DNA from: Nanobdellota archaeon
GTDB taxonomy: Archaea; Nanobdellota; Nanobdellia; SCGC-AAA011-G17; UBA489
Reading direction: 5' to 3'
Length of the DNA: 64,000 nt
Assembly: GCA_030699455.1 (NCBI GenBank)
Contig: JAUYMN010000008.1
Location: forward strand, 6,271 to 70,270
The notes under the pieces are model-generated. The model was not told the DNA's origin. It searched no databases and was given only the letters and a program-made list of their open reading frames with translations. This document shows, in pieces, positions 1 to 64,000 of the stretch. The position numbers were made by a program, and so were the translations under genes. Positions within the stretch are counted from its first letter, which is position 1. Each line of letters opens with the position of its first letter.

Positions 1-1
1 T

Positions 2-400
2 TTCGCTATTTAGTGTTCTTAACCTGTAATTTTTTGTGGCAATAATAAAGCTGTTTTTCCTTCTAAATTCCATTTCAGAAGACTTATGCTCGCTATGTAT
101 TGCCCGTATATCTTGTATCAGCCGGACAGTTTCACGCGGTATATTATGTCTGCTACAGCTATACCTTGTAAATATATCCAGTCTCGATGCAGGATCCTGC
201 GGAAACAGCTGAATTCTCTTAAAATAGTAATCATAATATAATATTGCAGATACGGCATTTTCTAAAGATTCATACAGGTGTGTTGCTGCCAAAAGCATGA
301 TTTTTGGGTCATGAACCACCTGATAGGTCATGTGAACCATATGATCTGCTGTAGTGTATGATTTTATTGCCTTATTAACATAATCATAAAATCTTTCCAT
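2..400 (-). CDS. hypothetical protein, N-terminal part only (ORF runs off left edge)
   Basis: ATG at 400 (minus) opens an uninterrupted frame to the window edge (MERFYDYVNKAIKSYTTADHMVH...). Absent from the ORF track because there is no stop in the window. No motif recognised. Confidence 0.4.
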   Translation of the reverse strand, partial: MERFYDYVNKAIKSYTTADHMVHMTYQVVHDPKIMLLAATHLYESLENAVSAILYYDYYFKRIQLFPQDPASRLDIFTRYSCSRHNIPRETVRLIQDIRAIHSEHKSSEMEFRRKNSFIIATKNYRLRTLNSE

Positions 401-459
401 GATTTGCACAAGGATAACGAAATATATAAATATTGCAGTAGTCCATATCTTCTGTTAAA

Positions 460-780
460 ATGGGTCTGTTTAAATATTTGGAGCTCAATGACGGGATGCG
501 CATATTTGGAGCCGACTTAGACGCCATCATTATAGCAAGGCATATTAGTGGCAGAGATCACAATCACAGAGAAGCTGTTTTTGAGATTGTCGGATTGGAT
601 GAAATGGATAGGCTGTATCTGAGCTATAAGGATAAACTCTTCCGATTAATTCCTGAGCGTAGCATTTCAATTGGAATAAGGGATAATGATTGCATGACCA
701 ATCCACCAAAAAGAGTTGTTGTTCCTATGCACTTTGTTGCACCAAGAAGTTACAGTCTTAATTGTCGAAGGTATCACTAA
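460..780 (+). CDS. hypothetical protein
   Basis: 106-aa ORF with no competing ORF; no motif recognised. Confidence 0.4.
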   Translation: MGLFKYLELNDGMRIFGADLDAIIIARHISGRDHNHREAVFEIVGLDEMDRLYLSYKDKLFRLIPERSISIGIRDNDCMTNPPKRVVVPMHFVAPRSYSLNCRRYH

Positions 781-782
781 TC

Positions 783-1433
783 TCACCATCGTTCAACATG
801 AACATTTTCTTTAGGCACATTAAGTTCTTCTAGGTGTGAAACTACTGATTTTACAAATTCAGGCAGACCACAAATATAAAAATCTGAATTCAGTTTTATA
901 TTTTTTAAAATCATCCCCTTACTGATTCTCCCTGTCTGACCATTCCATTTTTCTTGGGTAAGAGTTATTATTTTGTTTATGTTTAGTAATTCCAGCTTAT
1001 CCCTAAATAATATATCTTCCTGTTTTTTAACAGAGTAAATAAGTGTGATGTCTTTGTCTTTTAACGACTGCATCATCGTCATTAGGGGCGTTATTCCTGT
1101 GCCTGCGGCTATAAACACCACTGGATTTTGAGTTTCCTTGAGTGTAAAAAGACCAAAAGGACCCTCAATATCTATCGTGTCATTAATATTTTTGCAAAAG
1201 AGGAAACATGACATTTTACCATTTGGCACTTCATTTAATGTTATTGTAATTTCTTCTGTTGGCTGTTTAAACCAGTTGGATATAGAATATGCTCTTCTTA
1301 TAACAACTCCATCTTTTTTAGAAATTACTGTTATAAATTGTCCAGGTTTATAGGTAATTGATTTGTCTAGCTTTAATCTGAATGTTTTTGTGTATGGTGT
1401 TTCATTAATAATTTTGGTGATTCTAGCTTTCAT
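783..1433 (-). CDS. FAD/NAD(P)-binding oxidoreductase, ferredoxin-NADP reductase-like
   Basis: RAYSIS (RxYS FAD motif) and AAGTGITP (NAD(P) motif). Start moved to MKARITK at 1433 so it abuts the NAC stop rather than overlapping it. Confidence 0.7.
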   Translation of the reverse strand: MKARITKIINETPYTKTFRLKLDKSITYKPGQFITVISKKDGVVIRRAYSISNWFKQPTEEITITLNEVPNGKMSCFLFCKNINDTIDIEGPFGLFTLKETQNPVVFIAAGTGITPLMTMMQSLKDKDITLIYSVKKQEDILFRDKLELLNINKIITLTQEKWNGQTGRISKGMILKNIKLNSDFYICGLPEFVKSVVSHLEELNVPKENVHVERW

Positions 1434-1434
1434 T

Positions 1435-1767
1435 TTATTCCTGGAGCGATAAAATTGCTTCTGCCAAATCACCATTATATTTTTCTAATGCTTCTCTTGC
1501 TTTTTGTTCAGAAACATTTGCTTGTGTAGATACAGTCTTTACATCTTCTTCAGAAATCTTTGTTTGTGAAGATTCTTCTGAAATATCTCCAGTTATCTGA
1601 AAACTTTCCTGACCCATTGCATTTACTTTTACAACATTTGGATTGGATATAACTATGTTCTTATCAGGACATTTTATTACTACTTCTTCTGCTTCAATTT
1701 CATCTTGTTTTATACCCATTCTTTTCATTGCTTTGGCAATATCCTTTGGGTTCATTCCTGGAATCAT
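1435..1767 (-). CDS. nac: nascent polypeptide-associated complex protein (archaeal NAC)
   Basis: 110 aa with an NAC domain followed by a UBA-like C-terminus (AREALEKYNGDLAEAILSL). Confidence 0.85.
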   Translation of the reverse strand: MIPGMNPKDIAKAMKRMGIKQDEIEAEEVVIKCPDKNIVISNPNVVKVNAMGQESFQITGDISEESSQTKISEEDVKTVSTQANVSEQKAREALEKYNGDLAEAILSLQE

Positions 1768-1798
1768 AAGAAGGTCATAAAAAGATGATTAATAAATG

Positions 1799-2014
1799 TT
1801 ATTGTTTTTTAGTAGCATATGGTGCCTTGTAATCACACGGTGTTTCTGCTGTGTATTTTGGTTTTTCCTTGTATGTTACTGCATCGGTAGTTATATTAAT
1901 TGCCGCGCTAATTGCAAGCTCTTCCAGCCCCATGCACGAAGGAAATGCCAGCAATGATGCTAATCCACCAGCCTGCAATGTTTTTTTCATTGTTTTTTTC
2001 ATTCTTGCCAACAT
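1799..2014 (-). CDS. small secreted or lipobox-like hypothetical protein
   Basis: Basic N-terminus, hydrophobic stretch, then Cys (LLAFPSC). Confidence 0.35.
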   Translation of the reverse strand: MLARMKKTMKKTLQAGGLASLLAFPSCMGLEELAISAAINITTDAVTYKEKPKYTAETPCDYKAPYATKKQ

Positions 2015-2091
2015 ATATACTGTAGTATATAAATTATAAACCTTTCTGTTTTATGCCTTTAAATTAAGAAATATTTATTTTTGGTGAGCTG

Positions 2092-2802
2092 TTAAGTTAG
2101 CGTCTGGTATAACGTCAGGGCTATTTTTTCAGGAGAAACAATTTTCGGTCTTTTGCCTTGTTTAATCTCTTCTTCATAAAAATCAATTCGTTCTTCAATC
2201 ATTGGAGTTCTTGTAAGGTTTGGTGAAACAACTTTAATCTCAATTTCTCTTGATTTCCAGTAATCTGTTTTTTCTTGGACATATTTCTCTAACAATCCTT
2301 TTGATAAACAATAATCTTCTAAAAATGGGTGATGTTTTCCTGCTAAAACTGAACCAGTTAAAACAATCTTTCCTTTTATTCCATCATTATGCATTTTCTC
2401 TCCAATTCTTTCTATAAGAAACACAGGACAATAATAATTTACTTTCATTGTTGCTTCTTTTTCTTCTTCTGTTAGACCTTTTTTGTAAACTCTTAATCCA
2501 GCATTGTATACAAAAACCTCAGGCGTTCCGAATTCTTTTAGTATTGATTCTAAACTTTTCCAATACAACTCATAGTCTAAAGAATTAAATATTAAACAAT
2601 CAATTTCAAAACTAGGGTTTTCCGATTTGATACTTCTGACTAGTCTTCTTGCACCTTCTTGGCTTTTGTAATAAGTAAACAAAACTGAGAAGTCCTTTTG
2701 TTTTGCTAATCTTTCAACAAGACAAGTCCCAATACCTTTAATTGAGGGGTTTTTATGTGAATAACTTCCCGCACCAATTACTAAAACTCTTTTGTTTTCC
2801 AT
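2092..2802 (-). CDS. short-chain dehydrogenase/reductase family protein
   Basis: N-terminal glycine-rich Rossmann motif (VIGAGS) and YxxxK (YCLSK). Last gene of a 3-gene operon. Confidence 0.75.
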   Translation of the reverse strand: MENKRVLVIGAGSYSHKNPSIKGIGTCLVERLAKQKDFSVLFTYYKSQEGARRLVRSIKSENPSFEIDCLIFNSLDYELYWKSLESILKEFGTPEVFVYNAGLRVYKKGLTEEEKEATMKVNYYCPVFLIERIGEKMHNDGIKGKIVLTGSVLAGKHHPFLEDYCLSKGLLEKYVQEKTDYWKSREIEIKVVSPNLTRTPMIEERIDFYEEEIKQGKRPKIVSPEKIALTLYQTLT

Positions 2803-2810
2803 ATTGTCCC

Positions 2811-3449
2811 CTATAAAGAATTATTTTGAGAATTTGAAACATAATCTGAAAGAGAATTGTGTATTTTAGTTCCGTAGAGCATTTTAAGTTTTTCTAATTG
2901 TTTATCCTGTGGCCAGTAAAGGCTTGCTGTGCAATCGGCTATAATTTCTGTTGGGATTCCAATTCCTCTTTCTTCTGCCCTCATAGCAATAGCATCTATA
3001 CACACATCAGTAAAGAAGCCAACCAAAACAAGACTTGAAGCTGTTCTCTGAACATATTCTCTAAATTGTGTATCAGAAAAAGCGTCTAAACCTCCTTTAG
3101 TAAAAACTGGTTCTTCTCCAATAGGTTTAATTCTATAAAAGTCAGTGCTATTAGTTCCATCTTTCAAAAACTCTTGTTCATACATTTCCTTATATCTTTC
3201 AAATCTAGATGGAGATAAATATTGGGGATCTCCTACTCCTCTAACATAAGCAATTGGAAAACTTTCTTCTCTAAAATGAGCAATTGCACTTTCAATATTA
3301 TCCACAACCTTATCTATACTTTTGACAGATAATTTACCATCTCCAAAAAAACCTTCAGGATTACAGGTTAATTTGTTCATTGCGAAAAAACCATCTGGAT
3401 GACAAAATTCATTTTGAACATCAACTACAAGAATGGTTTTTTGTTTCAT
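2811..3449 (-). CDS. isochorismatase-family cysteine hydrolase
   Basis: ILVVDVQNEF at the N-terminus and FFTDVCIDA with a candidate catalytic Cys. Confidence 0.8.
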   Translation of the reverse strand: MKQKTILVVDVQNEFCHPDGFFAMNKLTCNPEGFFGDGKLSVKSIDKVVDNIESAIAHFREESFPIAYVRGVGDPQYLSPSRFERYKEMYEQEFLKDGTNSTDFYRIKPIGEEPVFTKGGLDAFSDTQFREYVQRTASSLVLVGFFTDVCIDAIAMRAEERGIGIPTEIIADCTASLYWPQDKQLEKLKMLYGTKIHNSLSDYVSNSQNNSL

Positions 3450-4393
3450 TTTCTTCTCTCCTCTACAAATTCCTTTAAAGAATCAACTTTAAACTGCTCA
3501 CCCATCCAAGTAGAATAAAGATTGCCATTTGGCATTATTACTAAATAAGGCAATTCTTCTGCCTTTTCCCTTCCTATCTCTAATTGAGAAGTATAAAAAG
3601 GAAAACCTGTTTTTGTTTCAAAAGCAAGTTCATTTTTTTCCCTACCTTGAAAATTGGCTCTCTGTCCAGTCTGAATTGCTCCGCTTTCTCTTAATCTTTC
3701 TATAACTGGTTTTAATGGAACAAAGTTAAAATCTATATATTCCAGATGACCTCTTATCGCTTCATTATTGGAATCAACATTATAAACTCTAAATAATTCT
3801 CTTAAATATACGTCCTTTGCCCCACACTCTTGAGCAAAATCAAGGTATCTTAAAACATCATCTGTAGTTTCAAGTCCACCTTTTTGCAAGGTTGCACAAA
3901 GTCTTAATGGCATACCTATATCAGACAGATGCTTACCAATAACGCGCGGATTTCCTGTATCTATTCCAAAAATTCTATTATTTTTTTCAGAATCATAATG
4001 ATGTGTACTTAAGTTGACATAATGCAAGCCACTTTGTTTTAATTTTTGGGCTAGTGTTTCCCCATCAGATTCTTTTAACAATCTAGAACCATTAGTATAC
4101 ATGGCTATCAAATCCCAATCAGGATATTTTGATAACTCTTCTAATGTAGAAGTTACTCTGCTCAGCCTAAGAGTAGGCTCTCCGCCAGTGATTATAACTT
4201 TTCTTCCGCCCAAATCATGGTATTCACTAATATAATCAGCAACCCCTCTAGTAAAAGGATCTTGCTCTCCTGTAGGCATTTTCCATGTAATTTCTTGAAT
4301 GCACATTTGGCATCTCGCATTACACTCCGAATTTACCATTACGTCTATTTGCTCTGGCACGGTTGATTTCTTCTCTTCCATGTTGTATCTCAT
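3446..4393 (-). CDS. radical SAM protein
   Basis: CNARCQMC (CxxxCxxC) and GGEPTL. ATGA overlap with the downstream hydrolase gene. Confidence 0.85.
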   Translation of the reverse strand: MRYNMEEKKSTVPEQIDVMVNSECNARCQMCIQEITWKMPTGEQDPFTRGVADYISEYHDLGGRKVIITGGEPTLRLSRVTSTLEELSKYPDWDLIAMYTNGSRLLKESDGETLAQKLKQSGLHYVNLSTHHYDSEKNNRIFGIDTGNPRVIGKHLSDIGMPLRLCATLQKGGLETTDDVLRYLDFAQECGAKDVYLRELFRVYNVDSNNEAIRGHLEYIDFNFVPLKPVIERLRESGAIQTGQRANFQGREKNELAFETKTGFPFYTSQLEIGREKAEELPYLVIMPNGNLYSTWMGEQFKVDSLKEFVEERRK

Positions 4394-4459
4394 TAGTAGT
4401 TATTATCCTAAGTATAATATAAATACTTCCCCCCTTATTGTGGGTGGTAAATAAGAAGT

Positions 4460-4468
4460 TTTATAAAG
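4460..4468 (+). promoter_or_regulatory. TATA box (TTTATAAAG) for the TrmB-like gene
   Basis: TTTATAAAG centred about 26 nt upstream of the ATG at 4490. The same 9-mer recurs upstream of cassette genes. Confidence 0.5.
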
Positions 4469-4489
4469 TTTAGAAATATTTGGTAATGT

Positions 4490-5233
4490 ATGGACACGGA
4501 AACACTAGAAAAAATTGGTTTGACTAAAAATGAGAGTATTGTATACCTAACTTTAGTTAAATCTGGAACAATAAAAACAGCAGAGATTCTCAAGAAATCG
4601 GGACTAAACTCAGGGAGAATTTATGACACCTTGGAATCGTTGAAGCATAAGGGATTAATCTCAGAATCTAATATCAATGGCGTAAAGCACTTTACTGCTT
4701 CGCCACCAAATCAATTAAAGAATTATTTTCAACAAAGATTAAACCAACTAAAACAAGAAGAACCTATAATTGAGAAAGCCATACCTCAATTAAACCTTAT
4801 CAGAAATACATCAATTGAAAGTTCAAGAGCTACAATTTACACAGGGCTAAGAGGATTAAAAACCGCTGTTGATGAAGCATTTGAAAAGGTAGGGAAAGAT
4901 GAAGAAATTTTAGCGATGGGCGTTACCTCATTAAAAGATGAAAAGATAAACCAATTTTGGGTAAATTGGTCACCAAAAAGAATAAACAAAAAACTTGTTG
5001 CAAAGCATTTGTTTTCTGAAAAAAGTGAATTCTATGACGAATTTAAGAAAATGAAATATACAGAAGCAAAATTTTTGGAAGGTATTACTCCTGTAACAGT
5101 TGATATATTTGGAACTAAAACAATTTTAATTATGAATTACAAAGAGCCAATTTCTTGCATTTTGATTCAGGACGAAAATACTGTTCAATCTTTTAGGCAA
5201 TTTTTCTATCAGTTATGGAAAATTGCAAAATAA
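4490..5233 (+). CDS. TrmB-family transcriptional regulator (paralog 1 of 3)
   Basis: N-terminal wHTH LEKIGLTKNESIVYLTLVKSG...GRIYDTLESLKHKGLI. C-terminal domain shared with ORFs 20854 and 22440. Confidence 0.8.
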   Translation: MDTETLEKIGLTKNESIVYLTLVKSGTIKTAEILKKSGLNSGRIYDTLESLKHKGLISESNINGVKHFTASPPNQLKNYFQQRLNQLKQEEPIIEKAIPQLNLIRNTSIESSRATIYTGLRGLKTAVDEAFEKVGKDEEILAMGVTSLKDEKINQFWVNWSPKRINKKLVAKHLFSEKSEFYDEFKKMKYTEAKFLEGITPVTVDIFGTKTILIMNYKEPISCILIQDENTVQSFRQFFYQLWKIAK

Positions 5234-5323
5234 ATTTCTTGCGTAGCAAGACTATCTGTCCTAAAGGAACGCGGGCAACTTCTCCTATCAAGGGCGGGTG
5301 GTTGGGGGACTGAAGGTACTTAC

Positions 5324-5386
5324 AATTACGCTTAATTGTTGTTATACACCCTTCGAAGAGGGTCGAAGCGACCAACGAGAGTGGAG
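5324..5386 (+). repeat. junction-core repeat, variant type (AATTACGCYTAA..TT-GTTATAC)
   Basis: aattacgcttaattgttGTTATACaccc is nearly identical to 22233-22262. Followed by gaagcgacc, an iteron-like sequence. Confidence 0.6.
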
Positions 5387-5404
5387 AAGTTTGGGGCAGA
5401 GATA

Positions 5405-5413
5405 TTTATAAAG
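5405..5413 (+). promoter_or_regulatory. TATA box (TTTATAAAG)
   Basis: About 27 nt upstream of the ATG at 5436, immediately after the left arm of the inverted repeat at 5390-5399. Confidence 0.45.
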
Positions 5414-5435
5414 CCTATTTATATTAATCTAATCT

Positions 5436-5564
5436 ATGAACAAAAAAGGTGAAACGTGGAAAATGATTTTAATTGTGATTATCTTTCTAATAATTTTAAT
5501 ATGGATGCTACTTACTGGTTTCTTTAGCGATCCACTTGGGTGGTTTAGGAATTTAGCACAATAA
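5436..5564 (+). CDS. small membrane protein (42 aa)
   Basis: MNKKGETWKMILIVIIFLIILIWMLLTGFF... has one TM helix. It has its own TATA box and is bracketed by the 10-bp inverted repeat 5390-5399/5565-5574. Confidence 0.35.
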   Translation: MNKKGETWKMILIVIIFLIILIWMLLTGFFSDPLGWFRNLAQ

Positions 5565-5573
5565 CTGCCCCAA

Positions 5574-5672
5574 ATTGCACATAAGCCCTGTTAAACTCTC
5601 CCGTTAGGGATTGAATTTTAGTGCAATGTTCCGTAGCGAAGCGGAGGAAAAATTCAAAGTAAAAAAATCGGC
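5574..5672 (+). repeat. junction-core repeat with conserved hairpin
   Basis: attgcacataagccctGTTAAACtctcccgttaggga, then stem ttgaatttt (5611-5619) / aaaattcaa (5649-5657). The loop begins agtgcaa, as in copy 30615-30722. Confidence 0.65.
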
Positions 5673-5723
5673 GTATCAAGGGCGTAACCCCATTGGTTAA
5701 AAGAATATTGGGTTTGGGTTATA

Positions 5724-5732
5724 TATATAAAG
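5724..5732 (+). promoter_or_regulatory. TATA box (TATATAAAG)
   Basis: About 26 nt upstream of the ATG at 5754; overlaps a GTTATAT motif at 5718-5724. Confidence 0.45.
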
Positions 5733-5753
5733 AATCAATTAAACCTCTAAAAT

Positions 5754-6278
5754 ATGTATACAGAACAAGAACTAAGAGTATTGAATGACTGTGGTAAAGA
5801 ACAGACTAAGATTCAAACATACTTAGATTCTATTCCATTTGATGGAAGAGTATATGATACTGGAGAATATGAAGCTAGATCATTTAGAAAAACTGTTAAA
5901 GATGGGCAAGGATTATGTCTATGTGCTGCATTAACCGCTGCCCACATCTTAGAGTATAATGGACAAGAGCCTTTATTACTTGATATTTGGAGTAGGCCTC
6001 TTGAGCATACAGTTGCGATTTATCAAAATGGAAAGGTTGGTTCTTTGGGGAAAAGTAGACAAGATGGCGCCGGAGGACAACCTTCAACTTTTGATTCTGT
6101 GGAAGAAGTAGCTCAATATTATGCTAATTTTTTTAGAGGTATAGGTTGGGAAGTTGAAGCTTTCGGAGTAATTGATTTATCAAAAATTGATGATATTGAT
6201 TGGAGATTTGAATTAAGAAATTTGGATGAATTGGGAATTTGTCAAAGAATAAATAAATTTCCACATTACAAAATATAA
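5754..6278 (+). CDS. hypothetical protein, possible Cys/His hydrolase fold
   Basis: 174 aa with GQGLCLCAALTAAHILE and a downstream EHTVAIY, a weak transglutaminase/papain-like pattern. Bracketed by nested inverted repeats. Confidence 0.5.
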   Translation: MYTEQELRVLNDCGKEQTKIQTYLDSIPFDGRVYDTGEYEARSFRKTVKDGQGLCLCAALTAAHILEYNGQEPLLLDIWSRPLEHTVAIYQNGKVGSLGKSRQDGAGGQPSTFDSVEEVAQYYANFFRGIGWEVEAFGVIDLSKIDDIDWRFELRNLDELGICQRINKFPHYKI

Positions 6279-6506
6279 TCCAAACCCTTTCTATATTTAG
6301 CCGATTTTTTTATTGAGTTTAATCCTTTTTATGAAAATAACTTAATAATTTGGGGTATTATTGTCTGAAATCATGAAATATGTCATAAACAGTTTTTTTG
6401 TATTCTTTGATTAGTAGTATTTATGCATTACTTATCTAGCTAACAAATCTTAGAAAGGCTTAAATATAAGATATACAGTATATATTCTATATTAATGGGG
6501 GTTAAT

Positions 6507-6638
6507 ATGTTTGAAGCTAGTTGTAATGGATGCGAAGCGGTTTATAGTATTGAGGACAGCAGTATGCCTCAGTCTTTTAAGTGCTTATGTGGTTCAGAAA
6601 AGTTCAGTGTCAAAGAAAATACATTAGTTGTTGCTTAA
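6507..6638 (+). CDS. small zinc-ribbon protein (43 aa)
   Basis: CNGC...CLC cysteine pairs. Below the ORF-track size cutoff. Confidence 0.3.
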   Translation: MFEASCNGCEAVYSIEDSSMPQSFKCLCGSEKFSVKENTLVVA

Positions 6639-6644
6639 ATCTTG

Positions 6645-7475
6645 TTATATTATTAGTATAATCAGATATGCTAGTAGGCACCCCGCCGTTATAAATGGCA
6701 TCGCCGGATAAAACTTATTCTTTTTACCGATATACATAAGATAAAATAATGCGCCTGCTGTGAAGAATGGAATTAAATATGCTAAATTTCCGTAGGTCTT
6801 CATTACCACCCCTGCAAATATTAATGGAAGCCCAATATCTCCACCCCCTAAAATTGCAAACTTGTTTTTTGAATATGGAATCATAATTCCAGGAAAAATA
6901 TTCAGTTTTGTGTGTGACTTTGCCATTTTTACCATATGTTTTGTTTTGTTGACAGCAATATAATCATATATTGAAATTATTATTAAAAAAATTGTAATGC
7001 TAGCCAAATTCATGATTGGAACAAATACTGCAGCAAGCCCGCCATAAATAAATAATTCGCTTATGTTTTGTGTTACTACATTGTTTTTGAATATTTTTGC
7101 ATATGATAATACTATTGATAAGATAATTGCTAGTTGACTTGATAAAAATGCTGCAAATGATATTAATAAACAGAAAACGACTGATAAAAAGAACCAAGCT
7201 TTCCATAACCATTGCACATTGAATTTTATTATTAATAAAATAAAAAAAGTAACTAACAATACCATAATCAACATTGGGATGTATGAAGTACCTTCTTCAA
7301 GATCTGGTCTTTCTATATCATATGGGAGGTCATTGTATTCTATTTCTTTTACTTCCTTACCATCTATTGTTTTTGTTTTTTCAATTGAATAAGAATCAAC
7401 TATAAATAATCCAATAAACTGTGATAAGATAAAAATTGTCAATAAAATTGCAGTAATCTTTGCTGAGTGTTTCAT
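6645..7475 (-). CDS. presenilin/signal-peptide-peptidase-like intramembrane aspartyl protease
   Basis: Polytopic membrane protein with YD (SIYDYIAV) and GxGD-like (LGGGDIGLP) motifs, as in the A22 family. Confidence 0.65.
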   Translation of the reverse strand: MKHSAKITAILLTIFILSQFIGLFIVDSYSIEKTKTIDGKEVKEIEYNDLPYDIERPDLEEGTSYIPMLIMVLLVTFFILLIIKFNVQWLWKAWFFLSVVFCLLISFAAFLSSQLAIILSIVLSYAKIFKNNVVTQNISELFIYGGLAAVFVPIMNLASITIFLIIISIYDYIAVNKTKHMVKMAKSHTKLNIFPGIMIPYSKNKFAILGGGDIGLPLIFAGVVMKTYGNLAYLIPFFTAGALFYLMYIGKKNKFYPAMPFITAGCLLAYLIILII

Positions 7476-7659
7476 TTATGATTTTAGAAACATATATAAA
7501 TTAAATATGTTTCTATTTTCGTATGAAAGTAATCAGACATGTTCTCTTTCTTGGGAAATAATTAGAGGTGGTTGTGGAACATGTCTGTACTTTTATCCCG
7601 AAACTACACTTGCTGAGTTTAAGGAGAGATTTTAAAAACAGGGTTAAGATTGCATTATT

Positions 7660-10600
7660 ATGACTGCCCAAGACAGAAGAATCGCCTACATGGATAAAGC
7701 ACACGACAAAAAGGAGATAGATAGAGTTCTAAATCCATTTGTTAAAAAATGGTTTTTTTCAAAATTTAAGGATTTTTCATTGCCACAGACTTATGCAGTT
7801 AAAGAAATTCACGACAGAAATAATATATTAGTTTCAGCCCCCACTGGTGGAACCAAGACACTAACTGCTTTCTTAAGCATACTAAATGAGCTTGTTAATC
7901 TCTCAATGTCAAACTCTTTGGAAGATAGGGTTTATGCAGTTTATATTTCTCCATTAAAAGCATTGAACAATGATATTCACAGAAATTTAGAAGAGCCATT
8001 GAATGAGATAAAAGAACTGGCTAGAAAAGAAGGTGTTGATTTGAATATTAGGATTGCAACCAGAACAGGTGATACCACACCTAGTGAAAGGCAAAAGATG
8101 TTAAGGAAGCCACCACATATATTGATTACAACGCCAGAATCGTTAGCCCTCATGCTTGGAAGCCTAAAATTTAAGGAATTAATGTTTGATGTTAACTGGT
8201 GCATAATTGATGAGATTCATGCATTGGCTGACAACAAAAGGGGCGTTCATATGGCTTTAAGCCTTGAAAGGCTGAATGTTCAGTCTCCAAACTTAACAAG
8301 AATTGGATTGAGTGCTACCGTCGAACCAATAGAGGAAGTTGCTAGATTTTTAGTTGGTAGTGGAAGAAACTGCAAAATAGCAAAAGTTGGTTTTGTTAAG
8401 AAGTTTGATCTGAAAGTTCTTAGCCCAATAAAAGATTTCTTTGATGTTACAGCTGAAAAGATGCAAAATAAATTGTATGATTTATTGGATAAACTAATAC
8501 AAGAACATAAGACTACATTAATATTTACCAATACTCGCGCAGGAACTGAAAGAGTGGTTCATCATCTGAAGGAAAGGTATCCATCTAATTATAGTGAGAA
8601 TATTGGCGCACATCATGGAAGTTTAAGCAAGAAATATAGAACAAATATAGAAAAAAGACTGAAAGAAGGTAAACTAAAAACAGTTGTTTGCTCCACAAGT
8701 TTGGAGTTGGGTATAGATATTGGTTATATTGACTTGGTTATTTGTTTGGGCAGTCCAAAGGGTGTTGCAAGGTTTCTTCAGAGATGTTTGCCTTATGAAT
8801 CAAGGGTCTTGCTTGCCGATGGCACTTATAAGGAAATTGGCGAGATTGTTGAAAAAAAGTTAGATGTTGAAATACTTTCATATGATATAAAAAAATGCAG
8901 GTTTGTTAGCAACAAAATTTCAAAATATCACAAAAATAAATCAAAAAATTTTTTAGAAATAAAGTTACATTCCGGGTCTAAAATCAGATGCACAGAGGAG
9001 CACCCCATTTTAACAAGAGATGGTTGGAAAAAATCAAAAAATCTTAAGAAAGGAGAGGATATAGCTGAAATTTTTGATTTTAAATATGATGACACCCCAT
9101 ATATTTACGAATTAATAAACAATAAGGATTTTTATGTGGAAAATAAGGAAGATTTTATTAAAGAATGTGTTGATAAATACATCATAGATAATAAAATTTC
9201 TTATTCTAAATTCGCCAAACTCATGGGGATAAATCAGAATAAATTACAGGATATTATGAGGAAAAAAGGAAGAAGAAAAAGCATTAGGCTTGATTTGTTC
9301 ATAAAAATAATGAATCTTTGCAATGTTCATAAAAATACCTATCATCCCTGCCTTAAGGGATTGAAGAGCCAGTCCCATCATAGAAAATTGTTGTCTTTAA
9401 AACCGGATAAAGCGCTAATGTGGCTGGCAGGCATAGTCGCCTCAGATGGGTGCATTACCAAACACAAAAAAACAGGAGAATACAAAATAAAGATTGGAAA
9501 CAAAGATTTGAATATATTAAAAAAATGTCAGTCTATTTTTAATAAGTATGGATTTTATCAAAAAATCAATACAAGAAAAAGAGATGGGATTATGTCTATT
9601 GAATGCGGATCTAAAATTTTATCCCAGATATTTATTTCTTTTGGCATAAAAACAAAAAATAAATCAATCGATTTGGAAGTTTCTAATGTTTTGTATAAGA
9701 TGCCAAAAAATCTTGTTATACCATTTATTGAAGGAGTTTTAGAGGGAGATGGCAATGTCTCACAGGATAGAATAAGAATTTTTTCTGCTAGTAGCAAGTT
9801 TATTTCAGGTTTGCATAACCTCCTTAACAGGCATGGAGTTCATAATTATTTTTGTGAGCAGGAGGCAAAAGTATCAAAAATTGTTCCAAAAATTAATTTT
9901 AAAAATATATATTGTCTTTATGTTTCAAGAAAAAGGCACCTGAGAAAATTCCTAAAATATTGTATTTTTAATGAAAAAAAAGTTAAATCTTTAAGAAGCT
10001 CTGTCGATTACCATTATAAATCAGATAAGGATATTGAAAAAAATATTCATTGGACAAAAATAAAGTCAATTAATTATGCCAAACACAATGGATACGCATA
10101 TAACTTAACTTTGGAAAATGAGCCCAACGATTATTTTGTTGAGAGTATCTTAACCCATAACTGTGGTAGATCGGGACACAAAATGCATGAAACAGTTAAA
10201 GGTAGATTAGTTGTTATGGACAGGGATGATTTGGTTGAGTGCAGTGTTTTATTAAAAAATGCAATGGATAAAAAAATTGACAGAATTGATATCCCAATGA
10301 ACTGTTTAGATGTTTTGGCTCAACAGATACATGGCATGGCCTGTACCGAAGTATGGGACAAGTGGAAGATGTATGAGACTATAAAAAAAAGTTATTGCTA
10401 TAGCAGTTTAACCATAAGTGATTTTGAAGAGATTCTTGATTATCTTGCCGGCAGTTTTGCAAGGCTTGAAGAAAGATATGTCTATGCAAAAATATGGTAT
10501 GATCCGGAAACAAATCAGATTGGAAAGAAAGGCAGGATGGGAAGGGTAATCCATATGACAAATATAGGAACTATTCCTGACACTACAAATGTCAAAGTTA

Positions 10601-11658
10601 AAATCAATGATGTGACTATTGGAACTATTGATGAAGGATTTTTAGAGAAATTGAAAAAAGGAGATATATTTGTTTTAGGTGGAAATACTTATGAATTTAG
10701 ATTTAGCCGTGGAACTGTCGCACAGGTGGTTGCTTCTATTGGTAAAAAGCCAACTGTTCCATCATGGTATTCTGAAATGTTGCCATTAAGCTATGATTTA
10801 GCCTCAAGCATCGGAAAATTCAGGAGGTATATGCTCGATTTGTTTGCCAACAAAAAAAGTAAGGAAGAAATAATTAATTATATTCATGAATACTTGTATG
10901 TCGATGAAAATTCTTCAAATGCCATTTACGAATATTTTTTAGAACAATTTTTATATGCCGATATACCACATGACAAAAAAATTATCGTTGAGTTTTATAA
11001 CTCTGGCGCAAAAGACGAGAAAAAATATTATGTGTTCCATTCACTTTTTGGAAGAAGAGTTAATGATGTTTTATCAAGAGCCATCGCATTTGCTGCTTCA
11101 AAGATACATCAAAGAGATATAGAGGTGGGGATTAATGATAATGGGTTTTATCTGGCCTGTCCACAGGATAGAAATATCAATGTGATGAAAGCAATAGAAT
11201 TGATTAATGTCAAGAATTTTGAAGATGTCATGAAGCAATCCATTGATGGCAGTGAGGTTTTAAAAAGAAGATTTAGGCATTGTGCAGGCAGAAGCATGAT
11301 GATACTTAGGAATTACAAAGATAACAGAAAGAGTGTTGGAAGACAACAAGTAAGCAGCATGATACTTATGAATGCTGTAAAGAGAATCAGCAATGATTTT
11401 TGCATATTAAAAGAAGCAAGAAGGGAAGTTCTGGAAGATTTAATGGATCAGAACAATGCAAAAGAGATTTTAAAAGAAATTAAATCTAAAGCAATATCCA
11501 TAGAAAAAATTGATACTAAAATTCCAAGCCCGTTTGCCTTTAATTTAGTTACTCAGGGCTATAATGATATCCTAAGAATGGAAGACAAAATCGAGTTCAT
11601 ACGAAGAATGCATCAGATGGTTTTGGCAAAAATTGGAAAATCCCACAAGATGGAGTGA
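7660..11658 (+). CDS. lhr: Lhr-type large ATP-dependent helicase, intein-containing
   Basis: Walker A APTGGTKT, DEIH, SAT, and a long Lhr-like C-terminal region. Motif VI (QR..GRSGH) is split by an intein. Confidence 0.9.
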   Translation: MTAQDRRIAYMDKAHDKKEIDRVLNPFVKKWFFSKFKDFSLPQTYAVKEIHDRNNILVSAPTGGTKTLTAFLSILNELVNLSMSNSLEDRVYAVYISPLKALNNDIHRNLEEPLNEIKELARKEGVDLNIRIATRTGDTTPSERQKMLRKPPHILITTPESLALMLGSLKFKELMFDVNWCIIDEIHALADNKRGVHMALSLERLNVQSPNLTRIGLSATVEPIEEVARFLVGSGRNCKIAKVGFVKKFDLKVLSPIKDFFDVTAEKMQNKLYDLLDKLIQEHKTTLIFTNTRAGTERVVHHLKERYPSNYSENIGAHHGSLSKKYRTNIEKRLKEGKLKTVVCSTSLELGIDIGYIDLVICLGSPKGVARFLQRCLPYESRVLLADGTYKEIGEIVEKKLDVEILSYDIKKCRFVSNKISKYHKNKSKNFLEIKLHSGSKIRCTEEHPILTRDGWKKSKNLKKGEDIAEIFDFKYDDTPYIYELINNKDFYVENKEDFIKECVDKYIIDNKISYSKFAKLMGINQNKLQDIMRKKGRRKSIRLDLFIKIMNLCNVHKNTYHPCLKGLKSQSHHRKLLSLKPDKALMWLAGIVASDGCITKHKKTGEYKIKIGNKDLNILKKCQSIFNKYGFYQKINTRKRDGIMSIECGSKILSQIFISFGIKTKNKSIDLEVSNVLYKMPKNLVIPFIEGVLEGDGNVSQDRIRIFSASSKFISGLHNLLNRHGVHNYFCEQEAKVSKIVPKINFKNIYCLYVSRKRHLRKFLKYCIFNEKKVKSLRSSVDYHYKSDKDIEKNIHWTKIKSINYAKHNGYAYNLTLENEPNDYFVESILTHNCGRSGHKMHETVKGRLVVMDRDDLVECSVLLKNAMDKKIDRIDIPMNCLDVLAQQIHGMACTEVWDKWKMYETIKKSYCYSSLTISDFEEILDYLAGSFARLEERYVYAKIWYDPETNQIGKKGRMGRVIHMTNIGTIPDTTNVKVKINDVTIGTIDEGFLEKLKKGDIFVLGGNTYEFRFSRGTVAQVVASIGKKPTVPSWYSEMLPLSYDLASSIGKFRRYMLDLFANKKSKEEIINYIHEYLYVDENSSNAIYEYFLEQFLYADIPHDKKIIVEFYNSGAKDEKKYYVFHSLFGRRVNDVLSRAIAFAASKIHQRDIEVGINDNGFYLACPQDRNINVMKAIELINVKNFEDVMKQSIDGSEVLKRRFRHCAGRSMMILRNYKDNRKSVGRQQVSSMILMNAVKRISNDFCILKEARREVLEDLMDQNNAKEILKEIKSKAISIEKIDTKIPSPFAFNLVTQGYNDILRMEDKIEFIRRMHQMVLAKIGKSHKME
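8785..10161 (+). other. intein (459 aa) with LAGLIDADG homing-endonuclease domain
   Basis: Starts with Cys (CLPYESRVLLADG) right after FLQR. Ends THN, followed by the +1 Cys of CGRSGH. Two LAGLIDADG motifs (WLAGIVASDGC, FIEGVLEGDGN). In frame with the host ORF. Confidence 0.85.
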
Positions 11659-11659
11659 A

Positions 11660-11899
11660 TTATTTTACATCAAGCAGTTTCTTCAGCTTGTCAACATCAA
11701 ATCCCACTATTATTTTTCCATCAATGTCTATGACCGGCACTCCTCTTTGCCCTGATTTTTCAATCATATCCCTTGCAGCATCCTGATTTTCTGCCACATT
11801 AACATCATCAAAGCTAAAATTATGCTCCTTTAGCCAATCTTTTGCCTTGTGACAATATGGACATGTTGGTGTGCTGTAAACTGTTATTTTATGTGTCAT
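11660..11899 (-). CDS. glutaredoxin-like protein
   Basis: 79 aa with CPYC and the GVPVIDIDGKIIVGFD pattern. Confidence 0.85.
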   Translation of the reverse strand: MTHKITVYSTPTCPYCHKAKDWLKEHNFSFDDVNVAENQDAARDMIEKSGQRGVPVIDIDGKIIVGFDVDKLKKLLDVK

Positions 11900-11954
11900 T
11901 TTGATACCTCATGATATCAGTTTATTTGTTGATATATAAATTTTATCTTTAACA

Positions 11955-12680
11955 TTACCACTGAAAATCCTGCTGACTTCGATCTTCTTTATCTTTGCCT
12001 TGTTTTTCTTTCTTTTCAAATTGCCATGATACTTGGTCTTGTTTTTCTTTCGGTCTGATAAACTCTAATGCTATTCCGATTACCATTAAAATTGCTGATA
12101 ACACTGTTGAAATTATTATTGATTTAGTGAGAAAATCAGTAAAAAACCTGCCGGAAAATACAGCTACTAATGCATCTTGTGATGGATCTAACTGCCAAAG
12201 GCTGTTTGTGAATATAATCCTATGCAATCCCGCCCAGAATGAGTTGAATGCAAACGTTATCAGTAGAAATATAACAACAGTTAATCCTATAGTCAGCATC
12301 GCCCCAAGAAAAATTGATTTAGGAATCATTTTATTTGATATCAGAATCAGAGTTATCAGCAGAAGTATCACTAGGACTGTCAGACCATAAAAAATATACA
12401 ATGACAAAGATCTTAATGATTTTACATCTTCCATATGCGTTGCTGCGGTTGAACCCACTATGCCGGGATTAATGTCTTCTTTGTTCTTGAAATAAAGGAC
12501 CACATTATTTGCTATGCTTTTTGCTGTTTCCTTATCAACATGCAGTCTGTCAATGACATCTGATTTTTCTATTTCCTTATTGAAGAAATCTATATCTGTG
12601 CTCATGTATAAAATTGGACCAGATATAAGCAATATTGGTATAATAATGGTTATTAACAACTGAATATACTTTCCATTCAT
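11955..12680 (-). CDS. integral membrane protein, DUF1461/TIGR01906-like (family that includes Lit)
   Basis: N-terminal TM, an extracytoplasmic segment with THMEDVKSL (recalled family motif E..HM.DVK), then 3-4 TMs. Assignment is from memory and needs an HMM check. Confidence 0.5.
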   Translation of the reverse strand: MNGKYIQLLITIIIPILLISGPILYMSTDIDFFNKEIEKSDVIDRLHVDKETAKSIANNVVLYFKNKEDINPGIVGSTAATHMEDVKSLRSLSLYIFYGLTVLVILLLITLILISNKMIPKSIFLGAMLTIGLTVVIFLLITFAFNSFWAGLHRIIFTNSLWQLDPSQDALVAVFSGRFFTDFLTKSIIISTVLSAILMVIGIALEFIRPKEKQDQVSWQFEKKEKQGKDKEDRSQQDFQW

Positions 12681-12689
12681 GTTTTGCCT

Positions 12690-13202
12690 TTAATTGTTTA
12701 CTTCTGCTATCAACTCATCAATAATCTTCCTGAATTCTTTCTCTTCTAATTCTAAACTACCCATCGCTTCATATCCATTGCCAAATCTTATGTATTTACA
12801 ACCAAATATAAATGTCGGAACAGATCCCTGCTTGTTAGTGTCTCTGAATATTTTCATCTCTGATTCTGGCACTTCTGTTTCTACATCTTCTGTCAATGCA
12901 TCGTCGCCTATGTCAACTTCCCATAAATATGCCGTTATCTTGCCTTCGTTAACATACTCATTAACAACTTTGGAATACGTCTCCTTAATCCACTGGCAGT
13001 GCGGACACCAGGTTGTTCCAAACTCTCTTATTATTGGTTTTCCGTCTTGCGTGCAAATATCATTACTTACTTTTATGAAAGTTTCTTTTTCCTGAGCAGG
13101 CGATGCCTCTATGTTTACCCTTCCGTTTACTTCCCTTTGCTTACAGGAAGCTACTAGCAATAATGTGAGCAGTAATATCAGTAGAATTGTTGATTTTTTC
13201 AT
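12690..13202 (-). CDS. thioredoxin-fold lipoprotein (thiol:disulfide oxidoreductase)
   Basis: Signal peptide with lipobox LVASC, and a WCPHC redox motif. Confidence 0.7.
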   Translation of the reverse strand: MKKSTILLILLLTLLLVASCKQREVNGRVNIEASPAQEKETFIKVSNDICTQDGKPIIREFGTTWCPHCQWIKETYSKVVNEYVNEGKITAYLWEVDIGDDALTEDVETEVPESEMKIFRDTNKQGSVPTFIFGCKYIRFGNGYEAMGSLELEEKEFRKIIDELIAEVNN

Positions 13203-13226
13203 AGTTTATTGAAATATTTGGGGTAT

Positions 13227-13979
13227 TTAAGATTTCTGTTGCACTGTTTTATAAATCCATATCCCCGCCACAAACATGGGGATGGACAGTATTTGTCCCA
13301 TTGTCAGAAACCCTATAACTATTTCCGGCTCCCTCACAAATTCTACTGCAAACCTCAGTGCAGAGTATAATATTAAAAATAAAGCAAATAACTCGCCTGT
13401 TTTGAAGTTCTTCGATTTAAAGTATAATACTATCAATATTAAGGAGTTTTTTAATGATTCATATAACTGTGATGGGTGCCTAAAACCATCTGAATCAGGA
13501 AATTTAACAGCCCACGGTACTGAAGTTATTCTCCCATATAATTCTCCATTGATGAAGTTGGCTATTCTTCCAAAGATTAATGATATTGCAAGGGGTATCA
13601 TTAAAATATCTGCTAACTCTAAGAATTTGTAGTTATGTTTTTTTGAAAAGTAATATACTGCTATCATAGCGCCTAAAATTCCCCCATGTATTGACATCCC
13701 TCCATGCCAGAATTTAATAATTTCAACCGGATTCGAAATATAAAAGCCAAAGTTATAAAAGACTATGTAAAATAGCCTTGCTGTTATTAAAGAGCCCAAT
13801 ATTAAGTAAAATATAAAATCTTCTGGGTATTCTTTTGAGTTGAATGTTTTTTTCCCTAATTTGCTTTTTTTAAGATACAGCAATGTTAGTAAAAATCCGA
13901 GAAAGTATACAATCCCATAATATCTTATCTCTATTGGTCCAAATGATAAAAATACAGGATTGATATTGTGTATGAACAT
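13227..13979 (-). CDS. lgt: prolipoprotein diacylglyceryl transferase
   Basis: HGGMSIHGG, GRIANFINGELYG, PWAVKF and RHPSQLYES are hallmark Lgt motifs. Confidence 0.85.
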   Translation of the reverse strand: MFIHNINPVFLSFGPIEIRYYGIVYFLGFLLTLLYLKKSKLGKKTFNSKEYPEDFIFYLILGSLITARLFYIVFYNFGFYISNPVEIIKFWHGGMSIHGGILGAMIAVYYFSKKHNYKFLELADILMIPLAISLIFGRIANFINGELYGRITSVPWAVKFPDSDGFRHPSQLYESLKNSLILIVLYFKSKNFKTGELFALFLILYSALRFAVEFVREPEIVIGFLTMGQILSIPMFVAGIWIYKTVQQKS

Positions 13980-14031
13980 GCTTGGTCTATATGACAGTAA
14001 TATTTAATAATAGTGGTTGTATTTTTGTGAT

Positions 14032-15690
14032 ATGCAGCTTACTTCAGACAATCATGATGAATTCAAGGAATGGGCTTTTAACACCGTAGAGGACATAAAA
14101 AAACTTGAAGGTGTAGAGCTGATAGAAAAATCTGAGGAATTTTTTGCCGATTATTATGACCAATATGCCGAATTACAGGTAAAACACACACAAAGAACCA
14201 ATGATGAAATTGTCGATAAAGAACTTTCTTTTATGAGGGACGAGATAAATCCCGTTCTTGCTGAAGCTGGAGCCAAAATAGCAGAAAAGGTTATTAAAAG
14301 AGATGATTATCCGGCACAATTCAAGGAATATGTCAAGTCTGCAAGGGTAACACATGAATTATTTCACCCGGATATTCCCGAGCTACAGAAAAGGGCTGCA
14401 AGGCTAGAAACAGATTATGAGAAAAAATATGGCTCTCTGACTATAGAGGTCAATGGCGAAAAATTTCCTGTTACTAAAGCCGGGAAGTTATTAGAATCGT
14501 TTGATAAAGATATAAGAAAAGAGGCATGGAATAGTTTGAAGAAAGCCTTTGTCGAAAATCAAGAATTCTTTGAAAAAAATTATATTGAACTTGTTAATTT
14601 AAGAAAAAAAATAGCTGAAAAAGCTGGATGCAAGGATTACATTGAATATATCTTCAAAGCTAAACTAAGAGAATATACCCCGCAAGACTGTTATGATTAT
14701 CATGAAGCTGTAAAAAAGTATGTTGTTCCAAGAATAAATGAATTTCAAAAAAAGAGGAAAAGTATATTGAATGTTGAAAGGTTATATCCCTATGATTGTG
14801 GGTTTTCCATCAATGCAAAGCACGAGTTGCATCCATTTGATCCGAAGGATGAGAAAAAATTTGTGAGTGGAATTAAAAATGCTATAAATAAAATAAGCCC
14901 TGATATAGCCAAACATTTTCAGGAGATGTACGATAATAAAAGATTTGATTTAATTGCAAGGGAAAACAAAGCCCCCGGCGGGTATAATATGCCGTTTGTA
15001 ACAAAACCTTATTCATTTATATTCATGAATGCAAATGGTACACACCGGGACTTGAATACATTATGTCATGAAGAAGGACATGCATGGCATGGTGGATTAA
15101 CCATGAAATATAAATATCCCTTTGAGAAGGATTATTCTGCTGAAGTTGCCGAAACTGCTTCTACATTTTTGGAGCACGTTTCATCTGAAAAACTAAATGA
15201 TTTTTACAGTGATGAAGAATTAAGATGGGCTCTGAAGGATCAATGGGCGAGTGAGATTGGACTTTTGTCGTGGGTTGCCACAATAGACAAATTCCAGCAT
15301 GAAGTTTTTAAAACCGACGTGCTTGATAATGAAAAATTAAGAGAGATATGGAAAAGTGTATCTAAGGAATTTAGGGGCGAAGTGGTTGATTGGGAAAATG
15401 ATCTTGATTTTGAGCAGATAAAATATGCCCAACAGCTACATCCATTTACACATCCTTTTTATTACATAGAATATGCTATTTGTTTTATTGCTTCCGCACA
15501 ATTGATGAAAATATTTAGTGAAAATCCAAAAGAGGCATTAGAAAGATACAACAAGGGGCTTTCATTAGGCGGGACTGTGAGCACTAAAGAGGTTTATGAA
15601 ACTGGTTTTGGGATACCTCTAAAGTTTGGCGAAGAACAGGTCAAACTAGCTGTTGAGCTTTATGAAAAAAAGTTAAAAGAATTAGAGTAA
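14032..15690 (+). CDS. pepF: M3-family oligoendopeptidase F
   Basis: HEEGHAWH zinc motif and a PepF-like length. ATG at 14032 preferred over the TTG at 14017. Confidence 0.85.
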   Translation: MQLTSDNHDEFKEWAFNTVEDIKKLEGVELIEKSEEFFADYYDQYAELQVKHTQRTNDEIVDKELSFMRDEINPVLAEAGAKIAEKVIKRDDYPAQFKEYVKSARVTHELFHPDIPELQKRAARLETDYEKKYGSLTIEVNGEKFPVTKAGKLLESFDKDIRKEAWNSLKKAFVENQEFFEKNYIELVNLRKKIAEKAGCKDYIEYIFKAKLREYTPQDCYDYHEAVKKYVVPRINEFQKKRKSILNVERLYPYDCGFSINAKHELHPFDPKDEKKFVSGIKNAINKISPDIAKHFQEMYDNKRFDLIARENKAPGGYNMPFVTKPYSFIFMNANGTHRDLNTLCHEEGHAWHGGLTMKYKYPFEKDYSAEVAETASTFLEHVSSEKLNDFYSDEELRWALKDQWASEIGLLSWVATIDKFQHEVFKTDVLDNEKLREIWKSVSKEFRGEVVDWENDLDFEQIKYAQQLHPFTHPFYYIEYAICFIASAQLMKIFSENPKEALERYNKGLSLGGTVSTKEVYETGFGIPLKFGEEQVKLAVELYEKKLKELE

Positions 15691-16425
15691 TACTCCTATG
15701 GGGCAATGATCGCTTCCCATTATTTTTGGAAGTATGAACGAATCTTTTACCTTTATCTTTGGTGATGTTAAAAAGTAGTCTATGCGCCACCCAATATTTT
15801 TTGCTCTCGCACTAAACATATAGGACCAGTATGTGTAATTTTTAGGTTCTTTATTAAATTCTCTAAATGTATCTATGAAACTTTCTGTTAAGTTGTTGAA
15901 TCCGTCTATTTCAATCTGCGTAAATCCTGCTGTTTTGTTGTAGTTTGATTTTGGATTTGCCAAATCTATTTCCTTATGTGCTACATTAAAATCTCCACAG
16001 ACTATTATTGGCTTTTTCTTTTCCAGACTTCTTATGAAATTAAGGAATTCTCTGTCCCACTCTTTCCTGTAATCCAGCCTCACTAACCCTCTTCGGGAAT
16101 TAGGGGCGTACACATTTATCAGAAAATATTTTTCAAATTCAAGAGTTATTATTCTTCCTTCTTTGTCATGTTTTTCAATATTCATGCCATATTTTACTGA
16201 TAAGGGTTTTATTCTTGAGAATACCGCAGTTCCAGAATATCCACTTTTTTCTGCTGAATTCCAATAATGGTGTTCATACTGGGAAAGTATCTTGTCTACC
16301 TGATCTGGATGTGCTTTTGTCTCCTGTATGCATAATATGTCTGGGTCTTCCATTTTTATGAAATTTAGAAAATCCTTCTTCAAAACAGCCCTTATCCCGT
16401 TGACATTCCATGATATTATCTTCAT
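15682..16425 (-). CDS. xth: exodeoxyribonuclease III
   Basis: MKIISWNVNGIRA, GDFNVAH and SDHCPI. Confidence 0.9.
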   Translation of the reverse strand: MKIISWNVNGIRAVLKKDFLNFIKMEDPDILCIQETKAHPDQVDKILSQYEHHYWNSAEKSGYSGTAVFSRIKPLSVKYGMNIEKHDKEGRIITLEFEKYFLINVYAPNSRRGLVRLDYRKEWDREFLNFIRSLEKKKPIIVCGDFNVAHKEIDLANPKSNYNKTAGFTQIEIDGFNNLTESFIDTFREFNKEPKNYTYWSYMFSARAKNIGWRIDYFLTSPKIKVKDSFILPKIMGSDHCPIGVLL

Positions 16426-16463
16426 TTTAATGATATTCTGTTAAGTGTTATAAGTTTATATGA

Positions 16464-17321
16464 TTGGCAGGGTATATGTTTTTTTTCTTGATAAAGAATA
16501 TAAGCGGTTTTATTAGCCATTCTAAAATGAATCCCTGGTTTTTTAAGAATAATCTGTATAGGTATGGCGTCTGGTTTGCTGTGATTATAATTATTTTTAT
16601 ACTAGGCATAATGATTGGGCAAGTCAGCAATAACCAAAAGAATGATTCAAAAGACCATAATAAACTCCTGGAGCTTGGTGACACAAAAAAAGTCACATCA
16701 ACAATATTAGCGCTGGATTCTTATGGCAACGGTGTTGCTGCTAAATTAGTCACAGAAATAAGGAAAGGTAATGGATTGGTGCTTGTGAATGTCAATGATA
16801 TTCTTGCTGATGTAAATGCGCAATATAGCGCAAGATTGGCAAAAATTGTTACTGAAAATCTAACAGGTCTTAAGCTGGATAATACCGATGTCATATTCAA
16901 CATACTCACTGATGCAAGTATTGTTGGTGGACAAAGTGCCGGAGGTGTAATGGCTCTCAGCTTGTTGAGCCTTGTTACCAACAATACAATAAATAACAGT
17001 GTTATGGCTACTGGTGCAATTGACAGCAACGGCACTTTTGTTAGCGTTGATGGCGTATTGGAAAAATCAAAAGCTGCCAAGAAGGAGGGTGGCAAAATGG
17101 TGCTTGTTCCGATTGGCAACAGTGGAGATGTTAGCGAGTACAACAAAATCAGAAAATGTGGAGAAATTGATGTAAAGAAGTTTGTGGGCATTGATTTTGA
17201 CGGAAAGGAATATTGTGAGACTATATTTGAGGAAAGAAAGATAAATATTGGAAGGGAGCTTAATATTGATGTAGTAGAAGTCAGCAACATACAGGAGGCA
17301 GAAAAATATTATTTTATATAA
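16464..17321 (+). CDS. membrane-anchored Lon-like S16 protease domain protein (no ATPase domain)
   Basis: N-terminal TM, a GGQSAGG candidate Ser and an EKSKAAKK candidate Lys dyad, with ATGAIDSNG between them. Confidence 0.65.
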   Translation: MAGYMFFFLIKNISGFISHSKMNPWFFKNNLYRYGVWFAVIIIIFILGIMIGQVSNNQKNDSKDHNKLLELGDTKKVTSTILALDSYGNGVAAKLVTEIRKGNGLVLVNVNDILADVNAQYSARLAKIVTENLTGLKLDNTDVIFNILTDASIVGGQSAGGVMALSLLSLVTNNTINNSVMATGAIDSNGTFVSVDGVLEKSKAAKKEGGKMVLVPIGNSGDVSEYNKIRKCGEIDVKKFVGIDFDGKEYCETIFEERKINIGRELNIDVVEVSNIQEAEKYYFI

Positions 17322-17394
17322 CTCTGTACATAAATGAAAATAAAAGGAGATAAAATCAAAAGTTTATTGTGCAGGCATATTGGTATAAGAACAA

Positions 17395-18009
17395 TTGTCC
17401 ATGATATTGATAGAAACAGATACAATGTACATTAGAAGAAAGACTAAAAAAATTGCATTAATTTTGATATTTATATTTGCAGCTATATACCTATTTTTTA
17501 TCTTATGGCATGCAGGCATAACTGGCAGTGTTGTAAACAATGAAAATAATATTATGCTCGATGAAGGCGAGCACTTCATTGAATACAGAGATTATAATTT
17601 TTCAGACAGAGAATATGACCTCAAAGATTACAGGAAAATGGATGTGTTTATATCTCCTGAAAGAGTGACAATGAGGGATGATTGCTATGTTCTTGCTGTT
17701 GCTACAAGCACAGAAAAGACTGAAAAGTTGATAAGGTCTTATGAAGGGGAATTTTTGGTAAGGCCGGGAGAACATGACCTCATAGAAGAAATAATGGATG
17801 TTTTTAAAATTGAACTTGACTATGTTGCCATTGATAACGTGGAAGAAGACATTTTTTATGGGCATATGGTCATGCACGATGATAATAAGGTGTTAAATCT
17901 TGATATCAAACCAAGTGATGGACTTGCCATTGCCTTAAGAACAGGCTCTCCAGTCTATATAAGTAATGAATTAATTGATAATCTTGCTGAGAATCGCTGT
18001 GGAGCATAA
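17395..18009 (+). CDS. bifunctional-nuclease (DUF151/BFN) domain protein with N-terminal TM
   Basis: RPGEHDL and KPSDGLAIALRTGSPVYI resemble the BFN family RP.thDl / RPSDAiAlAlr motifs. Confidence 0.6.
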   Translation: MSMILIETDTMYIRRKTKKIALILIFIFAAIYLFFILWHAGITGSVVNNENNIMLDEGEHFIEYRDYNFSDREYDLKDYRKMDVFISPERVTMRDDCYVLAVATSTEKTEKLIRSYEGEFLVRPGEHDLIEEIMDVFKIELDYVAIDNVEEDIFYGHMVMHDDNKVLNLDIKPSDGLAIALRTGSPVYISNELIDNLAENRCGA

Positions 18010-18070
18010 TCTAAAAGATTTCCTACTTTAATATGGAAATACTTTAAAGCTAGTTTATATTTAATTGAAA

Positions 18071-19900
18071 ATGGCGTGGTCTTTGAAAAAAAAGGATAAT
18101 TCTGAACTTAAGCCTCTGAGGTTTACTAATGGGAAAACTCAAGAAGATATTGTTGATGAGGTTATGGAAGCAATTGGGAAGGGCCATAGAGTAATATTTT
18201 TGAAAGGAATCTGTGGAAGTGGCAAAAGTGCAATTTCACTAAATATCGCAAAAGAATGTGGAAGGGCAAGTATTGTAGTGCCTGTGAAATACTTACAGGA
18301 GCAGTATAAAACAGATTACAGTGATAACATGTGTGTTATGAAAAATGGTATTCCAATGAAGATACAAAACCTTACAGGAAGAAATAACTTTGACTGCCTA
18401 TATGACGGAAATTCCAAGGCTGACGACAAGTTTTTACCATGTTCTATTGAACTAAGACAGGATAACTGGGATTTAATTAAAGCATACCTTAAGAACAACG
18501 AGGACGTTAATGTTGAAAATTTTACGGGTGTTGATGATGTCAGAAGATTGAGTGTTGCCGCTGCCTGTCCTTATTGGAGCCCCGTTATTGGCAAAGAATG
18601 GTTTGGAGATTATGGTTTAACAAGTGCAAAACAGTATACTTATACTGGGCTAAAGGGAAAGGAGTTTATAATCCATAAAAGAAAAGATGGATGCAAATAT
18701 TATGAGCAGTTTATGAGTTATTTAGACGCTGATGTTCTAATTTTTAACAGCAGAAAATATGAAATAGAAAATGCACTAGATAGGAAGCCTGCAACTGATG
18801 TTGAAATAATAGACGAATGTGATGAGTTTTTGGACAAGTTTAGTGATGAAAAGCACTTAAACTTGAATTTTATGCAGAAAAAGATTGATGAAGTTTTTAG
18901 GAGAAATACAACTCCAAGCGATGTAAAAGAAGTTTTGGGAGAGATTAATGGCATGTTAAGGGAGCTTATCGGGGCCAAATGGATGAAAAGCATGATTGAT
19001 GATGAAGAAATAATCGAGTTAAAAAATACTAAACTGAAAGATTTATTTGCCAAGATATTAACTAACGAATTTTTGATGGAATATGAGGAACTTGAGCCAT
19101 ACTATGCTTTGGCAAAGAATTTTGAAAATCTGATGGAAGATACTTATGCGGCTTTCGACCTAAATAAGAGGGAAGACATTATTGCCCATATCGTAAACAT
19201 AAATCTTAAGAGAAAATTTAACGAAATTTTGGATAAAAATAAAGTTTTTGTCATGATGTCCGGCACCTTACATAGCGATGAAGTCCTAAAAGATATCTTC
19301 GGTTTAACTGATTTTGTAGTTATTGAAGCTGAAACCGAACACAGGGGTATTGTAAGAAAAAACATAACCGGCAGAGAGAAGAACTGCAGATATAGGGATT
19401 TTCAGGAAGGAAGAATTACCAGGAAGGAATACTTGGAAATTTTGCAGGAGTGTATCATGTGCGCTGAAAAACCAATATTAATACATGTCAACAGTTATGC
19501 AGATATGCCTACTTGCGAAGAAAAAGAAAAATACAACCTAAACATCATGAGCCGTGAAAAACTGCAGGAACTGCAGGACAGATACAAGAAAGGCGAGTTG
19601 TTGCAGATGTTCAAGGATGGGAAAATTGATGTATTATACAGCACAAAATGTAACAGGGGTGTTGACCTTCCAGGTGATATGTGTAAAAGCATAATATTCA
19701 CAAAGTATCCATTTCCTGGTATGAAAGATATTTTCTGGAAAGTTTTGCAAAAAAAGAATCCTGAAGAATTCAGAAAATTTTATTTTGATAAAGCAAAAAG
19801 AGAATTTATTCAAAGAATTTACAGAGGACTTAGAAACCATGATGACATTGTTAACCTGCTAAGCCCTGACTTGAGAGTCATGAGATCAGGATTATCCTAA
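18071..19900 (+). CDS. XPD/Rad3/DinG-family helicase
   Basis: Walker A GICGSGKSA, IIDECDEF, clustered Cys (FDCLYD, LPCS, AACPYW), and a C-terminal RGVDLPG...IIFTKYPFP. Confidence 0.7.
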   Translation: MAWSLKKKDNSELKPLRFTNGKTQEDIVDEVMEAIGKGHRVIFLKGICGSGKSAISLNIAKECGRASIVVPVKYLQEQYKTDYSDNMCVMKNGIPMKIQNLTGRNNFDCLYDGNSKADDKFLPCSIELRQDNWDLIKAYLKNNEDVNVENFTGVDDVRRLSVAAACPYWSPVIGKEWFGDYGLTSAKQYTYTGLKGKEFIIHKRKDGCKYYEQFMSYLDADVLIFNSRKYEIENALDRKPATDVEIIDECDEFLDKFSDEKHLNLNFMQKKIDEVFRRNTTPSDVKEVLGEINGMLRELIGAKWMKSMIDDEEIIELKNTKLKDLFAKILTNEFLMEYEELEPYYALAKNFENLMEDTYAAFDLNKREDIIAHIVNINLKRKFNEILDKNKVFVMMSGTLHSDEVLKDIFGLTDFVVIEAETEHRGIVRKNITGREKNCRYRDFQEGRITRKEYLEILQECIMCAEKPILIHVNSYADMPTCEEKEKYNLNIMSREKLQELQDRYKKGELLQMFKDGKIDVLYSTKCNRGVDLPGDMCKSIIFTKYPFPGMKDIFWKVLQKKNPEEFRKFYFDKAKREFIQRIYRGLRNHDDIVNLLSPDLRVMRSGLS

Positions 19901-20047
19901 GAGGTGAATTGCCGCTTCTATTACTATAACTGCAACTATCATTGCGATTACTGTTTTTGGGCTTATCTCAAATTTAGTTTTATATTCATCAAAATACCTT
20001 ACTAATCCACCACCTGATTGGGGCATCTGAATTTTTTCTTGTACCAT
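19892..20047 (-). CDS. secG: preprotein translocase Sec61-beta (archaeal SecG)
   Basis: GGGLVRYFDE followed by a C-terminal TM. Start trimmed to MVQEK. Confidence 0.7.
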   Translation of the reverse strand: MVQEKIQMPQSGGGLVRYFDEYKTKFEISPKTVIAMIVAVIVIEAAIHLLG

Positions 20048-20085
20048 GATTATATGTTTTAGAGAGTATTTAAAAGGGTTTTGAT

Positions 20086-20193
20086 TCAAATTAAACCTAT
20101 TTCTGAACAGTCTATGCTATAGCCACAATTATCACAAACTCTTTTGCAGTGCCTATCCTTTAATTGATGATTGCAAACAATGCAGTTTTCCAT
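20086..20193 (-). CDS. small zinc-ribbon protein (35 aa)
   Basis: MENCIVCNHQ...CKRVCDNCGYSIDC with several CxxC pairs. Below the ORF-track cutoff. Confidence 0.3.
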   Translation of the reverse strand: MENCIVCNHQLKDRHCKRVCDNCGYSIDCSEIGLI

Positions 20194-20275
20194 TTTTATT
20201 GTTACATTATACAAATTTTATTAAGCTTTTGTTAGTCTTGATATGTGCCCATAGTTGTGTGAGCCTTGAAAAAAA

Positions 20276-20625
20276 GTTAGGAGTGAATAAGCCACCTTCT
20301 GTTGGTCTTCTTTTCACGAAGATAAGAGTAGACCATTCCAACATTCAACTTAGCGTCTTAATGACTTGCACCAACCAGGGCTCGTTGTTTCATCGTTTCC
20401 TTTGCAAACGCTCGACTGGTTATCTTATTGTTTTCACAAACAATGTCAGGTATCATTACATACCCATGGCTTTTAATCCATGCAATCTCTTTGCTTAACA
20501 AACAAAGGCCGTGTTGTTTCTGGACGGTTGCCATCCATTTCTGGATCTTCTCAAAGAGAAGTGGTTTTTAATGGTGGGCGGACTTTCCTCAGTGTAAACA
20601 CCGATAGTTGGATGACACTCCTAAC
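20276..20625 (-). ncRNA. rnpB: RNase P RNA
   Basis: CR-I GAGGAAAGTCCGCCC and CR-V ACAGAAGGTGGCTTA. P4 pairing AAGUCCGCC/GGUGGCUU has the bulged U. P1 is a perfect 10 bp, GTTAGGAGTG/CACTCCTAAC. TTTTTAAA lies about 27 nt upstream. Confidence 0.8.
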
Positions 20626-20733
20626 TATTGTATTGGTTTAAACTGCTTTAAAAAGGTATTGAAAAGGTCCGTAGGACGACGCCCCTCTCTCTTTTTGTTT
20701 CTTTTTTCTAAAAAGAAAAGTAAGCAATCAAAA

Positions 20734-20832
20734 AATTGAATATAATTTCTGTTATGCTCTCCGAACGAAGTGAGAACCTGCAAGGCGTGGCAAAATCTCT
20801 TCGAGATTTTGCGTTCAGAAGGTCGCTCGGTG
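20734..20832 (+). repeat. junction-core repeat, full unit (core + hairpin + right arm)
   Basis: aattgaatataatttctGTTATGCtctccgaacgaagtgag, then a 10-bp stem gcaaaatctc/gagattttgc (20790-20812), then right arm gttcagaaggtcgctcgg. Confidence 0.7.
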
Positions 20833-20853
20833 GTGGGACGGTGCGCGTTTTAT

Positions 20854-21609
20854 TTAATATGGACTCTTCCAAAAATAATTGAAATATTTCATGAAACTTT
20901 CTTTAATTCTGTCAGATTCTAATACAAATGCAAAAGATTGTTTTCCCCACAAAATTTGTACTACTTTATTTCCAAAAATAATTGCTACCATGGGCACATA
21001 CATATCTTTTGGGAGTGAGCAATATTTATAGTAAGCTTTCTTGTGTTGGCTTATTTTTTCTGGTTCTAAATCTTTCAAATAAGTACCATAACTAACTAAA
21101 TCATTCATCATATGCTTTTTTTTAATTCTTCGTTCCATCCAATGTTCAAACCATACTTGTAAATTTTCAGGAACTGTTTTGTAGTTTTCAAAGCTATTTC
21201 CTCCTAACCAAAATGATTCTTTATGCTCAAGTATCTCTTCAAAAAGCGTTTTGATTGCCTCATTGCCCCTAAAAATTTCTGCCATTATTTCAGGTTTGGA
21301 GAGTTCAAAAAGTTTTTTTATGTCGGGAATTTGTTCTTCTAGTTCCTTTAATCTTTTCTCTTTTCCCTTTATTTCTTCAAGAAGCTTATTTGGGTGTGTG
21401 CATTGGTAAGTTCTCTTGCCTTTTTCAATAGTATAAGAAACAAGCCCTGCTTCTATTAATTTATTCAGAATGTCATAAATATTTCTTCGTTCTATTCCTG
21501 TTTTTTCTTGTATTTTGTTAATAGTGGATATGCCCAATTCTAGAACTGCCGAATAAACTTTGATCTGCCCATCGCTTAAACCTAATTCCTTCAGATTTTT
21601 AAGTATCAT
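20854..21609 (-). CDS. TrmB-family transcriptional regulator (paralog 2)
   Basis: MILKNLKELGLSDGQIKVYSAVLELG...RRNIYDILNKLIEAGLV. Start trimmed to 21609. Confidence 0.75.
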   Translation of the reverse strand: MILKNLKELGLSDGQIKVYSAVLELGISTINKIQEKTGIERRNIYDILNKLIEAGLVSYTIEKGKRTYQCTHPNKLLEEIKGKEKRLKELEEQIPDIKKLFELSKPEIMAEIFRGNEAIKTLFEEILEHKESFWLGGNSFENYKTVPENLQVWFEHWMERRIKKKHMMNDLVSYGTYLKDLEPEKISQHKKAYYKYCSLPKDMYVPMVAIIFGNKVVQILWGKQSFAFVLESDRIKESFMKYFNYFWKSPY

Positions 21610-21697
21610 ATGGTGTTGTATAATACCACATATATTTAAATATTTAGTCATATCAATACTATTAACAAGTAACAACAAATGTAAGGAGGTAATCAAA

Positions 21698-22147
21698 ATG
21701 AACATAAAAAAAATTTATGAAGCAGGCAAAAAAGGATTGGCGGGAATTGTTTTAGCAGGTACTCTCGCGTTAAATGGTTGTGTAGATCACCAAGAGCATA
21801 CAACTCAAGAATTGCCTTATTTTGCAGTTAAAAACATAGAAACAGTTTTGGCAATGGATCATGGAGAACGACCAAGACATGTAGAAAATGGTGTGGTTTA
21901 CACGCCAATGGTAAGATTTGACACTCAATTTCCACAATTGGAAGGAGTAAAAGCACAACAAGGAGATAAAACATACATTTTTCGGTCAAGCATGTATGAT
22001 GGACGTTTAACTGAAATAAGCAACACAGAAGGCGAAGCATATCTAAGAGTTGGAATGCTACCGGAAGAATTTAATTCCTTTAACGACGGAGTAGGAAAAG
22101 GTGCTGACACAAGCTATGCCAAGTTTATAGAAGAATTTAACAAATAA
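21698..22147 (+). CDS. lipobox lipoprotein, hypothetical
   Basis: MNIKKIYEAGKKGLAGIVLAGTLALNGC has a signal peptide and lipobox Cys. SD-like aaggagg upstream; divergent from TrmB paralog 2. Confidence 0.6.
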   Translation: MNIKKIYEAGKKGLAGIVLAGTLALNGCVDHQEHTTQELPYFAVKNIETVLAMDHGERPRHVENGVVYTPMVRFDTQFPQLEGVKAQQGDKTYIFRSSMYDGRLTEISNTEGEAYLRVGMLPEEFNSFNDGVGKGADTSYAKFIEEFNK

Positions 22148-22190
22148 AGATAAATTTTTATTTTTTTATTTTTTAACGCGCCGTCCACGT

Positions 22191-22207
22191 GGGGGGGGGG
22201 GGGGGGG
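22191..22207 (+). repeat. G17 homopolymer
   Basis: 17 consecutive G in an AT-rich genome, directly after the right inverted-repeat arm 22175-22188. Confidence 0.9.
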
Positions 22208-22232
22208 TTGGTAGGGAGAAGAGTGACCTTCT

Positions 22233-22378
22233 GAATTACGCCTAACCCTTGTTATACAAGGGTGAGGAGCGAAGCGACGAAAGCGTAGCGTCCCCAAGTG
22301 AGCGAAGCGAACGCAGCGTAAGGCACAGGGACACGTTCCATCAAGTGAGCACAGCGAACCATCCAGAACAAGAATCAA
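22233..22378 (+). repeat. junction-core repeat (variant) plus GC-rich iteron block
   Basis: gaattacgcctaacccttGTTATACaagggt places GTTATAC in the loop of a 6-bp stem. Two 17-mers follow: aagtgagcgaagcgaac (22296-22312) and aagtgagcacagcgaac (22343-22359). Confidence 0.65.
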
Positions 22379-22442
22379 GGGGACACTCTCTTGATGGTGC
22401 TTACACACTTGTAACTTTTTATTGAGAAAACGGGGGCAACTA
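22379..22442 (+). repeat. left arm of 64-bp perfect inverted repeat
   Basis: Exact reverse complement of 24939-25002. Includes the TAG stop of the TrmB gene. Confidence 0.95.
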
Positions 22443-23162
22443 CAATGGCTTTGCTATACCCCACATCACATTAAAATAATTTGTAAATGCTTTAGCACTA
22501 TCTTCACTTATGATTTGTATTGTAGTAATCTCTTTCTCTTGAATGATACCAATAATAACAACATCTTCATAGATCATATAACCCACTCGTGCTATAAAAC
22601 TTTTTGGTAGAACACGAATATTATCTTTTTTCATTATTGAGAGAAGATCTTTTACTTCTGGAATATTAGGCTGCACTGTTTTCATTTTCATCTTTTTTGC
22701 TTTTTGCTCAATGAATTTTCTAGAAAATTTTAATGCTTTAAAGAAAAATAATCCCCCGCCAACCCAGTAAACATTCTTATTTGATTTTACTGCTTCTTCA
22801 ACTACTGCTTTTGCACCCTCTAATCCAACAAAAACGTTGATTTTTGGTGATTTTTCTTCTGATTCATAAAAACTTTTTAGGTTTGGAAGAGCATCATTGA
22901 GAATTTTGTTTTTTTCTTCAAGAAATATCTTAAGACTTTCTGGATTTGTGGCTTGAAAGTATTTCACTCCATTTTTTATTTTGAAATTGACAATTCCTCT
23001 GCGAAGAAGTATATTTAGGTTGTCATAGATTGTTCTTCGGTGTACTTCTGTTTCTTTAGATAATTGAACAGCAGTAGATTCTTTTTTCTTAAGAAGAGCG
23101 AGGTAAATTTTTGCTTCTGTTTCTGAAAGTCCAATTTTTCTTAGTGAGTCTTGTAAATCCAT
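22440..23162 (-). CDS. TrmB-family transcriptional regulator (paralog 3)
   Basis: LRKIGLSETEAKIYLALLKKK...HRRTIYDNLNILLRRGIV. Confidence 0.8.
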   Translation of the reverse strand: MDLQDSLRKIGLSETEAKIYLALLKKKESTAVQLSKETEVHRRTIYDNLNILLRRGIVNFKIKNGVKYFQATNPESLKIFLEEKNKILNDALPNLKSFYESEEKSPKINVFVGLEGAKAVVEEAVKSNKNVYWVGGGLFFFKALKFSRKFIEQKAKKMKMKTVQPNIPEVKDLLSIMKKDNIRVLPKSFIARVGYMIYEDVVIIGIIQEKEITTIQIISEDSAKAFTNYFNVMWGIAKPL

Positions 23163-23262
23163 TCTAACATATATTATTCTTAGTTTTATTTAAACTTTTC
23201 GTTATTGGTGTGGAAATCCCCACACATTGATTTATATTCTTAAATATGACTACTAAAGAATA

Positions 23263-23940
23263 ATGAACACCCAACTAGATAATCCATTTAGAGAAGAGCA
23301 AATTGCAGAGATTTATTCTAGGCATAGCCATAAATATCATGCTCATCAAAGAGCATTTGAAGCATTTAGGACACTTATCCCTCTAGATAGCCGAGTTTTA
23401 GAAATTGGCGTAGGCACAGGTGCTTTTACAGATTTATTGCTTTCTGTTGGATATGATGTTAAAGGTATTGATAGATCAGAAAAAATGCTGAAAAGAGCCT
23501 CTGAACGAGTTCGTGCTTTATCTGAACATTGCGATTTGTTGGATCATGATTCTTCCGGAAAATATGATGTTGTGGTTTCGCATAGTGGTGGATTTACATT
23601 CAAAAGAGGAAAATTTGAGACGTATTATCAAGATGAAGACAATTTAGAGAAAGCACTTCAAAAAGTTCATAATGTTCTTGTTGATGAAGGAAGATTTCTT
23701 GTAGATAAAGGAGAACATGAATCCGAGATAGATTTAGGAGATGGAACAATATTCTCCGTAGAACAAGAAGATAGAGAAAAATCTCGGATTTATACTTATA
23801 CTTTCAAGCAAGGAGATAGAGAGATTACGAAGCAACAAAGACGTTTAGTATTTTTTCCAGAAGAATTGCAAAGAATGAGTTCTCCGTATTTTAATTGGAA
23901 TTTTGCAAATAAACTTTGGATAATTGGTGAAAGGATATGA
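23263..23940 (+). CDS. class I SAM-dependent methyltransferase
   Basis: VLEIGVGTGAFT motif I and DVVVSH. Confidence 0.8.
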   Translation: MNTQLDNPFREEQIAEIYSRHSHKYHAHQRAFEAFRTLIPLDSRVLEIGVGTGAFTDLLLSVGYDVKGIDRSEKMLKRASERVRALSEHCDLLDHDSSGKYDVVVSHSGGFTFKRGKFETYYQDEDNLEKALQKVHNVLVDEGRFLVDKGEHESEIDLGDGTIFSVEQEDREKSRIYTYTFKQGDREITKQQRRLVFFPEELQRMSSPYFNWNFANKLWIIGERI

Positions 23941-24941
23941 TGAATCAATTAAGACAATCATTAAGAGAATTTAAGAGTGATTTTGATAGAAAAATTGTCG
24001 CATATTTTGATGCAAAAATTGGTGAACAAGCAAATCCGGAGTTGAAAGAAGTTTTTGGTCATCTGAAAGATTATGTTTTAGCAGGGGGGAAACGTCTTAG
24101 ACCGAATATTCTTTACAGAATAAATCAAGAATTCAAACAATTAGATGGAATTGATAATGTTCTTCTTGCTTTTGAGTTTCTTCATAATTCTACGTTAATT
24201 GATGATGATGTGATAGATGAACATGATACAAGAAGAAGCAGAGCAACTCTTCCAACAGTTTATGGTGATAGAAATTATAGAGGAGATTTTGCTGCTTTGT
24301 TAAGCGCTAACTTACTAAGAAATGCAGGAATTGATTTAATTGTAAATTCAGAATTATCAAGAGATTTTCAAAGAGAATGTGGGTTGGCGTATCAAGACAT
24401 AGGAAGAAGCATAGATTTAGCACAAATTCTCGATTTAGAATATAGGGGAAGATTGAATTTATTAGAAGAAGATTATATTGCTCAAGCAGATTTAGTGGCA
24501 GCAAGATTTATCGCTTATATGTTTCAACTCTGCACACCTGAAAAATACAAAGAAGAATTTTATCAAGTAGGAAGAAATTTAGGGATTGCATTTCAGTTAG
24601 CAGATGATTTAATGGATATAGATGCAACAAAGCAGAAAGGTCGTGGTCTTGGCTCAGATATTAGAGAAGGAACACCAACATTATTATCAATTTATGCTTC
24701 AGAAAGATTAGAGGGTGTAGATAGAGAAAAGTTTAGAGGATTATTTGGCAAAAAAGATTTAACAGAGGATGAATTACAATGGATTATTACTCAATATGAA
24801 AACAGTGCAGTCATAGAAGATTCAAGAGAAAGAGTTAGAGATTACATTAATAGAGCAAATCACATTTTATCAGATGTGGGAATTCCTCAAGATCATTGGA
24901 TAGTCGCATTTGGTGAGTATAGTTTACAGCGATCTCATTAG
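23937..24941 (+). CDS. polyprenyl (trans-isoprenyl) diphosphate synthase
   Basis: First DDxxD (LIDDDVID) and second DDxxD (LADDLMD). ATGA overlap with the methyltransferase gene. Confidence 0.85.
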   Translation: MMNQLRQSLREFKSDFDRKIVAYFDAKIGEQANPELKEVFGHLKDYVLAGGKRLRPNILYRINQEFKQLDGIDNVLLAFEFLHNSTLIDDDVIDEHDTRRSRATLPTVYGDRNYRGDFAALLSANLLRNAGIDLIVNSELSRDFQRECGLAYQDIGRSIDLAQILDLEYRGRLNLLEEDYIAQADLVAARFIAYMFQLCTPEKYKEEFYQVGRNLGIAFQLADDLMDIDATKQKGRGLGSDIREGTPTLLSIYASERLEGVDREKFRGLFGKKDLTEDELQWIITQYENSAVIEDSRERVRDYINRANHILSDVGIPQDHWIVAFGEYSLQRSH

Positions 24942-25002
24942 TTGCCCCCGTTTTCTCAATAAAAAGTTACAAGTGTGTAAGCACCATCAAGAGAGTGTCC
25001 CC
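24939..25002 (+). repeat. right arm of 64-bp perfect inverted repeat
   Basis: Exact reverse complement of 22379-22442. Includes the TAG stop of the prenyl synthase gene. Confidence 0.95.
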
Positions 25003-25027
25003 CATCATTTTTAGTGTCCCGAGTAAT

Positions 25028-25130
25028 ATGTCGTATAATCGCTGTTAAACTCCCCGAACGGAACGAAGTGAGGTGAAAGCGCAACGTGGTCGACCGAAGG
25101 GAGAGGTTCGGTGCTCGCCGAAAGTTTGTT
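25028..25130 (+). repeat. junction-core repeat, full unit without payload
   Basis: atgtcgtataatcgctGTTAAACtccccgaacggaacgaagtgag. ccgaac pairs with gttcgg and aaac with gttt. Ends at the next GTTATAG (25131). Confidence 0.65.
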
Positions 25131-25200
25131 GTTATAGTAGTTGTTGAAAAATATATTATTAACTTTCAAGTAGTAAAAGAAACGAAAGATTTATAAAGTA
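25117..25200 (+). repeat. cassette 5' flank repeat A, copy 1
   Basis: About 90 percent identical by eye to 30709-30792. Contains TTGTTGAAAAATA, AACGAAAGAT and the TTTATAAAG TATA box. Identity stops 3 nt after the TATA box. Confidence 0.85.
25190..25198 (+). promoter_or_regulatory. TATA box (TTTATAAAG)
   Basis: About 25 nt upstream of the ATG at 25219. Confidence 0.5.
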
Positions 25201-25218
25201 TAGCAAATAACTATCAAT

Positions 25219-25605
25219 ATGAAAATGAATAAAACTTTAACTAGCATCGTTTTGGCAGGAGCTTTAGCTCTTAGTGGCTGTAGTGGAAAAGTCGACGATT
25301 CTAGATATGATTTCAAGGGAAAACTTGGAGATGAACAGGTAGAATTTATACGACAAGGCAATTTTTTGGTCTCCTCTGTAGATGATGGGTTATATTTAAC
25401 AGTTACAAAAGCAGATGGAAAAACTATAACTTATATCGACAGAGGAAATGATTTGAAACTAGATGAAGTAATAATCGGATACGAAGTTTATATAAATGAT
25501 GCTGTTGGACAAAACGCATTAGAATTGGCACAACAACAATTTGATGGTTATTTGACAAAAATTCTTGAATATAAACAGCAAAAAGCTGTTGATGCAATCA
25601 AGTAA
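25219..25605 (+). CDS. lipobox lipoprotein, hypothetical
   Basis: MKMNKTLTSIVLAGALALSGC has a signal peptide and lipobox. Confidence 0.6.
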   Translation: MKMNKTLTSIVLAGALALSGCSGKVDDSRYDFKGKLGDEQVEFIRQGNFLVSSVDDGLYLTVTKADGKTITYIDRGNDLKLDEVIIGYEVYINDAVGQNALELAQQQFDGYLTKILEYKQQKAVDAIK

Positions 25606-25763
25606 ATCTTTCGTTCTATAATTTTTATTTTTCAACAATTTCATTAAAATTTTGTTAGGCAAAGTTACGAAGTAATTTTGTGAAAGTTTTCTGTTATGAT
25701 TTTAACGAAGATAACAACATTAGAATTTTTGGTTTTAACCTCTGTGAGGCGAGCCCCGAATTG
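25606..25763 (+). repeat. cassette 3' flank repeat B, copy 1
   Basis: Starts immediately after the stop codon and is near-identical to 31127-31283. ATCTTTCGTT and TATTTTTCAACAA are inverted copies of elements in repeat A. Contains a degenerate core at 25693. Confidence 0.85.
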
Positions 25764-25856
25764 AACTTAATGCCTGTTATATTCTTGAACGGAACGAAGT
25801 GTAATGAGACGAGCAAAGCGAAGAGTTTTGCGTTAGCAAGATTGTACATAATCGCT
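25759..25856 (+). repeat. junction-core repeat, full unit without payload
   Basis: aattgaacttaatgcctGTTATATtcttgaacggaacgaagtg, hairpin gcaaa/tttgc, and right arm gcgttagcaagattgtacataatcgct abutting the next GTTATAT. Confidence 0.65.
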
Positions 25857-25921
25857 GTTATATTCTTCGAATGAAATGAGGCCAAAATCTGAAGGATTTT
25901 GAGTTTCTGATGGCACAAATT
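25841..25921 (+). repeat. junction-core repeat, left arm of the hicBA cassette
   Basis: attgtacataatcgctGTTATATtcttcgaatgaaatgag, hairpin caaaatc/gattttg (25883-25901), then the left inverted-repeat arm tttctgatggcacaaatt (25904-25921). Confidence 0.65.
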
Positions 25922-25929
25922 ATATAAAT
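25921..25929 (+). promoter_or_regulatory. TATA box (TATATAAAT) for hicB
   Basis: About 26 nt upstream of the ATG at 25951, directly after the left inverted-repeat arm. Confidence 0.45.
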
Positions 25930-25950
25930 CATTACATATGGAATAATATT

Positions 25951-26163
25951 ATGAAATATAGAATAACAATGGAACAAGACGAAAAAGGCATTTATGTTGT
26001 AGAATGTCCAATTCTTCCTGGATGTATATCTGAAGGTTTAACTAGAAAGGAGGCCTTAGATAATATTAAAGATGCTATTAAAGGATATATAGACAGTCTA
26101 AAAAAGCATAATGAGCCAATACCTCTATCAATTGATGAGGAAATGGTGGAAGTAAATGCCTAA
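25951..26163 (+). CDS. hicB: HicB-family antitoxin
   Basis: 70 aa, YVVECPILPGCISEGLTRKEALDNIKDAI (UPF0150/HicB fold pattern). Overlaps the hicA start. Confidence 0.8.
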   Translation: MKYRITMEQDEKGIYVVECPILPGCISEGLTRKEALDNIKDAIKGYIDSLKKHNEPIPLSIDEEMVEVNA

Positions 26164-26385
26164 ACTTCTTTCGAATCTTTCTGGCTTAAAACTTGTAAAA
26201 TTATTTTCTAAATTAGATTATGAATAGATCATCAAACCGGCAGTCATATAATATTAAGACAGAATAAATATCCATTTAGAAGGTTAACTATACCAAAACA
26301 TAAGTCACTAGCAAAAGGCACATTAAGAGCAATTATAAAACAATCTGGACTAACAAAAGAGGAATTTTTAAAGTTTCTAACCTAA
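26156..26385 (+). pseudogene. hicA: hicA toxin, frameshifted
   Basis: MPKLLSNLSGLKLVKLFSKLDYE then TAG at 26225. The homologous remainder (GSHIILRQ...TIPKHKSLAKGTLRAIIKQSGLTKEEFLKFL) continues in the -1 frame from 26224 to 26385. Confidence 0.7.
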
Positions 26386-26459
26386 TTGTGCCATCAGAAA
26401 TTGTACATAACTTCTGCTATATTGTCTGGGGTTTATCCCCAGATTAACCCGTTAGGGTT
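26384..26459 (+). repeat. right arm of the hicBA cassette plus degenerate junction core
   Basis: aattgtgccatcagaaa is the inverted partner of 25904-25921. Then ttgtacataacttctGCTATAT, hairpin tctgggg/ccccaga (26425-26443), and aacccGTTAgggtt. Confidence 0.6.
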
Positions 26460-26661
26460 GAAGTATGACGCAAGAACCAACATTAAGGAGTTTTGAACAA
26501 ATTGACCGTAACTGATTAGCTGGCGAGACTAAGCCACAGTTGCTAATAGGTTGCCTTTCATAATGGGATGCTGTATGGCTTCAGAAAATTACAAGAGAAG
26601 CTATTGAAGGGAATAAGGAGAAAAGTACGAAGCCGAGATTGATTTAGACATCATCTTTTGG

Positions 26662-27588
26662 CTAATTCCATTTGAGCATCTCATTATAAAATGCTTCTGC
26701 TTGTTTTTGATCAAATTTATCTGGGTCTCCTAAACACCTTGTTTCAACAAAATTCTTGTTCTCATCGTAAATGTTCCATATAACATACTTGTAGGTCTTT
26801 CCTATATCTCCAGTTTCAGAAATTATTGTTTTTTCAATGTATGCATTAACATTGCCCATTCCAAAGAAATAAGTGTAACCTCCGCAGTAGTACTTGTTAA
26901 GGTTTTCACCTTCTTTAGTTCCCTTTCTACAATTAGCAGATCCTTTTATTGTCCATCCATCATAAGTTTTCCCACTTATATCTGTGGTTTCATAAGGTGT
27001 TCCTTCATTGTGAAATTTCATTTCCACATTAATCTGTGGGCAATTAGATTTAAGGGTTTTTGAAAATTTCTCAGTACCTTTTTTGAATATACCTTCAAAC
27101 TGGTTATTTGATTTTGTTGTCAGATTGGTTTCAAAATTAGAACTACTCCCATAATGAATTTCTTGTTGATCTGAATTGTGTATCAGGTATAATGTAATTG
27201 CAATCACAAAAATCCACAAAAATAAATTTGAATGATCCATTCTAGATATCCTTACAAGATATGCTACCAAAACCAGTCCAACAGCTGTAAAGATAATGCT
27301 TGCCACATAATCAATAATTCCAAGATAATTAGCAAGAATAAATAGCACCCATATCGCACCAGTATTTATTACTCCCCAAAACAAAAAGGATTTGTCAACA
27401 ATAAATTTTTGTTTTGTAGTAAATATCTTTGCAAATTTTGCTAATATTGTTAATCCAAAACCCATAAAAATCAGCTGAAAGAAACTGTTCTCAATGTTTA
27501 AGTAATTTAAGAGATAACCCAAAACATACAATGAAATAGAGTGAATGACAATCCAAATTAAAGACCATTTCAAACTAAAGTTTTTCAT
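26662..27588 (-). CDS. membrane protein with extracytoplasmic C-terminal domain, hypothetical
   Basis: 308 aa with about 5 N-terminal TM helices, then a soluble Cys-containing domain. Confidence 0.5.
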   Translation of the reverse strand: MKNFSLKWSLIWIVIHSISLYVLGYLLNYLNIENSFFQLIFMGFGLTILAKFAKIFTTKQKFIVDKSFLFWGVINTGAIWVLFILANYLGIIDYVASIIFTAVGLVLVAYLVRISRMDHSNLFLWIFVIAITLYLIHNSDQQEIHYGSSSNFETNLTTKSNNQFEGIFKKGTEKFSKTLKSNCPQINVEMKFHNEGTPYETTDISGKTYDGWTIKGSANCRKGTKEGENLNKYYCGGYTYFFGMGNVNAYIEKTIISETGDIGKTYKYVIWNIYDENKNFVETRCLGDPDKFDQKQAEAFYNEMLKWN

Positions 27589-27960
27589 TTTTGTTGCGTT
27601 TCATATTCTGGAATTCTTCTTTTCACTTGCTTCCGCCCACATGAACCCAATTTTTTTTGAAGATAGAAATCATCTTTTCTCTAGCTCCATAATCTGTCTT
27701 AATTAAGAGATATAAAAAGTTTGTCTATGGATATTTTGCAAAGTTAAAGAATGGTATCACCTTTTTTCTTAAGAAAAAGAGTGGAAATGGGAGCAAACTC
27801 CTAAAAGGAGGTACCCACCATGAATGGCATTTGAGACAGCAAATGCCATTCAAGAGATATAACAATTATTACTAGTAAATTATTCCGTTCACATGATTTC
27901 TAAGTTTTATTCTATCCATAATGCCAAAATTGATAGGACGTTCGTACTTCAATGTATGTA

Positions 27961-28509
27961 TCAAGTAAAAATTTCCATAATTTTTTCAATAGAAATTTCT
28001 TGGTTAATTATGGATAAAAGAATTATTAAAAAAATAATAACAATGATTGATAGAATTATTTTTGATGCTATGGTTTTTCTTTCATATTTTTCTTCATTCG
28101 GCTGGTTTTTTTGTTCTATAGTTGGTGTTGGTTTTATGTAATCTCCTTTTTTAAATTTCTTAGTAAATTTTTCAATATCCCTATCCAATTGTTCATTCTT
28201 AAATTTTTTTTCTATTGATACTTTTTTTCTTCTGTTTTTTATTTTATTTATTCTGCCATAATCTCCATTGCATCCATGTTCTTCTGGAAGTCTGCAATTT
28301 TCACAATGAGATTCATCACAGTAATTACACACAAAAGGTATATGATTTATTTCTTTTTCACAAGAATCACACTTATTTTTAGGTCTTGGTTTTCTTCTCC
28401 GCCCCATTCTTCTTTGGTTCCAAGCATGTTCATCAAAATCCTCTTCTTCATACTCTTCCCTATCATTCTCATCTTCTTCTCTATCCCATCTCTTAGAAAA
28501 AGTTCCCAT
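27961..28509 (-). CDS. AN1-like zinc-finger protein with C-terminal membrane anchor
   Basis: CDSCEKEINHIPFVCNYCDESHCENCRLPEEHGC is close to the AN1 pattern. Charged N-terminus and a C-terminal TM. Confidence 0.55.
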   Translation of the reverse strand: MGTFSKRWDREEDENDREEYEEEDFDEHAWNQRRMGRRRKPRPKNKCDSCEKEINHIPFVCNYCDESHCENCRLPEEHGCNGDYGRINKIKNRRKKVSIEKKFKNEQLDRDIEKFTKKFKKGDYIKPTPTIEQKNQPNEEKYERKTIASKIILSIIVIIFLIILLSIINQEISIEKIMEIFT

Positions 28510-28511
28510 TT

Positions 28512-29252
28512 TCAGCAGAAATTTTGTGTTACGTAGATATCATACCAATTTCCTTCTGAACTCTCAAGAACAGAAACTCCAATTCCATGGTTCCTATGGT
28601 GGGGAGTAAGTATATTTTCTCTATGTCCTGGGCTACTCATCCAACCATTGACTATATTTTCGGCTACTTCTCCCATTGTACAAGGATGGGAATGAGTAGC
28701 ACCTACAACGATCAGTTCTCTAGTGATGTCATAATAATCCAATGCAAGATTCTCAGCTCCCTCGGATAAATAGGTTTCGTATTGTTGTGTAGTAATTTCA
28801 TAAATGCCATATTCACCTTCTTCTATCTCAGTTTCTTCTGGATAGTATATTGTATCGATTGGAACTGAACAATAATAATTTGCTTGTTTGTATCTATAGT
28901 CAAATCTATTTCCTTCAAGATCTTCATGTTCAAAATGTTTGTTTTTGGCCATATAGTCACTATACTTTCTTGCAATTTGGTTTAATTCTTCATCCCATTT
29001 TAACATATTAAGTTTGGCATTCTTTCTTTCAACCCTTACCTTCCTATGTATCAACAATTCTAATTCTTCAACATTGATATCTTCACATTGAATATTGCTT
29101 TCAAAAGAGTTGGTTTCATCTTTATAGCTTTCTGTGCTAATATCATCAAAATCCAAAAAATAAATACCTACCAAAAAAATAGAACCAATAACTAAAAGTG
29201 GAATAATCCGGCTTGTTGGAATTATAACTAAAAAGCCTTTCTTTCTATACAT
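28512..29252 (-). CDS. CAP/SCP/PR-1-like domain protein, membrane-anchored
   Basis: N-terminal TM, with KWDEELNQIARKYSDYM, GAENLA and NGWMSSPGHRENIL motifs. Confidence 0.75.
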   Translation of the reverse strand: MYRKKGFLVIIPTSRIIPLLVIGSIFLVGIYFLDFDDISTESYKDETNSFESNIQCEDINVEELELLIHRKVRVERKNAKLNMLKWDEELNQIARKYSDYMAKNKHFEHEDLEGNRFDYRYKQANYYCSVPIDTIYYPEETEIEEGEYGIYEITTQQYETYLSEGAENLALDYYDITRELIVVGATHSHPCTMGEVAENIVNGWMSSPGHRENILTPHHRNHGIGVSVLESSEGNWYDIYVTQNFC

Positions 29253-29475
29253 TCTGCCATTGACGGGATATAGGTCTCTTTTAAATTTTTAGGTCCTGGG
29301 TAACTGATTAGCTACTTTTGAAACGGAGTTCAATTCAGCCTTCTTTTGTAGAATTTTTGTATTATACGGACAAAAAGGATGTTAAATTAGCCTCTATTTG
29401 ACATAGCTAATCAGTTACAATTGACCAAAAGATTTAAATATGTGTAATCACATTTCTACACATAGGTGATCAAAA

Positions 29476-29700
29476 ATGACTAATTTAACATTAGCAATTC
29501 CAGAAGATTTGCATGAAAAAATGAAACATCACTCTGAAATAAGATGGAGTGAAGTAGTGAGAAAATCAATCTCTCAGAAGATTGAATTATTAGATGCAAT
29601 GAATAAAATTGCAAGTAAAAGTAAGTTAACAAAGAAAGATGTAGATGAAATCTCAAAGAAAATTAAAGCAGAAACATTTGATGAGTTAAACAAAAAATGA
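29476..29700 (+). CDS. vapB: VapB-like antitoxin (ribbon-helix-helix-like)
   Basis: 74 aa, LTLAIPEDLHEKMK N-terminus. ATGA overlap with the PIN gene. SD-like GGTGAT upstream. Confidence 0.6.
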   Translation: MTNLTLAIPEDLHEKMKHHSEIRWSEVVRKSISQKIELLDAMNKIASKSKLTKKDVDEISKKIKAETFDELNKK

Positions 29701-30116
29701 TCATCATTATTGATGTTAATGTTTTTCTTTCTGCTTTAATTAAGGATTCAACTTCAAGAGAAATTTTGTTAACATACGAGCAAGAATTTTGTTTTCCAGA
29801 GAGATCATTGCAGAAAATACGAAAGCATAAATCTCTTATTCAAAAGAAGTCTGAACTTTCTGATTTAGATTTTCTGAAGTTGTTTCATTCTTTATTAAAG
29901 TTTATCAGAATCATTCCTGATGAAGAATTATTAGATCAATGGGATGAAGCGATGAAAATAATGGCACACATTGATGAAGAAGATGTGACTTTTATTGCAG
30001 CAGCATTGAGTCAGAATAATGCAGTAATCTGGTCTGATGATAAGCATTTTGAGAAACAGGATAAAGTGTTTACACTAAAAACAAAAGATTTGGTCAATTT
30101 ATTTGAGAATAACTAA
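29697..30116 (+). CDS. vapC: PIN-domain toxin
   Basis: IIIDVNVFLSALI N-terminal acidic residue, EEDVTFIAAA, and WSDDKHF. Confidence 0.75.
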   Translation: MIIIIDVNVFLSALIKDSTSREILLTYEQEFCFPERSLQKIRKHKSLIQKKSELSDLDFLKLFHSLLKFIRIIPDEELLDQWDEAMKIMAHIDEEDVTFIAAALSQNNAVIWSDDKHFEKQDKVFTLKTKDLVNLFENN

Positions 30117-30156
30117 TTTCAAAACGCCTCTCTTTTCTTTGTTGGTTCTGAGTAAT

Positions 30157-30235
30157 ATTCAATATAATGCCTGTTATGTTCTCCGAACGAAGTGAGGACA
30201 AGCGAACGAAGTGAGTGAAGAGTTCAAAAAAGACT
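30157..30235 (+). repeat. junction-core repeat with duplicated iteron
   Basis: attcaatataatgcctGTTATGTtctccgaacgaagtgag. cgaacgaagtgag occurs twice (30184-30196, 30203-30215). Then the left inverted-repeat arm ttcaaaaaagact (30223-30235). Confidence 0.65.
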
Positions 30236-30280
30236 TTCTATGTGGTAATATATCTCAAAAGATATAAACTCCTTAAAAAT

Positions 30281-30595
30281 TTATCTTGGAGAATAAGGTA
30301 ATTGTGGGACAGAATATCGTGTTTTAAATTCTCTATTTATTCTTTCGATCTTGTTATGAATGTACTCCATTTGACCATATAGCCGACAATCTGCGATACA
30401 GTTCTCTTTACCACCACTATCTTGAAACGATTGGTGTGCTTCTTTGAAATCATTATCTAACATTTCTATAAGGGCGTCTAAACCATGGGCTGATATTTTA
30501 TGTTTCATAACTACTAATAAGTTACAAATTATATATAAATCTAACGGTTTTTCTATGGTTCTGACGGGCTTTCTCATGATAATTGAGCTTATCAT
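30281..30595 (-). CDS. hypothetical protein
   Basis: 104-aa ORF bracketed by the 13-bp inverted repeat 30223-30235/30604-30616. On the minus strand, ATTATATTC from the core lies about 27 nt upstream of the start. Confidence 0.4.
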   Translation of the reverse strand: MISSIIMRKPVRTIEKPLDLYIICNLLVVMKHKISAHGLDALIEMLDNDFKEAHQSFQDSGGKENCIADCRLYGQMEYIHNKIERINREFKTRYSVPQLPYSPR

Positions 30596-30614
30596 GATGC
30601 TACAGTCTTTTTTG

Positions 30615-30722
30615 AATTGAATATAATTTCTGTTAGTTTCTCCGAATGAAATGAGAACGAGATTTTAGTGCAACGATGCTGAAGGCAAAAATCTCGAGTT
30701 CTGGGCTTGCCGAAAATTCGTT
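30615..30722 (+). repeat. junction-core repeat, full unit without payload
   Basis: aattgaatataatttctGTTAGTTtctccgaatgaaatgag. Stem cgagatttt (30658-30666) / aaaatctcg (30688-30696) with loop agtgcaacg... and an extrahelical ag. Right arm gcttgccgaaaattcgtt. Confidence 0.7.
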
Positions 30723-30792
30723 GTTATTGTAGTTGTTGAAAAATAAGTTATTAACTCTCAAGTGGTAAAAGAAACGAAAGATTTATAAAGTA
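30709..30792 (+). repeat. cassette 5' flank repeat A, copy 2
   Basis: Partner of 25117-25200. Confidence 0.85.
30782..30790 (+). promoter_or_regulatory. TATA box (TTTATAAAG)
   Basis: About 29 nt upstream of the ATG at 30815. Confidence 0.5.
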
Positions 30793-30814
30793 ATTAGTTT
30801 TCGTAAGTATTACA

Positions 30815-31126
30815 ATGAAACTATATCAAAAAATTGCAACATATACATTTATTGGTGCTGCAAGTTTAGGATTATTTGGTTGTGATAAAAAAGATTCACA
30901 ACGAGCAACTGAACAACCATTACCAGCTGAAATGAGAACATATGAAGTTAGCCCATATGTATTTGGTAAATCTAAAATTAATTATGACCATTTACCAAAT
31001 CTAGGATGGTCGGACATGATTGGGGTAACTTGCGGAGATTTAGATGGTGATGGAGATTTAGAAGTGATTGTTGCAACAAAAGATGGATTAACAATTTACG
31101 AAAACAGAACAGAACAAAAAAGATAA
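30815..31126 (+). CDS. lipobox lipoprotein with FG-GAP-like repeat
   Basis: IGAASLGLFGC signal and lipobox-like Cys, plus CGDLDGDGDLEVIVATKDG. Confidence 0.6.
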   Translation: MKLYQKIATYTFIGAASLGLFGCDKKDSQRATEQPLPAEMRTYEVSPYVFGKSKINYDHLPNLGWSDMIGVTCGDLDGDGDLEVIVATKDGLTIYENRTEQKR

Positions 31127-31283
31127 ATTCTTTCGTTCTATAATTTTTATTTTTCAACAATTTCTTTAAATTTTTGTTAGACAAAGTTACGAAGTAATTT
31201 TGTGAGTTTTCTTTTATGATTTTAACGAAGATAACAACATTAGAATTTTTGGTTTTAACCTCTGTGAGGTGAGCCCCGAATTG
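31127..31283 (+). repeat. cassette 3' flank repeat B, copy 2
   Basis: Partner of 25606-25763. Similarity ends at gagccccgaattg, the last recognisable array sequence. Confidence 0.85.
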
Positions 31284-31478
31284 TGTTGAACAATATATAT
31301 GCGAAGAAGCACGAATTCCTATATTTTAGACGTTATGAAGGCATTATTTGGAAGATTGAGTTAGAAAAACTGTTTTCTTTTATGTGTAGTAAAAACAACT
31401 TATTTTTGACTTTTAACCGCATTTTCTTCGATTTTTTTGAATTAAGTTTTTTTAAGAGTTTATAGTAACTGGTTTTAA

Positions 31479-32184
31479 TGGCTTTGGATGTGCTTTATAA
31501 CATGAAAAGAGAGTTGTTTAGGAGGAAGCTGTCTCCAAGAACTGTTAAAACATACCTGCTGTATGTTAGATTATTTCTTCGAGCAAATAAAGACATCAAG
31601 AAACTCGCGAATCTGCTTTAGGCTTCTTCGCAGTATTTACTACAATTCTTGATTAAATCTAACCATCAATTCTCACTTAAGTCTTTTTTATCAACCGCCA
31701 TCATAACTTTCATAAAATCATTAGGAACCAGAAGTTTATCAAACATAGATGACGTTAACTTTACAGCTGGTGAAAAGGCTTAAATAATTTTGCGGGATGG
31801 ATTGAGTACACTGAAGCGCTACAATAATGGTCTACTCAATTTTAATCTTTATGGGAGAAGAAATTCAGAATCAATACACTAGTGGGGTATGAACTTAAAA
31901 TTATTGCTAAAGGCAATGCGCCTGGAATTTGACAGGTTAATTCTACAACATATGCTCCTGACGAAATTGCAGTTTCTGCCATGAAGTATGTTTAAGATGC
32001 TATTGAAAATGATGGAGCATTAATGAGGCAGTCTGATAGAATTACTACAATAGACAGGCCTATGATTAAAATTGTTTGCTCTGATAGTTACACATTAGTG
32101 CACCCAGCAACTATTGAAGATATGTTAAAGTACAGAAGAGGGCATGGGACAATGGCAAGAAAGCTGGCTCCATCAAGACCATAA
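31479..32184 (+). pseudogene. tyrosine recombinase/integrase, heavily decayed
   Basis: N-terminal SAM-like domain signature KLSPRTVKTYLLYVRLFL, then an in-frame TAG at 31620-31622. The frame continues (FLIKSNHQFSLKSFLSTAIITFIKSLG) to a TAA at 31782. Downstream fragments in shifted frames resemble catalytic-domain blocks (LLNFNLYGRRNSES; LKIIAKGNAPG; RRGHGTMA). No ORF of 60 aa or more across 31.47-32.19 kb. Confidence 0.6.
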
Positions 32185-32189
32185 CAGGC

Positions 32190-32963
32190 TTAAACAAATT
32201 CTATGAATAACAGGAGATACATAATTGCTATGCCTAATAAAAATATTGACAATTCTGATAATGATTGTGTAATGCCTTTGTCTTTATGCAGATGTATCTG
32301 CGGTATTAAATCAGATGCAGCTATGTAAATAAATCCTCCAGATGTTATTGGTATAAGATAATTCGGCAGTGATGATAAATTTGAGCTTAATAACAAAGTT
32401 ATGACTGCTCCTAAAATTGCGGTCAATGCTGTTATAAAATTAAGAAATACTGCTCTTGTTTTTTTAAAGCCTGCATGCAATAATACTCCAAAATCTCCAA
32501 TTTCCTGCGGTATTTCGTGCAATATGACTGCTATTGTTGTTGCAATTCCAAGAGGAACGCTTACTATGAAACTTCCTGCAATCAATATTCCATCAATAAA
32601 ATTGTGCAATGAATCTCCAACAAGGTTCATTATGGCGTATGAAGGTGTTTGTTTTTTGTGATGGTGCAAGTGACAATGCCCCCAATGAACAAATTTTTCT
32701 AATATGAAAAATATTATGATCCCCAATAAAATAAATAATGAAATATTTAGTGTAAATCCTGATTCTGCTGCTTCAGGGATTAAGTGTATGAATGCATCTC
32801 CAAGCATAACTCCTGCTGAAAGACTTACTAATAAAATTATTGTCTTATCTAGATGATTTTTTTTGAATGAAATGCTTGCAAGACCAACAAGGGAAATTAA
32901 GCTTACTATAATCACGCTTAGTAAGGTATACCCCCAAATGTTCACCTCTTGAATACCAAACAT
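32190..32963 (-). CDS. ZIP-family metal transporter
   Basis: HNFIDG, HEIPQEIGDFG, a His-rich loop HCHLHHHK, and multiple TMs. Confidence 0.85.
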   Translation of the reverse strand: MFGIQEVNIWGYTLLSVIIVSLISLVGLASISFKKNHLDKTIILLVSLSAGVMLGDAFIHLIPEAAESGFTLNISLFILLGIIIFFILEKFVHWGHCHLHHHKKQTPSYAIMNLVGDSLHNFIDGILIAGSFIVSVPLGIATTIAVILHEIPQEIGDFGVLLHAGFKKTRAVFLNFITALTAILGAVITLLLSSNLSSLPNYLIPITSGGFIYIAASDLIPQIHLHKDKGITQSLSELSIFLLGIAIMYLLLFIEFV

Positions 32964-33035
32964 ATTGCTGATATATTAAATTCTTTTATAAACGTTTTGC
33001 CAAATGTTTTTATAGATGCATAATTTCCTAATCTT

Positions 33036-33500
33036 ATGGATGCTGGGAGAAGATTATCTGGATTGATAAAACCTTTTGTTTTTCTTGTGGGTTTAGCTTC
33101 GTGCAGTAATGAGAAGTCAGACCGGCACACCATTGATGAAATTTTACACAACGCAAAACCTGATGTTGTTTCTGTATGTTATGATAAAGAAGATAGAACA
33201 CTTAATGAGTTTATCTCAATCATTCATGAAGATCATGGGATAGCTGTTATTAGAAGGGATGTTGGAAAATTTAAAAACAGTTCCTATGCATTTTGGGGCG
33301 CACAGAATGACAGGAATACGGTTGATATCATATTCTGGTATGGGTCTGATAAAAAACTTGATAGAAACAATTTGGAAAGTATAAACCGAATATACTCAAG
33401 AAATAACAAAAATTATTTTGGCGTGTTTGGATTAAATCCTAATCTGTCCCTTAGAGCTATTGCAACAACAGAAATAGGCAATAAATTAGCTATTAGATAG
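33036..33500 (+). CDS. lipobox lipoprotein, hypothetical
   Basis: FVFLVGLASC signal and lipobox. Confidence 0.5.
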   Translation: MDAGRRLSGLIKPFVFLVGLASCSNEKSDRHTIDEILHNAKPDVVSVCYDKEDRTLNEFISIIHEDHGIAVIRRDVGKFKNSSYAFWGAQNDRNTVDIIFWYGSDKKLDRNNLESINRIYSRNNKNYFGVFGLNPNLSLRAIATTEIGNKLAIR

Positions 33501-33531
33501 TTTTATAATCTTTTGATTTTTTATTAAGTAT

Positions 33532-34563
33532 ATGAAACCGCAGGAAAAATTTGACTTGATTACCAGGAATCTGCAGGAAGTTATCGGAAAAGAGGAAATG
33601 CTGAAGATACTGTATGACAGGGATCTCAAAGTTTATATTGGATTGGCCACTACAGGCAGACCACACATAGGTTATTTTTTGCCGATGGTCAAAGTTTCTG
33701 ATTTCTTGCAGGCAGGATGCAAAGTCAAGATATTATTTGCAGATATGCATGCTTACCTCGATGACCAAAAATCCATGTGGGATCAATTAAGCCATAGGAT
33801 GGAATATTATGAGTTTGTTATTAAAGAATTATTAAAGTCAATAGGTGCACCGATAGAAAAACTAGAATTTGTAAAAGGTACTGACTATCAGCTTGACAGT
33901 GAATACACACTTGATGTATACAAACTCACTACAATTTCAACTGTCAGAGATTTGAAGAAAGCCGGAGCTGAAGTTGTCAAGCAGTCCGACAATCCAAAGA
34001 TGGGTTCTTTATTATATCCAATACTGCAGGCACTGGACGAACAATACTTAGGGGTGGATGCACAATTTGGTGGTGTAGACCAGAGAAAAATCTTTATGTT
34101 CGCAAGGGAATATTTGGAAAAAATAGGCTACAAAAAAAGAATACACCTCATGAATCCCATGCTACCAAGTCTAAGGGGGGATAAGATGAGCTCTTCAGTT
34201 TTGGGTGGAAAAATTGATTTGCTAGACAGCGATAAAGAAGTTATCAAAAAAATGAACAAATGTTATTGCCCTGAAGGCGAGATTGCTGGCAACGGTGTCT
34301 TAATGCTGATGAGAAATGTGATATTCCCCATACTAGAGAATAGCAAGAAGAAATTAGTGATTGAAAGATCTGAAAAATATGGCGGAAATATAGAATTCAA
34401 ACAATATCAGAATCTGGAAGATGCATATGTTGACAAAAAAATACATCCGGTTGATTTGAAAGGTGCAGTTGGAATAGAATTGAACAAGTTATTAGAGCCT
34501 ATTAGAAAAGCTTTTAATAAAAACAAAAAATTGCAAAGCAAAATGAGTTTTGCTTATCCTTAG
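33532..34563 (+). CDS. tyrS: tyrosyl-tRNA synthetase (archaeal type)
   Basis: GRPHIGY (HIGH-like) and KMSSS. Confidence 0.9.
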   Translation: MKPQEKFDLITRNLQEVIGKEEMLKILYDRDLKVYIGLATTGRPHIGYFLPMVKVSDFLQAGCKVKILFADMHAYLDDQKSMWDQLSHRMEYYEFVIKELLKSIGAPIEKLEFVKGTDYQLDSEYTLDVYKLTTISTVRDLKKAGAEVVKQSDNPKMGSLLYPILQALDEQYLGVDAQFGGVDQRKIFMFAREYLEKIGYKKRIHLMNPMLPSLRGDKMSSSVLGGKIDLLDSDKEVIKKMNKCYCPEGEIAGNGVLMLMRNVIFPILENSKKKLVIERSEKYGGNIEFKQYQNLEDAYVDKKIHPVDLKGAVGIELNKLLEPIRKAFNKNKKLQSKMSFAYP

Positions 34564-35438
34564 ACAGCAATATCAAATTTTATTTTTGGATGTGATTTAT
34601 AGTCTTTAATTTTAGTGTCGGTATACTTCCATTCAAACAGTGAAAAACACCCATCTGAAACTGTTTCTATTCTTGGTAATTCCATGGGTTCTCTCAAAAT
34701 TTGCTCTCTAGCACCATCAAGATGATTATGGTAAATATGAGTATCCCCTAAAAAACCAATAAGTTTTCCAGGTTCCAATTTGGATTGTTTTGCAAGCAAT
34801 TCTAATAATAAAGCATAACTTGCTATATTGAACGGAAGTCCAAGCATAGTATCAACAGATCTTTGATTCCATATAAGATCCAGCTTTCCTTCCCTCGATA
34901 ATACTTGGAAACTATAGTGGCAGGGAGGTAATGCCATTTTCCCAATATCTTTTGGATTCCATGATGTAACTACCATTCTTCTGCCCGTTGGATTATTTTT
35001 CAATCTGTCTACAATCATTTCCAACTGATCAAATCCTTCCCCTGTATAATCATGCTCCCCTGTATGCCCCACATAATCGGTATTAGAATGCCTCCATTGC
35101 CACCCATATATCGGTCCTAAATCTCTTTCTTCTGCCATTTTTTTTCTTGTTTCATCGTCGTGTCCATATGGTACTTTTTCTCGATTGCACCATTCATTCC
35201 ATATTGTATTATTCCTATCTTGTAGCCATTGTTTATCAGTGTACCCTTTAATAAAAAACTCCAGCTCGGATCTAATATTTTGATGTGATACTTTTTTTGT
35301 TGTTAATAATGGAAAACCTTTAGACATATCATGTTCGAACATGGCTCCTGTAATTGCTCTCGTATTTATGCCAGTCCTACTTGAAGTATCTGTTCCTTCA
35401 GAAAGAACTTTTTTGACAATATCTAGATAAGCTCTCAT
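34560..35438 (-). CDS. thyA: thymidylate synthase ThyA
   Basis: ALPPCH catalytic Cys, WNQRS and GDTHIY. Confidence 0.9.
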   Translation of the reverse strand: MRAYLDIVKKVLSEGTDTSSRTGINTRAITGAMFEHDMSKGFPLLTTKKVSHQNIRSELEFFIKGYTDKQWLQDRNNTIWNEWCNREKVPYGHDDETRKKMAEERDLGPIYGWQWRHSNTDYVGHTGEHDYTGEGFDQLEMIVDRLKNNPTGRRMVVTSWNPKDIGKMALPPCHYSFQVLSREGKLDLIWNQRSVDTMLGLPFNIASYALLLELLAKQSKLEPGKLIGFLGDTHIYHNHLDGAREQILREPMELPRIETVSDGCFSLFEWKYTDTKIKDYKSHPKIKFDIAV

Positions 35439-35548
35439 TAGTGATTATTATCAAAAACATTTTAAATAATTAATTAGCCTTTGTATTGTATTTTTGAAAT
35501 GTTATAATGCTTTTTGATAGTTTTTATAACTATGACTTATTTTTTGAC

Positions 35549-36187
35549 ATGATGGTAAAGGGAAAATTAATTACTTTTGAGGGTGGAGAAGGGTGCGGAA
35601 AAACTACGCATGCTAAGCTTCTTGGAAACTATTTAGATGATTTGGGCTATAAAGTCCATGTTACCAGAGAGCCTGGTGGAGTTGAAGTTGCTGAAGCAAT
35701 AAGGAAAATTATACTTAATCCTGATCTGAGCAAGTCTGCAATGACTGAACTGTTTCTTTATGAAGCAGCAAGAGCAGAATTTGTTAAAACCGTTGTAAGA
35801 CCACATATGGAAAATGGTGAAATTGTTATTTCTGACAGATTTTTTGATTCAACAACTGCATATCAGGGGTATGGCGGTAATATTCCCTTGGAAACTGTTA
35901 ATAGAATGAATCTTTTGGCAGCAGGGATTATTCCAGATTTAACATTTCTTATCGACATTGATGCCGAAGTTGGGTTAAGGAATATGAAGCATGGGGAGTT
36001 TGGAAATCAACCAGATTTTCAGGAGTCTAAAGGATTAGAATTTCATAGAAGGGTTAATCAGGGGTTTAGAGAAATAGCATCATATAACTCTAACAGATTT
36101 TGTGTTATCAGATATAGGCAAGGTGATATTGAAACAATTCAGACAGACATTAGAAATGCAGTAGATAATTACATTAATAGCAATTGA
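35549..36187 (+). CDS. tmk: thymidylate kinase
   Basis: P-loop FEGGEGCGKTT and DRF. Start trimmed to the Met just before the P-loop. Confidence 0.85.
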   Translation: MMVKGKLITFEGGEGCGKTTHAKLLGNYLDDLGYKVHVTREPGGVEVAEAIRKIILNPDLSKSAMTELFLYEAARAEFVKTVVRPHMENGEIVISDRFFDSTTAYQGYGGNIPLETVNRMNLLAAGIIPDLTFLIDIDAEVGLRNMKHGEFGNQPDFQESKGLEFHRRVNQGFREIASYNSNRFCVIRYRQGDIETIQTDIRNAVDNYINSN

Positions 36188-36221
36188 ATAAGTTTATATA
36201 TGTTTTTAGAATATTTAATTT

Positions 36222-37274
36222 ATGAAGAAATCACTTTTGGAAGACAATGAAAAACTAGTCAGGAAGTTTGGTGCCAAAAAGTTAAAAGATGCACCTAATT
36301 TTTATGCTTTCAATAGGGGTCTGGTATATTCTCACAGAGATTTTGACAAGTTTTATAATGCATTAAAAAATGGTGAAAAATGCGCCATTGTTTCTGGAGT
36401 CAATGCTTCTGGCACCCTCCACATAGGGCACAAAGTTGTTTTTGACATTAATTTATTTTTTCAAAAAGAGTTTGGGATTCCTGTATACATTCCAATATCT
36501 GATGATGAGAGTTATGTTGCCGGCAAGGTAGACAGTCAGGAAAAAGCATTGGAAAATTCAATAAAACTTGCAGGAGAATTATTGGCATATGGATTTGATC
36601 CTAAAAAAACATTCATCATCATTGACCAAATATACACAAATATCTACAATTTTGCAGTAAAATTATCAAAGAAAGTGACCCTATCTGAGATTATTGCCAG
36701 CTATGGATACAAAAAGGAAGACAACCCAGGTCTGTATTTTTATCCAGCCGTTCAGTCTGCACATGTATTGTTTCCGCAGATACATGCAGGAATAAAAAAT
36801 GTTTTAGTTCCAATTGGTCCTGATGAAGATTCACACTTAAGGATTGCGAGAGATATTGCATCAAGGGCAGGGTATACAAAGCCAAGCGTATTGCACGTAA
36901 CATTCCTGCCGGGATTAGATGGGGAAAAGATGTCAAAGTCAAGAAATAATATGATATCTTTTGAAGATGATGAGAAAACACTAAGAAAAAAGGCAAACAA
37001 GGCTATTTCCGGCGGTAGGGATACTGCAGAAGAACAGAGAAAACATGGAGGAGATCCTGAAAGGGATATGGCTTGCTTCTATCTTAGCAAATTGTTTTTG
37101 GATGAGAAGGATGGAAATAATTTACTCATAGATTATAGGAAAGGCAAACTGCTCAGCGGAGAAGTAAAGAAAATTTTTGGCGATGTGCTTGTGGATTTCA
37201 TTGGAGACTTTCAGAGAAGAATCAAAAAGATTTCCAAGAATGACATCAATAGCTGTCTGATGAAGAATAAATAG
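36222..37274 (+). CDS. trpS: tryptophanyl-tRNA synthetase (archaeal type)
   Basis: GTLHIGH and KMSKS. Confidence 0.9.
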   Translation: MKKSLLEDNEKLVRKFGAKKLKDAPNFYAFNRGLVYSHRDFDKFYNALKNGEKCAIVSGVNASGTLHIGHKVVFDINLFFQKEFGIPVYIPISDDESYVAGKVDSQEKALENSIKLAGELLAYGFDPKKTFIIIDQIYTNIYNFAVKLSKKVTLSEIIASYGYKKEDNPGLYFYPAVQSAHVLFPQIHAGIKNVLVPIGPDEDSHLRIARDIASRAGYTKPSVLHVTFLPGLDGEKMSKSRNNMISFEDDEKTLRKKANKAISGGRDTAEEQRKHGGDPERDMACFYLSKLFLDEKDGNNLLIDYRKGKLLSGEVKKIFGDVLVDFIGDFQRRIKKISKNDINSCLMKNK

Positions 37275-37482
37275 CCGGCATATACAAAAGTTTTTTATAT
37301 GTGCTCATCAATTAAAACTGATAATTTTTAGACCACAAAGAGGTGAAATGAAATGGCAGCAAGAAGAGCAGCTGGAAAAACTACAGCAGCTAGAAAAACT
37401 ACAGCAAGAAGAAGACGCTAAATGAATTCTTTGGAGCTTTGAACTCATTCTTTTTTATTATTTAACTTATGATTACGCAGGA

Positions 37483-37809
37483 TTATATGCAGATGTTTGT
37501 GCTGCCAGATTTTACACAAGCCTCATCAGGCCCTGAACAATACCCCATAAAATCCCTAGAGCATGATTGCCCCGATGGAATAAATTGACATATATTATCT
37601 TTCCAAGCACAGTTTGTTTTTCCTATTGGGTCTATACCATAACATAATTTTTCTCCGGATGGTTTAAATGTTATTAGCTTGCAATATTCATCTGAAACTG
37701 CCTTGCCAGTCGTCTGAACATTGCCTAATAAGAAACCAGTTACTATAAAAAGACCTGCAAATAGAAGTGTCATATTCTCTACCTTAGAATGCCCACCCTC
37801 TTTTTTCAT
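37483..37809 (-). CDS. secreted Cys-rich hypothetical protein
   Basis: TM/signal segment followed by 10 Cys. Confidence 0.4.
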   Translation of the reverse strand: MKKEGGHSKVENMTLLFAGLFIVTGFLLGNVQTTGKAVSDEYCKLITFKPSGEKLCYGIDPIGKTNCAWKDNICQFIPSGQSCSRDFMGYCSGPDEACVKSGSTNICI

Positions 37810-37883
37810 ATGATTTATAGTGTGATATGCTTATAAAAAGTTTTTGCAACAGATATTATTAAAAATAGCTTCGTTCTTATAGA

Positions 37884-38417
37884 ATGGTGGATGCAGAAAA
37901 AGAATTATTAAGGCCTGTTGAAGATCACGAAATAAAGGAAAAAGGCAGGATAAGAAGATTTGTATGGCTGTTGGTTGGATTTTTGTTGATTTTGCTAATT
38001 GCTAGTTACATCTTAAGCAGCTTTGCAGCAAGATCCATTGTTTCTAATAAAGTAAGCGGAAGTATAGTTAAATCACAGTTTGGTGATGTGGTATTCATAG
38101 ACAATACTTATGAAACAATTAAGGAGTTATATCACACAAATGAGAAAGAGTTTAGAGCCTGCTTAATTGGCAAATATCATAATGGCAATTATATGATTAA
38201 CGATGTTTTTTTGCCAAAAGTTCATTTTCAGGATTATGATAAAGTCATCAGCTCACCATGCCCAGAAGGAACTCTTTTGGATATGCACAGTCATCCACAG
38301 CAACACTGCATCTTCTCTGATGTGGACATAAACGGTTTTTCACCAGATGATAAGAATACCTTGTTGACCGTGATGTGTAATGATAATGAGTTTATATTCC
38401 ATAAGAAAAAAATATAA
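37884..38417 (+). CDS. membrane-anchored JAB/MPN (JAMM) metalloprotease
   Basis: EFRACLIG (Glu) and HSHPQQHCIFSDVD, matching HxHx7Sx2D. N-terminal TM. Confidence 0.7.
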   Translation: MVDAEKELLRPVEDHEIKEKGRIRRFVWLLVGFLLILLIASYILSSFAARSIVSNKVSGSIVKSQFGDVVFIDNTYETIKELYHTNEKEFRACLIGKYHNGNYMINDVFLPKVHFQDYDKVISSPCPEGTLLDMHSHPQQHCIFSDVDINGFSPDDKNTLLTVMCNDNEFIFHKKKI

Positions 38418-38439
38418 AGGTATTCTGGGAATAAATATC

Positions 38440-39330
38440 ATGAAAATGGCGTATTTGCTGGTGTTAATTTTATTATCCAGCAGTGTTTATGGAGCCCCAG
38501 AACGCAGCGTAACTCTTCTTGATTCTGGGGGGGAAGTTATCAGGGAAGTAGTTGTGCATCTAACTTACTTTGGAGAAGTAAGCAGAATGGTTCTTTCCAG
38601 AGATGGGATGCTGAATCTTGATGAGAGCCTATTGAATAAGCCGGTTAGAATTTTATTAGACAAGTCAAGAACAGATGGTATGGATTATTATTTTAATGGG
38701 GTTTTAGAAGACAATGCTGTTTTGTTTACTCCTATATCACAGATAAGAGGAGATGTCCATGATGAACTTGATAACTTGGTTGGAAATGCAAACCTTGGAT
38801 TTGATTGTGATCATATAAGTAGTATTAAATTTCCAGAAAAAACTGACAGGTATGGTTCATTTTCCTCTTACCTACCCACAGGAAAGTGTGTTATTTCTGC
38901 AACAGATGGAAAATTAATTGGACGTGTAGATATTGAAAACATGATTGGAGATTCTAAGGTTGTAAATTTGGTTTTAGATAAACAAGTCAGCTCAAGTTTC
39001 AATCCATATTACCTGTTAATATTTGTTGTAGTTTTTTTACTATTAGTTTATATGCTTAACAAGCCAAGAATAAAAAATAAGTCTACCAGAAAGAAAGAAA
39101 ATAAAAAATTAGGTGCTATTGTTAAAACATTAAATGATACCGAAAAGAGCATTGTAGATTACATTGTTGCCAACGGAAATAAAACTACTTCATCTGATAT
39201 TAGGCATTCATTGGGCATACCCAAAACAACTCTTTCAAGGGTATTAGACAGGATGGAATCTAAAAAAATGATTGAGATGGAGAGAGAGGGCAAATTAAAA
39301 AAGATTAAGTTATCCGATTGGCTCAAATAG
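38440..39330 (+). CDS. membrane-spanning protein with extracellular domain and C-terminal wHTH
   Basis: Signal peptide MKMAYLLVLILLSSSVYG, one TM near residue 200, and a C-terminal wHTH (TSSDIRHSLGIPKTTLSRVLDRMESKKMIE). Confidence 0.6.
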   Translation: MKMAYLLVLILLSSSVYGAPERSVTLLDSGGEVIREVVVHLTYFGEVSRMVLSRDGMLNLDESLLNKPVRILLDKSRTDGMDYYFNGVLEDNAVLFTPISQIRGDVHDELDNLVGNANLGFDCDHISSIKFPEKTDRYGSFSSYLPTGKCVISATDGKLIGRVDIENMIGDSKVVNLVLDKQVSSSFNPYYLLIFVVVFLLLVYMLNKPRIKNKSTRKKENKKLGAIVKTLNDTEKSIVDYIVANGNKTTSSDIRHSLGIPKTTLSRVLDRMESKKMIEMEREGKLKKIKLSDWLK

Positions 39331-39332
39331 AC

Positions 39333-39389
39333 AAATGGACTGATTTTTGTCGTTTTTTTTTAAAATGGACTGATTTTTGTCGTTTTTTT
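39333..39389 (+). terminator. tandem duplicated T-rich element (2 x about 30 nt)
   Basis: aaatggactgatttttgtcgttttttt occurs at 39333 and again at 39363, each ending in a T-run typical of archaeal terminators. Confidence 0.4.
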
Positions 39390-39463
39390 ATTTTTTCGAC
39401 CCTCTCAAGCATTATATATCATTTTTACAACACACTTGCAGGTGATAAATTACGGAGGAAAAA

Positions 39464-40591
39464 ATGAAAACAAAAAGTATTGCAGTATTGCTATCTTTGC
39501 TGTTGGTTTTACCAATGGTATTTGCAGATAGTAATGATCTATTAAGAACGGACATAGCCATTGGTGGAAGCGCCTCCTATGATTCTGGGGAACGTACCGA
39601 AACCATTGAAGTTATCAAGATTGATGAGTATAAAGACGCCTGTCTCATCAGAATCAGCAACAGTGAAGCCTTCTGGGTTTCTGATAAGTACCCCATCTAT
39701 ATTGACAATCTTGAATTGAGTGTTGACCTAGAAGAGAGGTATAGCACCTGCGAAGTTAGAGTTAAAACCATTGATGATAATGGTGATAGCATTGATGATG
39801 ACTATTATGTACACGATGGAAATTCCATAATAGCTAAGATATATGAAGGCGAAAGTGTAAACTTTAATTTTGACAAAGGCACTTCTTACGAGGTCGAAGT
39901 ATTAATTATTGAAGATAGAGAAGATACAGAAATCCCTAGAGTAACACTAATGGTTAATGGAAAGATTCTCAAACCACTCGGTGCAGGTGATAATTATGAG
40001 CTAGAAGATGAGGCAAGCCTTATCGTAGGTTACATTGATACATCTAGTGAAAGAGATTCTGTTAAGGTTACAATAAAGACATCTGGAACATACCTTGACA
40101 TGGATAATGACAATGATAAATTTGTATGGCCTATGGAGCCAATCGATGAAGACACTGATCCAAGAATTGCTTGTGAAAAAAGATTCCTTTCTTGCCTCGA
40201 TAAAGGAAATACAGATGACGATTGCTCAAAAATCCTTACTCAATGTAGAATTGACAATATCCGAAGCGGAGTAGGAGTGGATACAATAATTGCCGTACCA
40301 ATTGATGAGAAATACATGTCAACTGATGAATTTATTCCTGCTTCCGGATGCCGCATCAGCGATAGAAACATTGTTCCTGTTAGTACAAGAATGAGCTTTG
40401 ATGGTAAAGAATCCCAATATTGTGACGTAGACGGGAAAATGAAAACTCAGAAAGCCGACGGTGAAGCTGCAGAAAATAACTACGAGTGTAAAAGCAATAA
40501 CTCAGAATATGGGACTTGTGCGAATCTGAAGGAGCAAGCTTATATTCTACAAAAAATCTTCAGCTGGTTATCCAGAATATTTGGTGGATAA
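39464..40591 (+). CDS. secreted acidic protein, hypothetical
   Basis: Signal peptide; 375 aa, rich in D/E. Confidence 0.5.
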   Translation: MKTKSIAVLLSLLLVLPMVFADSNDLLRTDIAIGGSASYDSGERTETIEVIKIDEYKDACLIRISNSEAFWVSDKYPIYIDNLELSVDLEERYSTCEVRVKTIDDNGDSIDDDYYVHDGNSIIAKIYEGESVNFNFDKGTSYEVEVLIIEDREDTEIPRVTLMVNGKILKPLGAGDNYELEDEASLIVGYIDTSSERDSVKVTIKTSGTYLDMDNDNDKFVWPMEPIDEDTDPRIACEKRFLSCLDKGNTDDDCSKILTQCRIDNIRSGVGVDTIIAVPIDEKYMSTDEFIPASGCRISDRNIVPVSTRMSFDGKESQYCDVDGKMKTQKADGEAAENNYECKSNNSEYGTCANLKEQAYILQKIFSWLSRIFGG

Positions 40592-40598
40592 ATTCCAC

Positions 40599-41051
40599 CT
40601 ATTTTATTTTTATTGGAATTGCTATTAAACCCTTGCAATTAAGAGCACCACACCTGCATGGATGGTCATCTGGATCCTCTGTTTCCAAACAATAATCATA
40701 AGTTATTTCTTCTCCTGATTTTATGTCTCTCAGAGCAACAATCCATATGCGGTCGTTGTCATTTAATGATTCTGCATTCGGTGAACACGAATGGTTAATA
40801 TATTTAGCATCATTGTTTTTTACACTTCCACCATCCAGTGTGCGATTGTCATCAATTTCAAATAAGTATACAACACCATCTGAAACTTCTCTTTCAGATA
40901 TTTTATCTGCCTCATCATTAGAAATTATTCTTCCCTTGTATTCAATAATATAAGTTCCTTTAGAAATATCCCTCTTGGCAAATACACCATTGTTATGTAT
41001 CTGAGAAGTCCTTACCTCTATAAACTTATTACTTTGATTTGTTACTTTCAT
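40599..41051 (-). CDS. SET-domain protein methyltransferase
   Basis: NHSCSPN, EEITYDY and post-SET CRCGALNCKG. Confidence 0.85.
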   Translation of the reverse strand: MKVTNQSNKFIEVRTSQIHNNGVFAKRDISKGTYIIEYKGRIISNDEADKISEREVSDGVVYLFEIDDNRTLDGGSVKNNDAKYINHSCSPNAESLNDNDRIWIVALRDIKSGEEITYDYCLETEDPDDHPCRCGALNCKGLIAIPIKIK

Positions 41052-41189
41052 TGCTGTATATGTTGTCTCTTTTGGGTGTCTTTAAAAATAGAATTTTGTT
41101 TATAAATGTTTTTATCTGGATTTTATACTGTAAAGTTCAAATACTTTTTTGTAAAATGTCTGCAACATATTATGCAATAAAGAAAAAAT

Positions 41190-41208
41190 ACATAGGCAAA
41201 AGTCAAGA
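41190..41208 (-). other. 3' half of pre-23S processing stem
   Basis: acataggcaaaagtcaaga pairs with 44848-44866 (ccttgacttccgcctatgc), apart from a few mismatches. Confidence 0.55.
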
Positions 41209-42162
41209 TTAACGAAGTAAATAGATAAGTCGAGTTATTAGTAGTCGCGGGCTGAATACCTCGTTACCTCGGTACTTACACCCCGACCCTATCAAACCTG
41301 TATTCTTCAGGTACTCTTAGTCTATTTTCGCGGCGGGTTTCGAGCTTAGATGCTTTCAGCTCTTATCCCTTGGCGCGTAGCTGCCCAGCCTGCCCTGTCG
41401 GACAACTGGTAAACCAGTGGCGCCGAACCTTTGTTCCTCTCGTACTAAAAGATCCTTCCACTCAGACTTTGACACCCCCAGTAGATATCATACAAACTGT
41501 CTCACGACGTTCTTAACCCAGCTCACGATCCGCTTTAACCGGTGAACACCCGTACCCTTGGAAGCTTCTGCACTTCCAGGATGCGAAGAGCCGACAACGA
41601 AGTAGCAAGCAGCGCCGTCGATCTGAACTCTTAGGCGCTACAACTCAATTATCCCCGAGATAGCTTTTCTGTCATACCTAGCCCTCATCAATAAGGACAT
41701 AGGGGTTCGCTAGACCAGACTTTCGTCTCTGAGTACCTTAACGGTTGGAACTCAGTTAGGCAAGCTTTTGCTCTTGCACTCTACTTTGGATTTCTAAACC
41801 AAATGAGCTTACCTTTGGGCCCCACTGATACCTTTTCAGCGGGGTGCCGCCCCAGCCAAACTACCCACCAGTCGATGTCCTCGTATACGAGTTAGTGATA
41901 CAACACAAAGAAAGTGGTATTACACGGTCGCCTACGATTAGCTCTAACGAACTAACCATCAAACAGCTCCCACTTATACTATATACTAAGTATTATACCA
42001 CAACGACAAGCTGTAGTAAAGTTCTACGGGGTCTTCGCTTCCCACTGGAGGTCACTGGCCTTCACACCAGTATAGTATATTCAGAGGACACTAGTTTGGG
42101 ACAATGGGACCCTCGTTACACCATTCATGCAAGCCGACATTCAATCGGCAGGGTATTGCGCT

Positions 42163-42855
42163 CAATTTGTTACTACATTATTTCTAATGTGACTAAACCA
42201 TTTCTGTTTAGCTCCTTACATCGCTGCAAGGATCGGACTATATCATCACTTGTTACCAAGTGTTTGGCGTGTAGTCTCTGAGGATTCTAGATATTTGAGT
42301 CGCGGTCTGCGATTCATTTTAGAAATTAGGTTTGCTATTTTATCAAGCCCTTCTTTTGTTAAGTGTTCTTTATTGTTCATCATGTGAATTACGTCAGAAA
42401 AAACTTCAAAGTTATTTTTCTTTACTGTGTGTAAAGGATATTTCTTAAAAAAAGTTATTATTTTATTTAAGTTATTTAATCCTCTAACACGAAATTCTTT
42501 TCTGTCGTTGTTGTTAATTCCAACTGAACCAAATCCAAAATAAGATTTAATCTTATGGAGAACTTGTTCACTTCTTTCATGTTGAACAACCCTAAACTCT
42601 GGAAGTACTTGCCATCCGAGTGTCATTTTTTCAAGCTTATTGATTGCTATATGAAAACAACCCTCGCCGTCAACAAATCCTGATATCCAGTTTGCATCTA
42701 GTCTTTCCTGCTGATTGTCTGCACTCACCACATTTTCACCTTTTGTTTTTGATATTAATAAACATCATTACAAATTAATCGAAGTTAATTCGAAAGGTAG
42801 TGTGAGATACTCAGATGTTCCAGCATATAGCCAAATTTTACTAAGGCAACCTTTC
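42163..42855 (-). mobile_element. group I intron at 23S position about L1931 (E. coli numbering)
   Basis: Exons rejoin as CTCTTAAGGT|AGCGCAATACC. The 5' exon ends in U and the intron ends in G. P1 forms UAAGGU with GCCUUA, with a U-G wobble at the splice site. Contains a LAGLIDADG ORF. Confidence 0.75.
42246..42731 (-). CDS. LAGLIDADG homing endonuclease (single-motif)
   Basis: 161 aa, WISGFVDGEGCF. Lies inside the rRNA intron. Confidence 0.85.
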   Translation of the reverse strand: MVSADNQQERLDANWISGFVDGEGCFHIAINKLEKMTLGWQVLPEFRVVQHERSEQVLHKIKSYFGFGSVGINNNDRKEFRVRGLNNLNKIITFFKKYPLHTVKKNNFEVFSDVIHMMNNKEHLTKEGLDKIANLISKMNRRPRLKYLESSETTRQTLGNK

Positions 42856-43670
42856 ACCTTAAGAGAATCATAGTTATTCCCGCCGTTTACCTGTCCTTAG
42901 TTCCCTTGAAAGGGAGTTTGAGATACAGGCACTGGGCAGATGTCACGTTCCATACACATCCTTGCGGACTTGCGAAACGCTACGTTTTTATTAAACAGTC
43001 GGAGCCCCTTGATCTTTGAACCCTGTATCCGCATATTAAATATACAGACGCAGGGACCCTTTATACCGAAGGTACAGGGCTAATCTGTCGAATTCCCTAA
43101 ACTAGTTTAAACCTTCATGCCTTGGCTTTCTCTGCCAGCCCACCAGTGCTGGTTCTTGGTACGGATATATATGATCCTTGCACATTCCCTTTTCACTGAT
43201 TCCAGGCCTCTACCAAACGATCCACAGAACCGCCATTCCTCCTTTAATTCGGGTCTCATCATTACGATACTCACCGAATTTATAGAAGTTAGCAAGTACG
43301 ACGATACTTGTTGGTATAGCCTAAAATGTCAGAAATATGCCTTGCGTTGCCGCGCGTACATATATAGTACAGGAATCTTAACCTGTTTCCCCTTCCCACT
43401 AGACCAATTAGGACTTGGGTTAGGACCGACTTACTCTTCGCTGACGAACATTGCGAAGAAACCCTTGGGCTTTCGGCATTACGGATTCTCACCGTATATA
43501 GATCCTACTACTACCAGGATTCTCATCCCTACACGGTCCACCAATTCTTACGAAAAGGCTTCTGCCCATGCAAGGCGCCTGCCTACCTCACTCCTTACGG
43601 AGGACTATGGTATCGGTAATCCACTTAGCCCCGTCCATTTTCAGGGCACGTGACCTTGAATGGTGAGCTG

Positions 43671-43705
<35 letters not shown>

Positions 43706-44847
43706 TACCTCCCATCTGTCTCGGGTGACATACACCTTTCGCCCTTTAACACTTAGCGGATATTTTGGGACCTTAACCATAGAGGGGGTTGTTCCCCCAT
43801 AGAGACGCAAGTTTACCCCGCGCCCCTTTTTCCCGACTTCTACGATGCCTGCACATTCGGAGTTGAACAAGTGGGCGAGGAGTTTCCTCCCCAAACCCAC
43901 AAATCCGTGGCTCTACCTCACAGGCGACCTCCGTCGAGACTAAACTAAGGCTTATTTCGGCAGGAACCAGCTATTACCGATCTCGATTGGCTTTTCACCC
44001 CTAACCAACAGTCACACGAACGCATGCACACAGCACCGCTTCGGACTTCCACAAACCGTCAGGTTCACTTCATCCTGCTGTAGGTTAGATCGACCGGTTT
44101 CGGGTAACTTCCCTGTGACTTTTGGCGCATTAACACCATGTCCCTGACAAAAAGCTGCGGACAATTGCTTTAGCTATGGGTGCGTGATGATATCACTTAC
44201 CCTTGCCACAGAAAAGAACTCCCTGGCTCGTTATTCGAAACGCACGATACAACCCCGAAAGGCCGTATCTCTCAATAACTATTAGGTTTCAGGCTCTTTT
44301 GACTCCCTGTAATGGGTTCTTTTCAACGTTCCATCACTGTACTATACTCTATCGGACTTGGGTTATATTTAGAGTTAGGAGTTGATGCCTCCCAGATTCA
44401 GACGCAATTTCCAATGCATCCTACTCAGGATACTTGTACATCTTTTGTTCTACTTCTACGGGACTATCACCCTCTATGGTACTGCTTTCCAGCAGACTTT
44501 GAATCAAACAAATAAGACTAAAAACAAGTCCTGCAACACCACATCTCTTAACCATTTCTGGTAAGATTCAGTTTGCTCTCTGCTGTGTTCAATCGCCTTT
44601 ACTGACAGCATCTCAATTGATTTCTTTTCCTCCAGGTACTGTAACGCTTTACTTCCCTGGGTGAGTTTTCCTTTCGGAATGTCATAAGACAAGAAGTCTC
44701 ATTCAGGAATCTATGGTTCAATGGCTGCATGCGCCTCGCCATAGCATTTCGTAGCTTGCCACGCCCTTCATCACTACCCAAGCCAAGTCATCCACCTAAT
44801 AGTGTAATAGGTCTATTTACTTCTTTCATACTATAATTATATGAAAA

Positions 44848-44866
44848 CCTTGACTTCCGCCTATGC
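44848..44866 (-). other. 5' half of pre-23S processing stem
   Basis: Complement of 41190-41208. Confidence 0.55.
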
Positions 44867-45470
44867 ATTGTAAATATGAATTGGCTGTAGTGCAACCTTT
44901 CCAATAAATACACTTCACCCAAAAGCTTGGATATCTGCTTTAGAGCTGCATCTTGATATACTCAATGGCAATTGCTTCAGAAGCTGTGAAGATAACATCA
45001 ACAACATAGCTAAAGAATTGACCACATCATTGAAACGATATCATAACCTAGCTTTGAGAAATTTAGGTTTAAAAAGATTTTGGTTGTTTTTAGAGTGAAT
45101 ACTCATGGCATTTATGGTATACATTTGTGGATTTTCTTCATAACTTTTTGTTGCTCTCAGTAAATTTCTTTTTGAAACCAACTCTGGATTTGTTAGTGCC
45201 TCTGTAAAAAGGATTTTAAAATCCAAAAATCTTATTTTTTATTAGTTGTTTAATCCAGCTCTTGCTATGAAGTCGAGCTTATTTTTCTGGCTTATTCCTC
45301 TCACCCCATTAGTCTAGTCTGCATAAATTACAGCTTCTCTTATCTTAGAATATTTCTCTTTAAAATTTCCGATTTAAGTAAAAAACCATAAACAGATACA
45401 CCAAGCATTAAGGTAACTAACCCCCAATTATCACTTTTTGTCATATTAAAGATTAAAAAAGTGGGCGTGT

Positions 45471-45806
45471 TTAAACACACGCACCCATGAAACAAGATGT
45501 TCCGTTTATTGCTGTGCAGTTCTCACTTACTAGCGCTGCATATCCTGCTGGATAGCCTGCATTTTCACTGCATGCATATTCCCCAATTGTTATGTTATCA
45601 AAACAGGTATCAAATTTTGTCAATGTTACATTTGTTCCATTATTATCAAATGTAAATGTTATATTTCCTGCCGTGAAGAAATTCAATCCACCATCAGATT
45701 CAGTGCAACTGCTAACAGGGACATATGTAACTAACGTCCATGAATATACCCCAACAGCCAAAATAGCCATTGTTAAAACTAAACTTAAAATTAATTTTTT
45801 ATTCAT
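45471..45806 (-). CDS. small secreted Cys-containing protein, hypothetical
   Basis: Signal/TM segment, SCTESDGG...EYAC...GAC pattern and several NxT sequons. Confidence 0.45.
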   Translation of the reverse strand: MNKKLILSLVLTMAILAVGVYSWTLVTYVPVSSCTESDGGLNFFTAGNITFTFDNNGTNVTLTKFDTCFDNITIGEYACSENAGYPAGYAALVSENCTAINGTSCFMGACV

Positions 45807-45938
45807 TTATTACTGCCTCCATTTAATAAATTAAGCGTAAACCTTTAGGTCAACGTTATGTTACTTATATTTTTGTTTCGTTTAAATATATTTACTGTTT
45901 TGAGTATATTTGTTAAGTTAAGAGAAAAGACATTAATA

Positions 45939-46012
45939 TGGACCCGTCGGGATTCGAACCCGAGGCCTCCTGCTTGCAAGGCAGGCGTTCTACCAGGCTG
46001 AACTACAGGCCC
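45939..46012 (-). tRNA. tRNA-Ala (anticodon UGC)
   Basis: 74-nt cloverleaf GGGCCTG/TA/GTTC-AGCCTGGTA-GAAC/G/CCTGC-CTTGCAA-GCAGG/AGGCC/TCGGG-TTCGAAT-CCCGA/CGGGTCC/A. G3:U70 identity pair present. CCA not encoded. Confidence 0.9.
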
Positions 46013-46400
46013 ATGATTAAATTAGGTCAATGTTCTATTTTTAAATCTTTATTTTTATAAAATCCCACTTAAATCTTTTCCATGGCATATTAATATCTGC
46101 CACACATTATTAATCGCATTATGGCGTTTGAAGTATATGGTCAATAACCACCGGTCACATACCAATGGCATGAATCAGTAAGTAATTAATTTTAGTTGTA
46201 CTATTCCATTTACAGCATACTTCTGTTTCATAACATAATTTCTCATAAACTCCTTATTATTTCCTATGCTATCCATGTATGTTGCTGGACTCCACAATCC
46301 GCTTCCCAAAAAATATCTTTCCTTCAGCCACTATTCAGAGACTAGTAAAAATCGAAGGAATTATAAATAAATGAAATCACGCATACCATAAAAGGGGAAG

Positions 46401-46670
46401 ATGAAAAATAATAATTATCTAAAAAGAAGATTAATTAGCCATAAAAAATTAGCACAGGAAAGAACAATTTTGGCTAATGAACGAAATACTCTTGCCTATG
46501 TTAGAACTGGTTTTGGCTCCTTTGTTTTAGGTATTGCTTTAATAAAACTGTTTGAAGAACATATGAACTATGTTTATGCAGGATATACTGCACTTTTTGT
46601 CGGGATAATATTAATTCTTTTGGGGATTAGCTTTTATCCTTTAAGAAAAAAGAAAATATTATCATACTGA
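46401..46670 (+). CDS. DUF202 (YidH-like) membrane protein
   Basis: LANERNTLAYVRTG followed by two TMs. Confidence 0.7.
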   Translation: MKNNNYLKRRLISHKKLAQERTILANERNTLAYVRTGFGSFVLGIALIKLFEEHMNYVYAGYTALFVGIILILLGISFYPLRKKKILSY

Positions 46671-46777
46671 TTTATTAGTATAAGCAATTCCTCAACCAAA
46701 ATATAGACACAGCAACTCTTCAGCAAAAATAATTAAAATGAATCAAGATAAATTAAGATTGATTTTATGCTAAAATA

Positions 46778-47851
46778 TCATTCAGAAACCATGCCATCTA
46801 AAGTTGTTATTAAAGCCTTAGCCATCTCCTTCTGGTTAAAATCATCGGACAAAAGCATAACTCTTCTCCCATATGGCAATGCCTTATTTGCTAGCACATC
46901 TCTTAATAACAGATTATCTTCTTTTCTTGCAAGATTGTACCAGTACATAAATAATTCATTCTCTCTGGAAGCATCATGAATTGGCTCTGTTTCCAGGCTT
47001 AGGACAAGATTCTTAATACGCATTTGTTCCATTGACATATCATCGCTGTCTATAAGTCCATTTTTATCTGCACCCATAAATTTTACACGCCTTGATTCAA
47101 TAATTTGTTTGTTGACAGCTGCAAAATCAAATGCCTCAAAAGAAGCATTAAATAATTTAACATATTCATTATTCTCAGGGTTAAGAATTTCCTCAACACT
47201 ATTAATAAAATTATGAGCCTCTTCCTGACCTTTTTCTTTTTTCAGCGAAACAACTCTCTTGCCCATAGGATTGTCCAAAAATACAGCAGTATCCATCAAA
47301 GTTATTGCACTGTCCATCATATTTGATAATGCTCCAAATCTCATTCTTTCACCAAGTCTTGCTCTAATTAGTCTTTTTTCTCTGTCAGTTACTCCATAAG
47401 TTACACCATCATATGTGAATGAGTAGGGCTTACTGTCCATTACTCCAGCCAGACGGACAGACTTATCAAACAAATCAGGCAATGTAATCCTGGATTCGGC
47501 TAGAACATTATCATGTATCAGCTTGTTTAATGTATATGCTTCAACTCTAAATCTGCGGTCAGTAAACATATCTCCGACTATTTGATTGCTTAATTGTTGT
47601 CTTAATGAATATTTTCCAGCCTCAAAGTTTCCCCACGGAGTCTCATTTCCTGAGCCGGATGACAAAAAAGAAGTGTAGCCTCTTTCAGTCGCATATTCTA
47701 AAGCATCAGATTTTTTATGCTGAAGCCTGCCATTAAGTTGTATTACAGACTCATAATCAGCATGTGCATTTTTTACAAATGGTATCCCACTAGCCACAGC
47801 TACTCCAGCAATAATTGCCACCTTTTCCAGAAACTCCCTCCTTGAATGCAT
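46778..47851 (-). CDS. Tat-signal-bearing secreted protein, hypothetical
   Basis: MHSRREFLEKVAIIAGVAVASG contains the twin-arginine motif SRREFL. Start trimmed to 47851. Confidence 0.5.
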   Translation of the reverse strand: MHSRREFLEKVAIIAGVAVASGIPFVKNAHADYESVIQLNGRLQHKKSDALEYATERGYTSFLSSGSGNETPWGNFEAGKYSLRQQLSNQIVGDMFTDRRFRVEAYTLNKLIHDNVLAESRITLPDLFDKSVRLAGVMDSKPYSFTYDGVTYGVTDREKRLIRARLGERMRFGALSNMMDSAITLMDTAVFLDNPMGKRVVSLKKEKGQEEAHNFINSVEEILNPENNEYVKLFNASFEAFDFAAVNKQIIESRRVKFMGADKNGLIDSDDMSMEQMRIKNLVLSLETEPIHDASRENELFMYWYNLARKEDNLLLRDVLANKALPYGRRVMLLSDDFNQKEMAKALITTLDGMVSE

Positions 47852-48091
47852 TTTTCCAAATAAAATTTTGTGTGTTTTTCTGGAGCATAGGTTATATAAA
47901 TATCTTTTGTAATGATAAGTCATAGAGCAGAATAGTTTACTACATAACAAAGTCATTGAACAGTAAAATTAATCTCGTGGATTTTTTCGATACCAATATT
48001 TTACTTTATCTCCCACTACAATCTTAGATCCAACACACAGCCAAATCATATCATCCAAAGATTTAAAACTATAACAAGTCCACACAAAATC

Positions 48092-48295
48092 ATGAAGATA
48101 AAAGCATTCATAGAAAGAGAAAAAAGAACAGTGGAAACATCCATAAATAACCCTACAATTAAGTCATTATTAGAAGAACTGAAAATAAACCCTGTAACTG
48201 TTATAGTAACAATAAATGGTGAAGTTTGCACCGAAGAGGAGAAAATATGTTCAAAAGACAAGGTAAATATACTATCGGTTGTTTCTGGAGGATAA
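48092..48295 (+). CDS. ubiquitin-like small protein (ThiS/MoaD/SAMP family)
   Basis: 67 aa ending ...VVSGG-stop. Confidence 0.7.
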   Translation: MKIKAFIEREKRTVETSINNPTIKSLLEELKINPVTVIVTINGEVCTEEEKICSKDKVNILSVVSGG

Positions 48296-49178
48296 ATTGA
48301 ACACAGTTTACATAGACCAGAGTAAAAAGAAATACAGCAAATCCCAATTCATAAAATATTTTGAAGCAAAAGTTATGAGGACAATTAGAAAGTATGATAT
48401 GCTTGGCAAAGATAAGATAATAGTGGCTATATCGGGCGGAAAAGACTCTTTAACAACAGCCCATATTCTTAACAAGATACTTTCAAAACAAGGGAGGATA
48501 TTAGAGGCTATTCTAATAGATGAAGGGATAGAAGGGTATAGAAAGCCAACAATAGAGGATGCAAAGAGATTCTGTAAAAAGGAGAGTATCAAGCTGCACA
48601 TAATATCAACAAAGAAGGAATTCAAATTTGGGGTTGATGAAGCATTAAAAAAACTAAGAATAAATCCATGCACTATATGTGGTACAATGAGAAGGTATCT
48701 GCTTAATAAGTATGCCAGAAAATTAAAAGCAGATAAAATTGCAACAGGGCACAATCTTGATGATGAAGCACAAACAATAATGATGAACCAGTACAAGGGA
48801 AACATTCAGTTATCAGCAAAACTCGGCCCGGTCACAGGGGCAATAGAAAATAAAAAATTTATAAAAAGAATAAAGCCATTATATTTTGTAACAGAAAAAG
48901 AGGTTACTATTTATACAACATTAAAGAATTTTGGCGTAAGCTACAATGAATGCCCAAATTCAAAAGATAATTTTAGATCATTAGTAAGAGACCAGCTGAA
49001 TGAATTAGAAAATAGGTATCCTGGAGTAAAAAGCGGAATAATTAATTCGTTCTTAGAACAGCTGCCTAGCCTGAGAAATGCACCAAAAAATAAGATAGTA
49101 GAATGTAAATCTTGTCGGGAGCCATCATCAAGGCAGGTGTGTTCAATGTGCGAACTGCTGGAAAAATACAGAAAATGA
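48279..49178 (+). CDS. ncsA: tRNA 2-thiolation PP-loop ATPase (NcsA/TtuA family)
   Basis: SGGKDS PP-loop, CTICGTMRR, and a C-terminal CKSC...CSMC. Apparent TTG start overlaps the SAMP-like gene by 17 nt. Confidence 0.85.
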   Translation: MFLEDKLNTVYIDQSKKKYSKSQFIKYFEAKVMRTIRKYDMLGKDKIIVAISGGKDSLTTAHILNKILSKQGRILEAILIDEGIEGYRKPTIEDAKRFCKKESIKLHIISTKKEFKFGVDEALKKLRINPCTICGTMRRYLLNKYARKLKADKIATGHNLDDEAQTIMMNQYKGNIQLSAKLGPVTGAIENKKFIKRIKPLYFVTEKEVTIYTTLKNFGVSYNECPNSKDNFRSLVRDQLNELENRYPGVKSGIINSFLEQLPSLRNAPKNKIVECKSCREPSSRQVCSMCELLEKYRK

Positions 49179-49273
49179 TGCAACCATTGTCAAGAGAAGA
49201 GCTTGTATTGCATGGTGAATGTTGTGGCAACTGTTGTCTAAACTGCCCATACACTCCAAAACATCAAAAAGGT

Positions 49274-49696
49274 TCAAAAGTTATTGATACGGCCGAGCCT
49301 AAGCTTTGATGACTTATACACATCTGGTTTAAGACCGTTTGGAAGTCTAATCATCTCAATATTTAATCCTCTTTTAGATAATATATCTTTAATATTTTTA
49401 GTGAATGCATTTTGATCATATCCAAAAACTATTACATCTGGATTTATCTCTTCAATAATTCTGTACTTATCATCTTCATAGCCTAGATAAGCACCATCAA
49501 CATACTTAAGGGATTTTATATTATCAAGCCTTTTTGCCTCATCATTTAGTGGCTTTTTCCCCTTTACTTCATAGACAGTCTTATCTCTGGCAACAACAAC
49601 ATATAGCATACTGCCATGCTTCTTAGCTTCTTTCAGATAATGTTCATGTCCTAGATGAAGCACGTCAAAAGTTCCAAAAGTTAATACTTTTTTCAT
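49274..49696 (-). CDS. ribL: FAD synthase, cytidylyltransferase-like (RibL type)
   Basis: FGTFDVLHLGH nucleotidyltransferase motif. Start trimmed to MKKVLTF. Confidence 0.8.
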   Translation of the reverse strand: MKKVLTFGTFDVLHLGHEHYLKEAKKHGSMLYVVVARDKTVYEVKGKKPLNDEAKRLDNIKSLKYVDGAYLGYEDDKYRIIEEINPDVIVFGYDQNAFTKNIKDILSKRGLNIEMIRLPNGLKPDVYKSSKLRLGRINNF

Positions 49697-49746
49697 AAAC
49701 GGCAAAAAACTATACTGCTTATAAACTTTATTCATAACAGCAAAAT

Positions 49747-50238
49747 ATGGATGATTATTACAATAAAACAGCTTTATCCTATAATGAACTGCATAGAGAA
49801 GAGCAGGTAGCAAAAGCAAAAATAATCCTCAATGAAATATTAAAGAAAAAATCAAACGGGATTTTGTTGGATATTGGCGGAGGAACTGGAATCTCTACAG
49901 AAATATTCACAAAAAACTTTGAATGTGTCTTAGTTGATCCATCTGAAAGATTATTAGAACAGGCACCTTCTAACATAGTAAAGATACTGGCAGAAGCAGA
50001 AGAGTTGCCTTTCACAAACAAAAAATTTGATGTAATAATATCAATAACAGCGCTCCATCATGCAGATCTAGAAAAGTCATTAAAGGAAATAAAGAGGGTT
50101 TCAAAAGAAAATACATTAGTTGCCATCACCTTCTTAAAAAAATCAAAAAAATTAGAAGAGTTTAGAAGATTATTCAAAAAAATTTACAATTCAAGAGAAA
50201 TAGAAGAATCAAAAGACATTATCTTTTTCAACTTTTAA
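49747..50238 (+). CDS. class I SAM-dependent methyltransferase
   Basis: LLDIGGGTGIST and DVIISITALHH. Confidence 0.75.
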   Translation: MDDYYNKTALSYNELHREEQVAKAKIILNEILKKKSNGILLDIGGGTGISTEIFTKNFECVLVDPSERLLEQAPSNIVKILAEAEELPFTNKKFDVIISITALHHADLEKSLKEIKRVSKENTLVAITFLKKSKKLEEFRRLFKKIYNSREIEESKDIIFFNF

Positions 50239-50399
50239 AACAGAGGATTTATATATTTCTGTAAATTTGATTTTTATGTGATATGAATGTCGCTCTATGA
50301 TGCAATCATCCTGCCATAAGTGCAACATGTCCTTAAGACATAATAACTCATCTATGTGCATAATTTAAAGATTAGCAAAAATTAACCGGTATAAAATGT

Positions 50400-52193
50400 G
50401 TGCCAAAAATGGAAAGACCAAATAAGGAAAATATCAATTTCAGGTACAATTTAAAGGCATATCTGAGTTTTTTAAAGAGATATAAGCTACTGTTCATATC
50501 TGTCTTGCTCCTTGTGTTATACATAGAGGCAGGCCATGCAATAGTAAAATTTTTCTTTAAGATCGTAGTAGACAGGGGCGGAGAATTTTTTGCAGGAGCA
50601 ATTTCAAAATCTGCATTCGTAAAGATTGTGTCTTTAGTGGGTTTTGCATATTTGTTAGTAATAATATTAAGCTCTGTGGCAAGTTTTTTTAGCCAATATC
50701 TTCTAACCAAATTAGAAACAGGAATTATATACGACCTGAAAAAAAAATATTTTAATCATGTGATTCACCTTTCGCATAACTTTCACACTACACACAGAAC
50801 TGGAACAATGATATCAAGGTTGATAAGGGGGGGAAAGGCTATGGAAGGGTTCACAGATGTAATCGTATTTAATTTTTCACCCTTAGTGATACAGCTTTTT
50901 ATTGTCAGTGGTGCATTACTGCTTATCAGCTGGGTGCCTGCACTAATATCACTGCTTACAGTCATATCATTTCTGACATTTAGTTTTTTGATGCAGTCTA
51001 TACAGAAGAAATCAAATATTGAGGCAGTAATGCAGGATGATTTTGAAAAAGGCAATATATCAGACATTTTTACAAATATTGATTCAATAAAATATTTTGG
51101 CAAGGAAAATTTCATAAAAAGAAAGTTTGATGCAATATCAAATAAAACAAAAGAAAAATTCAGAATTCATTGGAATTATCATAATTGGGTATCAGCAGGC
51201 CAAAGCCTGATTCTGAGCATAGGCTTAATTGCAGCCATATACTTTCCAATGGTAGACTTAATAAATGGAAGCCTGACGCTCGGAGAATTTGTGTTCATAT
51301 ACACCATCTATGGAAATTTGATCGGCCCAATGTTTTCATTTGTGCACGGAATTAGAAATTATTACAGGCTGATGGCCGATTTTGAGGCATTGTTTGAGTA
51401 TGGGAAGATAGAAAATGAGATTAAAGACGCAAAAGATGCAAAAAATCTAGAGATAGGGCATGGAAATATTGAATTTAATAATATATCATTTAAATATCTC
51501 AAGAGGGGCATATTCTCAAGCTTTAATTTAAAAATAAACAAAAATGAAAAAGTTGCATTAGTGGGACATTCAGGATGTGGCAAGTCAACTTTAATAAAAT
51601 TATTATATCGCCTTTATGACATTGAATCAGGAGAGATATTAATTGACAATAAAAACATCATGGATGTAAAGCAGGAATCATTGCGTTCAGAACTAAGTAT
51701 TGTTCCCCAGGAGTGTGTTCTGTTTGATGACACCATTTACAACAACATAAAATTTTCAAATCCTAAAGCATCAAGAAAACAGGTATTAAATGCCATTAAA
51801 TTTGCCCAGCTGGATTATGTAATTAAAGAAATGCCTAACAAAGAAAACACTATTGTTGGTGAAAGGGGTGTGAGATTATCAGGAGGAGAGAAACAGCGCG
51901 TATCAATAGCAAGGGCTGTTCTGGCAAATAAGAAAATACTTGTGTTGGATGAAGCAACATCTTCTCTGGATTCAAAGACAGAGTATGAAATACAAAAGGA
52001 TTTAAAAAAGTTAATGAAAAATCGCACTTCAATCATAATAGCTCACAGGCTATCGACAATAATGCATGCTGATAAGATAGTTGTAATGTCAAAAGGAAAA
52101 ATAGTACAGATTGGCAGTCACAAAGACCTGATAAACAAAAAAGGGGAATACAAAAAGCTATGGAATCTCCAGAAGGGTGGTTATATCAAATAA
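50400..52193 (+). CDS. ABC exporter, fused permease/ATPase
   Basis: Six N-terminal TMs, Walker A GHSGCGKST, signature LSGGEKQR and Walker B ILVLDEATS. Confidence 0.9.
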   Translation: MPKMERPNKENINFRYNLKAYLSFLKRYKLLFISVLLLVLYIEAGHAIVKFFFKIVVDRGGEFFAGAISKSAFVKIVSLVGFAYLLVIILSSVASFFSQYLLTKLETGIIYDLKKKYFNHVIHLSHNFHTTHRTGTMISRLIRGGKAMEGFTDVIVFNFSPLVIQLFIVSGALLLISWVPALISLLTVISFLTFSFLMQSIQKKSNIEAVMQDDFEKGNISDIFTNIDSIKYFGKENFIKRKFDAISNKTKEKFRIHWNYHNWVSAGQSLILSIGLIAAIYFPMVDLINGSLTLGEFVFIYTIYGNLIGPMFSFVHGIRNYYRLMADFEALFEYGKIENEIKDAKDAKNLEIGHGNIEFNNISFKYLKRGIFSSFNLKINKNEKVALVGHSGCGKSTLIKLLYRLYDIESGEILIDNKNIMDVKQESLRSELSIVPQECVLFDDTIYNNIKFSNPKASRKQVLNAIKFAQLDYVIKEMPNKENTIVGERGVRLSGGEKQRVSIARAVLANKKILVLDEATSSLDSKTEYEIQKDLKKLMKNRTSIIIAHRLSTIMHADKIVVMSKGKIVQIGSHKDLINKKGEYKKLWNLQKGGYIK

Positions 52194-54155
52194 TCAAATG
52201 TCAAAAAAGCCAAACATATTTCCTGTGTTTCCCCCATCATCCTTTTTCTTTTTATCATCTTTTTTCTCGCCCCTTACTTCATCTTTGCTGTCTTCCCTAA
52301 CCCATTCAGCTTTAACACCAGAATAAACATTGCTAATGTCCAAATCTTCATTGATATGCTCTAAATTTTTTCTCTCACCTTTATTTACAAAGCTGAAAAA
52401 TGTTCCGTCATTTCTGTCAGCCTTTTTCCTCTCACCAAATGAAGCGACTCTTGTCATATAATCATTATATTTTCTTACATGGTCTTTGTCATCTTTTACC
52501 CTGTTAATTGAGGCTCCACCGTATTCCCCATGCTTTCTATTTGGATGTACAACGCGATTATGTTTGATTGTGCGGTTAATTTTAAATTTTTTCCTGTTTT
52601 TAGCATATATGTAACCAAGCAGAATGATTATTAATGCAATCAGTATATAGATAAGCCATTTGTAGCCTATGTTTGCATCTCCAATAACAGGAACATCTTC
52701 AAAAACATTGTCATTTACTGTTACCATATAACTTCCCGTAACAACTTCTTTCCCAATATCAATTCTTGTTTCCTGTCCAATACCTAGATTTATTTTTTTG
52801 GATATACTAAAATCACTTTCAATACCATCAGCATCAACCTGCAGAGAGCCCTCATATGGCACATTACCAACATTTGTTACAACCAATACCTGTCCATCCA
52901 TTTTGTAGTCAAGTTTGACAACCTTTCCGACAGAAAAAATCTTCTCCCCATCGATGGTATCATAGCGTGCAGTCATGAAATAATTTCCAGGCACAACATC
53001 CTCGGCGATATTAACTTCAAATTGTTCACCTGATTTTTTGACATTGTTATAGAAAACATCGCCTTTATCATTGATAACCTTAACAACTAAATCCTCCTCG
53101 ATTATGTCTCCTGCCTGATCATTTAAGAAAGCCTTTACCAATATCTTTCCACCAGGATTAATTGACTCAGCATCCATTACCACAGTTATTTTTGAAGGTA
53201 TGGCATCAACAATAATAGAAAATCCATAAGTCCCATAATTTCCACTCTCATCCTCAACTCTTATGTTTATGTTATGTTTTCCGCTTGTAATAGTATTCAA
53301 AAGATAAAATGAAAAATCAAAATCACCACCACGAACATCTGTCTCATATTTCTGGTCATCAAAAGTAAGATAAGCCATTCCTTTCTTTAATTTGCCGTCA
53401 AAGGTACTTGAAGTTCCTGTAACTTTAATTTTTTCTTTTGGAAAATAGTGCACTTTGGAAGAATGAGCATTAACTTCAATTTTATTGACTAGTAAAAATT
53501 TTCCGGCAGTTACTATTAGATTGTTGCCAAAGTTATCCATTACATTTACATTCACGGAATACTCCCCCCCTGGCAAGTCGTTTGTGACAATATCATAATC
53601 AAGAACACCATTTTTTATCCCAACATTATTAGTAAAATAAGATTCACCATCTTTTTTCAAATCTATAATTGCAAAACCTTCCAACGTGCCACCATTCTGT
53701 TTAAACACTGTTCCAGCAACATTTACTTTTTCTCCAGCCCTAACAGTATCTTCATTTAAAGAAAAACTGCCAACAAGAACTTTAGTGACTTCAAACAAAG
53801 AAGAAGTCTTGCTCTCTAAGACATTTCCATCACTTTCAAGCAGCACTTTTACAGAGCATGTTTCTTCATTAGGCGTTGTAACTGCAAACATCTCCAAAAA
53901 ATCCTTTTTTATTCCAGCCTTAAGACTTATAGTTTTTGTGCTTAGTATACTGCTGTAAGCTGTGCACTTCAGTTCAAATTTCAGCAATCCCAAAACATCA
54001 TCCCCTCTTAAAACATAACCGCTAAGGGATATATCATCACCAACGTTGACTTTTGCCTGGTTTGGCCCATTGACAATAAGCTCGGCATTAACAAAAGTAA
54101 AAGAAAAGACCATAACTAGAATAAATCCAGCAACACCCCTATATAATCCCCTCAT
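52194..54155 (-). CDS. large surface protein with repeated beta-rich domains, C-terminal TM and K/D-rich tail
   Basis: Signal peptide, about 500 aa of Ig-like repetitive sequence, TM LIYILIALIIILLGYIY, and a charged tail. Confidence 0.55.
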   Translation of the reverse strand: MRGLYRGVAGFILVMVFSFTFVNAELIVNGPNQAKVNVGDDISLSGYVLRGDDVLGLLKFELKCTAYSSILSTKTISLKAGIKKDFLEMFAVTTPNEETCSVKVLLESDGNVLESKTSSLFEVTKVLVGSFSLNEDTVRAGEKVNVAGTVFKQNGGTLEGFAIIDLKKDGESYFTNNVGIKNGVLDYDIVTNDLPGGEYSVNVNVMDNFGNNLIVTAGKFLLVNKIEVNAHSSKVHYFPKEKIKVTGTSSTFDGKLKKGMAYLTFDDQKYETDVRGGDFDFSFYLLNTITSGKHNINIRVEDESGNYGTYGFSIIVDAIPSKITVVMDAESINPGGKILVKAFLNDQAGDIIEEDLVVKVINDKGDVFYNNVKKSGEQFEVNIAEDVVPGNYFMTARYDTIDGEKIFSVGKVVKLDYKMDGQVLVVTNVGNVPYEGSLQVDADGIESDFSISKKINLGIGQETRIDIGKEVVTGSYMVTVNDNVFEDVPVIGDANIGYKWLIYILIALIIILLGYIYAKNRKKFKINRTIKHNRVVHPNRKHGEYGGASINRVKDDKDHVRKYNDYMTRVASFGERKKADRNDGTFFSFVNKGERKNLEHINEDLDISNVYSGVKAEWVREDSKDEVRGEKKDDKKKKDDGGNTGNMFGFFDI

Positions 54156-54189
54156 GTAAAAAACAAGATATTAGAATTTATAATGGTTT

Positions 54190-54783
54190 TTATTCGATTA
54201 AGAGGATGTTGACCTTATAAGTAAGGTCATGCCCTACCAATGGATGATTTAAATCAAGTAAGACTGTCTGCTCATCGATATCAAGTATCCTTGCAATTCC
54301 AATCCTTCCATCTTCCATTTGTATGTATATTATATCTTCAACAGCAACATCCATATCATCAGGAATGCTACTCCTTGGGTAGCTACCTATCTTGTTTGGA
54401 TCATGGTTCCCATAGGCATTATCCTTAAGAACAACAAAACTTTTTTCATCACCTTTTTTCATGCCAATTATCTCATCTTCAAATCCTTTTATAACACTTC
54501 CAGCACCTACAATAAAATTAATTGGATCCTTATCAAAAGAACTGTCAAAAACAGTGCCATCCTCTAGTATACCAGTATAATGAAGCGTAACATTGCTACC
54601 GGATTCTATTGCACTGCCACCGCCTCCAAATATAATCAGTATAAGAACAACCACAACAACAGCAAGCAATACTTTAAGCCAACTACCAATATATTTGCCT
54701 GCTTCCTCAACAGAACCATTCACAGCATCAACCCTCTTTTTTGAAACTTTCTTTCTGGCCACCATACCAATATGTAAAACCAA
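54190..54783 (-). CDS. FKBP-type peptidyl-prolyl isomerase, membrane-anchored
   Basis: VTLHYTGILEDGTVFDSS, VIKGFEDEIIGMKKGD, and an N-terminal TM. Confidence 0.8.
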   Translation of the reverse strand: MVLHIGMVARKKVSKKRVDAVNGSVEEAGKYIGSWLKVLLAVVVVVLILIIFGGGGSAIESGSNVTLHYTGILEDGTVFDSSFDKDPINFIVGAGSVIKGFEDEIIGMKKGDEKSFVVLKDNAYGNHDPNKIGSYPRSSIPDDMDVAVEDIIYIQMEDGRIGIARILDIDEQTVLLDLNHPLVGHDLTYKVNILLIE

Positions 54784-54820
54784 TGTAACATTTATAAAGA
54801 TATAGCCAGTTTATTACAAC

Positions 54821-56305
54821 ATGAAAAATCTGGGTTTGGTAATAGAATCCCTGCATCCGCTCGAAAGACAAGTTCTCAAACATATAAAAAATAACGCTAC
54901 AGCGAATCAGATAGCAAATTTATCTGGAATGAAAGATGTTGAAGTGATGCGTGCATTACAGTGGCTTGAAGAAAAAAATATTATTGCCATGGAATTAAAA
55001 ACAGCGGAAATAGCAGAAATTGATAAGAATGGCGAATCATACCTGAAAGAAGGATTCCCCGAAAAAAGATTTTTGAATGTACTGGTCAGTAGCCCATTAA
55101 CATTAAATCAAATAAAGGAAAATGCAAATCTAAATGAGGATGAGTTAAAATTTTCACTTGGCTTCCTAAAGAACAAAAAATATATACAAATGGGAAAGGA
55201 AGTCTCAATAACGGCTGAAGGAAAAAAATTTCTAAATTCAAAGTATGGCATATTGGGAAAATTGCCAAAATATATTTCAGAATTAAATAGAGATGACCTG
55301 CTTTTAATAGAAGAACTGAAAAAAAGGAAGAATATCATAAAAATTGACTCAGAAAAGATATACACTGTAAAGTTAAAGGAAATAGCAGAACAATTATTAA
55401 AATCAAATCTTGATGTAAGCCTCATTGATGCATTAACACCCAATATGATAAAATCCGGCTCATGGAAAAATAAAAAGTTTAGGAGATATAACCTAAATGC
55501 ACCGGTAGGGGAGGCATATGGTGCAAAAAGGCACATAGTCCCACAGGCATTAAACTATGCAAGAAGGATATGGTTGGATATGGGATTTAAAGAGATGACT
55601 GGGCCAATGATTGAGTCCTCTTTTTGGAATTTTGATGCATTATTTACTCCGCAAGATCATCCTGGGAGAGAAATGCAGGATACTTTCTTCATTGATGAAA
55701 CCTCCAAACTGCCTGATGGAAAAATAGTTTCAAAGGTAAAAAAATCACATGAAAAAGGTTGGCAATACAAATGGGATGAAAAAACTGCAAAAGAGACTGT
55801 ATTAAGAACACATACTACTGCAATATCAGCCAGAACATTATCAAGATTAAAGCCTTCAGATCTTCCTGCCAAGTTCTTTGCAATAGGAAAATGCTTTAGG
55901 AATGAAGCACTAGACTGGAATCACCATTTTGAATTTAACCAGACAGAAGGCATAGTCATAGACCCAGAAGCAAATTTTAAACACCTTTTGGGATATCTGA
56001 AAATCTTTGCAAATAAGATGGGATTTCAAAAAGTAAGATTCAGACCTGCATATTTCCCATACACAGAGCCATCAATTGAAGGTGATGTTTATGACACAGT
56101 AAGGAAAAAATGGGTAGAGTTTATTGCAGCAGGAATTCTCAGGCCAGAGGTTGTTAAGCCATTGTTAGGTACGGACATACCAGTTCTTGCATGGGGTCCT
56201 GGAATTGACAGGATGATAGCATCAGTTTACAAGCTCACAGATATAAGAGACCTTTATAGAAACGATCTAAAAAAACTAAGAACCTCAGAAATATGGACAA
56301 GATAA
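54821..56305 (+). CDS. pheS: phenylalanyl-tRNA synthetase alpha subunit (archaeal type)
   Basis: N-terminal wHTH repeats, class II core with FRNE and GPGIDRM. Confidence 0.9.
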   Translation: MKNLGLVIESLHPLERQVLKHIKNNATANQIANLSGMKDVEVMRALQWLEEKNIIAMELKTAEIAEIDKNGESYLKEGFPEKRFLNVLVSSPLTLNQIKENANLNEDELKFSLGFLKNKKYIQMGKEVSITAEGKKFLNSKYGILGKLPKYISELNRDDLLLIEELKKRKNIIKIDSEKIYTVKLKEIAEQLLKSNLDVSLIDALTPNMIKSGSWKNKKFRRYNLNAPVGEAYGAKRHIVPQALNYARRIWLDMGFKEMTGPMIESSFWNFDALFTPQDHPGREMQDTFFIDETSKLPDGKIVSKVKKSHEKGWQYKWDEKTAKETVLRTHTTAISARTLSRLKPSDLPAKFFAIGKCFRNEALDWNHHFEFNQTEGIVIDPEANFKHLLGYLKIFANKMGFQKVRFRPAYFPYTEPSIEGDVYDTVRKKWVEFIAAGILRPEVVKPLLGTDIPVLAWGPGIDRMIASVYKLTDIRDLYRNDLKKLRTSEIWTR

Positions 56306-56306
56306 C

Positions 56307-57926
56307 ATGCCAAAAATAACAATAAACAAGAAAGATGTATTAAAATTAGTAGGCAGTAATATTCCTGATGAAAAATTAAAAGACAGAATTTCAATGCTTG
56401 GAACGGATCTAGAATATGTAAGCAAAGATGAAATATGTGTGGAAATATTTCCTAACAGGCCAGATTTATTGACAGCAGAAGGATTCTCAAGGGCATTATC
56501 TTCATTTGCAAAAATAAAGACAGGTCTAAGAAGTTACAAAGTAAACAAATCTGGTTATACTTTCAAGGTAGACGCCAAAACAAAAAAGGTTCGCCCCGCA
56601 GTTGCAGCCGCAGTTGTAAAGGGAATAAAAACAGACGACATAATAATCAAATCAATAATGGATATGCAGGACAAGCTAACATTAACACATGGAAGAAACA
56701 GAAAAAAGGTTGCCATTGGAATACACGACTTATCATCAATAAAATTCCCACTTACATACACTACAAAACAAAAATCATTCAGATTCACCCCGCTGGATAA
56801 ATCCAATGAACATACACTAGATGAAATTCTGGAAACGCATCCAAAAGGAAAAGAATTTGCGCATCTGCTTAAAGATTTCAAGGAGTATCCGGTATGGATA
56901 GATTCAAACAATCAAGTTCTTTCCATGCCACCAATAATAAACTCAGAGGAGACTAAGCTAAAGCCTGGCACAAAAGACCTTTTTATTGATATAACCGGAA
57001 CAAGTCAGTTAGCAGTAGAGCAAGCGCTGAATATAATAGTGACAAGTTTAGCAGACAGAAATGGAAAAATATACAGCGTAAATAGTTTTCCAAATCTAAA
57101 CCCAAAAAAGATAAAAATAGACATAAAAAAAGTTAACAAAATTCTGGGATTAAACCTTTCAAGTCAACAGATAAAGAAATTATTGGAAATGATGGGCATG
57201 ACAATGATTGGTAGCAATGTCATTTATCCTGCATATAGGACAGATATCTTAGACCATGCTGACATAATAGAAGATATTGCGATAGCATATGGCTATGAAA
57301 ATTTCACGCATGAAATACCAAACATATCAACTATTGCAGAAGAAGATTCTATGCATATTTTCAAAGAAAAAATAGCAGATATTTGCATTGGTCTAGGACT
57401 GCAGGAAACATTAAGTTTGCACCTATCAAATAAGGAGGATGAAATTGTAAAAACAAATGCATCCATGGATATCATCAAAATAAAAAATGCATTAAGCAGG
57501 GAATATAATACAATGCGTTCATGGATTGTGCCATCATTGCTGAAAGTGTTAAAAACAAACAAGCACAATGAATATCCCCAAAATATATTTGAAATAGGAA
57601 AAGTGTTCATAAAAAAAGGAAACAACATAGCAGAGCCAGTAAGATTGGGCATTGCATTATGTCATAACAAGGCAGATTACACCGAAGCGAGAAAGATATT
57701 AGACTCTATTATATCCAGCATTGGATTAACTTCAATGTATAAAGAAGCTGAACACAAGACATTCATCAAAGGTCGTGTAGCAAGAGTTTCTGTTGAAAAT
57801 AAGGAAGTAGCATACATTGGAGAAATTCACCCAGAAGTATTAAACAATTTTGAAATAGATAATCCTGTTTCCATAATTGAATTAAACCTAACAGACCTTT
57901 TTGTAATTAAATCAAAAGCTAAATAA
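56307..57926 (+). CDS. pheT: phenylalanyl-tRNA synthetase beta subunit (archaeal type)
   Basis: Immediately downstream of pheS. FPNRPDLL and the length are typical of the archaeal beta subunit. Confidence 0.9.
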   Translation: MPKITINKKDVLKLVGSNIPDEKLKDRISMLGTDLEYVSKDEICVEIFPNRPDLLTAEGFSRALSSFAKIKTGLRSYKVNKSGYTFKVDAKTKKVRPAVAAAVVKGIKTDDIIIKSIMDMQDKLTLTHGRNRKKVAIGIHDLSSIKFPLTYTTKQKSFRFTPLDKSNEHTLDEILETHPKGKEFAHLLKDFKEYPVWIDSNNQVLSMPPIINSEETKLKPGTKDLFIDITGTSQLAVEQALNIIVTSLADRNGKIYSVNSFPNLNPKKIKIDIKKVNKILGLNLSSQQIKKLLEMMGMTMIGSNVIYPAYRTDILDHADIIEDIAIAYGYENFTHEIPNISTIAEEDSMHIFKEKIADICIGLGLQETLSLHLSNKEDEIVKTNASMDIIKIKNALSREYNTMRSWIVPSLLKVLKTNKHNEYPQNIFEIGKVFIKKGNNIAEPVRLGIALCHNKADYTEARKILDSIISSIGLTSMYKEAEHKTFIKGRVARVSVENKEVAYIGEIHPEVLNNFEIDNPVSIIELNLTDLFVIKSKAK

Positions 57927-57946
57927 ACCCCACAAAGCTTATTCTA

Positions 57947-59278
57947 ATGATGAAACCAGAACTATTAGCACCAGTTGGCGGATGGGATACTCTCAGAACT
58001 GCAATAAAAGCAGGGGCAGATGCAGTCTATTTTGGCATACAAGGGGTTAATATGAGAGCTTCATCAGCCAAAAATTTTAAGACATCTGACCTAAAAAAAA
58101 TCATGAAAGAACTGCATTCCAACAAAGTTAAGGGATTTCTGGCATTAAACACTTTAGTATTTGACCACGAAGTTGGCAATATCAATAAGATAATAAATGA
58201 GGCAAAAAAAGCAAAGGTTGATGCAATAATAGCAGCCGATATGTCAATAGTCCAGTTATGCAATGAAAAAAACATAGAAGTCCATATTAGCACACAGGAA
58301 TCAGTTTCAAATTATGAAGCAGTAAAATTCTTTTCAAAGTTTTCACCAAGAATAGTTTTAGCAAGAGAATGCACTCTGGAGCAAATCAAAAACATAAAGA
58401 AAAAAATAAAGAAAGATAAGCTAAATTATAATGGAAGGGAAATAGAATTAGAGGCATTTGTCCATGGCTCATTATGTGTTGCATATTCTGGAAGGTGTTT
58501 TATGTCACAGCACCACAACAGGTTATCGGCAAACAGAGGGATGTGTTTGCAGGAATGCAGAAAAAAATACAAGATAATTGATATCGAAGATCCGAAAAGG
58601 GAATTTTTAGTCGATGAAAATTATATAATGTCCCCAAAAGATTTATGCACTTTGCCAATTTTAGACCAGTTAGTAAAGGCAGGCATATCGGTATTCAAGA
58701 TAGAGGGCAGGGCAAAAGGTCCGGAATATGTTTATACAGTAACAAAAGCCTACAGGGAAGCTATAGACCTAATAGAAAAAAACAAGTTTACTCAAAAAGA
58801 AGCATTAAGGCTGGTAAAAGAACTGGAAAAAGTATTCAATAGGGGGTTCAGTACAAACTTCTATCTTGGTGTCCCTACAAATGACTCTTGGGCAAAATTT
58901 TATGGTTCAAATGCAAAAGAAAGTAAAATCAGGCTGGGAAAAGTCACCAATTATTTTGTTAAAAATAAGGTTGTATCGGTAAGAATAGAACAAGACACAT
59001 TAAAGATTGGAGACAAAGTTTTTTTCACGGGACCGACAACAGGATACTATGAATTAACAATAAAGGAAATGCTACTCGATAACAAAAAAATAATATCTGC
59101 AAAAAAAGGCGATGAAGTAACTTTTAAGGTAAAGGAGCGTCTAAGAACACCCGACGTGTTATATAAAGTAACTAAAAGAGATATAAACAAAGAGGAAGAA
59201 AAGATAAAAAAACAATATGAAAAAGTTGGCATACACAAACCATTCAAATTCTTGGGCAAAGATAGAGGCATGAAATAG
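57947..59278 (+). CDS. peptidase U32 family protein
   Basis: KPELLAPVGG...AGADAVYFG N-terminus and EGRAKG. Confidence 0.85.
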   Translation: MMKPELLAPVGGWDTLRTAIKAGADAVYFGIQGVNMRASSAKNFKTSDLKKIMKELHSNKVKGFLALNTLVFDHEVGNINKIINEAKKAKVDAIIAADMSIVQLCNEKNIEVHISTQESVSNYEAVKFFSKFSPRIVLARECTLEQIKNIKKKIKKDKLNYNGREIELEAFVHGSLCVAYSGRCFMSQHHNRLSANRGMCLQECRKKYKIIDIEDPKREFLVDENYIMSPKDLCTLPILDQLVKAGISVFKIEGRAKGPEYVYTVTKAYREAIDLIEKNKFTQKEALRLVKELEKVFNRGFSTNFYLGVPTNDSWAKFYGSNAKESKIRLGKVTNYFVKNKVVSVRIEQDTLKIGDKVFFTGPTTGYYELTIKEMLLDNKKIISAKKGDEVTFKVKERLRTPDVLYKVTKRDINKEEEKIKKQYEKVGIHKPFKFLGKDRGMK

Positions 59279-59611
59279 TTGGCTACAGCAGTATAATCAG
59301 ATAATATTGCCAAATAAAATCATTTTTATTACAACAACGAGCATTATTTTTTTATCCAAATGGTCAGAGAAAGGAACCAAAAGTAAGCCTATTTGTTTGA
59401 CCATACATAAGCACTCAAAGCACAATCATCTTGTTTGTTATCCCAACACTTTCTTCAGAGACTGCTCAGCAAGTGCAAGCCACACTTGTTTTTCTTTTAT
59501 AGCCTCTTCCATCTTTTCTCGTATTAAATAACAAGGAAATTAGTTTACAGAATCAGAAATAGTTAGATTTATTAATATCATAAACAAAGTAAAAAGCCAA
59601 CTTGGGGGGTT

Positions 59612-60190
59612 ATGATTATGAAATATAAAACAGTTATTATTATGAGTTTGTTATTTGCTGTCCTGCTTGTAGGAATTAAAGGTGTGACAGCTGAAGAGGA
59701 TATAGAAGTTATTATTGGATGGGATCCGCACATGGACAGACCAGTTGTCAAGTCGCATCCAGACATTCCAACATTGGAACCCACTATAACACTGGATTAT
59801 GTGAAGTCAAAAATTAAGTACCATTTTCTCTTTGATAATGGAGAGCAGACTTTAGAAGTTAATCTAAAGGAATCAGAAAATAGGATAAGAAAAGATGGAA
59901 GAGAAAGCAGAAAGATGGTATACACTGTCATGAACACAAAACGAGATGGAAAAAAAGAGCCAAATTCTGCAGTGAAGAAAGAGCTCCACATAAGAATTTC
60001 GGACAGAAAGGCTGTGCAAAAATTAGTAAATCAGGAAACTGGAAAGACAGAAATAAAGTATAAATACAACAGAGAGACTGGAAAAACAAAAGTCTGGAAA
60101 AATGGAAAAGTAATAAAAGTTTACAATGGTTATGCAGCACTTCTTCTGGAATCAAACGAAGGCAACATTAAATGGTATGGTTTAGAGTAA
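59612..60190 (+). CDS. secreted hypothetical protein
   Basis: Signal peptide; K/E-rich; SD-like gggggt upstream. Confidence 0.45.
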   Translation: MIMKYKTVIIMSLLFAVLLVGIKGVTAEEDIEVIIGWDPHMDRPVVKSHPDIPTLEPTITLDYVKSKIKYHFLFDNGEQTLEVNLKESENRIRKDGRESRKMVYTVMNTKRDGKKEPNSAVKKELHIRISDRKAVQKLVNQETGKTEIKYKYNRETGKTKVWKNGKVIKVYNGYAALLLESNEGNIKWYGLE

Positions 60191-60205
60191 TTCTAGACCA
60201 TCTAA

Positions 60206-60412
60206 TTATTTTTTCTTGATAATTATATCCCACTTGGTGTCTTTCTTGATGACATCCTTCACCCTAAATTGCTCGGGCTTATCAAACATCGCCATCAGTA
60301 GATTATCTCTGTCAATAACAGTGTAAACCCTAATGCCAACAATTATTTCAACACCAGGAACTATAGCTGTCCCATACATATTCATAAAATCAAAAATGCC
60401 CCTGTATGCCAT
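60206..60412 (-). CDS. hypothetical small protein
   Basis: 68-aa ORF with no motif recognised. Confidence 0.3.
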   Translation of the reverse strand: MAYRGIFDFMNMYGTAIVPGVEIIVGIRVYTVIDRDNLLMAMFDKPEQFRVKDVIKKDTKWDIIIKKK

Positions 60413-60485
60413 GACATCAAAAACCGTGCAGTCTATTTATAGCTTTCCCCAAAAGATAATTAAAGGATAAACTTATAAAAAAATT

Positions 60486-61139
60486 ATGTTTTCAGAGTTT
60501 TTTAATGGGTTTGTTGTATTTTTGACAAATACCATTGGAGCATGGGGCTATCTTGGAATACTTATCCTCATGATTGTAGAAAGTTCTTTTATCCCTTTCC
60601 CAAGCGAAGTTGTTCTCATACCCGCAGGAATCCTAATTGCTAACGGGGAAATGTCTTGGTTACCAGTTATAACCATGGCAATCATGGGTAGCATCATTGG
60701 GGCATTGATAAACTATTATATTGCATTATCATTAGGCAGAAGGCTTACAAACAGATTAGTTTCCAGATACGGTAAAATCTTTATGGTAAACAAAGATACT
60801 ATTCTAAAATCAGAAAAATATTTTGACAGTCATGGAGAGATAACAATATTAGCTGGCAGGTTGATTCCGGGAATAAGGCAGATAATATCCTTGCCGGCAG
60901 GATTCTCAAGAATGAATATTTTCAAATTTATTTTGTTCACCACAATTGGGGCATTAATCTGGTCTGGATTTCTTACATATGCGGGCTATTTAATTGGAGC
61001 AAATCTTTCCAGCCAGGAACCAAATTTGAAAATGTTATCCTTGATTGGAATAATAATCGCCATAGCACTAATAGGTAGTTATGTAATGTTTAGAAAGAAG
61101 ATTCAAAACACAGGTTTTAATAAGTTAGACCGTATGTAA
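60486..61139 (+). CDS. dedA: DedA-family membrane protein
   Basis: FIPFPSEVVLIPAG and GRLIPGIRQIISLPAG. Confidence 0.85.
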   Translation: MFSEFFNGFVVFLTNTIGAWGYLGILILMIVESSFIPFPSEVVLIPAGILIANGEMSWLPVITMAIMGSIIGALINYYIALSLGRRLTNRLVSRYGKIFMVNKDTILKSEKYFDSHGEITILAGRLIPGIRQIISLPAGFSRMNIFKFILFTTIGALIWSGFLTYAGYLIGANLSSQEPNLKMLSLIGIIIAIALIGSYVMFRKKIQNTGFNKLDRM

Positions 61140-61144
61140 GATAT

Positions 61145-61543
61145 ATGTCAGATTCAACAAAATCGTCCCTAAAGTTCAGAATTAATAATATATACCGAAG
61201 TCACATGGTATTAAATTATTATTCTTCAAGACTGTTAAGAAATTCATTGCCAACAGAAGAGAATCTAAAAAAATTAAATGATACAAAGATTTCAATTATT
61301 AATAAAACAGAATCTTCTGTAACAATACTATCATCAATAACTGGAAGGAGATTTGAGGTTATAGATTACATAGACCCATTAAAAGTATGCGCAGATATAT
61401 TAACCTCTGAGCATTTTTTTGATTCACAGGAAATAATTAGTGATATCTTGAAGATATATGAAAACAATTTAAACAGATTTATTAGGGAATATCAGATAAG
61501 CCCCATAGACCAGGCAAAATTATCCAGAATAGATTTTATTTGA
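61145..61543 (+). CDS. hypothetical protein
   Basis: 132-aa ORF with no motif recognised. Confidence 0.4.
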   Translation: MSDSTKSSLKFRINNIYRSHMVLNYYSSRLLRNSLPTEENLKKLNDTKISIINKTESSVTILSSITGRRFEVIDYIDPLKVCADILTSEHFFDSQEIISDILKIYENNLNRFIREYQISPIDQAKLSRIDFI

Positions 61544-61999
61544 TTAATAGTAAAACGAATTAGACCCATAAAAGTCCTGTGCATTTGAAGCAAACCCATA
61601 GGCAAAAGGATTTCCTCTGCTTGCAAAATTATAAGTGTTCATCTGTGATTGTGAGGCATAATTAATAAAATTATTATTGCCCAATTGTGTTCTGGCTAAA
61701 TCATAACCCTGATAATTCTGATAAGCATCTTTATAGCTGTCTCTAGGGCAATAGCTGTAGCTCCCATAGTAACCATCACATCTTCCATAGCCACCATAAT
61801 ATGGGTAACCACCACCATAAAAATTAACACCCATACCGAATCCGCCATATCCATAGTTGTTGTAACCATAGTTATTATAGCCATAGCCTGGCCAGGTTTC
61901 ATCCATATTGAAAAAAGATGCATCTGCATCACTAATATTCATGATACCAACAAGCAATAAAAATCCGAACAACACTAATAGTTTTTTCATTTTTACCAA
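61544..61999 (-). CDS. secreted Gly/Tyr/Asn-rich low-complexity protein
   Basis: Signal peptide followed by YGYNNYGYNNYGYGGFGMGVNFYGGGYPYYGGYG. Confidence 0.5.
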   Translation of the reverse strand: MVKMKKLLVLFGFLLLVGIMNISDADASFFNMDETWPGYGYNNYGYNNYGYGGFGMGVNFYGGGYPYYGGYGRCDGYYGSYSYCPRDSYKDAYQNYQGYDLARTQLGNNNFINYASQSQMNTYNFASRGNPFAYGFASNAQDFYGSNSFYY

Positions 62000-62289
62000 T
62001 CAACTCTCCTCTTGATTTCAAGCTCACCTATTTTTCTGCTGTATTCATCTGGAGCATTATTTTTTAAATATGTGTCCAATGAAACGTATCTGGAAGCATT
62101 ATTGGAATCCTCAACAAGCAACACATCACTGCCAGAACTTCTATAAATCCTCATTACAGTAGGTTTGCCACTCTCCCTAAATATCTTAACACTCTCAGCA
62201 TTAATATCTTGTGTAGCTCCAATCGCAAGACCTGCAATTAAAAAAGCACCAGCAGTGCCACAACACAAAACCCTATCAGTAACATCCAT
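61993..62289 (-). CDS. small membrane-associated hypothetical protein
   Basis: 98 aa. Has a 7-nt overlap with the downstream G/Y-rich gene, suggesting an operon. Confidence 0.4.
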   Translation of the reverse strand: MDVTDRVLCCGTAGAFLIAGLAIGATQDINAESVKIFRESGKPTVMRIYRSSGSDVLLVEDSNNASRYVSLDTYLKNNAPDEYSRKIGELEIKRRVDW

Positions 62290-62465
62290 TTTCTTATGCC
62301 TCCAAAAGCACTATTAAAAACACCTATTTCCATATATAAATCTTTCTGTTTGTAATCACTATAACATAGCAAATAAAGCTTGATAGTTGCATATAGCCTA
62401 TGGATTCATTTTTTCAACACAAAAACCTCAAAAACTATATAAACTCTGTAAAATCAGAACAACTA

Positions 62466-64000
62466 ATGGAAAAAGAGCAATTTAAAGACTACTCCTTAAA
62501 ACACAGCACTTCCCACTTGCTGGCATCAGCAATTAAAAGTTTATATCCCATGGCAAGGCTGGCAATAGGCCCGCCAACACATGATGGATTCTATTACGAT
62601 TTTGATAATCTAGAAATAACAGATGATGACCTGAAAAAGATAGAAAAAAAGATGAGGCAGATTTCAGAATCAAACCACGAGTTCAAATATAGTGAAGCAT
62701 CCAAAGAAGAAGCAAAAAAATTGCTTAAAGATGAACCATACAAACTAGAAATTTTAAAAAATTTAAAAGGGAAAATTACATTCTATACTCATGAAAAATT
62801 CACAGACCTATGTGAAGGACCACATATAAATTCTACAAAAGAAATCAGGCACTTTAAGCTTACTAAATTGGCAGGTGCATACTGGAGGGGTGACTCAAAA
62901 AACAAGATGCTCACCAGAATTTATGGGGTAGTATTTAATACAGAAAAAGAACTAAAGGAATACCTGAACAGAATTGAAGAAGCAAAAAAAAGAGACCATA
63001 AAAAATTAGGAAAGGAATTAAAATTATTTACCTTCTCGGATTTGGTTGGTTCTGGTTTGCCATTATGGACACCAAAAGGGACTATACTAAGAAACCTGCT
63101 GGATGATTTTGTCTGGGAGCTAAGAAAGAAAAATAATTATAAAAAAGTATTCATCCCACACATAACAAAAAAAGAGTTATATCAAACAAGTGGGCACTGG
63201 GATAAATTTAAGGATGAATTATTTAAGATAAAAACGCGTGAAGGACATGAGTTTGCTATGAAGCCGATGAATTGCCCGCATCACACACAGATATTTGCTT
63301 CTGAACAAAGATCCTACAGGGATTTGCCACAGAGATACTGTGAAACAACTCTTGTATACAGAGATGAACAAAGTGGAGAGCTACAGGGGATATCAAGAGT
63401 GCGTAGCATAACACAGGATGATGCGCATGTATTCTGCCAAGAAGGGAAAGTAGAACAAGAAATAGAAATCATTTGGGGCATTATAAATAAATTTTATTCA
63501 AGCTTCGGATTCAAGCTGGATGTACGTTTATCAACACATGATCCAGATAATTTTAAAGCATATTTAGGGACTCCTGAAAGTTGGAAAAAATCAGAAACAC
63601 AGTTGCTCAGCGTAATAAAAAAACACAAAGTAAATTACACAGTTGGAGAAGGAGAGGCAACATTCTACGGTCCAAAGATTGATTTTATGGCCTATGACTC
63701 TCTTGGCAGGGAATGGCAGGTTGCAACAATACAATTAGACTCAAATATGCCGGAAAGATTCAAGTTAAACTTCACAAATGAAAAAGGAAACATAGAGCAG
63801 GTTGTTATGATACATGCTGCAATCATGGGGTCTATTGAAAGATTCCTTAGCATCCTCATAGAGCACTATGCAGGAAAATTCCCATTATGGTTGAATCCAG
63901 TTCAGATAAAAATATTGCCGATTACAGATAAAAACAATAAATATGCAGAAAAAATAGCAAAAGAGCTGGAAAAAAACAATATTAGATATGAGCTGGACAC
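62466..64000 (+). CDS. thrS: threonyl-tRNA synthetase, bacterial-like, partial (runs off right edge)
   Basis: HSTSHLLA (HxxxH of the N2 editing domain) at residue about 13, RDHRKLG and FAMKPMNCPHH. No TGS domain upstream. The frame stays open to 64000. Confidence 0.9.
   Translation, partial: MEKEQFKDYSLKHSTSHLLASAIKSLYPMARLAIGPPTHDGFYYDFDNLEITDDDLKKIEKKMRQISESNHEFKYSEASKEEAKKLLKDEPYKLEILKNLKGKITFYTHEKFTDLCEGPHINSTKEIRHFKLTKLAGAYWRGDSKNKMLTRIYGVVFNTEKELKEYLNRIEEAKKRDHKKLGKELKLFTFSDLVGSGLPLWTPKGTILRNLLDDFVWELRKKNNYKKVFIPHITKKELYQTSGHWDKFKDELFKIKTREGHEFAMKPMNCPHHTQIFASEQRSYRDLPQRYCETTLVYRDEQSGELQGISRVRSITQDDAHVFCQEGKVEQEIEIIWGIINKFYSSFGFKLDVRLSTHDPDNFKAYLGTPESWKKSETQLLSVIKKHKVNYTVGEGEATFYGPKIDFMAYDSLGREWQVATIQLDSNMPERFKLNFTNEKGNIEQVVMIHAAIMGSIERFLSILIEHYAGKFPLWLNPVQIKILPITDKNNKYAEKIAKELEKNNIRYELD

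What the first reader, a model, noticed from the sequence alone, without database searches (positions are those of the whole stretch)
26499..29426. 2.9-kb transposase-less element with 14-bp perfect TIRs and an 8-bp target-site duplication
- GTAACTGATTAGCT (26508-26521) and its exact reverse complement (29405-29418) are each flanked on the outside by AATTGACC in direct orientation. This is the classic TIR plus TSD signature.
- The element carries a polytopic membrane protein, an AN1-like zinc-finger protein with a C-terminal anchor, and a membrane-anchored CAP/SCP domain protein. All three are on the minus strand.
- A third TIR copy at 29300-29313 pairs with 29405-29418 to form a 119-bp foldback (MITE-like) at the right end.
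- The space between two of the genes (27589-27960) contains no good ORF but has a 12-bp perfect hairpin (27821-27852).

No transposase is present in the window.
Basis: seen in the sequence. Interest (0 to 1): 0.6.

Follow-up and report, generated by a model that had tools for sequence, protein, structure and literature searches.

The report
Transposase-less IS66-type element carrying three genes
A 2.9-kb piece of DNA with three membrane or secreted-protein genes was inserted into this small archaeal (Woesearchaeota-type) genome as a passenger-carrying, transposase-less derivative of an IS66-family insertion sequence; this is a tidy example of a known kind of mobile element, not a new mechanism.

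Summary
GTAACTGATTAGCT lies at 26508-26521 and 29300-29313 (+) and at 29405-29418 (-). AATTGACC flanks the outer pair on both sides.

- **Family of the repeat.** In other genomes of the same order, the same 14-mer (one base different) ends 1.42-kb insertion sequences. Each encodes one 440-aa IS66-family transposase and has a perfect 8-bp target duplication. This is the ISBst12-group layout.
- **The foldback.** The 119-bp foldback at 29300-29418 belongs to a MITE family. It occurs in several genera, has 26 end copies in one genome, and also makes 8-bp duplications.
- **Evidence of insertion.** A related RHH-PIN module in a metagenome contig reads straight across the joined flanks, so it serves as an empty-site homologue.
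- **Cargo.** The 308-aa cargo gene is missing from all 24 other genomes of the family. The genes for the AN1 protein and the membrane protein lie next to each other in other Woesearchaeota. CAP and AN1 domains are fused in some proteins.
- **No helper.** No IS66 transposase was found in this genome or genus.

Verdict: a non-autonomous IS66/ISBst12-type element, a "mobile insertion cassette". It is bounded by a relic IS end on the left and a whole MITE on the right. It is a new member of a known kind, of modest interest.

The parts
26500..26507 (.). Left copy of the 8-bp target-site duplication, AATTGACC.
   Evidence: The 8-mer is native to the RHH-PIN module. Related modules read AATTAACC, AATTATCC or AAGTTTACC at the same place.
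26508..26521 (+). Left terminal inverted repeat, GTAACTGATTAGCT.
   Evidence: It differs by one base from the repeats of intact IS66-family elements, GTAACTGTTTAGCT.
26508..26592 (+). Subterminal 'type B' end, probably a relic of the right (transposase 3') end of an IS66-family element.
   Evidence: - It is 95% identical over 58 bp to G000:C20:8185-8242.
- The 30 nt after the repeat match the right end of the intact IS in L048 at 18 of 30 in ungapped register (p = 2.5e-4). Left ends and MITE ends match at background level.
- The residual reading frame gives ..YSIPL*KATY*QLWLSLAS*, against the transposase C-terminus ..WSIRGLNTYQMLRLNLSS*.
26662..27588 (-). Cargo gene 3: a 308-aa protein with five predicted membrane segments and a conserved, cysteine-bearing, all-beta C-terminal domain of unknown function.
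   Evidence: -.
- The C-terminal domain is 66-71% identical in alignment A1, and 57-74% by tblastn, to that of other Woesearchaeota proteins.
- The gene is absent from the 24 other genomes of the family.
- The structure model is moderate and has no fold match.
27589..27960 (.). Spacer without an ORF, holding a 13-bp perfect hairpin at 27821-27833 / 27840-27852.
   Evidence: The spacer is not conserved in the related AN1-membrane-protein loci. Its role is unknown.
27961..28509 (-). Cargo gene 2: a 182-aa AN1-like zinc-finger protein with a C-terminal membrane anchor.
   Evidence: - zf-AN1 scores 27.7 bits against a cut-off of 27.9.
- The hydrophobic segment covers residues 144-162.
- AN1 homologues sit directly upstream of homologues of the 308-aa protein in L075, L079 and L082.
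28512..29252 (-). Cargo gene 1: a 246-aa CAP/SCP-domain protein with an N-terminal membrane anchor.
   Evidence: - PF00188 scores 61 bits.
- The best homologue among 5.8 billion proteins is only 39% identical.
- Two hits fuse CAP and zf-AN1 in one protein.
29300..29418 (+). A complete 119-bp MITE. Its inner repeat is 29300-29313 and its outer repeat is 29405-29418. The outer repeat serves as the right end of the 2.9-kb unit.
   Evidence: - Homologues at 74-79% identity occur in other genera, and homology stops exactly at the repeats.
- Copies elsewhere have perfect or 7-of-8 target duplications.
- This copy alone has none: GGTCCTGG against AATTGACC.
- As single-stranded DNA it folds with z = -4.6.
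29419..29426 (.). Right copy of the 8-bp target-site duplication, AATTGACC.
   Evidence: It lies just upstream of the TATA-like TTTAAATA of the RHH-PIN operon.

Best explanation
Window 26508-29418 (2,911 bp) is a non-autonomous derivative of an IS66-family insertion sequence of the single-ORF ISBst12 type. In ISfinder terms it is a 'mobile insertion cassette'.

**Structure**
- The left end is a relic of an IS right end: the 14-bp repeat plus roughly 45-85 bp of decayed subterminal sequence.
- The right end is supplied by the outer repeat of a complete 119-bp MITE of the same family.
- Between the ends lie three passenger genes that point towards the relic end: CAP-domain protein, AN1 zinc-finger protein and a five-segment membrane protein.

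**How it got here (inferred)**
- An IS66-type DDE transposase made elsewhere bound the two outward-facing repeats.
- It moved the whole unit into the sequence ...TTTTGAACA|AATTGACC|AAAAGATTTAAATA, just upstream of the promoter of an RHH-PIN toxin-antitoxin module.
- Staggered cuts 8 bp apart produced the AATTGACC duplication.

**What is shown and what is inferred**
- Shown: the repeats and the duplication; the family link to intact IS66 elements and to the MITEs; an empty-site homologue; the absence of the 308-aa cargo gene from relatives; the absence of a transposase in this assembly.
- Inferred: that the cargo travelled with the ends in one transposition event; that the unit formed when a MITE landed next to genes adjoining a solo IS end; and that it could still move if a matching transposase were supplied.
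For: 1. The repeats and the duplication are exact. The chance of the 8-mer match is 3.3e-5.
2. Intact elements share the ends. G075:C87:10427-11852 and G088:C104:43490-44908 end in GTAACTGTTTAGCT. Each encodes one 440-aa protein that matches DDE_Tnp_IS66 (154 and 135 bits) and NCBIfam NF033517 'IS66 family transposase' (276 and 253 bits, cut-off 180). Their duplications, AAAAAAGA and GAAAGGCT, are perfect 8-mers.
3. A published ISBst12-group element has the same layout. ISDge4 has the repeat GTAACTGCTCAGCA, a 449-aa transposase and an 8-bp direct repeat (PMC12898284).
4. The MITE family is real. Copies of 119-128 bp with covarying repeats occur in several genera. G022 has 26 end copies. Duplications are 8 of 8 in five copies (plus one variant-end copy in L022) and 7 of 8 in two.
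5. An empty-site homologue exists. Metagenome contig Ga0210057_1001056 (L067) reads CAAATTTAAGGCGTTTTGAACAAGTTTACCAAAAGATTTAAATA. That equals window 26478-26507 joined directly to 29427 onward. The alignment runs unbroken across the junction at 83% identity.
6. The 308-aa cargo gene is absent from all 24 other genomes of the family, including 8 of the same genus. The cargo has no paralogues in this genome.
7. The relic end occurs twice in this genome (window and C20:8185-8242) with the same in-frame stops. It was therefore copied after the transposase had decayed.
8. The MITE alone has no duplication, whereas the 2.9-kb unit has a perfect one.
Against: - Only one copy of the whole 2.9-kb unit is known. 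No second insertion site was found. The CAP protein has no homologue above 39% identity.
- The empty site comes from a homologous RHH-PIN module (83% identical) in a different genomic context, not from a sister strain.
- No IS66 transposase is present in this 83%-complete assembly, in the genus, or intact in the family. Current mobility is therefore unproven.
- The link between the left end and an IS right end rests on 18 of 30 bases and a short residual frame. A gapped alignment test was not significant.
- GC content does not set the element apart: 31.7% against 33% and 31.6% in the flanks.
Confidence: 0.78

Rival explanations
1. In-situ decay. A complete IS66/ISBst12-type element inserted at AATTGACC and made the duplication. 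Its transposase gene was later replaced on the spot by the three genes and the MITE. On this reading the cargo was never moved by transposition.
For: - The left end seems to keep the last codons of a transposase gene.
- Many solo ends lie next to ordinary genes in related genomes.
- L050 shows that the inside of such an element can be swapped: it holds an IS630-type transposase between the same repeats.
Against: - The right end is a whole, conserved MITE whose inner flank carries no duplication. This is easier to explain if its outer repeat was used as an element end.
- The decayed left end exists in two places with the same stops, so it spread after the decay.
- This scenario needs an unexplained import of three genes, at least one foreign to the family, into an IS interior.
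Confidence: 0.15
2. Coincidence. A solo IS end and a MITE landed independently on either side of three resident genes, and the two AATTGACC copies match by chance.
For: Solo ends and MITEs of this family are scattered in related genomes.
Against: - The 8-mer match has p = 3.3e-5.
- The two flanks are contiguous in L067.
- The 308-aa gene is absent from all relatives in the family.
- The MITE lacks a duplication of its own.
Confidence: 0.03
3. The inverted repeat is a 'private' recombination site of the surrounding cassette island, used by a site-specific (Xer or integrase-type) recombinase rather than by a transposase.
For: - The element lies in a stretch with repeated junction cores: 25760, 25841, 26400 and 30157.
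- Larger direct repeats lie at 25117-25200 / 30709-30792 and 25607-25763 / 31129-31283.
- Earlier notes describe a cassette island here.
Against: - The 14-mer is unrelated to the junction cores.
- It ends intact IS66 elements and MITEs across the order, all with 8-bp duplications. Such duplications are the mark of DDE transposition, not of site-specific recombination.
Confidence: 0.02

Closest known systems
ISBst12 group of the IS66 family, for example ISDge4 of Deinococcus geothermalis (PMC12898284)
   Same: - The terminal repeats begin GTAACTG and contain AGC near the end: ISDge4 has GTAACTGCTCAGCA, this element GTAACTGATTAGCT.
- Both make an 8-bp direct repeat.
- The autonomous relatives found here have a single transposase ORF of 440 aa that meets the IS66 family models.
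   Different: - The window element has no transposase, only a decayed remnant of its last codons.
- It carries three unrelated genes.
- One of its ends is a MITE.
- The host is a small-genome archaeon.
Mobile insertion cassettes (MICs), such as MIC231 of Bacillus cereus; term as used in PMC3129680
   Same: IS-type inverted repeats, a target duplication, no transposase and passenger genes. Mobilisation by a related transposase in trans is presumed.
   Different: - It derives from IS66 rather than the IS4/IS231 family.
- Its two ends are of different origin: a relic IS end and a whole MITE.
- Trans-mobilisation has not been shown, and only one copy is known.
MITEs of archaea and bacteria
   Same: The 119-bp unit at 29300-29418 is short and non-coding. 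It has terminal repeats and 8-bp duplications, and it is multi-copy in some genomes.
   Different: It shares only the 14-bp repeat with the parent IS. In this genome there is one full copy and one 40-bp fragment.
Compound (composite) transposons
   Same: Genes are mobilised by two flanking IS-derived ends acting together.
   Different: Neither flank is a complete IS, and no transposase is carried.

Membership tests
IS66 family (ISBst12 group), as a non-autonomous derivative | Terminal inverted repeats of the family type, starting 5'-GTAA. | tested here: met
   - GTAACTGATTAGCT lies at both ends.
- It is one base from the repeats of intact IS66-family elements in the same order.
- It matches ISDge4 GTAACTGCTCAGCA at 10 of 14 positions.
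IS66 family (ISBst12 group), as a non-autonomous derivative | An 8-bp target-site duplication. | tested here: met
   - AATTGACC is present twice.
- Perfect 8-bp duplications flank the intact elements, the 343-bp element and five MITEs.
IS66 family (ISBst12 group), as a non-autonomous derivative | A DDE_Tnp_IS66 transposase. | tested here: not met
   - None is present in the element or the assembly. It is therefore not an IS in its own right, only a derivative.
- Autonomous relatives with the same ends do encode one.
Mobile insertion cassette (MIC) | IS-type repeats and a duplication around passenger genes, with no transposase. | tested here: met
Mobile insertion cassette (MIC) | Mobilised as a unit by a transposase supplied in trans. 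| not testable with these tools
   The only evidence is indirect:
- an empty-site homologue;
- the 308-aa cargo gene is absent from relatives;
- no second copy was found.
MITE (the 119-bp unit) | Short, non-coding, with terminal repeats and a target duplication, and present in several copies. | tested here: met
   The copy in the window lacks its own duplication.
Compound transposon | Two complete IS copies flank the cargo. | tested here: not met
   The left side is an end relic of about 85 bp and the right side is a 119-bp MITE.

The most novel reading that the evidence does not exclude
A solo IS end and a MITE together captured a three-gene surface-protein module and moved it between Woesearchaeota lineages. 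It landed in a genus that has no transposase of its own. That would make IS66-type cassettes a route of gene gain in reduced, symbiont-type archaeal genomes. The helper enzyme would come from outside the cell line: a co-resident strain, a host or a virus.
Probability: 0.15. Interest if true: 0.5.

Novelty: new member of a known kind. Interest (0 to 1): 0.3.

Why it matters
- It explains a piece of the accessory island in this small archaeal genome in ordinary terms.
- It adds an IS66/ISBst12-type insertion sequence, its MITEs and a passenger-carrying derivative to the mobile elements of Woesearchaeota-type archaea.
- It shows that in these reduced genomes membrane and secreted-protein genes can arrive by transposition.
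- It also links three poorly known genes (CAP, AN1 zinc finger and a membrane protein with a conserved C-terminal domain) as one likely functional module.
- It does not reveal a new mechanism.

Tried and rejected
- **Rfam** on 24000-32000 with loose thresholds gave no hit, so the foldback is not a known RNA.
- **tRNA scan:** no tRNA lies near the element.
- **Partner end for the solo end at C20:8242:** none found.
- **Empty site in genomes of the same genus and family:** their RHH-PIN and HicAB modules sit in other contexts.
- **Interior of a second end type in G022:** it is not in the bin.
- **Exact-protein look-ups.** CAP, HicB and the 128-aa lipoprotein are not on record. The 308-aa, AN1 and RHH proteins are found only in short Logan contigs of run SRR13727534, and these match the filled state at the left junction.
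- **Structure of the 308-aa protein.** The single-sequence model was poor (pLDDT 47). A 9-sequence model of the C-terminal domain was moderate (pLDDT 62) and had no significant PDB fold match. There was no PDB sequence match either.
- **Gapped alignment** of the left end to IS right ends was not significant. Only the ungapped, end-anchored comparison was.
- **Bacterial promoter and terminator scan** was uninformative for an archaeon.
Full report
**1. Observation**

- GTAACTGATTAGCT lies at 26508-26521 and 29300-29313 on the plus strand and at 29405-29418 on the minus strand.
- AATTGACC lies directly outside the outer pair, at 26500-26507 and 29419-29426.
- The outer repeat is 14 bp and no longer.
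- With the window's base composition, an 8-mer match at a fixed pair of places has p = 3.3e-5.

The three minus-strand genes also fit the description:

| Protein | Domain evidence | Hydrophobic segments |
|---|---|---|
| 246 aa | CAP domain, PF00188, 61 bits | one, N-terminal |
| 182 aa | zf-AN1, 27.7 bits (cut-off 27.9) | one, C-terminal |
| 308 aa | no Pfam match | five |

The spacer hairpin is a 13-bp perfect stem at 27821-27833 / 27840-27852.

**2. Other copies in the same genome**

The window is contig C24 of a 770-kb, 28-contig assembly with 34% G+C and 83% estimated completeness. The 14-mer occurs twice more.
- C20:46689-46702 is exact. It shares 40 bp with the inner arm of the foldback.
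- C20:8229-8242 has one mismatch. It shares 58 bp at 95% identity with the left end of the element.

The two ends of the 2.9-kb unit are therefore different kinds of end that share only the 14-bp repeat.

**3. The foldback is a MITE**

- A DNA search of 40 relatives found 74-79% identical copies of window 29300-29418 in three other genera of the same family.
- In an alignment, homology stops exactly at the repeats. The repeats covary between genomes: GTAACTGATTAGCT, GTACGTGTTTAGCT, GTACGTATTTAGCT and GCACGTGTTTAGCT.
- A pattern search found the repeat in 7 of 25 genomes of the family and 30 of 240 genomes of the order. The reversed control pattern gave almost no matches.
- One genome (G022) has 26 end copies. 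Many are 119-bp units, and many sit at contig ends.
- Across the copies I fetched, the 8 bp on either side match 8 of 8 in five MITEs and 7 of 8 in two. One variant-end copy (L022) also has a perfect duplication.
- The window's MITE taken alone matches 1 of 8. The 2,911-bp unit matches 8 of 8.

**4. The autonomous partner**

- Two pairs of repeats about 1.42 kb apart, G075:C87:10427-11852 and G088:C104:43490-44908, each enclose one 440-aa ORF.
- Both proteins match Pfam DDE_Tnp_IS66 (154 and 135 bits). Both match NCBIfam NF033517 'IS66 family transposase' (276 and 253 bits, cut-off 180).
- Both elements have perfect 8-bp duplications, AAAAAAGA and GAAAGGCT. Their repeat, GTAACTGTTTAGCT, differs from the window's by one base.
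- A single ORF, an 8-bp duplication and a GTAACTG...AGC repeat are what is published for ISDge4. That element belongs to the ISBst12 group of the IS66 family and has the repeat GTAACTGCTCAGCA, a 449-aa transposase and an 8-bp direct repeat (PMC12898284).
- Homologues of this transposase occur in 30 of 240 genomes of the order. None is in the window's genome or genus, and the family holds only fragments.

**5. The left end**

In the intact elements the transposase stop codon lies inside the right repeat (AGC TAA ACAGTTAC).
- Read in that same frame, the window's left end gives ..YSIPL*KATY*QLWLSLAS*. The transposase C-termini read ..WSIRGLNTYQMLRLNLSS* and similar. The C20 copy has the same stops as the window.
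- In ungapped register, the 30 nt after the repeat match the right end of the L048 element at 18 of 30 (p = 2.5e-4). They match a right end that carries a transposase remnant (L041) at 15 of 30.
- IS left ends and MITE ends match at 3-9 of 30.
- A gapped test was not significant.

I take the left end to be a relic of an IS right end. The support is moderate. Because the same decayed end sits at two places in this genome, it was copied after the transposase was lost.

**6. Insertion site**

- The element lies 50 bp upstream of an RHH-PIN operon (29476-30116; PIN_2, 80 bits).
- A metagenome search with the PIN protein gave 15 loci. In most of them homology to the window starts at 29417-29424, which is at the duplicated 8-mer.
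- In one locus, contig Ga0210057_1001056 (L067), the sequence upstream also matches the window's left flank. L067 reads CAAATTTAAGGCGTTTTGAACAAGTTTACCAAAAGATTTAAATA. The window reads 26478-26507, CAACATTAAGGAGTTTTGAACAAATTGACC, followed by 29427 onward, AAAAGATTTAAATA.
- When the window's flanks are joined with one copy of the 8-mer, the alignment runs unbroken across the junction for 739 columns at 83% identity.
- This is an empty site at the level of the module, not of the strain. In L067 the module has different neighbours.
- The 8-mer is native to the module, because related modules read AATTAACC, AATTATCC or AATTACC there.
- The insertion leaves the TATA-like TTTAAATA and the bases before it intact.

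**7. Cargo**

- The 308-aa gene is absent from all 24 other genomes of the family, including 8 of the same genus. Only one distant match to its N-terminal part was found.
- The cargo has no paralogues in this genome.
- The C-terminal domain of the 308-aa protein is 57-74% identical by tblastn to proteins of other Woesearchaeota assemblies, named as such in their records. It has four invariant cysteines.
- In three of those loci an AN1 zinc-finger gene lies directly upstream. There are no repeats nearby, and the neighbours are core-type genes.
- The CAP protein has no homologue above 39% identity among 5.8 billion proteins. Two hits carry CAP and zf-AN1 in one chain.
- The three genes thus look like one functional set of membrane-bound or secreted proteins. 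What they do is unknown.
- The structure model of the C-terminal domain (pLDDT 62) is all-beta and has no significant fold match.

**8. Context**

- The element sits within a run of repeated junction cores and larger direct repeats. Earlier notes of this scan read that run as a cassette island.
- I saw the repeats myself but did not study the island.
- The repeats of the element are unrelated to those cores. They are explained by the IS family, so this payload's inverted repeat is not a private one.

**9. Reading**

The simplest history has three steps.
1. A MITE landed beside genes that adjoined a solo IS end.
2. An IS66-type transposase then used the solo end and the far repeat of the MITE as a pair.
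3. The transposase moved the whole unit to AATTGACC in front of the RHH-PIN promoter.

The perfect repeats and the perfect duplication point to a recent event. The main rival is that a complete IS inserted here and its inside was later replaced. I cannot exclude this, because only one copy of the unit is known.

A Logan contig of run SRR13727534 starts exactly at 29419, the first base of the right duplication copy. That is what a branch between filled and empty alleles would give. However, the left junction is spanned by another contig of the same run, and other breaks fall at arbitrary places, so this is inconclusive.

**10. Verdict**

This is a real, well-bounded, transposase-less IS66/ISBst12-type element with passenger genes. 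It is a mobile insertion cassette in the sense used in PMC3129680. It is a new member of a known kind and is of modest interest.

Noticed in passing
window 25904-25918 and 26386-26400; 26156-26384: A perfect 15-nt inverted repeat (TTTCTGATGGCACAA / TTGTGCCATCAGAAA) brackets HicB and a HicA gene that is split over two reading frames. The split could be a frameshift or a sequencing error. A junction core follows directly at 26400-26423.
   Followed up: partly
G000 contig C20 (L006) 6557-8242: tRNA-Thr is followed by a 33-bp direct repeat (6640-6672 and 8163-8195). The repeat encloses a two-gene module, one gene of which is a DUF6036/AbiEii-like nucleotidyltransferase. The right copy abuts the solo IS end relic at 8185-8242. 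It looks like a site-specific insertion next to an old IS scar.
   Followed up: partly
L050 (G050:C19:4550-5772): The same 14-bp repeats enclose a 338-aa IS630/Tc1-type transposase (DDE_3, 130 bits) instead of an IS66 one, and there is no target duplication. The right end still resembles the IS66 right end. It seems to be a chimeric element.
   Followed up: partly
L056 (G186:C27:51863 onward): An exact copy of the window's repeat, with a leader like an IS left end, runs straight into a Nudix hydrolase gene and a membrane-protein gene. This may be another case of ordinary genes behind an IS66 end. No partner end was found.
   Followed up: no
L053 (G099:C25:4650-4693): A 44-bp palindrome made of two facing copies of the 14-bp repeat with 16 bp between them. 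It is the smallest derivative seen, and it has no target duplication.
   Followed up: no
L100 (Logan contig SRR13727534_252530) = window 29419-31158: The contig starts exactly at the first base of the right duplication copy and is 99.94% identical to the window. The left junction is spanned by another contig of the same run (L101 = window 26455-27610). This might mark a branch in the assembly graph at the element's end.
   Followed up: partly
proteins P0013 and P0021: These proteins carry a CAP domain and an AN1 zinc finger in one chain. That supports a functional link between the two adjacent cargo genes.
   Followed up: no
G022 (same family), many contigs: There are 26 copies of the repeat. 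Most are 119-bp MITEs or contig ends cut about 40-55 bp into the repeat unit. No IS66 transposase is in the bin. This suggests a MITE burst with the helper missing from the assembly.
   Followed up: partly
window 25117-25200 / 30709-30792 and 25607-25763 / 31129-31283; 22379-22442 / 24939-25002: Direct repeats of 84 bp (92% identical) and 157 bp (95.5% identical) frame two different small lipoprotein genes on either side of the stretch that holds the element. A perfect 64-nt inverted repeat lies further left.
   Followed up: no
L043 (G010:C22:13746): A solo copy of the repeat lies 76 bp upstream of an ORF that looks like ribosomal protein S6e. Solo ends of this family often sit just upstream of ordinary genes.
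   Followed up: no

Follow-up and report, generated by a model that had tools for sequence, protein, structure and literature searches.

A conserved three-hairpin module adjoining Xer/dif-type cores in DPANN archaea

The archaeal dif site is a single chromosomal copy in the replication terminus, and the attC site of integrons is formed on a folded strand, where R''(RYYYAAC) and R'(GTTRRRY) pair with each other at the two ends and L''/L' and extrahelical bases lie between them. The dif site of P. abyssi, which was tested in vitro in XerA assays, reads ATTGGATATAA-TCGGCC-TTATATCTAAA (PMC2958812), and in haloarchaea dif is located upstream of a xerA operon (PMC11840125). Archaeal integrons and clusters of attC sites without an integrase were reported by Ghaly et al. 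2022 (PMC9668308). Folded DNA is further represented by the mini-hairpin motifs GCGNAGC and GCGNNAGC of Hirao and co-workers, which melt at about 76 C as DNA, whereas the corresponding RNA tetraloop, r(GCGAAAGC), has a Tm of 39 C (PMC13037366). The locus described here carries repeated units in which a dif-like core is joined to a module of three conserved hairpins.

Composition of the units

The window, i.e. the whole stretch of 64,000 nucleotides that was analysed, belongs to an archaeal MAG of 770 kb with 34% G+C, 28 contigs and a completeness of 83%. It encodes an archaeal LSU rRNA and an RNase P RNA. The LSU rRNA match at 41218-44819 on the minus strand spans 3602 nt compared with a model of 2987 positions, so that this gene probably contains insertions of about 600 nt, either an intron or an expansion. 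Seven junction units were found in the window, all on the plus strand and starting at positions 5574, 20735, 25028, 25760, 25841, 30157 and 30616 (U1 to U7). Further copies in the source genome lie on contigs C4 (two), C16, C23, C28 and others.

The hairpin reported in the earlier note is the central helix, P2, of a conserved three-hairpin module that follows an Xer/dif-type core. An alignment of the six best copies gives the order of the parts as core (ATTGnAnATAA-N6-TTAnnnTC), hairpin P1, 5' arm of P2, AGTGCAAYG, hairpin P3, 3' arm of P2 with its A-run, and AGT. The module is about 75 nt long and comprises the right arm of the dif-like core, P1, the 9-bp helix P2 around the invariant AGTGCAAYG and the mini-hairpin P3, and the closing AGT. 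The core has the consensus ATTGnAnATAA-N6-TTATATTC and closely resembles the dif of P. abyssi. Inverting the inner 8 bp of the left arm GAATATAA gives the right arm TTATATTC, and no fewer than five arm variants are used in both positions, left and right. As in archaeal dif, the core is an imperfect inverted repeat with 11-bp arms, a 6-bp spacer and TAA-N6-TTA, and this pattern is enriched in the window. The units and associated features of the window are as follows.

5574-5666, plus strand: U1, full unit; covariance model score 90 bits, E 6e-16; fold computed
5574-5601, plus strand: dif-like core of U1, ATTGCACATAA-GCCCTG-TTAAACTCTCC
5599-5610, plus strand: hairpin P1 of U1, TCCC-GTTA-GGGA
5611-5619 and 5649-5657, plus strand: helix P2 of U1, ttgaatttt / aaaattcaa
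5620-5660, plus strand: interior and end of the U1 module, with loop AGTGCAATG at 5620-5628, P3 at 5629-5648 (inside P2) and AGT at 5658-5660
20660-32189: accessory island with U2 to U7, supported by comparison with the interval between rnpB and the ZIP gene in same-genus relatives
20735-20820, plus strand: U2, derived unit with core and P1 intact, followed by CCTGCAAGG; 29.9 bits, E 0.009
20790-20812, plus strand: 10-bp hairpin of U2, built differently, GCAAAATCTC-TTC-GAGATTTTGC
25028-25105, plus strand: U3, decayed unit with core and P1 recognisable; the loop reads AGCGCAACG and the P2 pairing is gone
25760-25839, plus strand: U4, core and P1-like hairpin; weak model match, E 0.10
25841-25910, plus strand: U5, derived unit with core and P1 intact; aligned, 34.3 bits, E 2e-4
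25883-25901, plus strand: reduced P2 of U5, CAAAATC-TGAAG-GATTTTG; the AGTGCAAYG loop is gone
30157-30229, plus strand: U6, core and P1-like hairpin; weak model match, E 0.085
30616-30643, plus strand: dif-like core of U7, read directly, with left arm ATTGAATATAA (30616-30626), spacer TTTCTG (30627-30632) and right arm TTAGTTTCTCC (30633-30643)
30639-30656, plus strand: hairpin P1 of U7, TCTC/GAGA with a loop of 10 nt; the right arm shares its outer end with the 5' strand of P1
30658-30696, plus strand: helix P2 of U7, cgagatttt (30658-30666) / aaaatctcg (30688-30696)
30667-30687, plus strand: interior of P2 of U7, with AGTGCAACG (30667-30675) and P3 TGCT-GAA-GGCA (30677-30687)
30697-30699, plus strand: closing AGT of U7, the conserved module end
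31484-31591, plus strand: remnant of an XerA-paralogue gene, N-terminal 36 codons; tblastn with the recombinase from contig C28 of the source genome (G000), 50% identity, E 2.5e-6

The two stems on which the earlier note was based, in U7 and U1, were located correctly, and both loops open with agtgcaa (from 30667 and 5620). The further stems that it cited at 20790-20812 and 25883-25901 are present with the given sequences; the copies holding them are the derived variants U2 and U5. The 'extrahelical ag' at 30697-30698 is likewise where it was placed and turned out to be the start of a conserved, unpaired AGT, present after the stem in almost every copy, with pairing beyond this AGT being peculiar to U7. 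The decayed U3 heads a lipoprotein cassette that is paralogous to the cassette after U7.

Several kinds of hairpin module can follow the same dif-like core. A further core in the window, ATTGTACATAA-CTTCTG-CTATATTGTCT (within 26400-26470; model match E 0.097), is followed by the hairpins GGGGTTTATCCCC and CCCGTTAGGG, which differ from P1, P2 and P3. About 40% of the units (L049, L065, L053, L046 and others) carry a 95-nt 'module A' that lies between the left arm (ATTGnATATAA-CATC) and TG|TTA, and taking it out restores the 11-6-11 core. Module A is a three-way junction with a covarying outer stem of 10-12 bp, e.g. GGATTAACCGA/TCGGTTAATCC or GCGATTAAGAG/CTCTTAATCGC, which encloses a hairpin with a GAA loop, ATTTGGRTGGAG, and a hairpin with the loop CTGCAAG. 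In addition, a T-rich palindrome, TTTTTGTTTCTTTTTTCTAAAAAGAAAAG, recurs at 20690-20722 of the window and downstream of many units in other genomes, often after a tract resembling GCCGCCGCC; judging by its appearance, it is either a terminator or a further junction module that the units share.

Comparative test of the folded module

A covariance model built on six copies from the source genome was used to search this genome and related MAGs, as the earlier note had suggested. It returned 16 matches in the source genome, where at least 12 copies were counted, and matches in 24 of 61 relatives. Across the order, about 150 copies were found in 78 of 240 genomes, often at contig ends.

The proposal of a structure-recognised DNA or RNA element is supported by this larger sample, in which all three hairpins covary strongly. 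Between U7 and U1, P2 differs at four of nine positions, and all four differences are compensated, which agrees with the original observation of preserved pairing under changed sequence. In the structural alignment of 101 copies, the covariation score was 0.581 compared with 0.227 after shuffling and at most 0.163 when the partner was slid. Pairing was kept in 96.1% of the cells and in 76.3% of those in the shuffles, none of which (0/500) reached the observed value. Changes on both sides of a pair were found in 296 cells compared with 87 in the shuffles and affected 10 of the 13 pairs. A perfect 9-bp P2 is present in 73 of the 101 copies and comprises 12 compensated sequence types.

The earlier note had named palindromes of A/T runs, common throughout the genome, as an explanation that would remove the case for structure. 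This alternative fails: the loop-proximal half of P2 is indeed an invariant T-run/A-run, and the outer five or six pairs covary around a loop that consists of an invariant 9-mer and a covarying mini-hairpin.

In P1, all four pairs covary (UA/CG/GC and CG/UA), and the loops are of the types GNNA, GNA or GA...GA, i.e. GTTA, GATA, GAA or longer loops closed by tandem G.A. The short P1 loops are GTTA in 20 copies, GATA in 14, GCTA in two and GTCA in one. P3 has covarying stems of 3-6 bp with a mean length of 3.93 bp compared with 1.99 bp for shuffled partners (152 copies, parsed around the loop); its loop is GAA in 117 of these 152 copies and its closing pair C-G in 135.

Single-sequence folding energies were modestly better than those of shuffled sequences (z -0.8 to -2.7). 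These values are unremarkable, and the evidence for the structure is comparative. The alignments were fitted by the covariance model, which introduces some bias towards the structure, and the conclusion is robust to this bias in view of the controls, both slid and shuffled, and of the compensated types, which are discrete.

Island, module boundaries and linked recombinases

In same-genus relatives, the interval between the RNase P RNA gene (rnpB) and the gene of a ZIP transporter measures 22-950 nt and holds unrelated small insertions or nothing, which identifies the 11.5-kb array in the window as accessory. These intervals (L249-L257) are a hot spot in the genus at which several assemblies break: they are empty in G007 and G002, and contain a HicAB-like pair in G005, while G008 and G003 have a gene for about 300 aa there. 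The empty site of the relatives has no dif-like core, so that the island as a whole did not enter via such a site. No unit was detected in the eight same-genus genomes at E<=1e-4, two of which gave marginal matches near E 0.01. The distribution of the units is patchy, and the island is mobile.

Beyond the genus, the MAGs that contain true units are labelled Woesearchaeota, Pacearchaeota, Nanoarchaeota and Aenigmatarchaeota. True units with 47-76 bits were also found on contigs deposited, with the binning as submitted, under Methanosarcinales, Thermoplasmatales, Methanocellales, Portnoybacteria and Patescibacteria (contigs L140, L183, L191, L195, L204, L135, L161, L167, L192, L152 and L184). 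These occurrences in methanogen, Thermoplasmatales and CPR bins reflect either mis-binned DPANN contigs or transfer.

The module is a discrete block that re-assorts with both flanks, as the similarity between copies ends sharply on both sides. On the left, 539 pairs of copies with the same right arm and P1 were compared, and in 323 of them identity stops 1-2 nt ahead of the G of GTTA. This break falls within the core spacer, the place where an Xer-type enzyme would exchange strands. On the right, copies sharing P3 and the 3' arm of P2 lose identity 3-5 nt past P2 in 738 of 889 pairs (3 nt in 426, 4 nt in 200 and 5 nt in 112). Six clear chimeric copies combine P2 arms of different types with a junction in the conserved P2 loop, which means that exchange is not limited to the core spacer.

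Many units are linked to a tyrosine recombinase gene. An XerA-like gene lies downstream of the units and in the same orientation in 17 of 18 cases, at a distance of 0.17-5 kb within the flanks examined. In the window, the gene remnant at 31484-31591 occupies the same place: it follows U7 in the same orientation and ends the array. The linked genes fall into two supported clades, both separate from the housekeeping XerA near orc1, and their clustering in the tree required 5 label changes compared with 11.2 in shuffles (0/500). Tree and synteny thus identify the unit-linked enzyme as an XerA paralogue distinct from the housekeeping XerA. The linked recombinases have 271-277 aa and score 223-260 bits with the XerA model NF040815 (cut-off 220). 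With TIGR02249 they reach 197, 218 and 189 bits, split in two stretches and below the cut-off of 265, and they have no integron-integrase (IntI-specific) domain.

No second site was found just downstream of the recombinase genes, and some unit-bearing genomes have a single Xer gene far from the units (G058). On contig C28, a unit and the gene of the XerA paralogue are separated by a 170-aa ORF (549-1061, plus strand) without an NCBIfam match. In each of the four near-closed genomes (G025, G143, G058 and G017), the presumed housekeeping xerA is located 9-26 kb from the main orc1/cdc6, which is a conserved origin-proximal synteny. As for the units themselves, the closed genome G025 has one copy at 174 degrees from orc1, and the two copies of G143 are at 142 degrees. 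The source genome, which is 83% complete, showed no canonical dif with full palindromic symmetry elsewhere.

Readings of the module and comparison with known systems

The best explanation, held with middling confidence and derived from sequence comparison, is that the unit is a junction of gene-cassette arrays in DPANN archaea and that the module is a DNA-level accessory part of an Xer-type recombination site. An XerA-type tyrosine recombinase, usually the dedicated paralogue encoded just downstream of the array, would exchange strands in the 6-nt spacer. Such an exchange would re-assort left arms and upstream cassettes against a constant right-hand module; neither a cassette circle nor an alternative junction was seen. 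When unpaired, the top strand would fold into mini-hairpins of high stability (C-GNA-G and C-GNNA-G types) and so make the two sides of the near-palindromic core unequal. The fold could then serve as a handle for polarity and control, either for the recombinase or for a partner protein that reads the AGTGCAAYG loop, a role comparable to that of the folded integron attC or the accessory arms of cer/psi.

Whether the module acts as DNA or RNA is central to this explanation, and the evidence leans towards DNA. P3 and the short P1 variants have the features that define DNA mini-hairpins, namely a GNA/GNNA loop, a C-G closing pair and a short G/C stem, which suggests a function as DNA. Alternatively, the module could be a structured RNA, either a small RNA or a processing or insulator element in read-through transcripts, and an L7Ae-type protein might bind the tandem G.A of P1. 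We consider this unlikely. An RNA would account for the three covarying helices and for the invariant single-stranded 9-mer in the internal loop, and U1 folded as RNA forms the same helices. The tandem GA/GA internal loops of long P1 variants fit RNA and DNA equally. The same applies to the wobbles: G.T mismatches outnumber A.C mismatches by 42 to 23 in 157 copies, so that G.U-type wobbles are tolerated more than A.C, with p ~0.02 uncorrected for relatedness, and this strand asymmetry is weak and only suggestive, being strong in one set of copies and absent in the other.

Against an RNA stands the search with Rfam 15, which assigned no family at its gathering score to the units in the whole window and gave only chance-level results at E<=10 for 30560-30830. 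Conservation begins at the core spacer, to the left of which the sequence varies and no conserved promoter is present; the cassettes have their promoters downstream of the unit. The units are oriented at random with respect to the genes beside them, as upstream ORFs have the same orientation in 51 cases and the opposite one in 39, and downstream ORFs in 46 and 46. Furthermore, the GAA triloop and the GYYA/GNYA tetraloops are DNA mini-hairpin motifs and not GNRA or UNCG, and the RNA z-scores are weak (-0.8 to -2.0). Taken together, the lack of an Rfam match, of a conserved promoter and of an orientation bias indicates a DNA-level accessory element with moderate confidence.

Another possibility is a DNA repeat, selfish or structural, in which case the module would merely accompany the dif-like core without taking part in the recombination chemistry. 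It could be a priming signal for single-stranded DNA similar to ssiA/G4 origins, a boundary element for replication forks or Smc in the dif region, or a MITE-like hairpin block. The sharp module ends and the re-assortment with both flanks are consistent with such a repeat, as are the other hairpin modules that follow or interrupt the same core (the 26400-26470 core and module A) and the position of the single unit in G025 opposite orc1. In addition, mini-hairpins of the CCGAAGG/GCGAAGC kind are known in priming sites of single-stranded DNA and bind SSB poorly (PMC13037366), and sequences around archaeal dif form an Smc boundary independently of XerA and dif (PMC11840125). However, the module is always fused to the right arm in one orientation and is tightly linked to XerA paralogues, and neither terminal inverted repeats nor duplications of a target were noticed at its ends (TTA...AGT). 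No Rep or primase gene was noticed beside the units in a non-systematic look. A viral origin was rejected, since none of the 20 IMG/VR contigs matching the loop-plus-P3 pattern carries a true unit, which also speaks against a travelling repeat. Overall, a passive repeat of this kind appears rather improbable.

Oligo-T alone suffices for archaeal termination. A bidirectional transcription terminator that insulates the cassettes is a very improbable reading: P2 has T4-T5 at the end of its 5' arm and, opposite its 3' arm, T5-T6 on the other strand, and the units sit between genes of either orientation, but T5 runs are common in a genome with 34% G+C, and a terminator would not explain why the outer pairs covary, why AGTGCAAYG is invariant, why P1 and P3 are present or why the join to the dif-like arm is fixed.

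Several other candidates were rejected. The left arm ends in ATTGCAC, whose reverse complement is found in the loop as AGTGCAAT, which might indicate a pseudoknot, a guide similar to bridge RNA or a folded duplex arm; such pairing was discarded because positions 4-7 of the left arm vary (GCAC, GAAT, AGAC, GAGT and others) with a constant loop. The loop segment may possibly be an extra XerA half-site in duplex DNA. The left arm is not the TATA box of an RNA, as a start about 25 nt downstream would fall in P1 and many left arms are not TATA-like. The lack of regular spacing, of C/D boxes and of A-specific differences between copies excluded a CRISPR-like solitary repeat, a C/D-box sRNA and a DGR, respectively.

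If the module works within the site, as the preferred reading of an accessory part of a recombination site has it, this would be a second way of turning an Xer-type recombinase into a cassette shuffler, and would provide a well-defined and phylogenetically rich substrate of about 100 nt for studying how a DNA fold steers a tyrosine recombinase. The hosts have reduced genomes and depend on accessory genes. In DPANN MAGs, the covariance model marks variable islands and the junctions of cassettes, places at which assemblies are often interrupted, and could serve to catalogue the cassette cargo. If the module were an RNA, it would be a widespread and uncatalogued structured RNA of DPANN archaea.

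Among described systems, archaeal XerA/dif (Cortez et al. 2010, PMC2958812) matches the units in the sequence and geometry of the core and in the recombinases, which score as XerA with NF040815. The location of a unit upstream of an xerA-like gene resembles the arrangement in haloarchaea (PMC11840125), and the single unit of G025 lies 174 degrees from orc1. In contrast to dif, the units are present in many copies per genome, at least 12 in the source genome, and lie on an island that relatives lack; their linked enzyme is a paralogue and not the orc1-linked XerA, and the right arm is joined to a folded module that is conserved. The folded part is similar to the DNA mini-hairpins (PMC13037366), with P3 as C-GAA-G, often within GCGAAGC or CCGAAGG, and short P1 as C-GTTA-G or C-GATA-G, although these mini-hairpins are a physical motif and not a genetic system.

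Integrons share repeated structured sites of 60-140 nt that punctuate arrays of small swappable genes, compensatory changes that preserve the structure, an Xer-related tyrosine recombinase encoded at the array and a cassette boundary at G|TT. The unit is nevertheless not an attC: its arms lie 6 nt apart in an ordinary double-stranded 11-6-11 dif-like core, whereas attC is made by folding R''/R' and L''/L', and the AG that could recall an extrahelical base belongs to the conserved unpaired AGT after the helix. The left and right arms of the units are not kept complementary, and an attC-like folding of left on right arm across the 95-nt insert was rejected because the arm types are often non-complementary. 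The loop is invariant in the units and free in attC, and the loop motif was not found in the searched supplementary files of the archaeal integron paper (PMC9668308). The recombinases differ as well, since no IntI is present (TIGR02249 stays below its cut-off) and the linked enzyme is of the XerA type without the extra IntI domain. It is encoded downstream and co-oriented, whereas IntI lies upstream and divergent, and the cassettes here are of mixed gene orientation.

The units also resemble IMEX elements and the pdif modules of Acinetobacter, in which mobile DNA uses Xer-type sites and integrated units accumulate in rows, and the attP of CTX phage, in which a folded single strand is an Xer substrate. 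These systems rely on the housekeeping XerCD of the host, unlike the units; pdif sites alternate in orientation while all units here are direct, and the fold of CTX attP creates the core, whereas that of the units adjoins an intact core. More tentatively than the site reading itself, the XerA paralogues and their composite sites, each a duplex dif-like core with a strand-specific folded DNA module, might constitute an undescribed gene-capture system of DPANN archaea and an independent archaeal route from dimer resolution to cassette shuffling. In such a system, the fold rather than an IntI-type domain would provide the asymmetry and control that integrons obtain from attC.

What the first reader, a model, noticed from the sequence alone, without database searches (positions are those of the whole stretch)
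31479..32184. Decayed tyrosine recombinase exactly at the end of the repeat array
The first 47 codons give a recognisable integrase N-terminal SAM-like domain (RRKLSPRTVKTYLLYVRLFL). An in-frame TAG follows at 31620. The same frame then continues with FLIKSNHQFSLKSFLSTAIITFIKSLG to a TAA at 31782.

Further downstream, only short fragments in different frames resemble catalytic-domain blocks:
- LLNFNLYGRRNSES, compared with LLY.TGLR.SE
- LKIIAKGNAPG, compared with GKG.K.R
- RRGHGTMA, compared with LGH.s..tT

The gene points away from the array with about 195 bp between them. This matches the intI/attI/cassette layout. An inactive recombinase would make this a fossil (CALIN-like) array.
Basis: partly seen in the sequence, partly recalled or inferred. 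Interest (0 to 1): 0.6.

Follow-up and report, generated by a model that had tools for sequence, protein, structure and literature searches.

The report
Truncated Xer-like recombinase stub at array end
Only the promoter and first 39 codons of a Xer-like recombinase gene survive at the head of a gene-cassette array in this tiny archaeon; the rest of the gene is missing rather than decayed, so the stub itself is an ordinary gene remnant, but it identifies which recombinase family built the array.

Summary
The N-terminal resemblance is real. Codons 1-39 (31478-31594) are 95% identical to the start of intact 266-304 aa tyrosine recombinases of Woesearchaeota/Nanoarchaeota. The 190 bp upstream is also conserved: 91.6% DNA identity to one such locus.

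All homology, DNA and protein, stops abruptly at 31595. The TAG at 31619-31621, the continuing frame and the three "catalytic" fragments lie in unrelated DNA. A family profile finds nothing beyond position 42 in any of the six frames.

The DNA after the break is a patchwork:
- a cassette-end-like module
- an internally deleted IS6-like element on the minus strand
- an unrelated pseudo-ORF

So this is a 5' stub, not a full-length decayed gene.

Intact relatives lack the IntI-specific insertion. They form an accessory Xer-like clade, separate from the vertically inherited XerA. They carry a conserved 11-6-11 site about 180-205 nt upstream. In at least one other genome they sit at the head of a co-oriented array of dif-like sites.

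The integron-like layout is therefore supported, but as a Xer/dif analogue. "Fossil" is not established: contig C28 of the same genome carries an intact paralogue with the same kind of sites.

The parts
31280..31307 (+). Terminal recombination-type site S1 (attI-like): ATTGTGTTGAA-CAATAT-ATATGCGAAGA, with 11-6-11 architecture. The shared cassette module ends inside its left arm at 31283.
   Evidence: The motif ATATATGCGAAGAAG is found once in the 770-kb genome without mismatch. It lies at the same distance (-177 to -185 from the start codon) in L004, L007-9 and L042/43, with variants in L040, L005 and C28. Window-L004 homology starts at 31289, at the arm/spacer boundary.
31289..31477 (+). Conserved upstream (promoter/leader) region of the recombinase gene.
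   Evidence: It is part of the 308-nt block 31289-31595, which is 91.6% identical to L004 140-446, the locus of the intact P0001 gene.
31478..31594 (+). Codons 1-39 of a Xer-like tyrosine recombinase (start of the SAM-like N-terminal domain). This is the only surviving coding part.
   Evidence: 95% identity to P0001 aa 1-39, E=5.6e-13 against 5.8e9 proteins. tblastn E=3e-17. Family HMM positions 1-42, 56 bits.
31595..31596 (.). Truncation breakpoint. All DNA and protein homology to intact recombinase loci ends here.
   Evidence: Alignments to L004, L005/6 and L007/8/9 all end at or before 31595, whereas L004 and L007 stay alike beyond it.
31596..31647 (.). Cassette-end-like module. It contains at 31622-31636 an inverted copy of the S1 right arm (GCTTCTTCGCA). 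The TAG at 31619-31621 that closes the 47-aa ORF lies here.
   Evidence: 31586-31625 is 87.5% identical to G056:C63 486-525, directly after the stop of a 160-aa gene. The 11-mer match to the reverse complement of S1 was read from the sequence.
31648..31683 (-). Last 12 codons (with an internal TGA) of an IS6-like (DDE_Tnp_IS240) transposase gene.
   Evidence: tblastn of the L011 transposase aa 277-288 ELGENRWLDLIK against DLSEN*WLDLIK. DNA 80.6% over 36 nt. Pfam of the L011 protein.
31684..31768 (-). First 10 codons of the AbrB/MazE-like gene of the same IS-like element (31713-31684), plus its upstream region and element end. It is fused directly to the transposase tail, which makes this an internally deleted IS remnant.
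   Evidence: 31683-31738 is 93% identical to G053:C47 (E=1.9e-17), with copies in G022, G024, G060 and G018. 31747-31767 is 100% identical over 21 nt to the element end.
31861..32181 (+). Unrelated pseudo-ORF (one TGA, one TAA). It is weakly like an Ig-type repeat of giant surface proteins.
   Evidence: HMMER against 1.84e9 representatives gives only self plus three repetitive giants. The scores are summed over 5-7 identical repeats and a single repeat is only 29 bits. No recombinase similarity.
32171..32197 (-). Degenerate dif-like site overlapping the stop codon of the ZIP transporter gene, inverted relative to the array sites. It is the right edge of the island.
   Evidence: Inverted repeat I15. 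GCCTGTTATG is shared with the site at 30157. G003 has a site at the same place.
32190..32963 (-). ZIP-family metal transporter gene, the first housekeeping gene after the island.
   Evidence: ORF. 66-72% identical orthologues in seven of the eight same-genus genomes (46% in G004). ZIP lies within about 1 kb of the RNase P RNA gene in the three of them examined (G002, G003, G005).

Best explanation
The feature is the 5' stub of a Xer-like tyrosine recombinase gene. The gene's own upstream site S1 (31280-31307), its about 190-bp promoter/leader and its first 39 codons (31478-31594) are intact and nearly identical to live genes in related archaea. Everything from codon 40 onward, including the whole catalytic domain, has been removed and replaced by unrelated mobile-DNA debris.

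The parent gene belongs to an accessory clade of Xer-like recombinases, distinct from the vertically inherited XerA. Members of this clade carry an 11-6-11 dif-like site about 180-205 nt upstream. In other genomes they sit at the head of co-oriented arrays of dif-like sites that separate small gene cassettes.

Shown: the identity of the stub, the breakpoint, the absence of the catalytic part, the nature of the neighbouring debris, the clade, the conserved site, and the recurrence of the layout.

Inferred: this recombinase once inserted and excised cassettes at S1. It was lost through a rearrangement in a recombination and IS hot spot. The array may still be served in trans by the intact paralogue on contig C28.
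For: -: codons 1-39 are 95% identical to intact 275-aa P0001 (E=5.6e-13; 3e-17). All 35 hits carry PF13495+PF00589.
- 308 nt (31289-31595) are 91.6% identical to the P0001 locus. The alignments to L004, L005/6 and L007-9 all end at or before 31595, while the intact loci remain alike beyond it.
- no catalytic-domain similarity in any frame.
- the minus strand of 31648-31768 is an internally deleted IS6-like element (AbrB-like codons 1-10 fused to transposase codons 277-288).
- the 31861-32181 pseudo-ORF is unrelated to recombinases.
- relatives are Xer-like, below the XerA and IntI cut-offs, and lack the IntI insertion.
- a 100/100 split separates the P0001/C28 clade from the one-per-genome XerA clade.
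- the S1-type site is conserved upstream of the gene in 6-7 loci.
- L042 has 8 co-oriented dif-like sites upstream of an intact gene.
- C28 of the same genome has an intact paralogue with a site and junction unit upstream.
- in same-genus G002 the ZIP stop abuts the rnpB promoter, so the whole region 20.66-32.19 kb is an inserted island.
Against:
- No independent assembly carrying the junction was found, so a chimeric join in this 28-contig MAG is not excluded.
- The event that removed the 3' part cannot be reconstructed. Simple inversion models and an IS-terminus junction do not fit.
- Recombinase activity on these sites, cassette mobility and trans-action by the C28 paralogue are untested inferences.
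- L007-9 (AR3-like) has the S1 site and one dif-like site but no obvious long array, so the array association is not universal.
Confidence: 0.8

Rival explanations
1. Assembly artefact. The real genome has an intact recombinase gene here, and the contig is a chimeric join at 31595/31596 between strains or loci.
For: - The genome is a MAG of 28 contigs, 82.7% complete.
- Recombinase genes of this family often sit at contig ends in other assemblies. Same-genus contigs break next to ZIP/rnpB.
- Reads could not be examined.
Against: - Both outer flanks of the island (rnpB and ZIP) are true neighbours in sister genomes.
- No contig of the assembly holds codons 40-275 of a P0001-type gene.
- The join is not at a sequence repeated in the assembly.
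- The DNA right of the join is itself a patchwork of truncated elements, as expected of real decay.
Confidence: 0.1
2. One reading: a full-length recombinase gene decayed in place by a nonsense mutation (TAG) and several frameshifts, with catalytic blocks still faintly visible.
For: - The frame stays open for 53 more codons after the TAG.
- tblastn with the C14 XerA extends at 30% identity through the TAG, E=3e-4 in a 1.1-kb database.
Against: - DNA identity drops from about 92-96% to nothing at 31595. In-place decay cannot erase the better conserved catalytic domain while leaving the N-terminus at 95%.
- The HMM finds nothing beyond position 42.
- The same DNA is explained on the other strand by IS6-like element pieces.
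Confidence: 0.03
3. The stub is an int(N) half of an SSV-type 'suicidal' integrase, split by integration through an att site inside its own gene. The int(C) half would lie at the other end of an integrated element.
For: - Splitting of the integrase gene on integration is well known in archaea (PMC7253208, PMC8371274).
- 3' fragments of the same family occur in other genomes: G032:C5 with 89% identity to aa 224-270, and G001:C31.
Against: - The family is Xer-like, not SSV-type.
- Intact copies have their site upstream of the gene, not inside it.
- No int(C) exists anywhere in the assembly.
- There is no tRNA or att-like repeat at the break.
- The fragments in other genomes start at different residues.
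Confidence: 0.03
4. The 47-aa ORF is kept as a functional small protein, for example a site-binding regulator made from the first helices of the SAM-like domain.
For: - The promoter region and 39 codons are well preserved relative to L004. There are 5 nt changes in 117 coding nt against about 11% divergence upstream.
Against: - 39 residues are less than half of the four-helix SAM-like domain.
- No identical or similar short ORF is on record.
- The preservation is as well explained by a recent truncation.
Confidence: 0.03

Closest known systems
Integrons and CALINs (IntI, attI, attC cassette arrays), including the archaeal integrons of Ghaly et al. 2022 (PMC9668308)
   Same: - The recombinase gene sits at one end of an array of small, mostly single-gene cassettes and is transcribed away from it.
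- A conserved site lies between gene and array.
- Homology between loci starts at that site, as at attI.
- Arrays without a working local recombinase are common and can be served in trans (PMC9668308).
   Different: - The recombinase family lacks the IntI-specific additional domain and scores below the IntI models.
- The array sites are 28-nt 11-6-11 dif-like sites, not shown to be folded attC hairpins.
- The gene here is truncated, not merely absent.
Archaeal XerA/dif chromosome-dimer resolution (Cortez et al. 2010, PMC2958812) and single-recombinase Xer systems with dif next to the gene (XerS/difSL, XerH/difH; PMC5357621)
   Same: - Best structural and profile relative: P. abyssi XerA 4a8e, E=8e-35, one continuous alignment.
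- The sites have two 11-bp arms and a 6-bp spacer, as described for archaeal dif.
- The site lies close to the recombinase gene. That this also holds for XerS/XerH is my own knowledge and was not checked in the paper.
   Different: - The parent clade is separate from the one-per-genome XerA clade. P0001 is below the XerA equivalog cut-off: 193.6 against 220.
- There are many sites in an array with cassettes between them rather than a single dif.
pdif modules of Acinetobacter plasmids and IMEX elements (mobile DNA exploiting Xer at dif)
   Same: Discrete gene modules are bounded by Xer-type sites and accumulate at a Xer site. This is the closest mechanistic analogy. It rests on established knowledge and was not tested here.
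   Different: - Those use the host XerC/XerD and have no dedicated adjacent recombinase gene.
- pdif sites alternate in orientation, whereas here the sites are co-oriented.
IS6/IS26-family insertion sequences
   Same: The debris next to the break contains both ends of a gene pair (AbrB/MazE-like gene plus DDE_Tnp_IS240 transposase) that occurs in several related genomes.
   Different: - Only 22 codons and the upstream end survive.
- The break in the recombinase gene is not at the element's terminus, so a simple IS insertion or IS26-type adjacent deletion does not explain it.

Membership tests
Tyrosine recombinase (Phage_integrase, PF00589) | C-terminal catalytic domain with the R-H-R-Y residues | tested here: not met
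   No PF00589 match in the window region in a six-frame search at E<=10. A family HMM finds nothing beyond position 42 in six frames. The domain is absent from this locus.
Tyrosine recombinase (Phage_integrase, PF00589) | N-terminal SAM-like core-binding domain (PF13495/PF02899) | tested here: inconclusive
   Only the first 39-42 of about 85 positions are present. Pfam PF13495 scores 19.5 bits, below the cut-off of 27. Homology of that part to full-length members is unambiguous.
Integron integrase IntI | IntI-specific additional domain around patch III (Messier & Roy 2001, cited in PMC9668308) | tested here: not met
   This cannot be read in the stub. In the intact relative P0001, residues 180-197 (18 aa) face VchIntI4 residues 182-245 (64 aa), so about 46 residues are missing. 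Relatives are 266-304 aa.
Integron integrase IntI | Score above the curated IntI model cut-offs (TIGR02249, NF011946) | tested here: not met
   P0001 scores 193.3 against 265, and 125 against 435. P0008 gives similar values.
Integron / CALIN (system) | Cassettes bounded by attC sites that act as folded single-stranded hairpins (R''-L''...L'-R') | not tested
   The sites were read as 11-6-11 dif-like cores with 5-6 of 11 complementary arm positions. No attC model was available and no folding test of the bottom strand was made here.
Integron / CALIN (system) | Recombinase gene next to an attI-type site at the head of the array, transcribed away from the cassettes | tested here: met
   Window: S1 at 31280-31307 and ATG at 31478. 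The same arrangement occurs in L042 with 8 upstream sites and an intact gene.
Archaeal XerA (NF040815 recomb_XerA_Arch) | Equivalog score of at least 220 bits, and membership of the vertically inherited one-per-genome clade | tested here: not met
   P0001 scores 193.6 and P0008 198.3, both below 220. Own C14 scores 259.9 and own C28 223.3. In the tree, P0001-type and C28 form clade A, separated 100/100 from the C14/XerA clade that tracks taxonomy.
SSV-type (suicidal) integrase | att site inside the gene, with int(N) and int(C) halves at the two ends of an integrated element | tested here: not met
   No int(C) in the assembly. The cognate-type site is upstream of the gene in intact loci. There is no tRNA at the break. 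The assembly is only 82.7% complete, so absence is not absolute.
IS6 family element (for 31648-31768) | DDE_Tnp_IS240 transposase between terminal inverted repeats | tested here: inconclusive
   The reference element in G053 (L011) has the Pfam domain at E=1.1e-11. The window keeps only transposase codons 277-288 and one end. Terminal repeats and target duplications were not established.

The most novel reading that the evidence does not exclude
The stub is the dead copy of the dedicated recombinase of a Xer/dif-based gene-capture platform of DPANN archaea. In this reading, an accessory Xer-like clade (P0001/C28 type) with its own upstream attI-like site assembles co-oriented arrays of dif-like-bounded cassettes. 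That would be an integron analogue built without IntI or attC. Arrays that lose their local gene, as here, would stay active through a paralogue elsewhere in the genome. I found no description of this in the papers searched. Other notes of this scan report the same layout in other genomes, but those are unverified leads.
Probability: 0.45. Interest if true: 0.7.

Novelty: new variant of a known kind. Interest (0 to 1): 0.4.

Why it matters
Taken alone, a truncated recombinase gene is commonplace.

Its value is as a label. Because 39 codons and the upstream site survive at 92-95% identity to live genes, the stub ties this cassette array to one defined recombinase clade. That clade is not IntI and not the housekeeping XerA. 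The stub also ties the array to one defined site type.

This makes the idea of a Xer/dif-based cassette platform in DPANN archaea directly testable. The intact relatives or the C28 paralogue can be expressed and tested on S1 and the array sites.

The result also corrects the picture of a "fossil" array. The genome still holds a live paralogue heading a second array.

Tried and rejected
- **Independent assemblies of the junction.** A 27-mer across 31595/6 is absent from genome contigs and metagenome contigs. The own genome may be masked there. Exact look-ups of the 47-aa and 53-aa ORFs found nothing.
- **Catalytic remnants.** Tested with PF00589 six-frame search, tblastn with four relatives at word size 2, and a family HMM with filters off. 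All were negative.
- **P-type ATPase origin of 31861-32181.** There were weak per-genome HMMER hits. They were rejected because BLAST did not reproduce them and the TGES motif is absent.
- **Ig-like repeat origin of the same pseudo-ORF.** Kept only as a weak lead. The library E-value is inflated by 5-7 identical repeats and by my choice of W for TGA.
- **Simple inversion models.** I considered inversion of the array or of 31596-32170 between inverted sites. Both were rejected because neither places codons 40-275 anywhere.
- **IS insertion at the break.** Rejected because the break is not at an element terminus.
- **A dif-like pseudo-site conserved inside intact genes (about codons 80-88) as the break point.** Rejected because it lies about 120 nt past the break.
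- **Stop-codon reassignment.** Rejected because TAA, TGA and TAG all end long ORFs.
- **A long array upstream of the AR3-type gene (L007).** Not found.

Full report
**Setting.** The window is contig C24:6271-70270 of a 770-kb, 28-contig archaeal MAG, 82.7% complete. It has about 33% G+C, an archaeal LSU rRNA and an archaeal RNase P RNA at 20276-20625 on the minus strand. All three stop codons end long ORFs (TAA 144, TGA 61, TAG 51), so no recoding is involved.

**What the sequence shows.** An ATG ORF runs 31478-31621 (47 aa) and ends in TAG. The same frame then stays open to TAA at 31781-31783. The shared cassette module (31126-31283, 94-95% identical to 25604-25763) ends 194 bp before the ATG, and the ORF points away from the array. 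These parts of the observation are correct.

**Is the N-terminus a recombinase?** Pfam alone is marginal: Phage_int_SAM_4 at E=0.0014 and 19.5 bits, against a cut-off of 27.

A search of 5.8 billion proteins is decisive. It returned 35 hits, all 233-304 aa and all with PF13495+PF00589. Where a source gives a name, they are called XerD or tyrosine recombinase of Woesearchaeota/Nanoarchaeota archaea. The best is P0001 (275 aa), at E=5.6e-13 and 95% identity. In nearly every hit the match covers only about 34-44% of the 101-residue read-through, that is, the first 39-40 residues; one hit (P0012) reaches 73% coverage at only 51% identity.

tblastn of P0001 against the whole genome gives three relevant results:
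- the window, for residues 1-39 only (E=3e-17)
- two full-length paralogues on C28 (48% identity) and C14 (37%)
- nothing for residues 40-275 near the window

**The breakpoint.** At the DNA level, the contig that encodes intact P0001 (L004) is 91.6% identical to window 31289-31595 over 308 nt. The loci of P0008 (L007-9) match 31477-31595, and those of P0003 match 31487-31569. In the three-way alignment, the window follows L004 base for base up to ...GCAAATAAAGACA (31595) and then diverges completely, whereas L004 and L007 remain alike beyond that point.

So the gene is cut after codon 39. The TAG lies 25 nt inside foreign DNA and is not a nonsense mutation of the recombinase frame.

**Is a decayed catalytic domain present?** No. 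The evidence:
- The PF00589 six-frame search of the genome at E<=10 finds C14, C28 and a fragment on C4, but not this locus.
- tblastn with own paralogues and closest relatives, at word size 2 without composition correction, gives only E>=0.3 downstream.
- I built a 272-position HMM from 37 full-length relatives and ran it with all filters off on the six frames of 31284-32260, with stops as X. It matches positions 1-42 at 31478-31603 (56 bits). Every other hit scores 0.6 bits or less.

An N-terminus at 95% identity next to a catalytic domain that has vanished cannot be in-place decay, because the catalytic domain is the better conserved part of these proteins.

**What lies after the break.**
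- **31586-31625** is 87.5% identical to a stretch that directly follows the stop of a 160-aa gene in G056:C63. At 31622-31636 there is an inverted copy (GCTTCTTCGCA) of the right arm of the site S1 described below.
- **31648-31768, minus strand**, holds two pieces of one element, fused head to tail. Codons 277-288 of an IS6-like transposase (DLSEN*WLDLIK against ELGENRWLDLIK) lie at 31683-31648. Codons 1-10 of the small AbrB/MazE-like gene that precedes that transposase lie at 31713-31684. Then come its upstream region (93% identity over 56 nt to G053:C47, E=1.9e-17; copies in at least four further genomes) and the element end (21 of 21 nt). This is an internally deleted IS remnant.
- **31861-32181** is a pseudo-ORF with one TGA and one TAA. 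Its only library matches are giant repetitive proteins with Ig-type repeats. The evidence is weak, because the score is a sum over identical repeats. It is in any case not a recombinase.
- **32171-32197, minus strand**, is a degenerate dif-like site that overlaps the stop of the ZIP transporter gene.

**What family was the gene?**
- NCBIfam places P0001 and P0008 closest to archaeal XerA (193.6 and 198.3 bits) but below the 220-bit equivalog cut-off. They are also below the IntI models: TIGR02249 at 193 against 265, and NF011946 at 125 against 435.
- Among solved structures, the best match is P. abyssi XerA (4a8e, E=8e-35, one continuous alignment). V. cholerae IntI4 (2a3v) aligns in two pieces. 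P0001 residues 180-197 face IntI4 residues 182-245, so the IntI-specific insertion of about 46 residues is missing.
- A maximum-likelihood tree of 41 proteins splits 100/100 into two clades. Clade B contains C14 and the one-per-genome copies, which group by taxonomy; this is XerA proper. Clade A contains the P0001 type, own C28 and a patchy set of relatives.

The stub therefore derives from an accessory Xer-like clade. It is neither IntI nor the housekeeping XerA.

**The site and the array.** About 180-205 nt upstream of the start codon, the window carries ATTGTGTTGAA-CAATAT-ATATGCGAAGA (31280-31307, here called S1). The motif ATATATGCGAAGAAG occurs without mismatch only here in the genome. 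It occurs at the same distance in L004 and L007-9. L042/43 carry it with one mismatch. L040, L005 and own C28 carry recognisable variants; the C28 variant is ATTGAATATAA-CCCTTT-TTATGAGAATA.

Homology between the window and L004 begins at 31289, at the left-arm/spacer boundary of S1. To the left the two loci are unrelated. That is the pattern expected if exchange happens at this site.

The array repeats have a core of two 11-nt arms and a 6-nt spacer, for example ATTGAATATAA-TTTCTG-TTAGTTTCTCC. This is the architecture described for archaeal dif (PMC2958812). They lie on the plus strand at 20743, 22243, 25036, 25768, 25849, 26408, 30165 and 30624.

The same layout exists with a live gene. In L042 (GCA_030630885.1), eight co-oriented sites at 663-7231 precede an S1-type site and the intact P0028 gene at 8388-9200. 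There are no such sites on the other strand or downstream. L005, L040 and L007 have one or two such sites upstream.

In this genome, the intact C28 paralogue has a site at about 1109 and a full junction unit at 362-430, and the contig starts there.

**The island.** Seven of the eight same-genus genomes keep ZIP at 66-72% identity.
- In G002 the ZIP stop is followed at once by the TATA box and start of the RNase P RNA gene. This is an empty site.
- In G005 a hicAB-like pair lies between them.
- In G003 a single gene lies between them.

So window positions from about 20.66 to 32.19 kb are an insertion hot spot, and the stub lies at its ZIP-proximal end. This also shows that the two outer flanks of the contig are true neighbours.

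**Mechanism and limits.** The following are shown:
- the stub's identity
- the break
- the missing catalytic part
- the debris
- the clade
- the conserved site
- the recurrent layout

The following are inferred. The clade-A recombinase inserted and excised cassettes at S1. It was destroyed by a rearrangement in a region crowded with recombination sites and an IS. The array may still be served by the C28 paralogue, so "fossil" is unproven.

I could not reconstruct the event that removed the 3' part. Inversion models and an IS-terminus junction do not fit. No independent assembly of the junction was found. A chimeric join therefore keeps about 10% probability.

**Literature.** The archaeal integrons of Ghaly et al. 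have IntIs with the additional domain and folded attCs (PMC9668308). That differs from what is here. Searches for DPANN, tyrosine recombinase and gene cassettes returned only that paper. The review of archaeal tyrosine recombinases does not mention DPANN, and its integron and XerA passages that I read do not describe such arrays. Earlier notes of this scan report the same kind of array, and a site about 200 bp upstream of the recombinase gene, in other genomes. I treated these as leads and re-tested the claims on my own loci.

**Verdict.** The feature is a 5' stub of an accessory Xer-like recombinase gene at the head of a dif-like cassette array. As a gene remnant it is ordinary. As the link between the array and a defined recombinase clade and site, it is useful.

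Noticed in passing
G000 contig C28:1-2107 (outside the window; L002/L019): An intact clade-A recombinase (start about 1295) has a dif-like site at about 1109, one cassette-sized ORF upstream, and a full junction unit (ATTGCACATAA-TCACCG-TTATATTCTCC plus a TTTTTAGTGCAACG hairpin) at 362-430. The contig begins there. This looks like a second array in the same genome, with a live recombinase.
   Followed up: partly
G000 contig C4:28865-29029, with sites at C4:7705 and C4:25789 (outside the window; L003): A second recombinase remnant: only family-HMM positions 97-151 survive, followed by a TGA. It lies about 3 kb from a dif-like site (ATTGAATATAATCGCTGTTATG) on the same contig.
   Followed up: partly
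window 5333-5610: Two further co-oriented dif-like sites lie at 5333 and 5582. The second (ATTGCACATAAGCCCTGTTAAACTCTCCCGTTAGGGATTGAATT) is nearly identical to a junction unit in L042 at 7231. This may be a small separate array.
   Followed up: no
L004 566-593; same position in L007, L040, L042, L043: All intact P0001-type genes contain a dif-like pseudo-site inside the coding region, at codons about 80-88 for ..LHKACYLKI.. (e.g. TACATAA-AGCTTG-CTATCTGAAAA). It may be a by-product of the conserved protein sequence or a built-in weak point. It is not the break point in the window.
   Followed up: partly
G032:C5:99514-99660 (L032) and G001:C31:6800-7000 (L033): 3'-terminal remnants of the same recombinase family occur in other genomes: 89% identity to P0001 aa 224-270 in a different family of the order, and 52% identity to aa 204-272. 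Truncated copies of this family seem frequent, and near-identical pieces occur across families, which suggests horizontal spread.
   Followed up: partly
G053:C47:6980-8205 (L011 about 382-1607): An about 1.2-kb element with a 52-aa AbrB/MazE-like gene followed by a 293-aa zinc-finger plus DDE_Tnp_IS240 transposase. Its possible terminal repeats are GGAGCTGTA.../...TACAGCCC. Its 5' region recurs at 80-94% identity in at least five genomes of the order. No intact copy is present in the window's own assembly.
   Followed up: partly
G002:C3 end (L055) and G003:C14 end (L053): Same-genus contigs end within or just after the RNase P RNA gene next to ZIP. In G002 the ZIP stop codon directly abuts the rnpB TATA box, which gives the empty site of the island.
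   Followed up: yes
window 22166-22408: A run of 17 G at 22191-22207 and an unusually G+C-rich stretch lie inside the island, next to a dif-like site at 22243.
   Followed up: no
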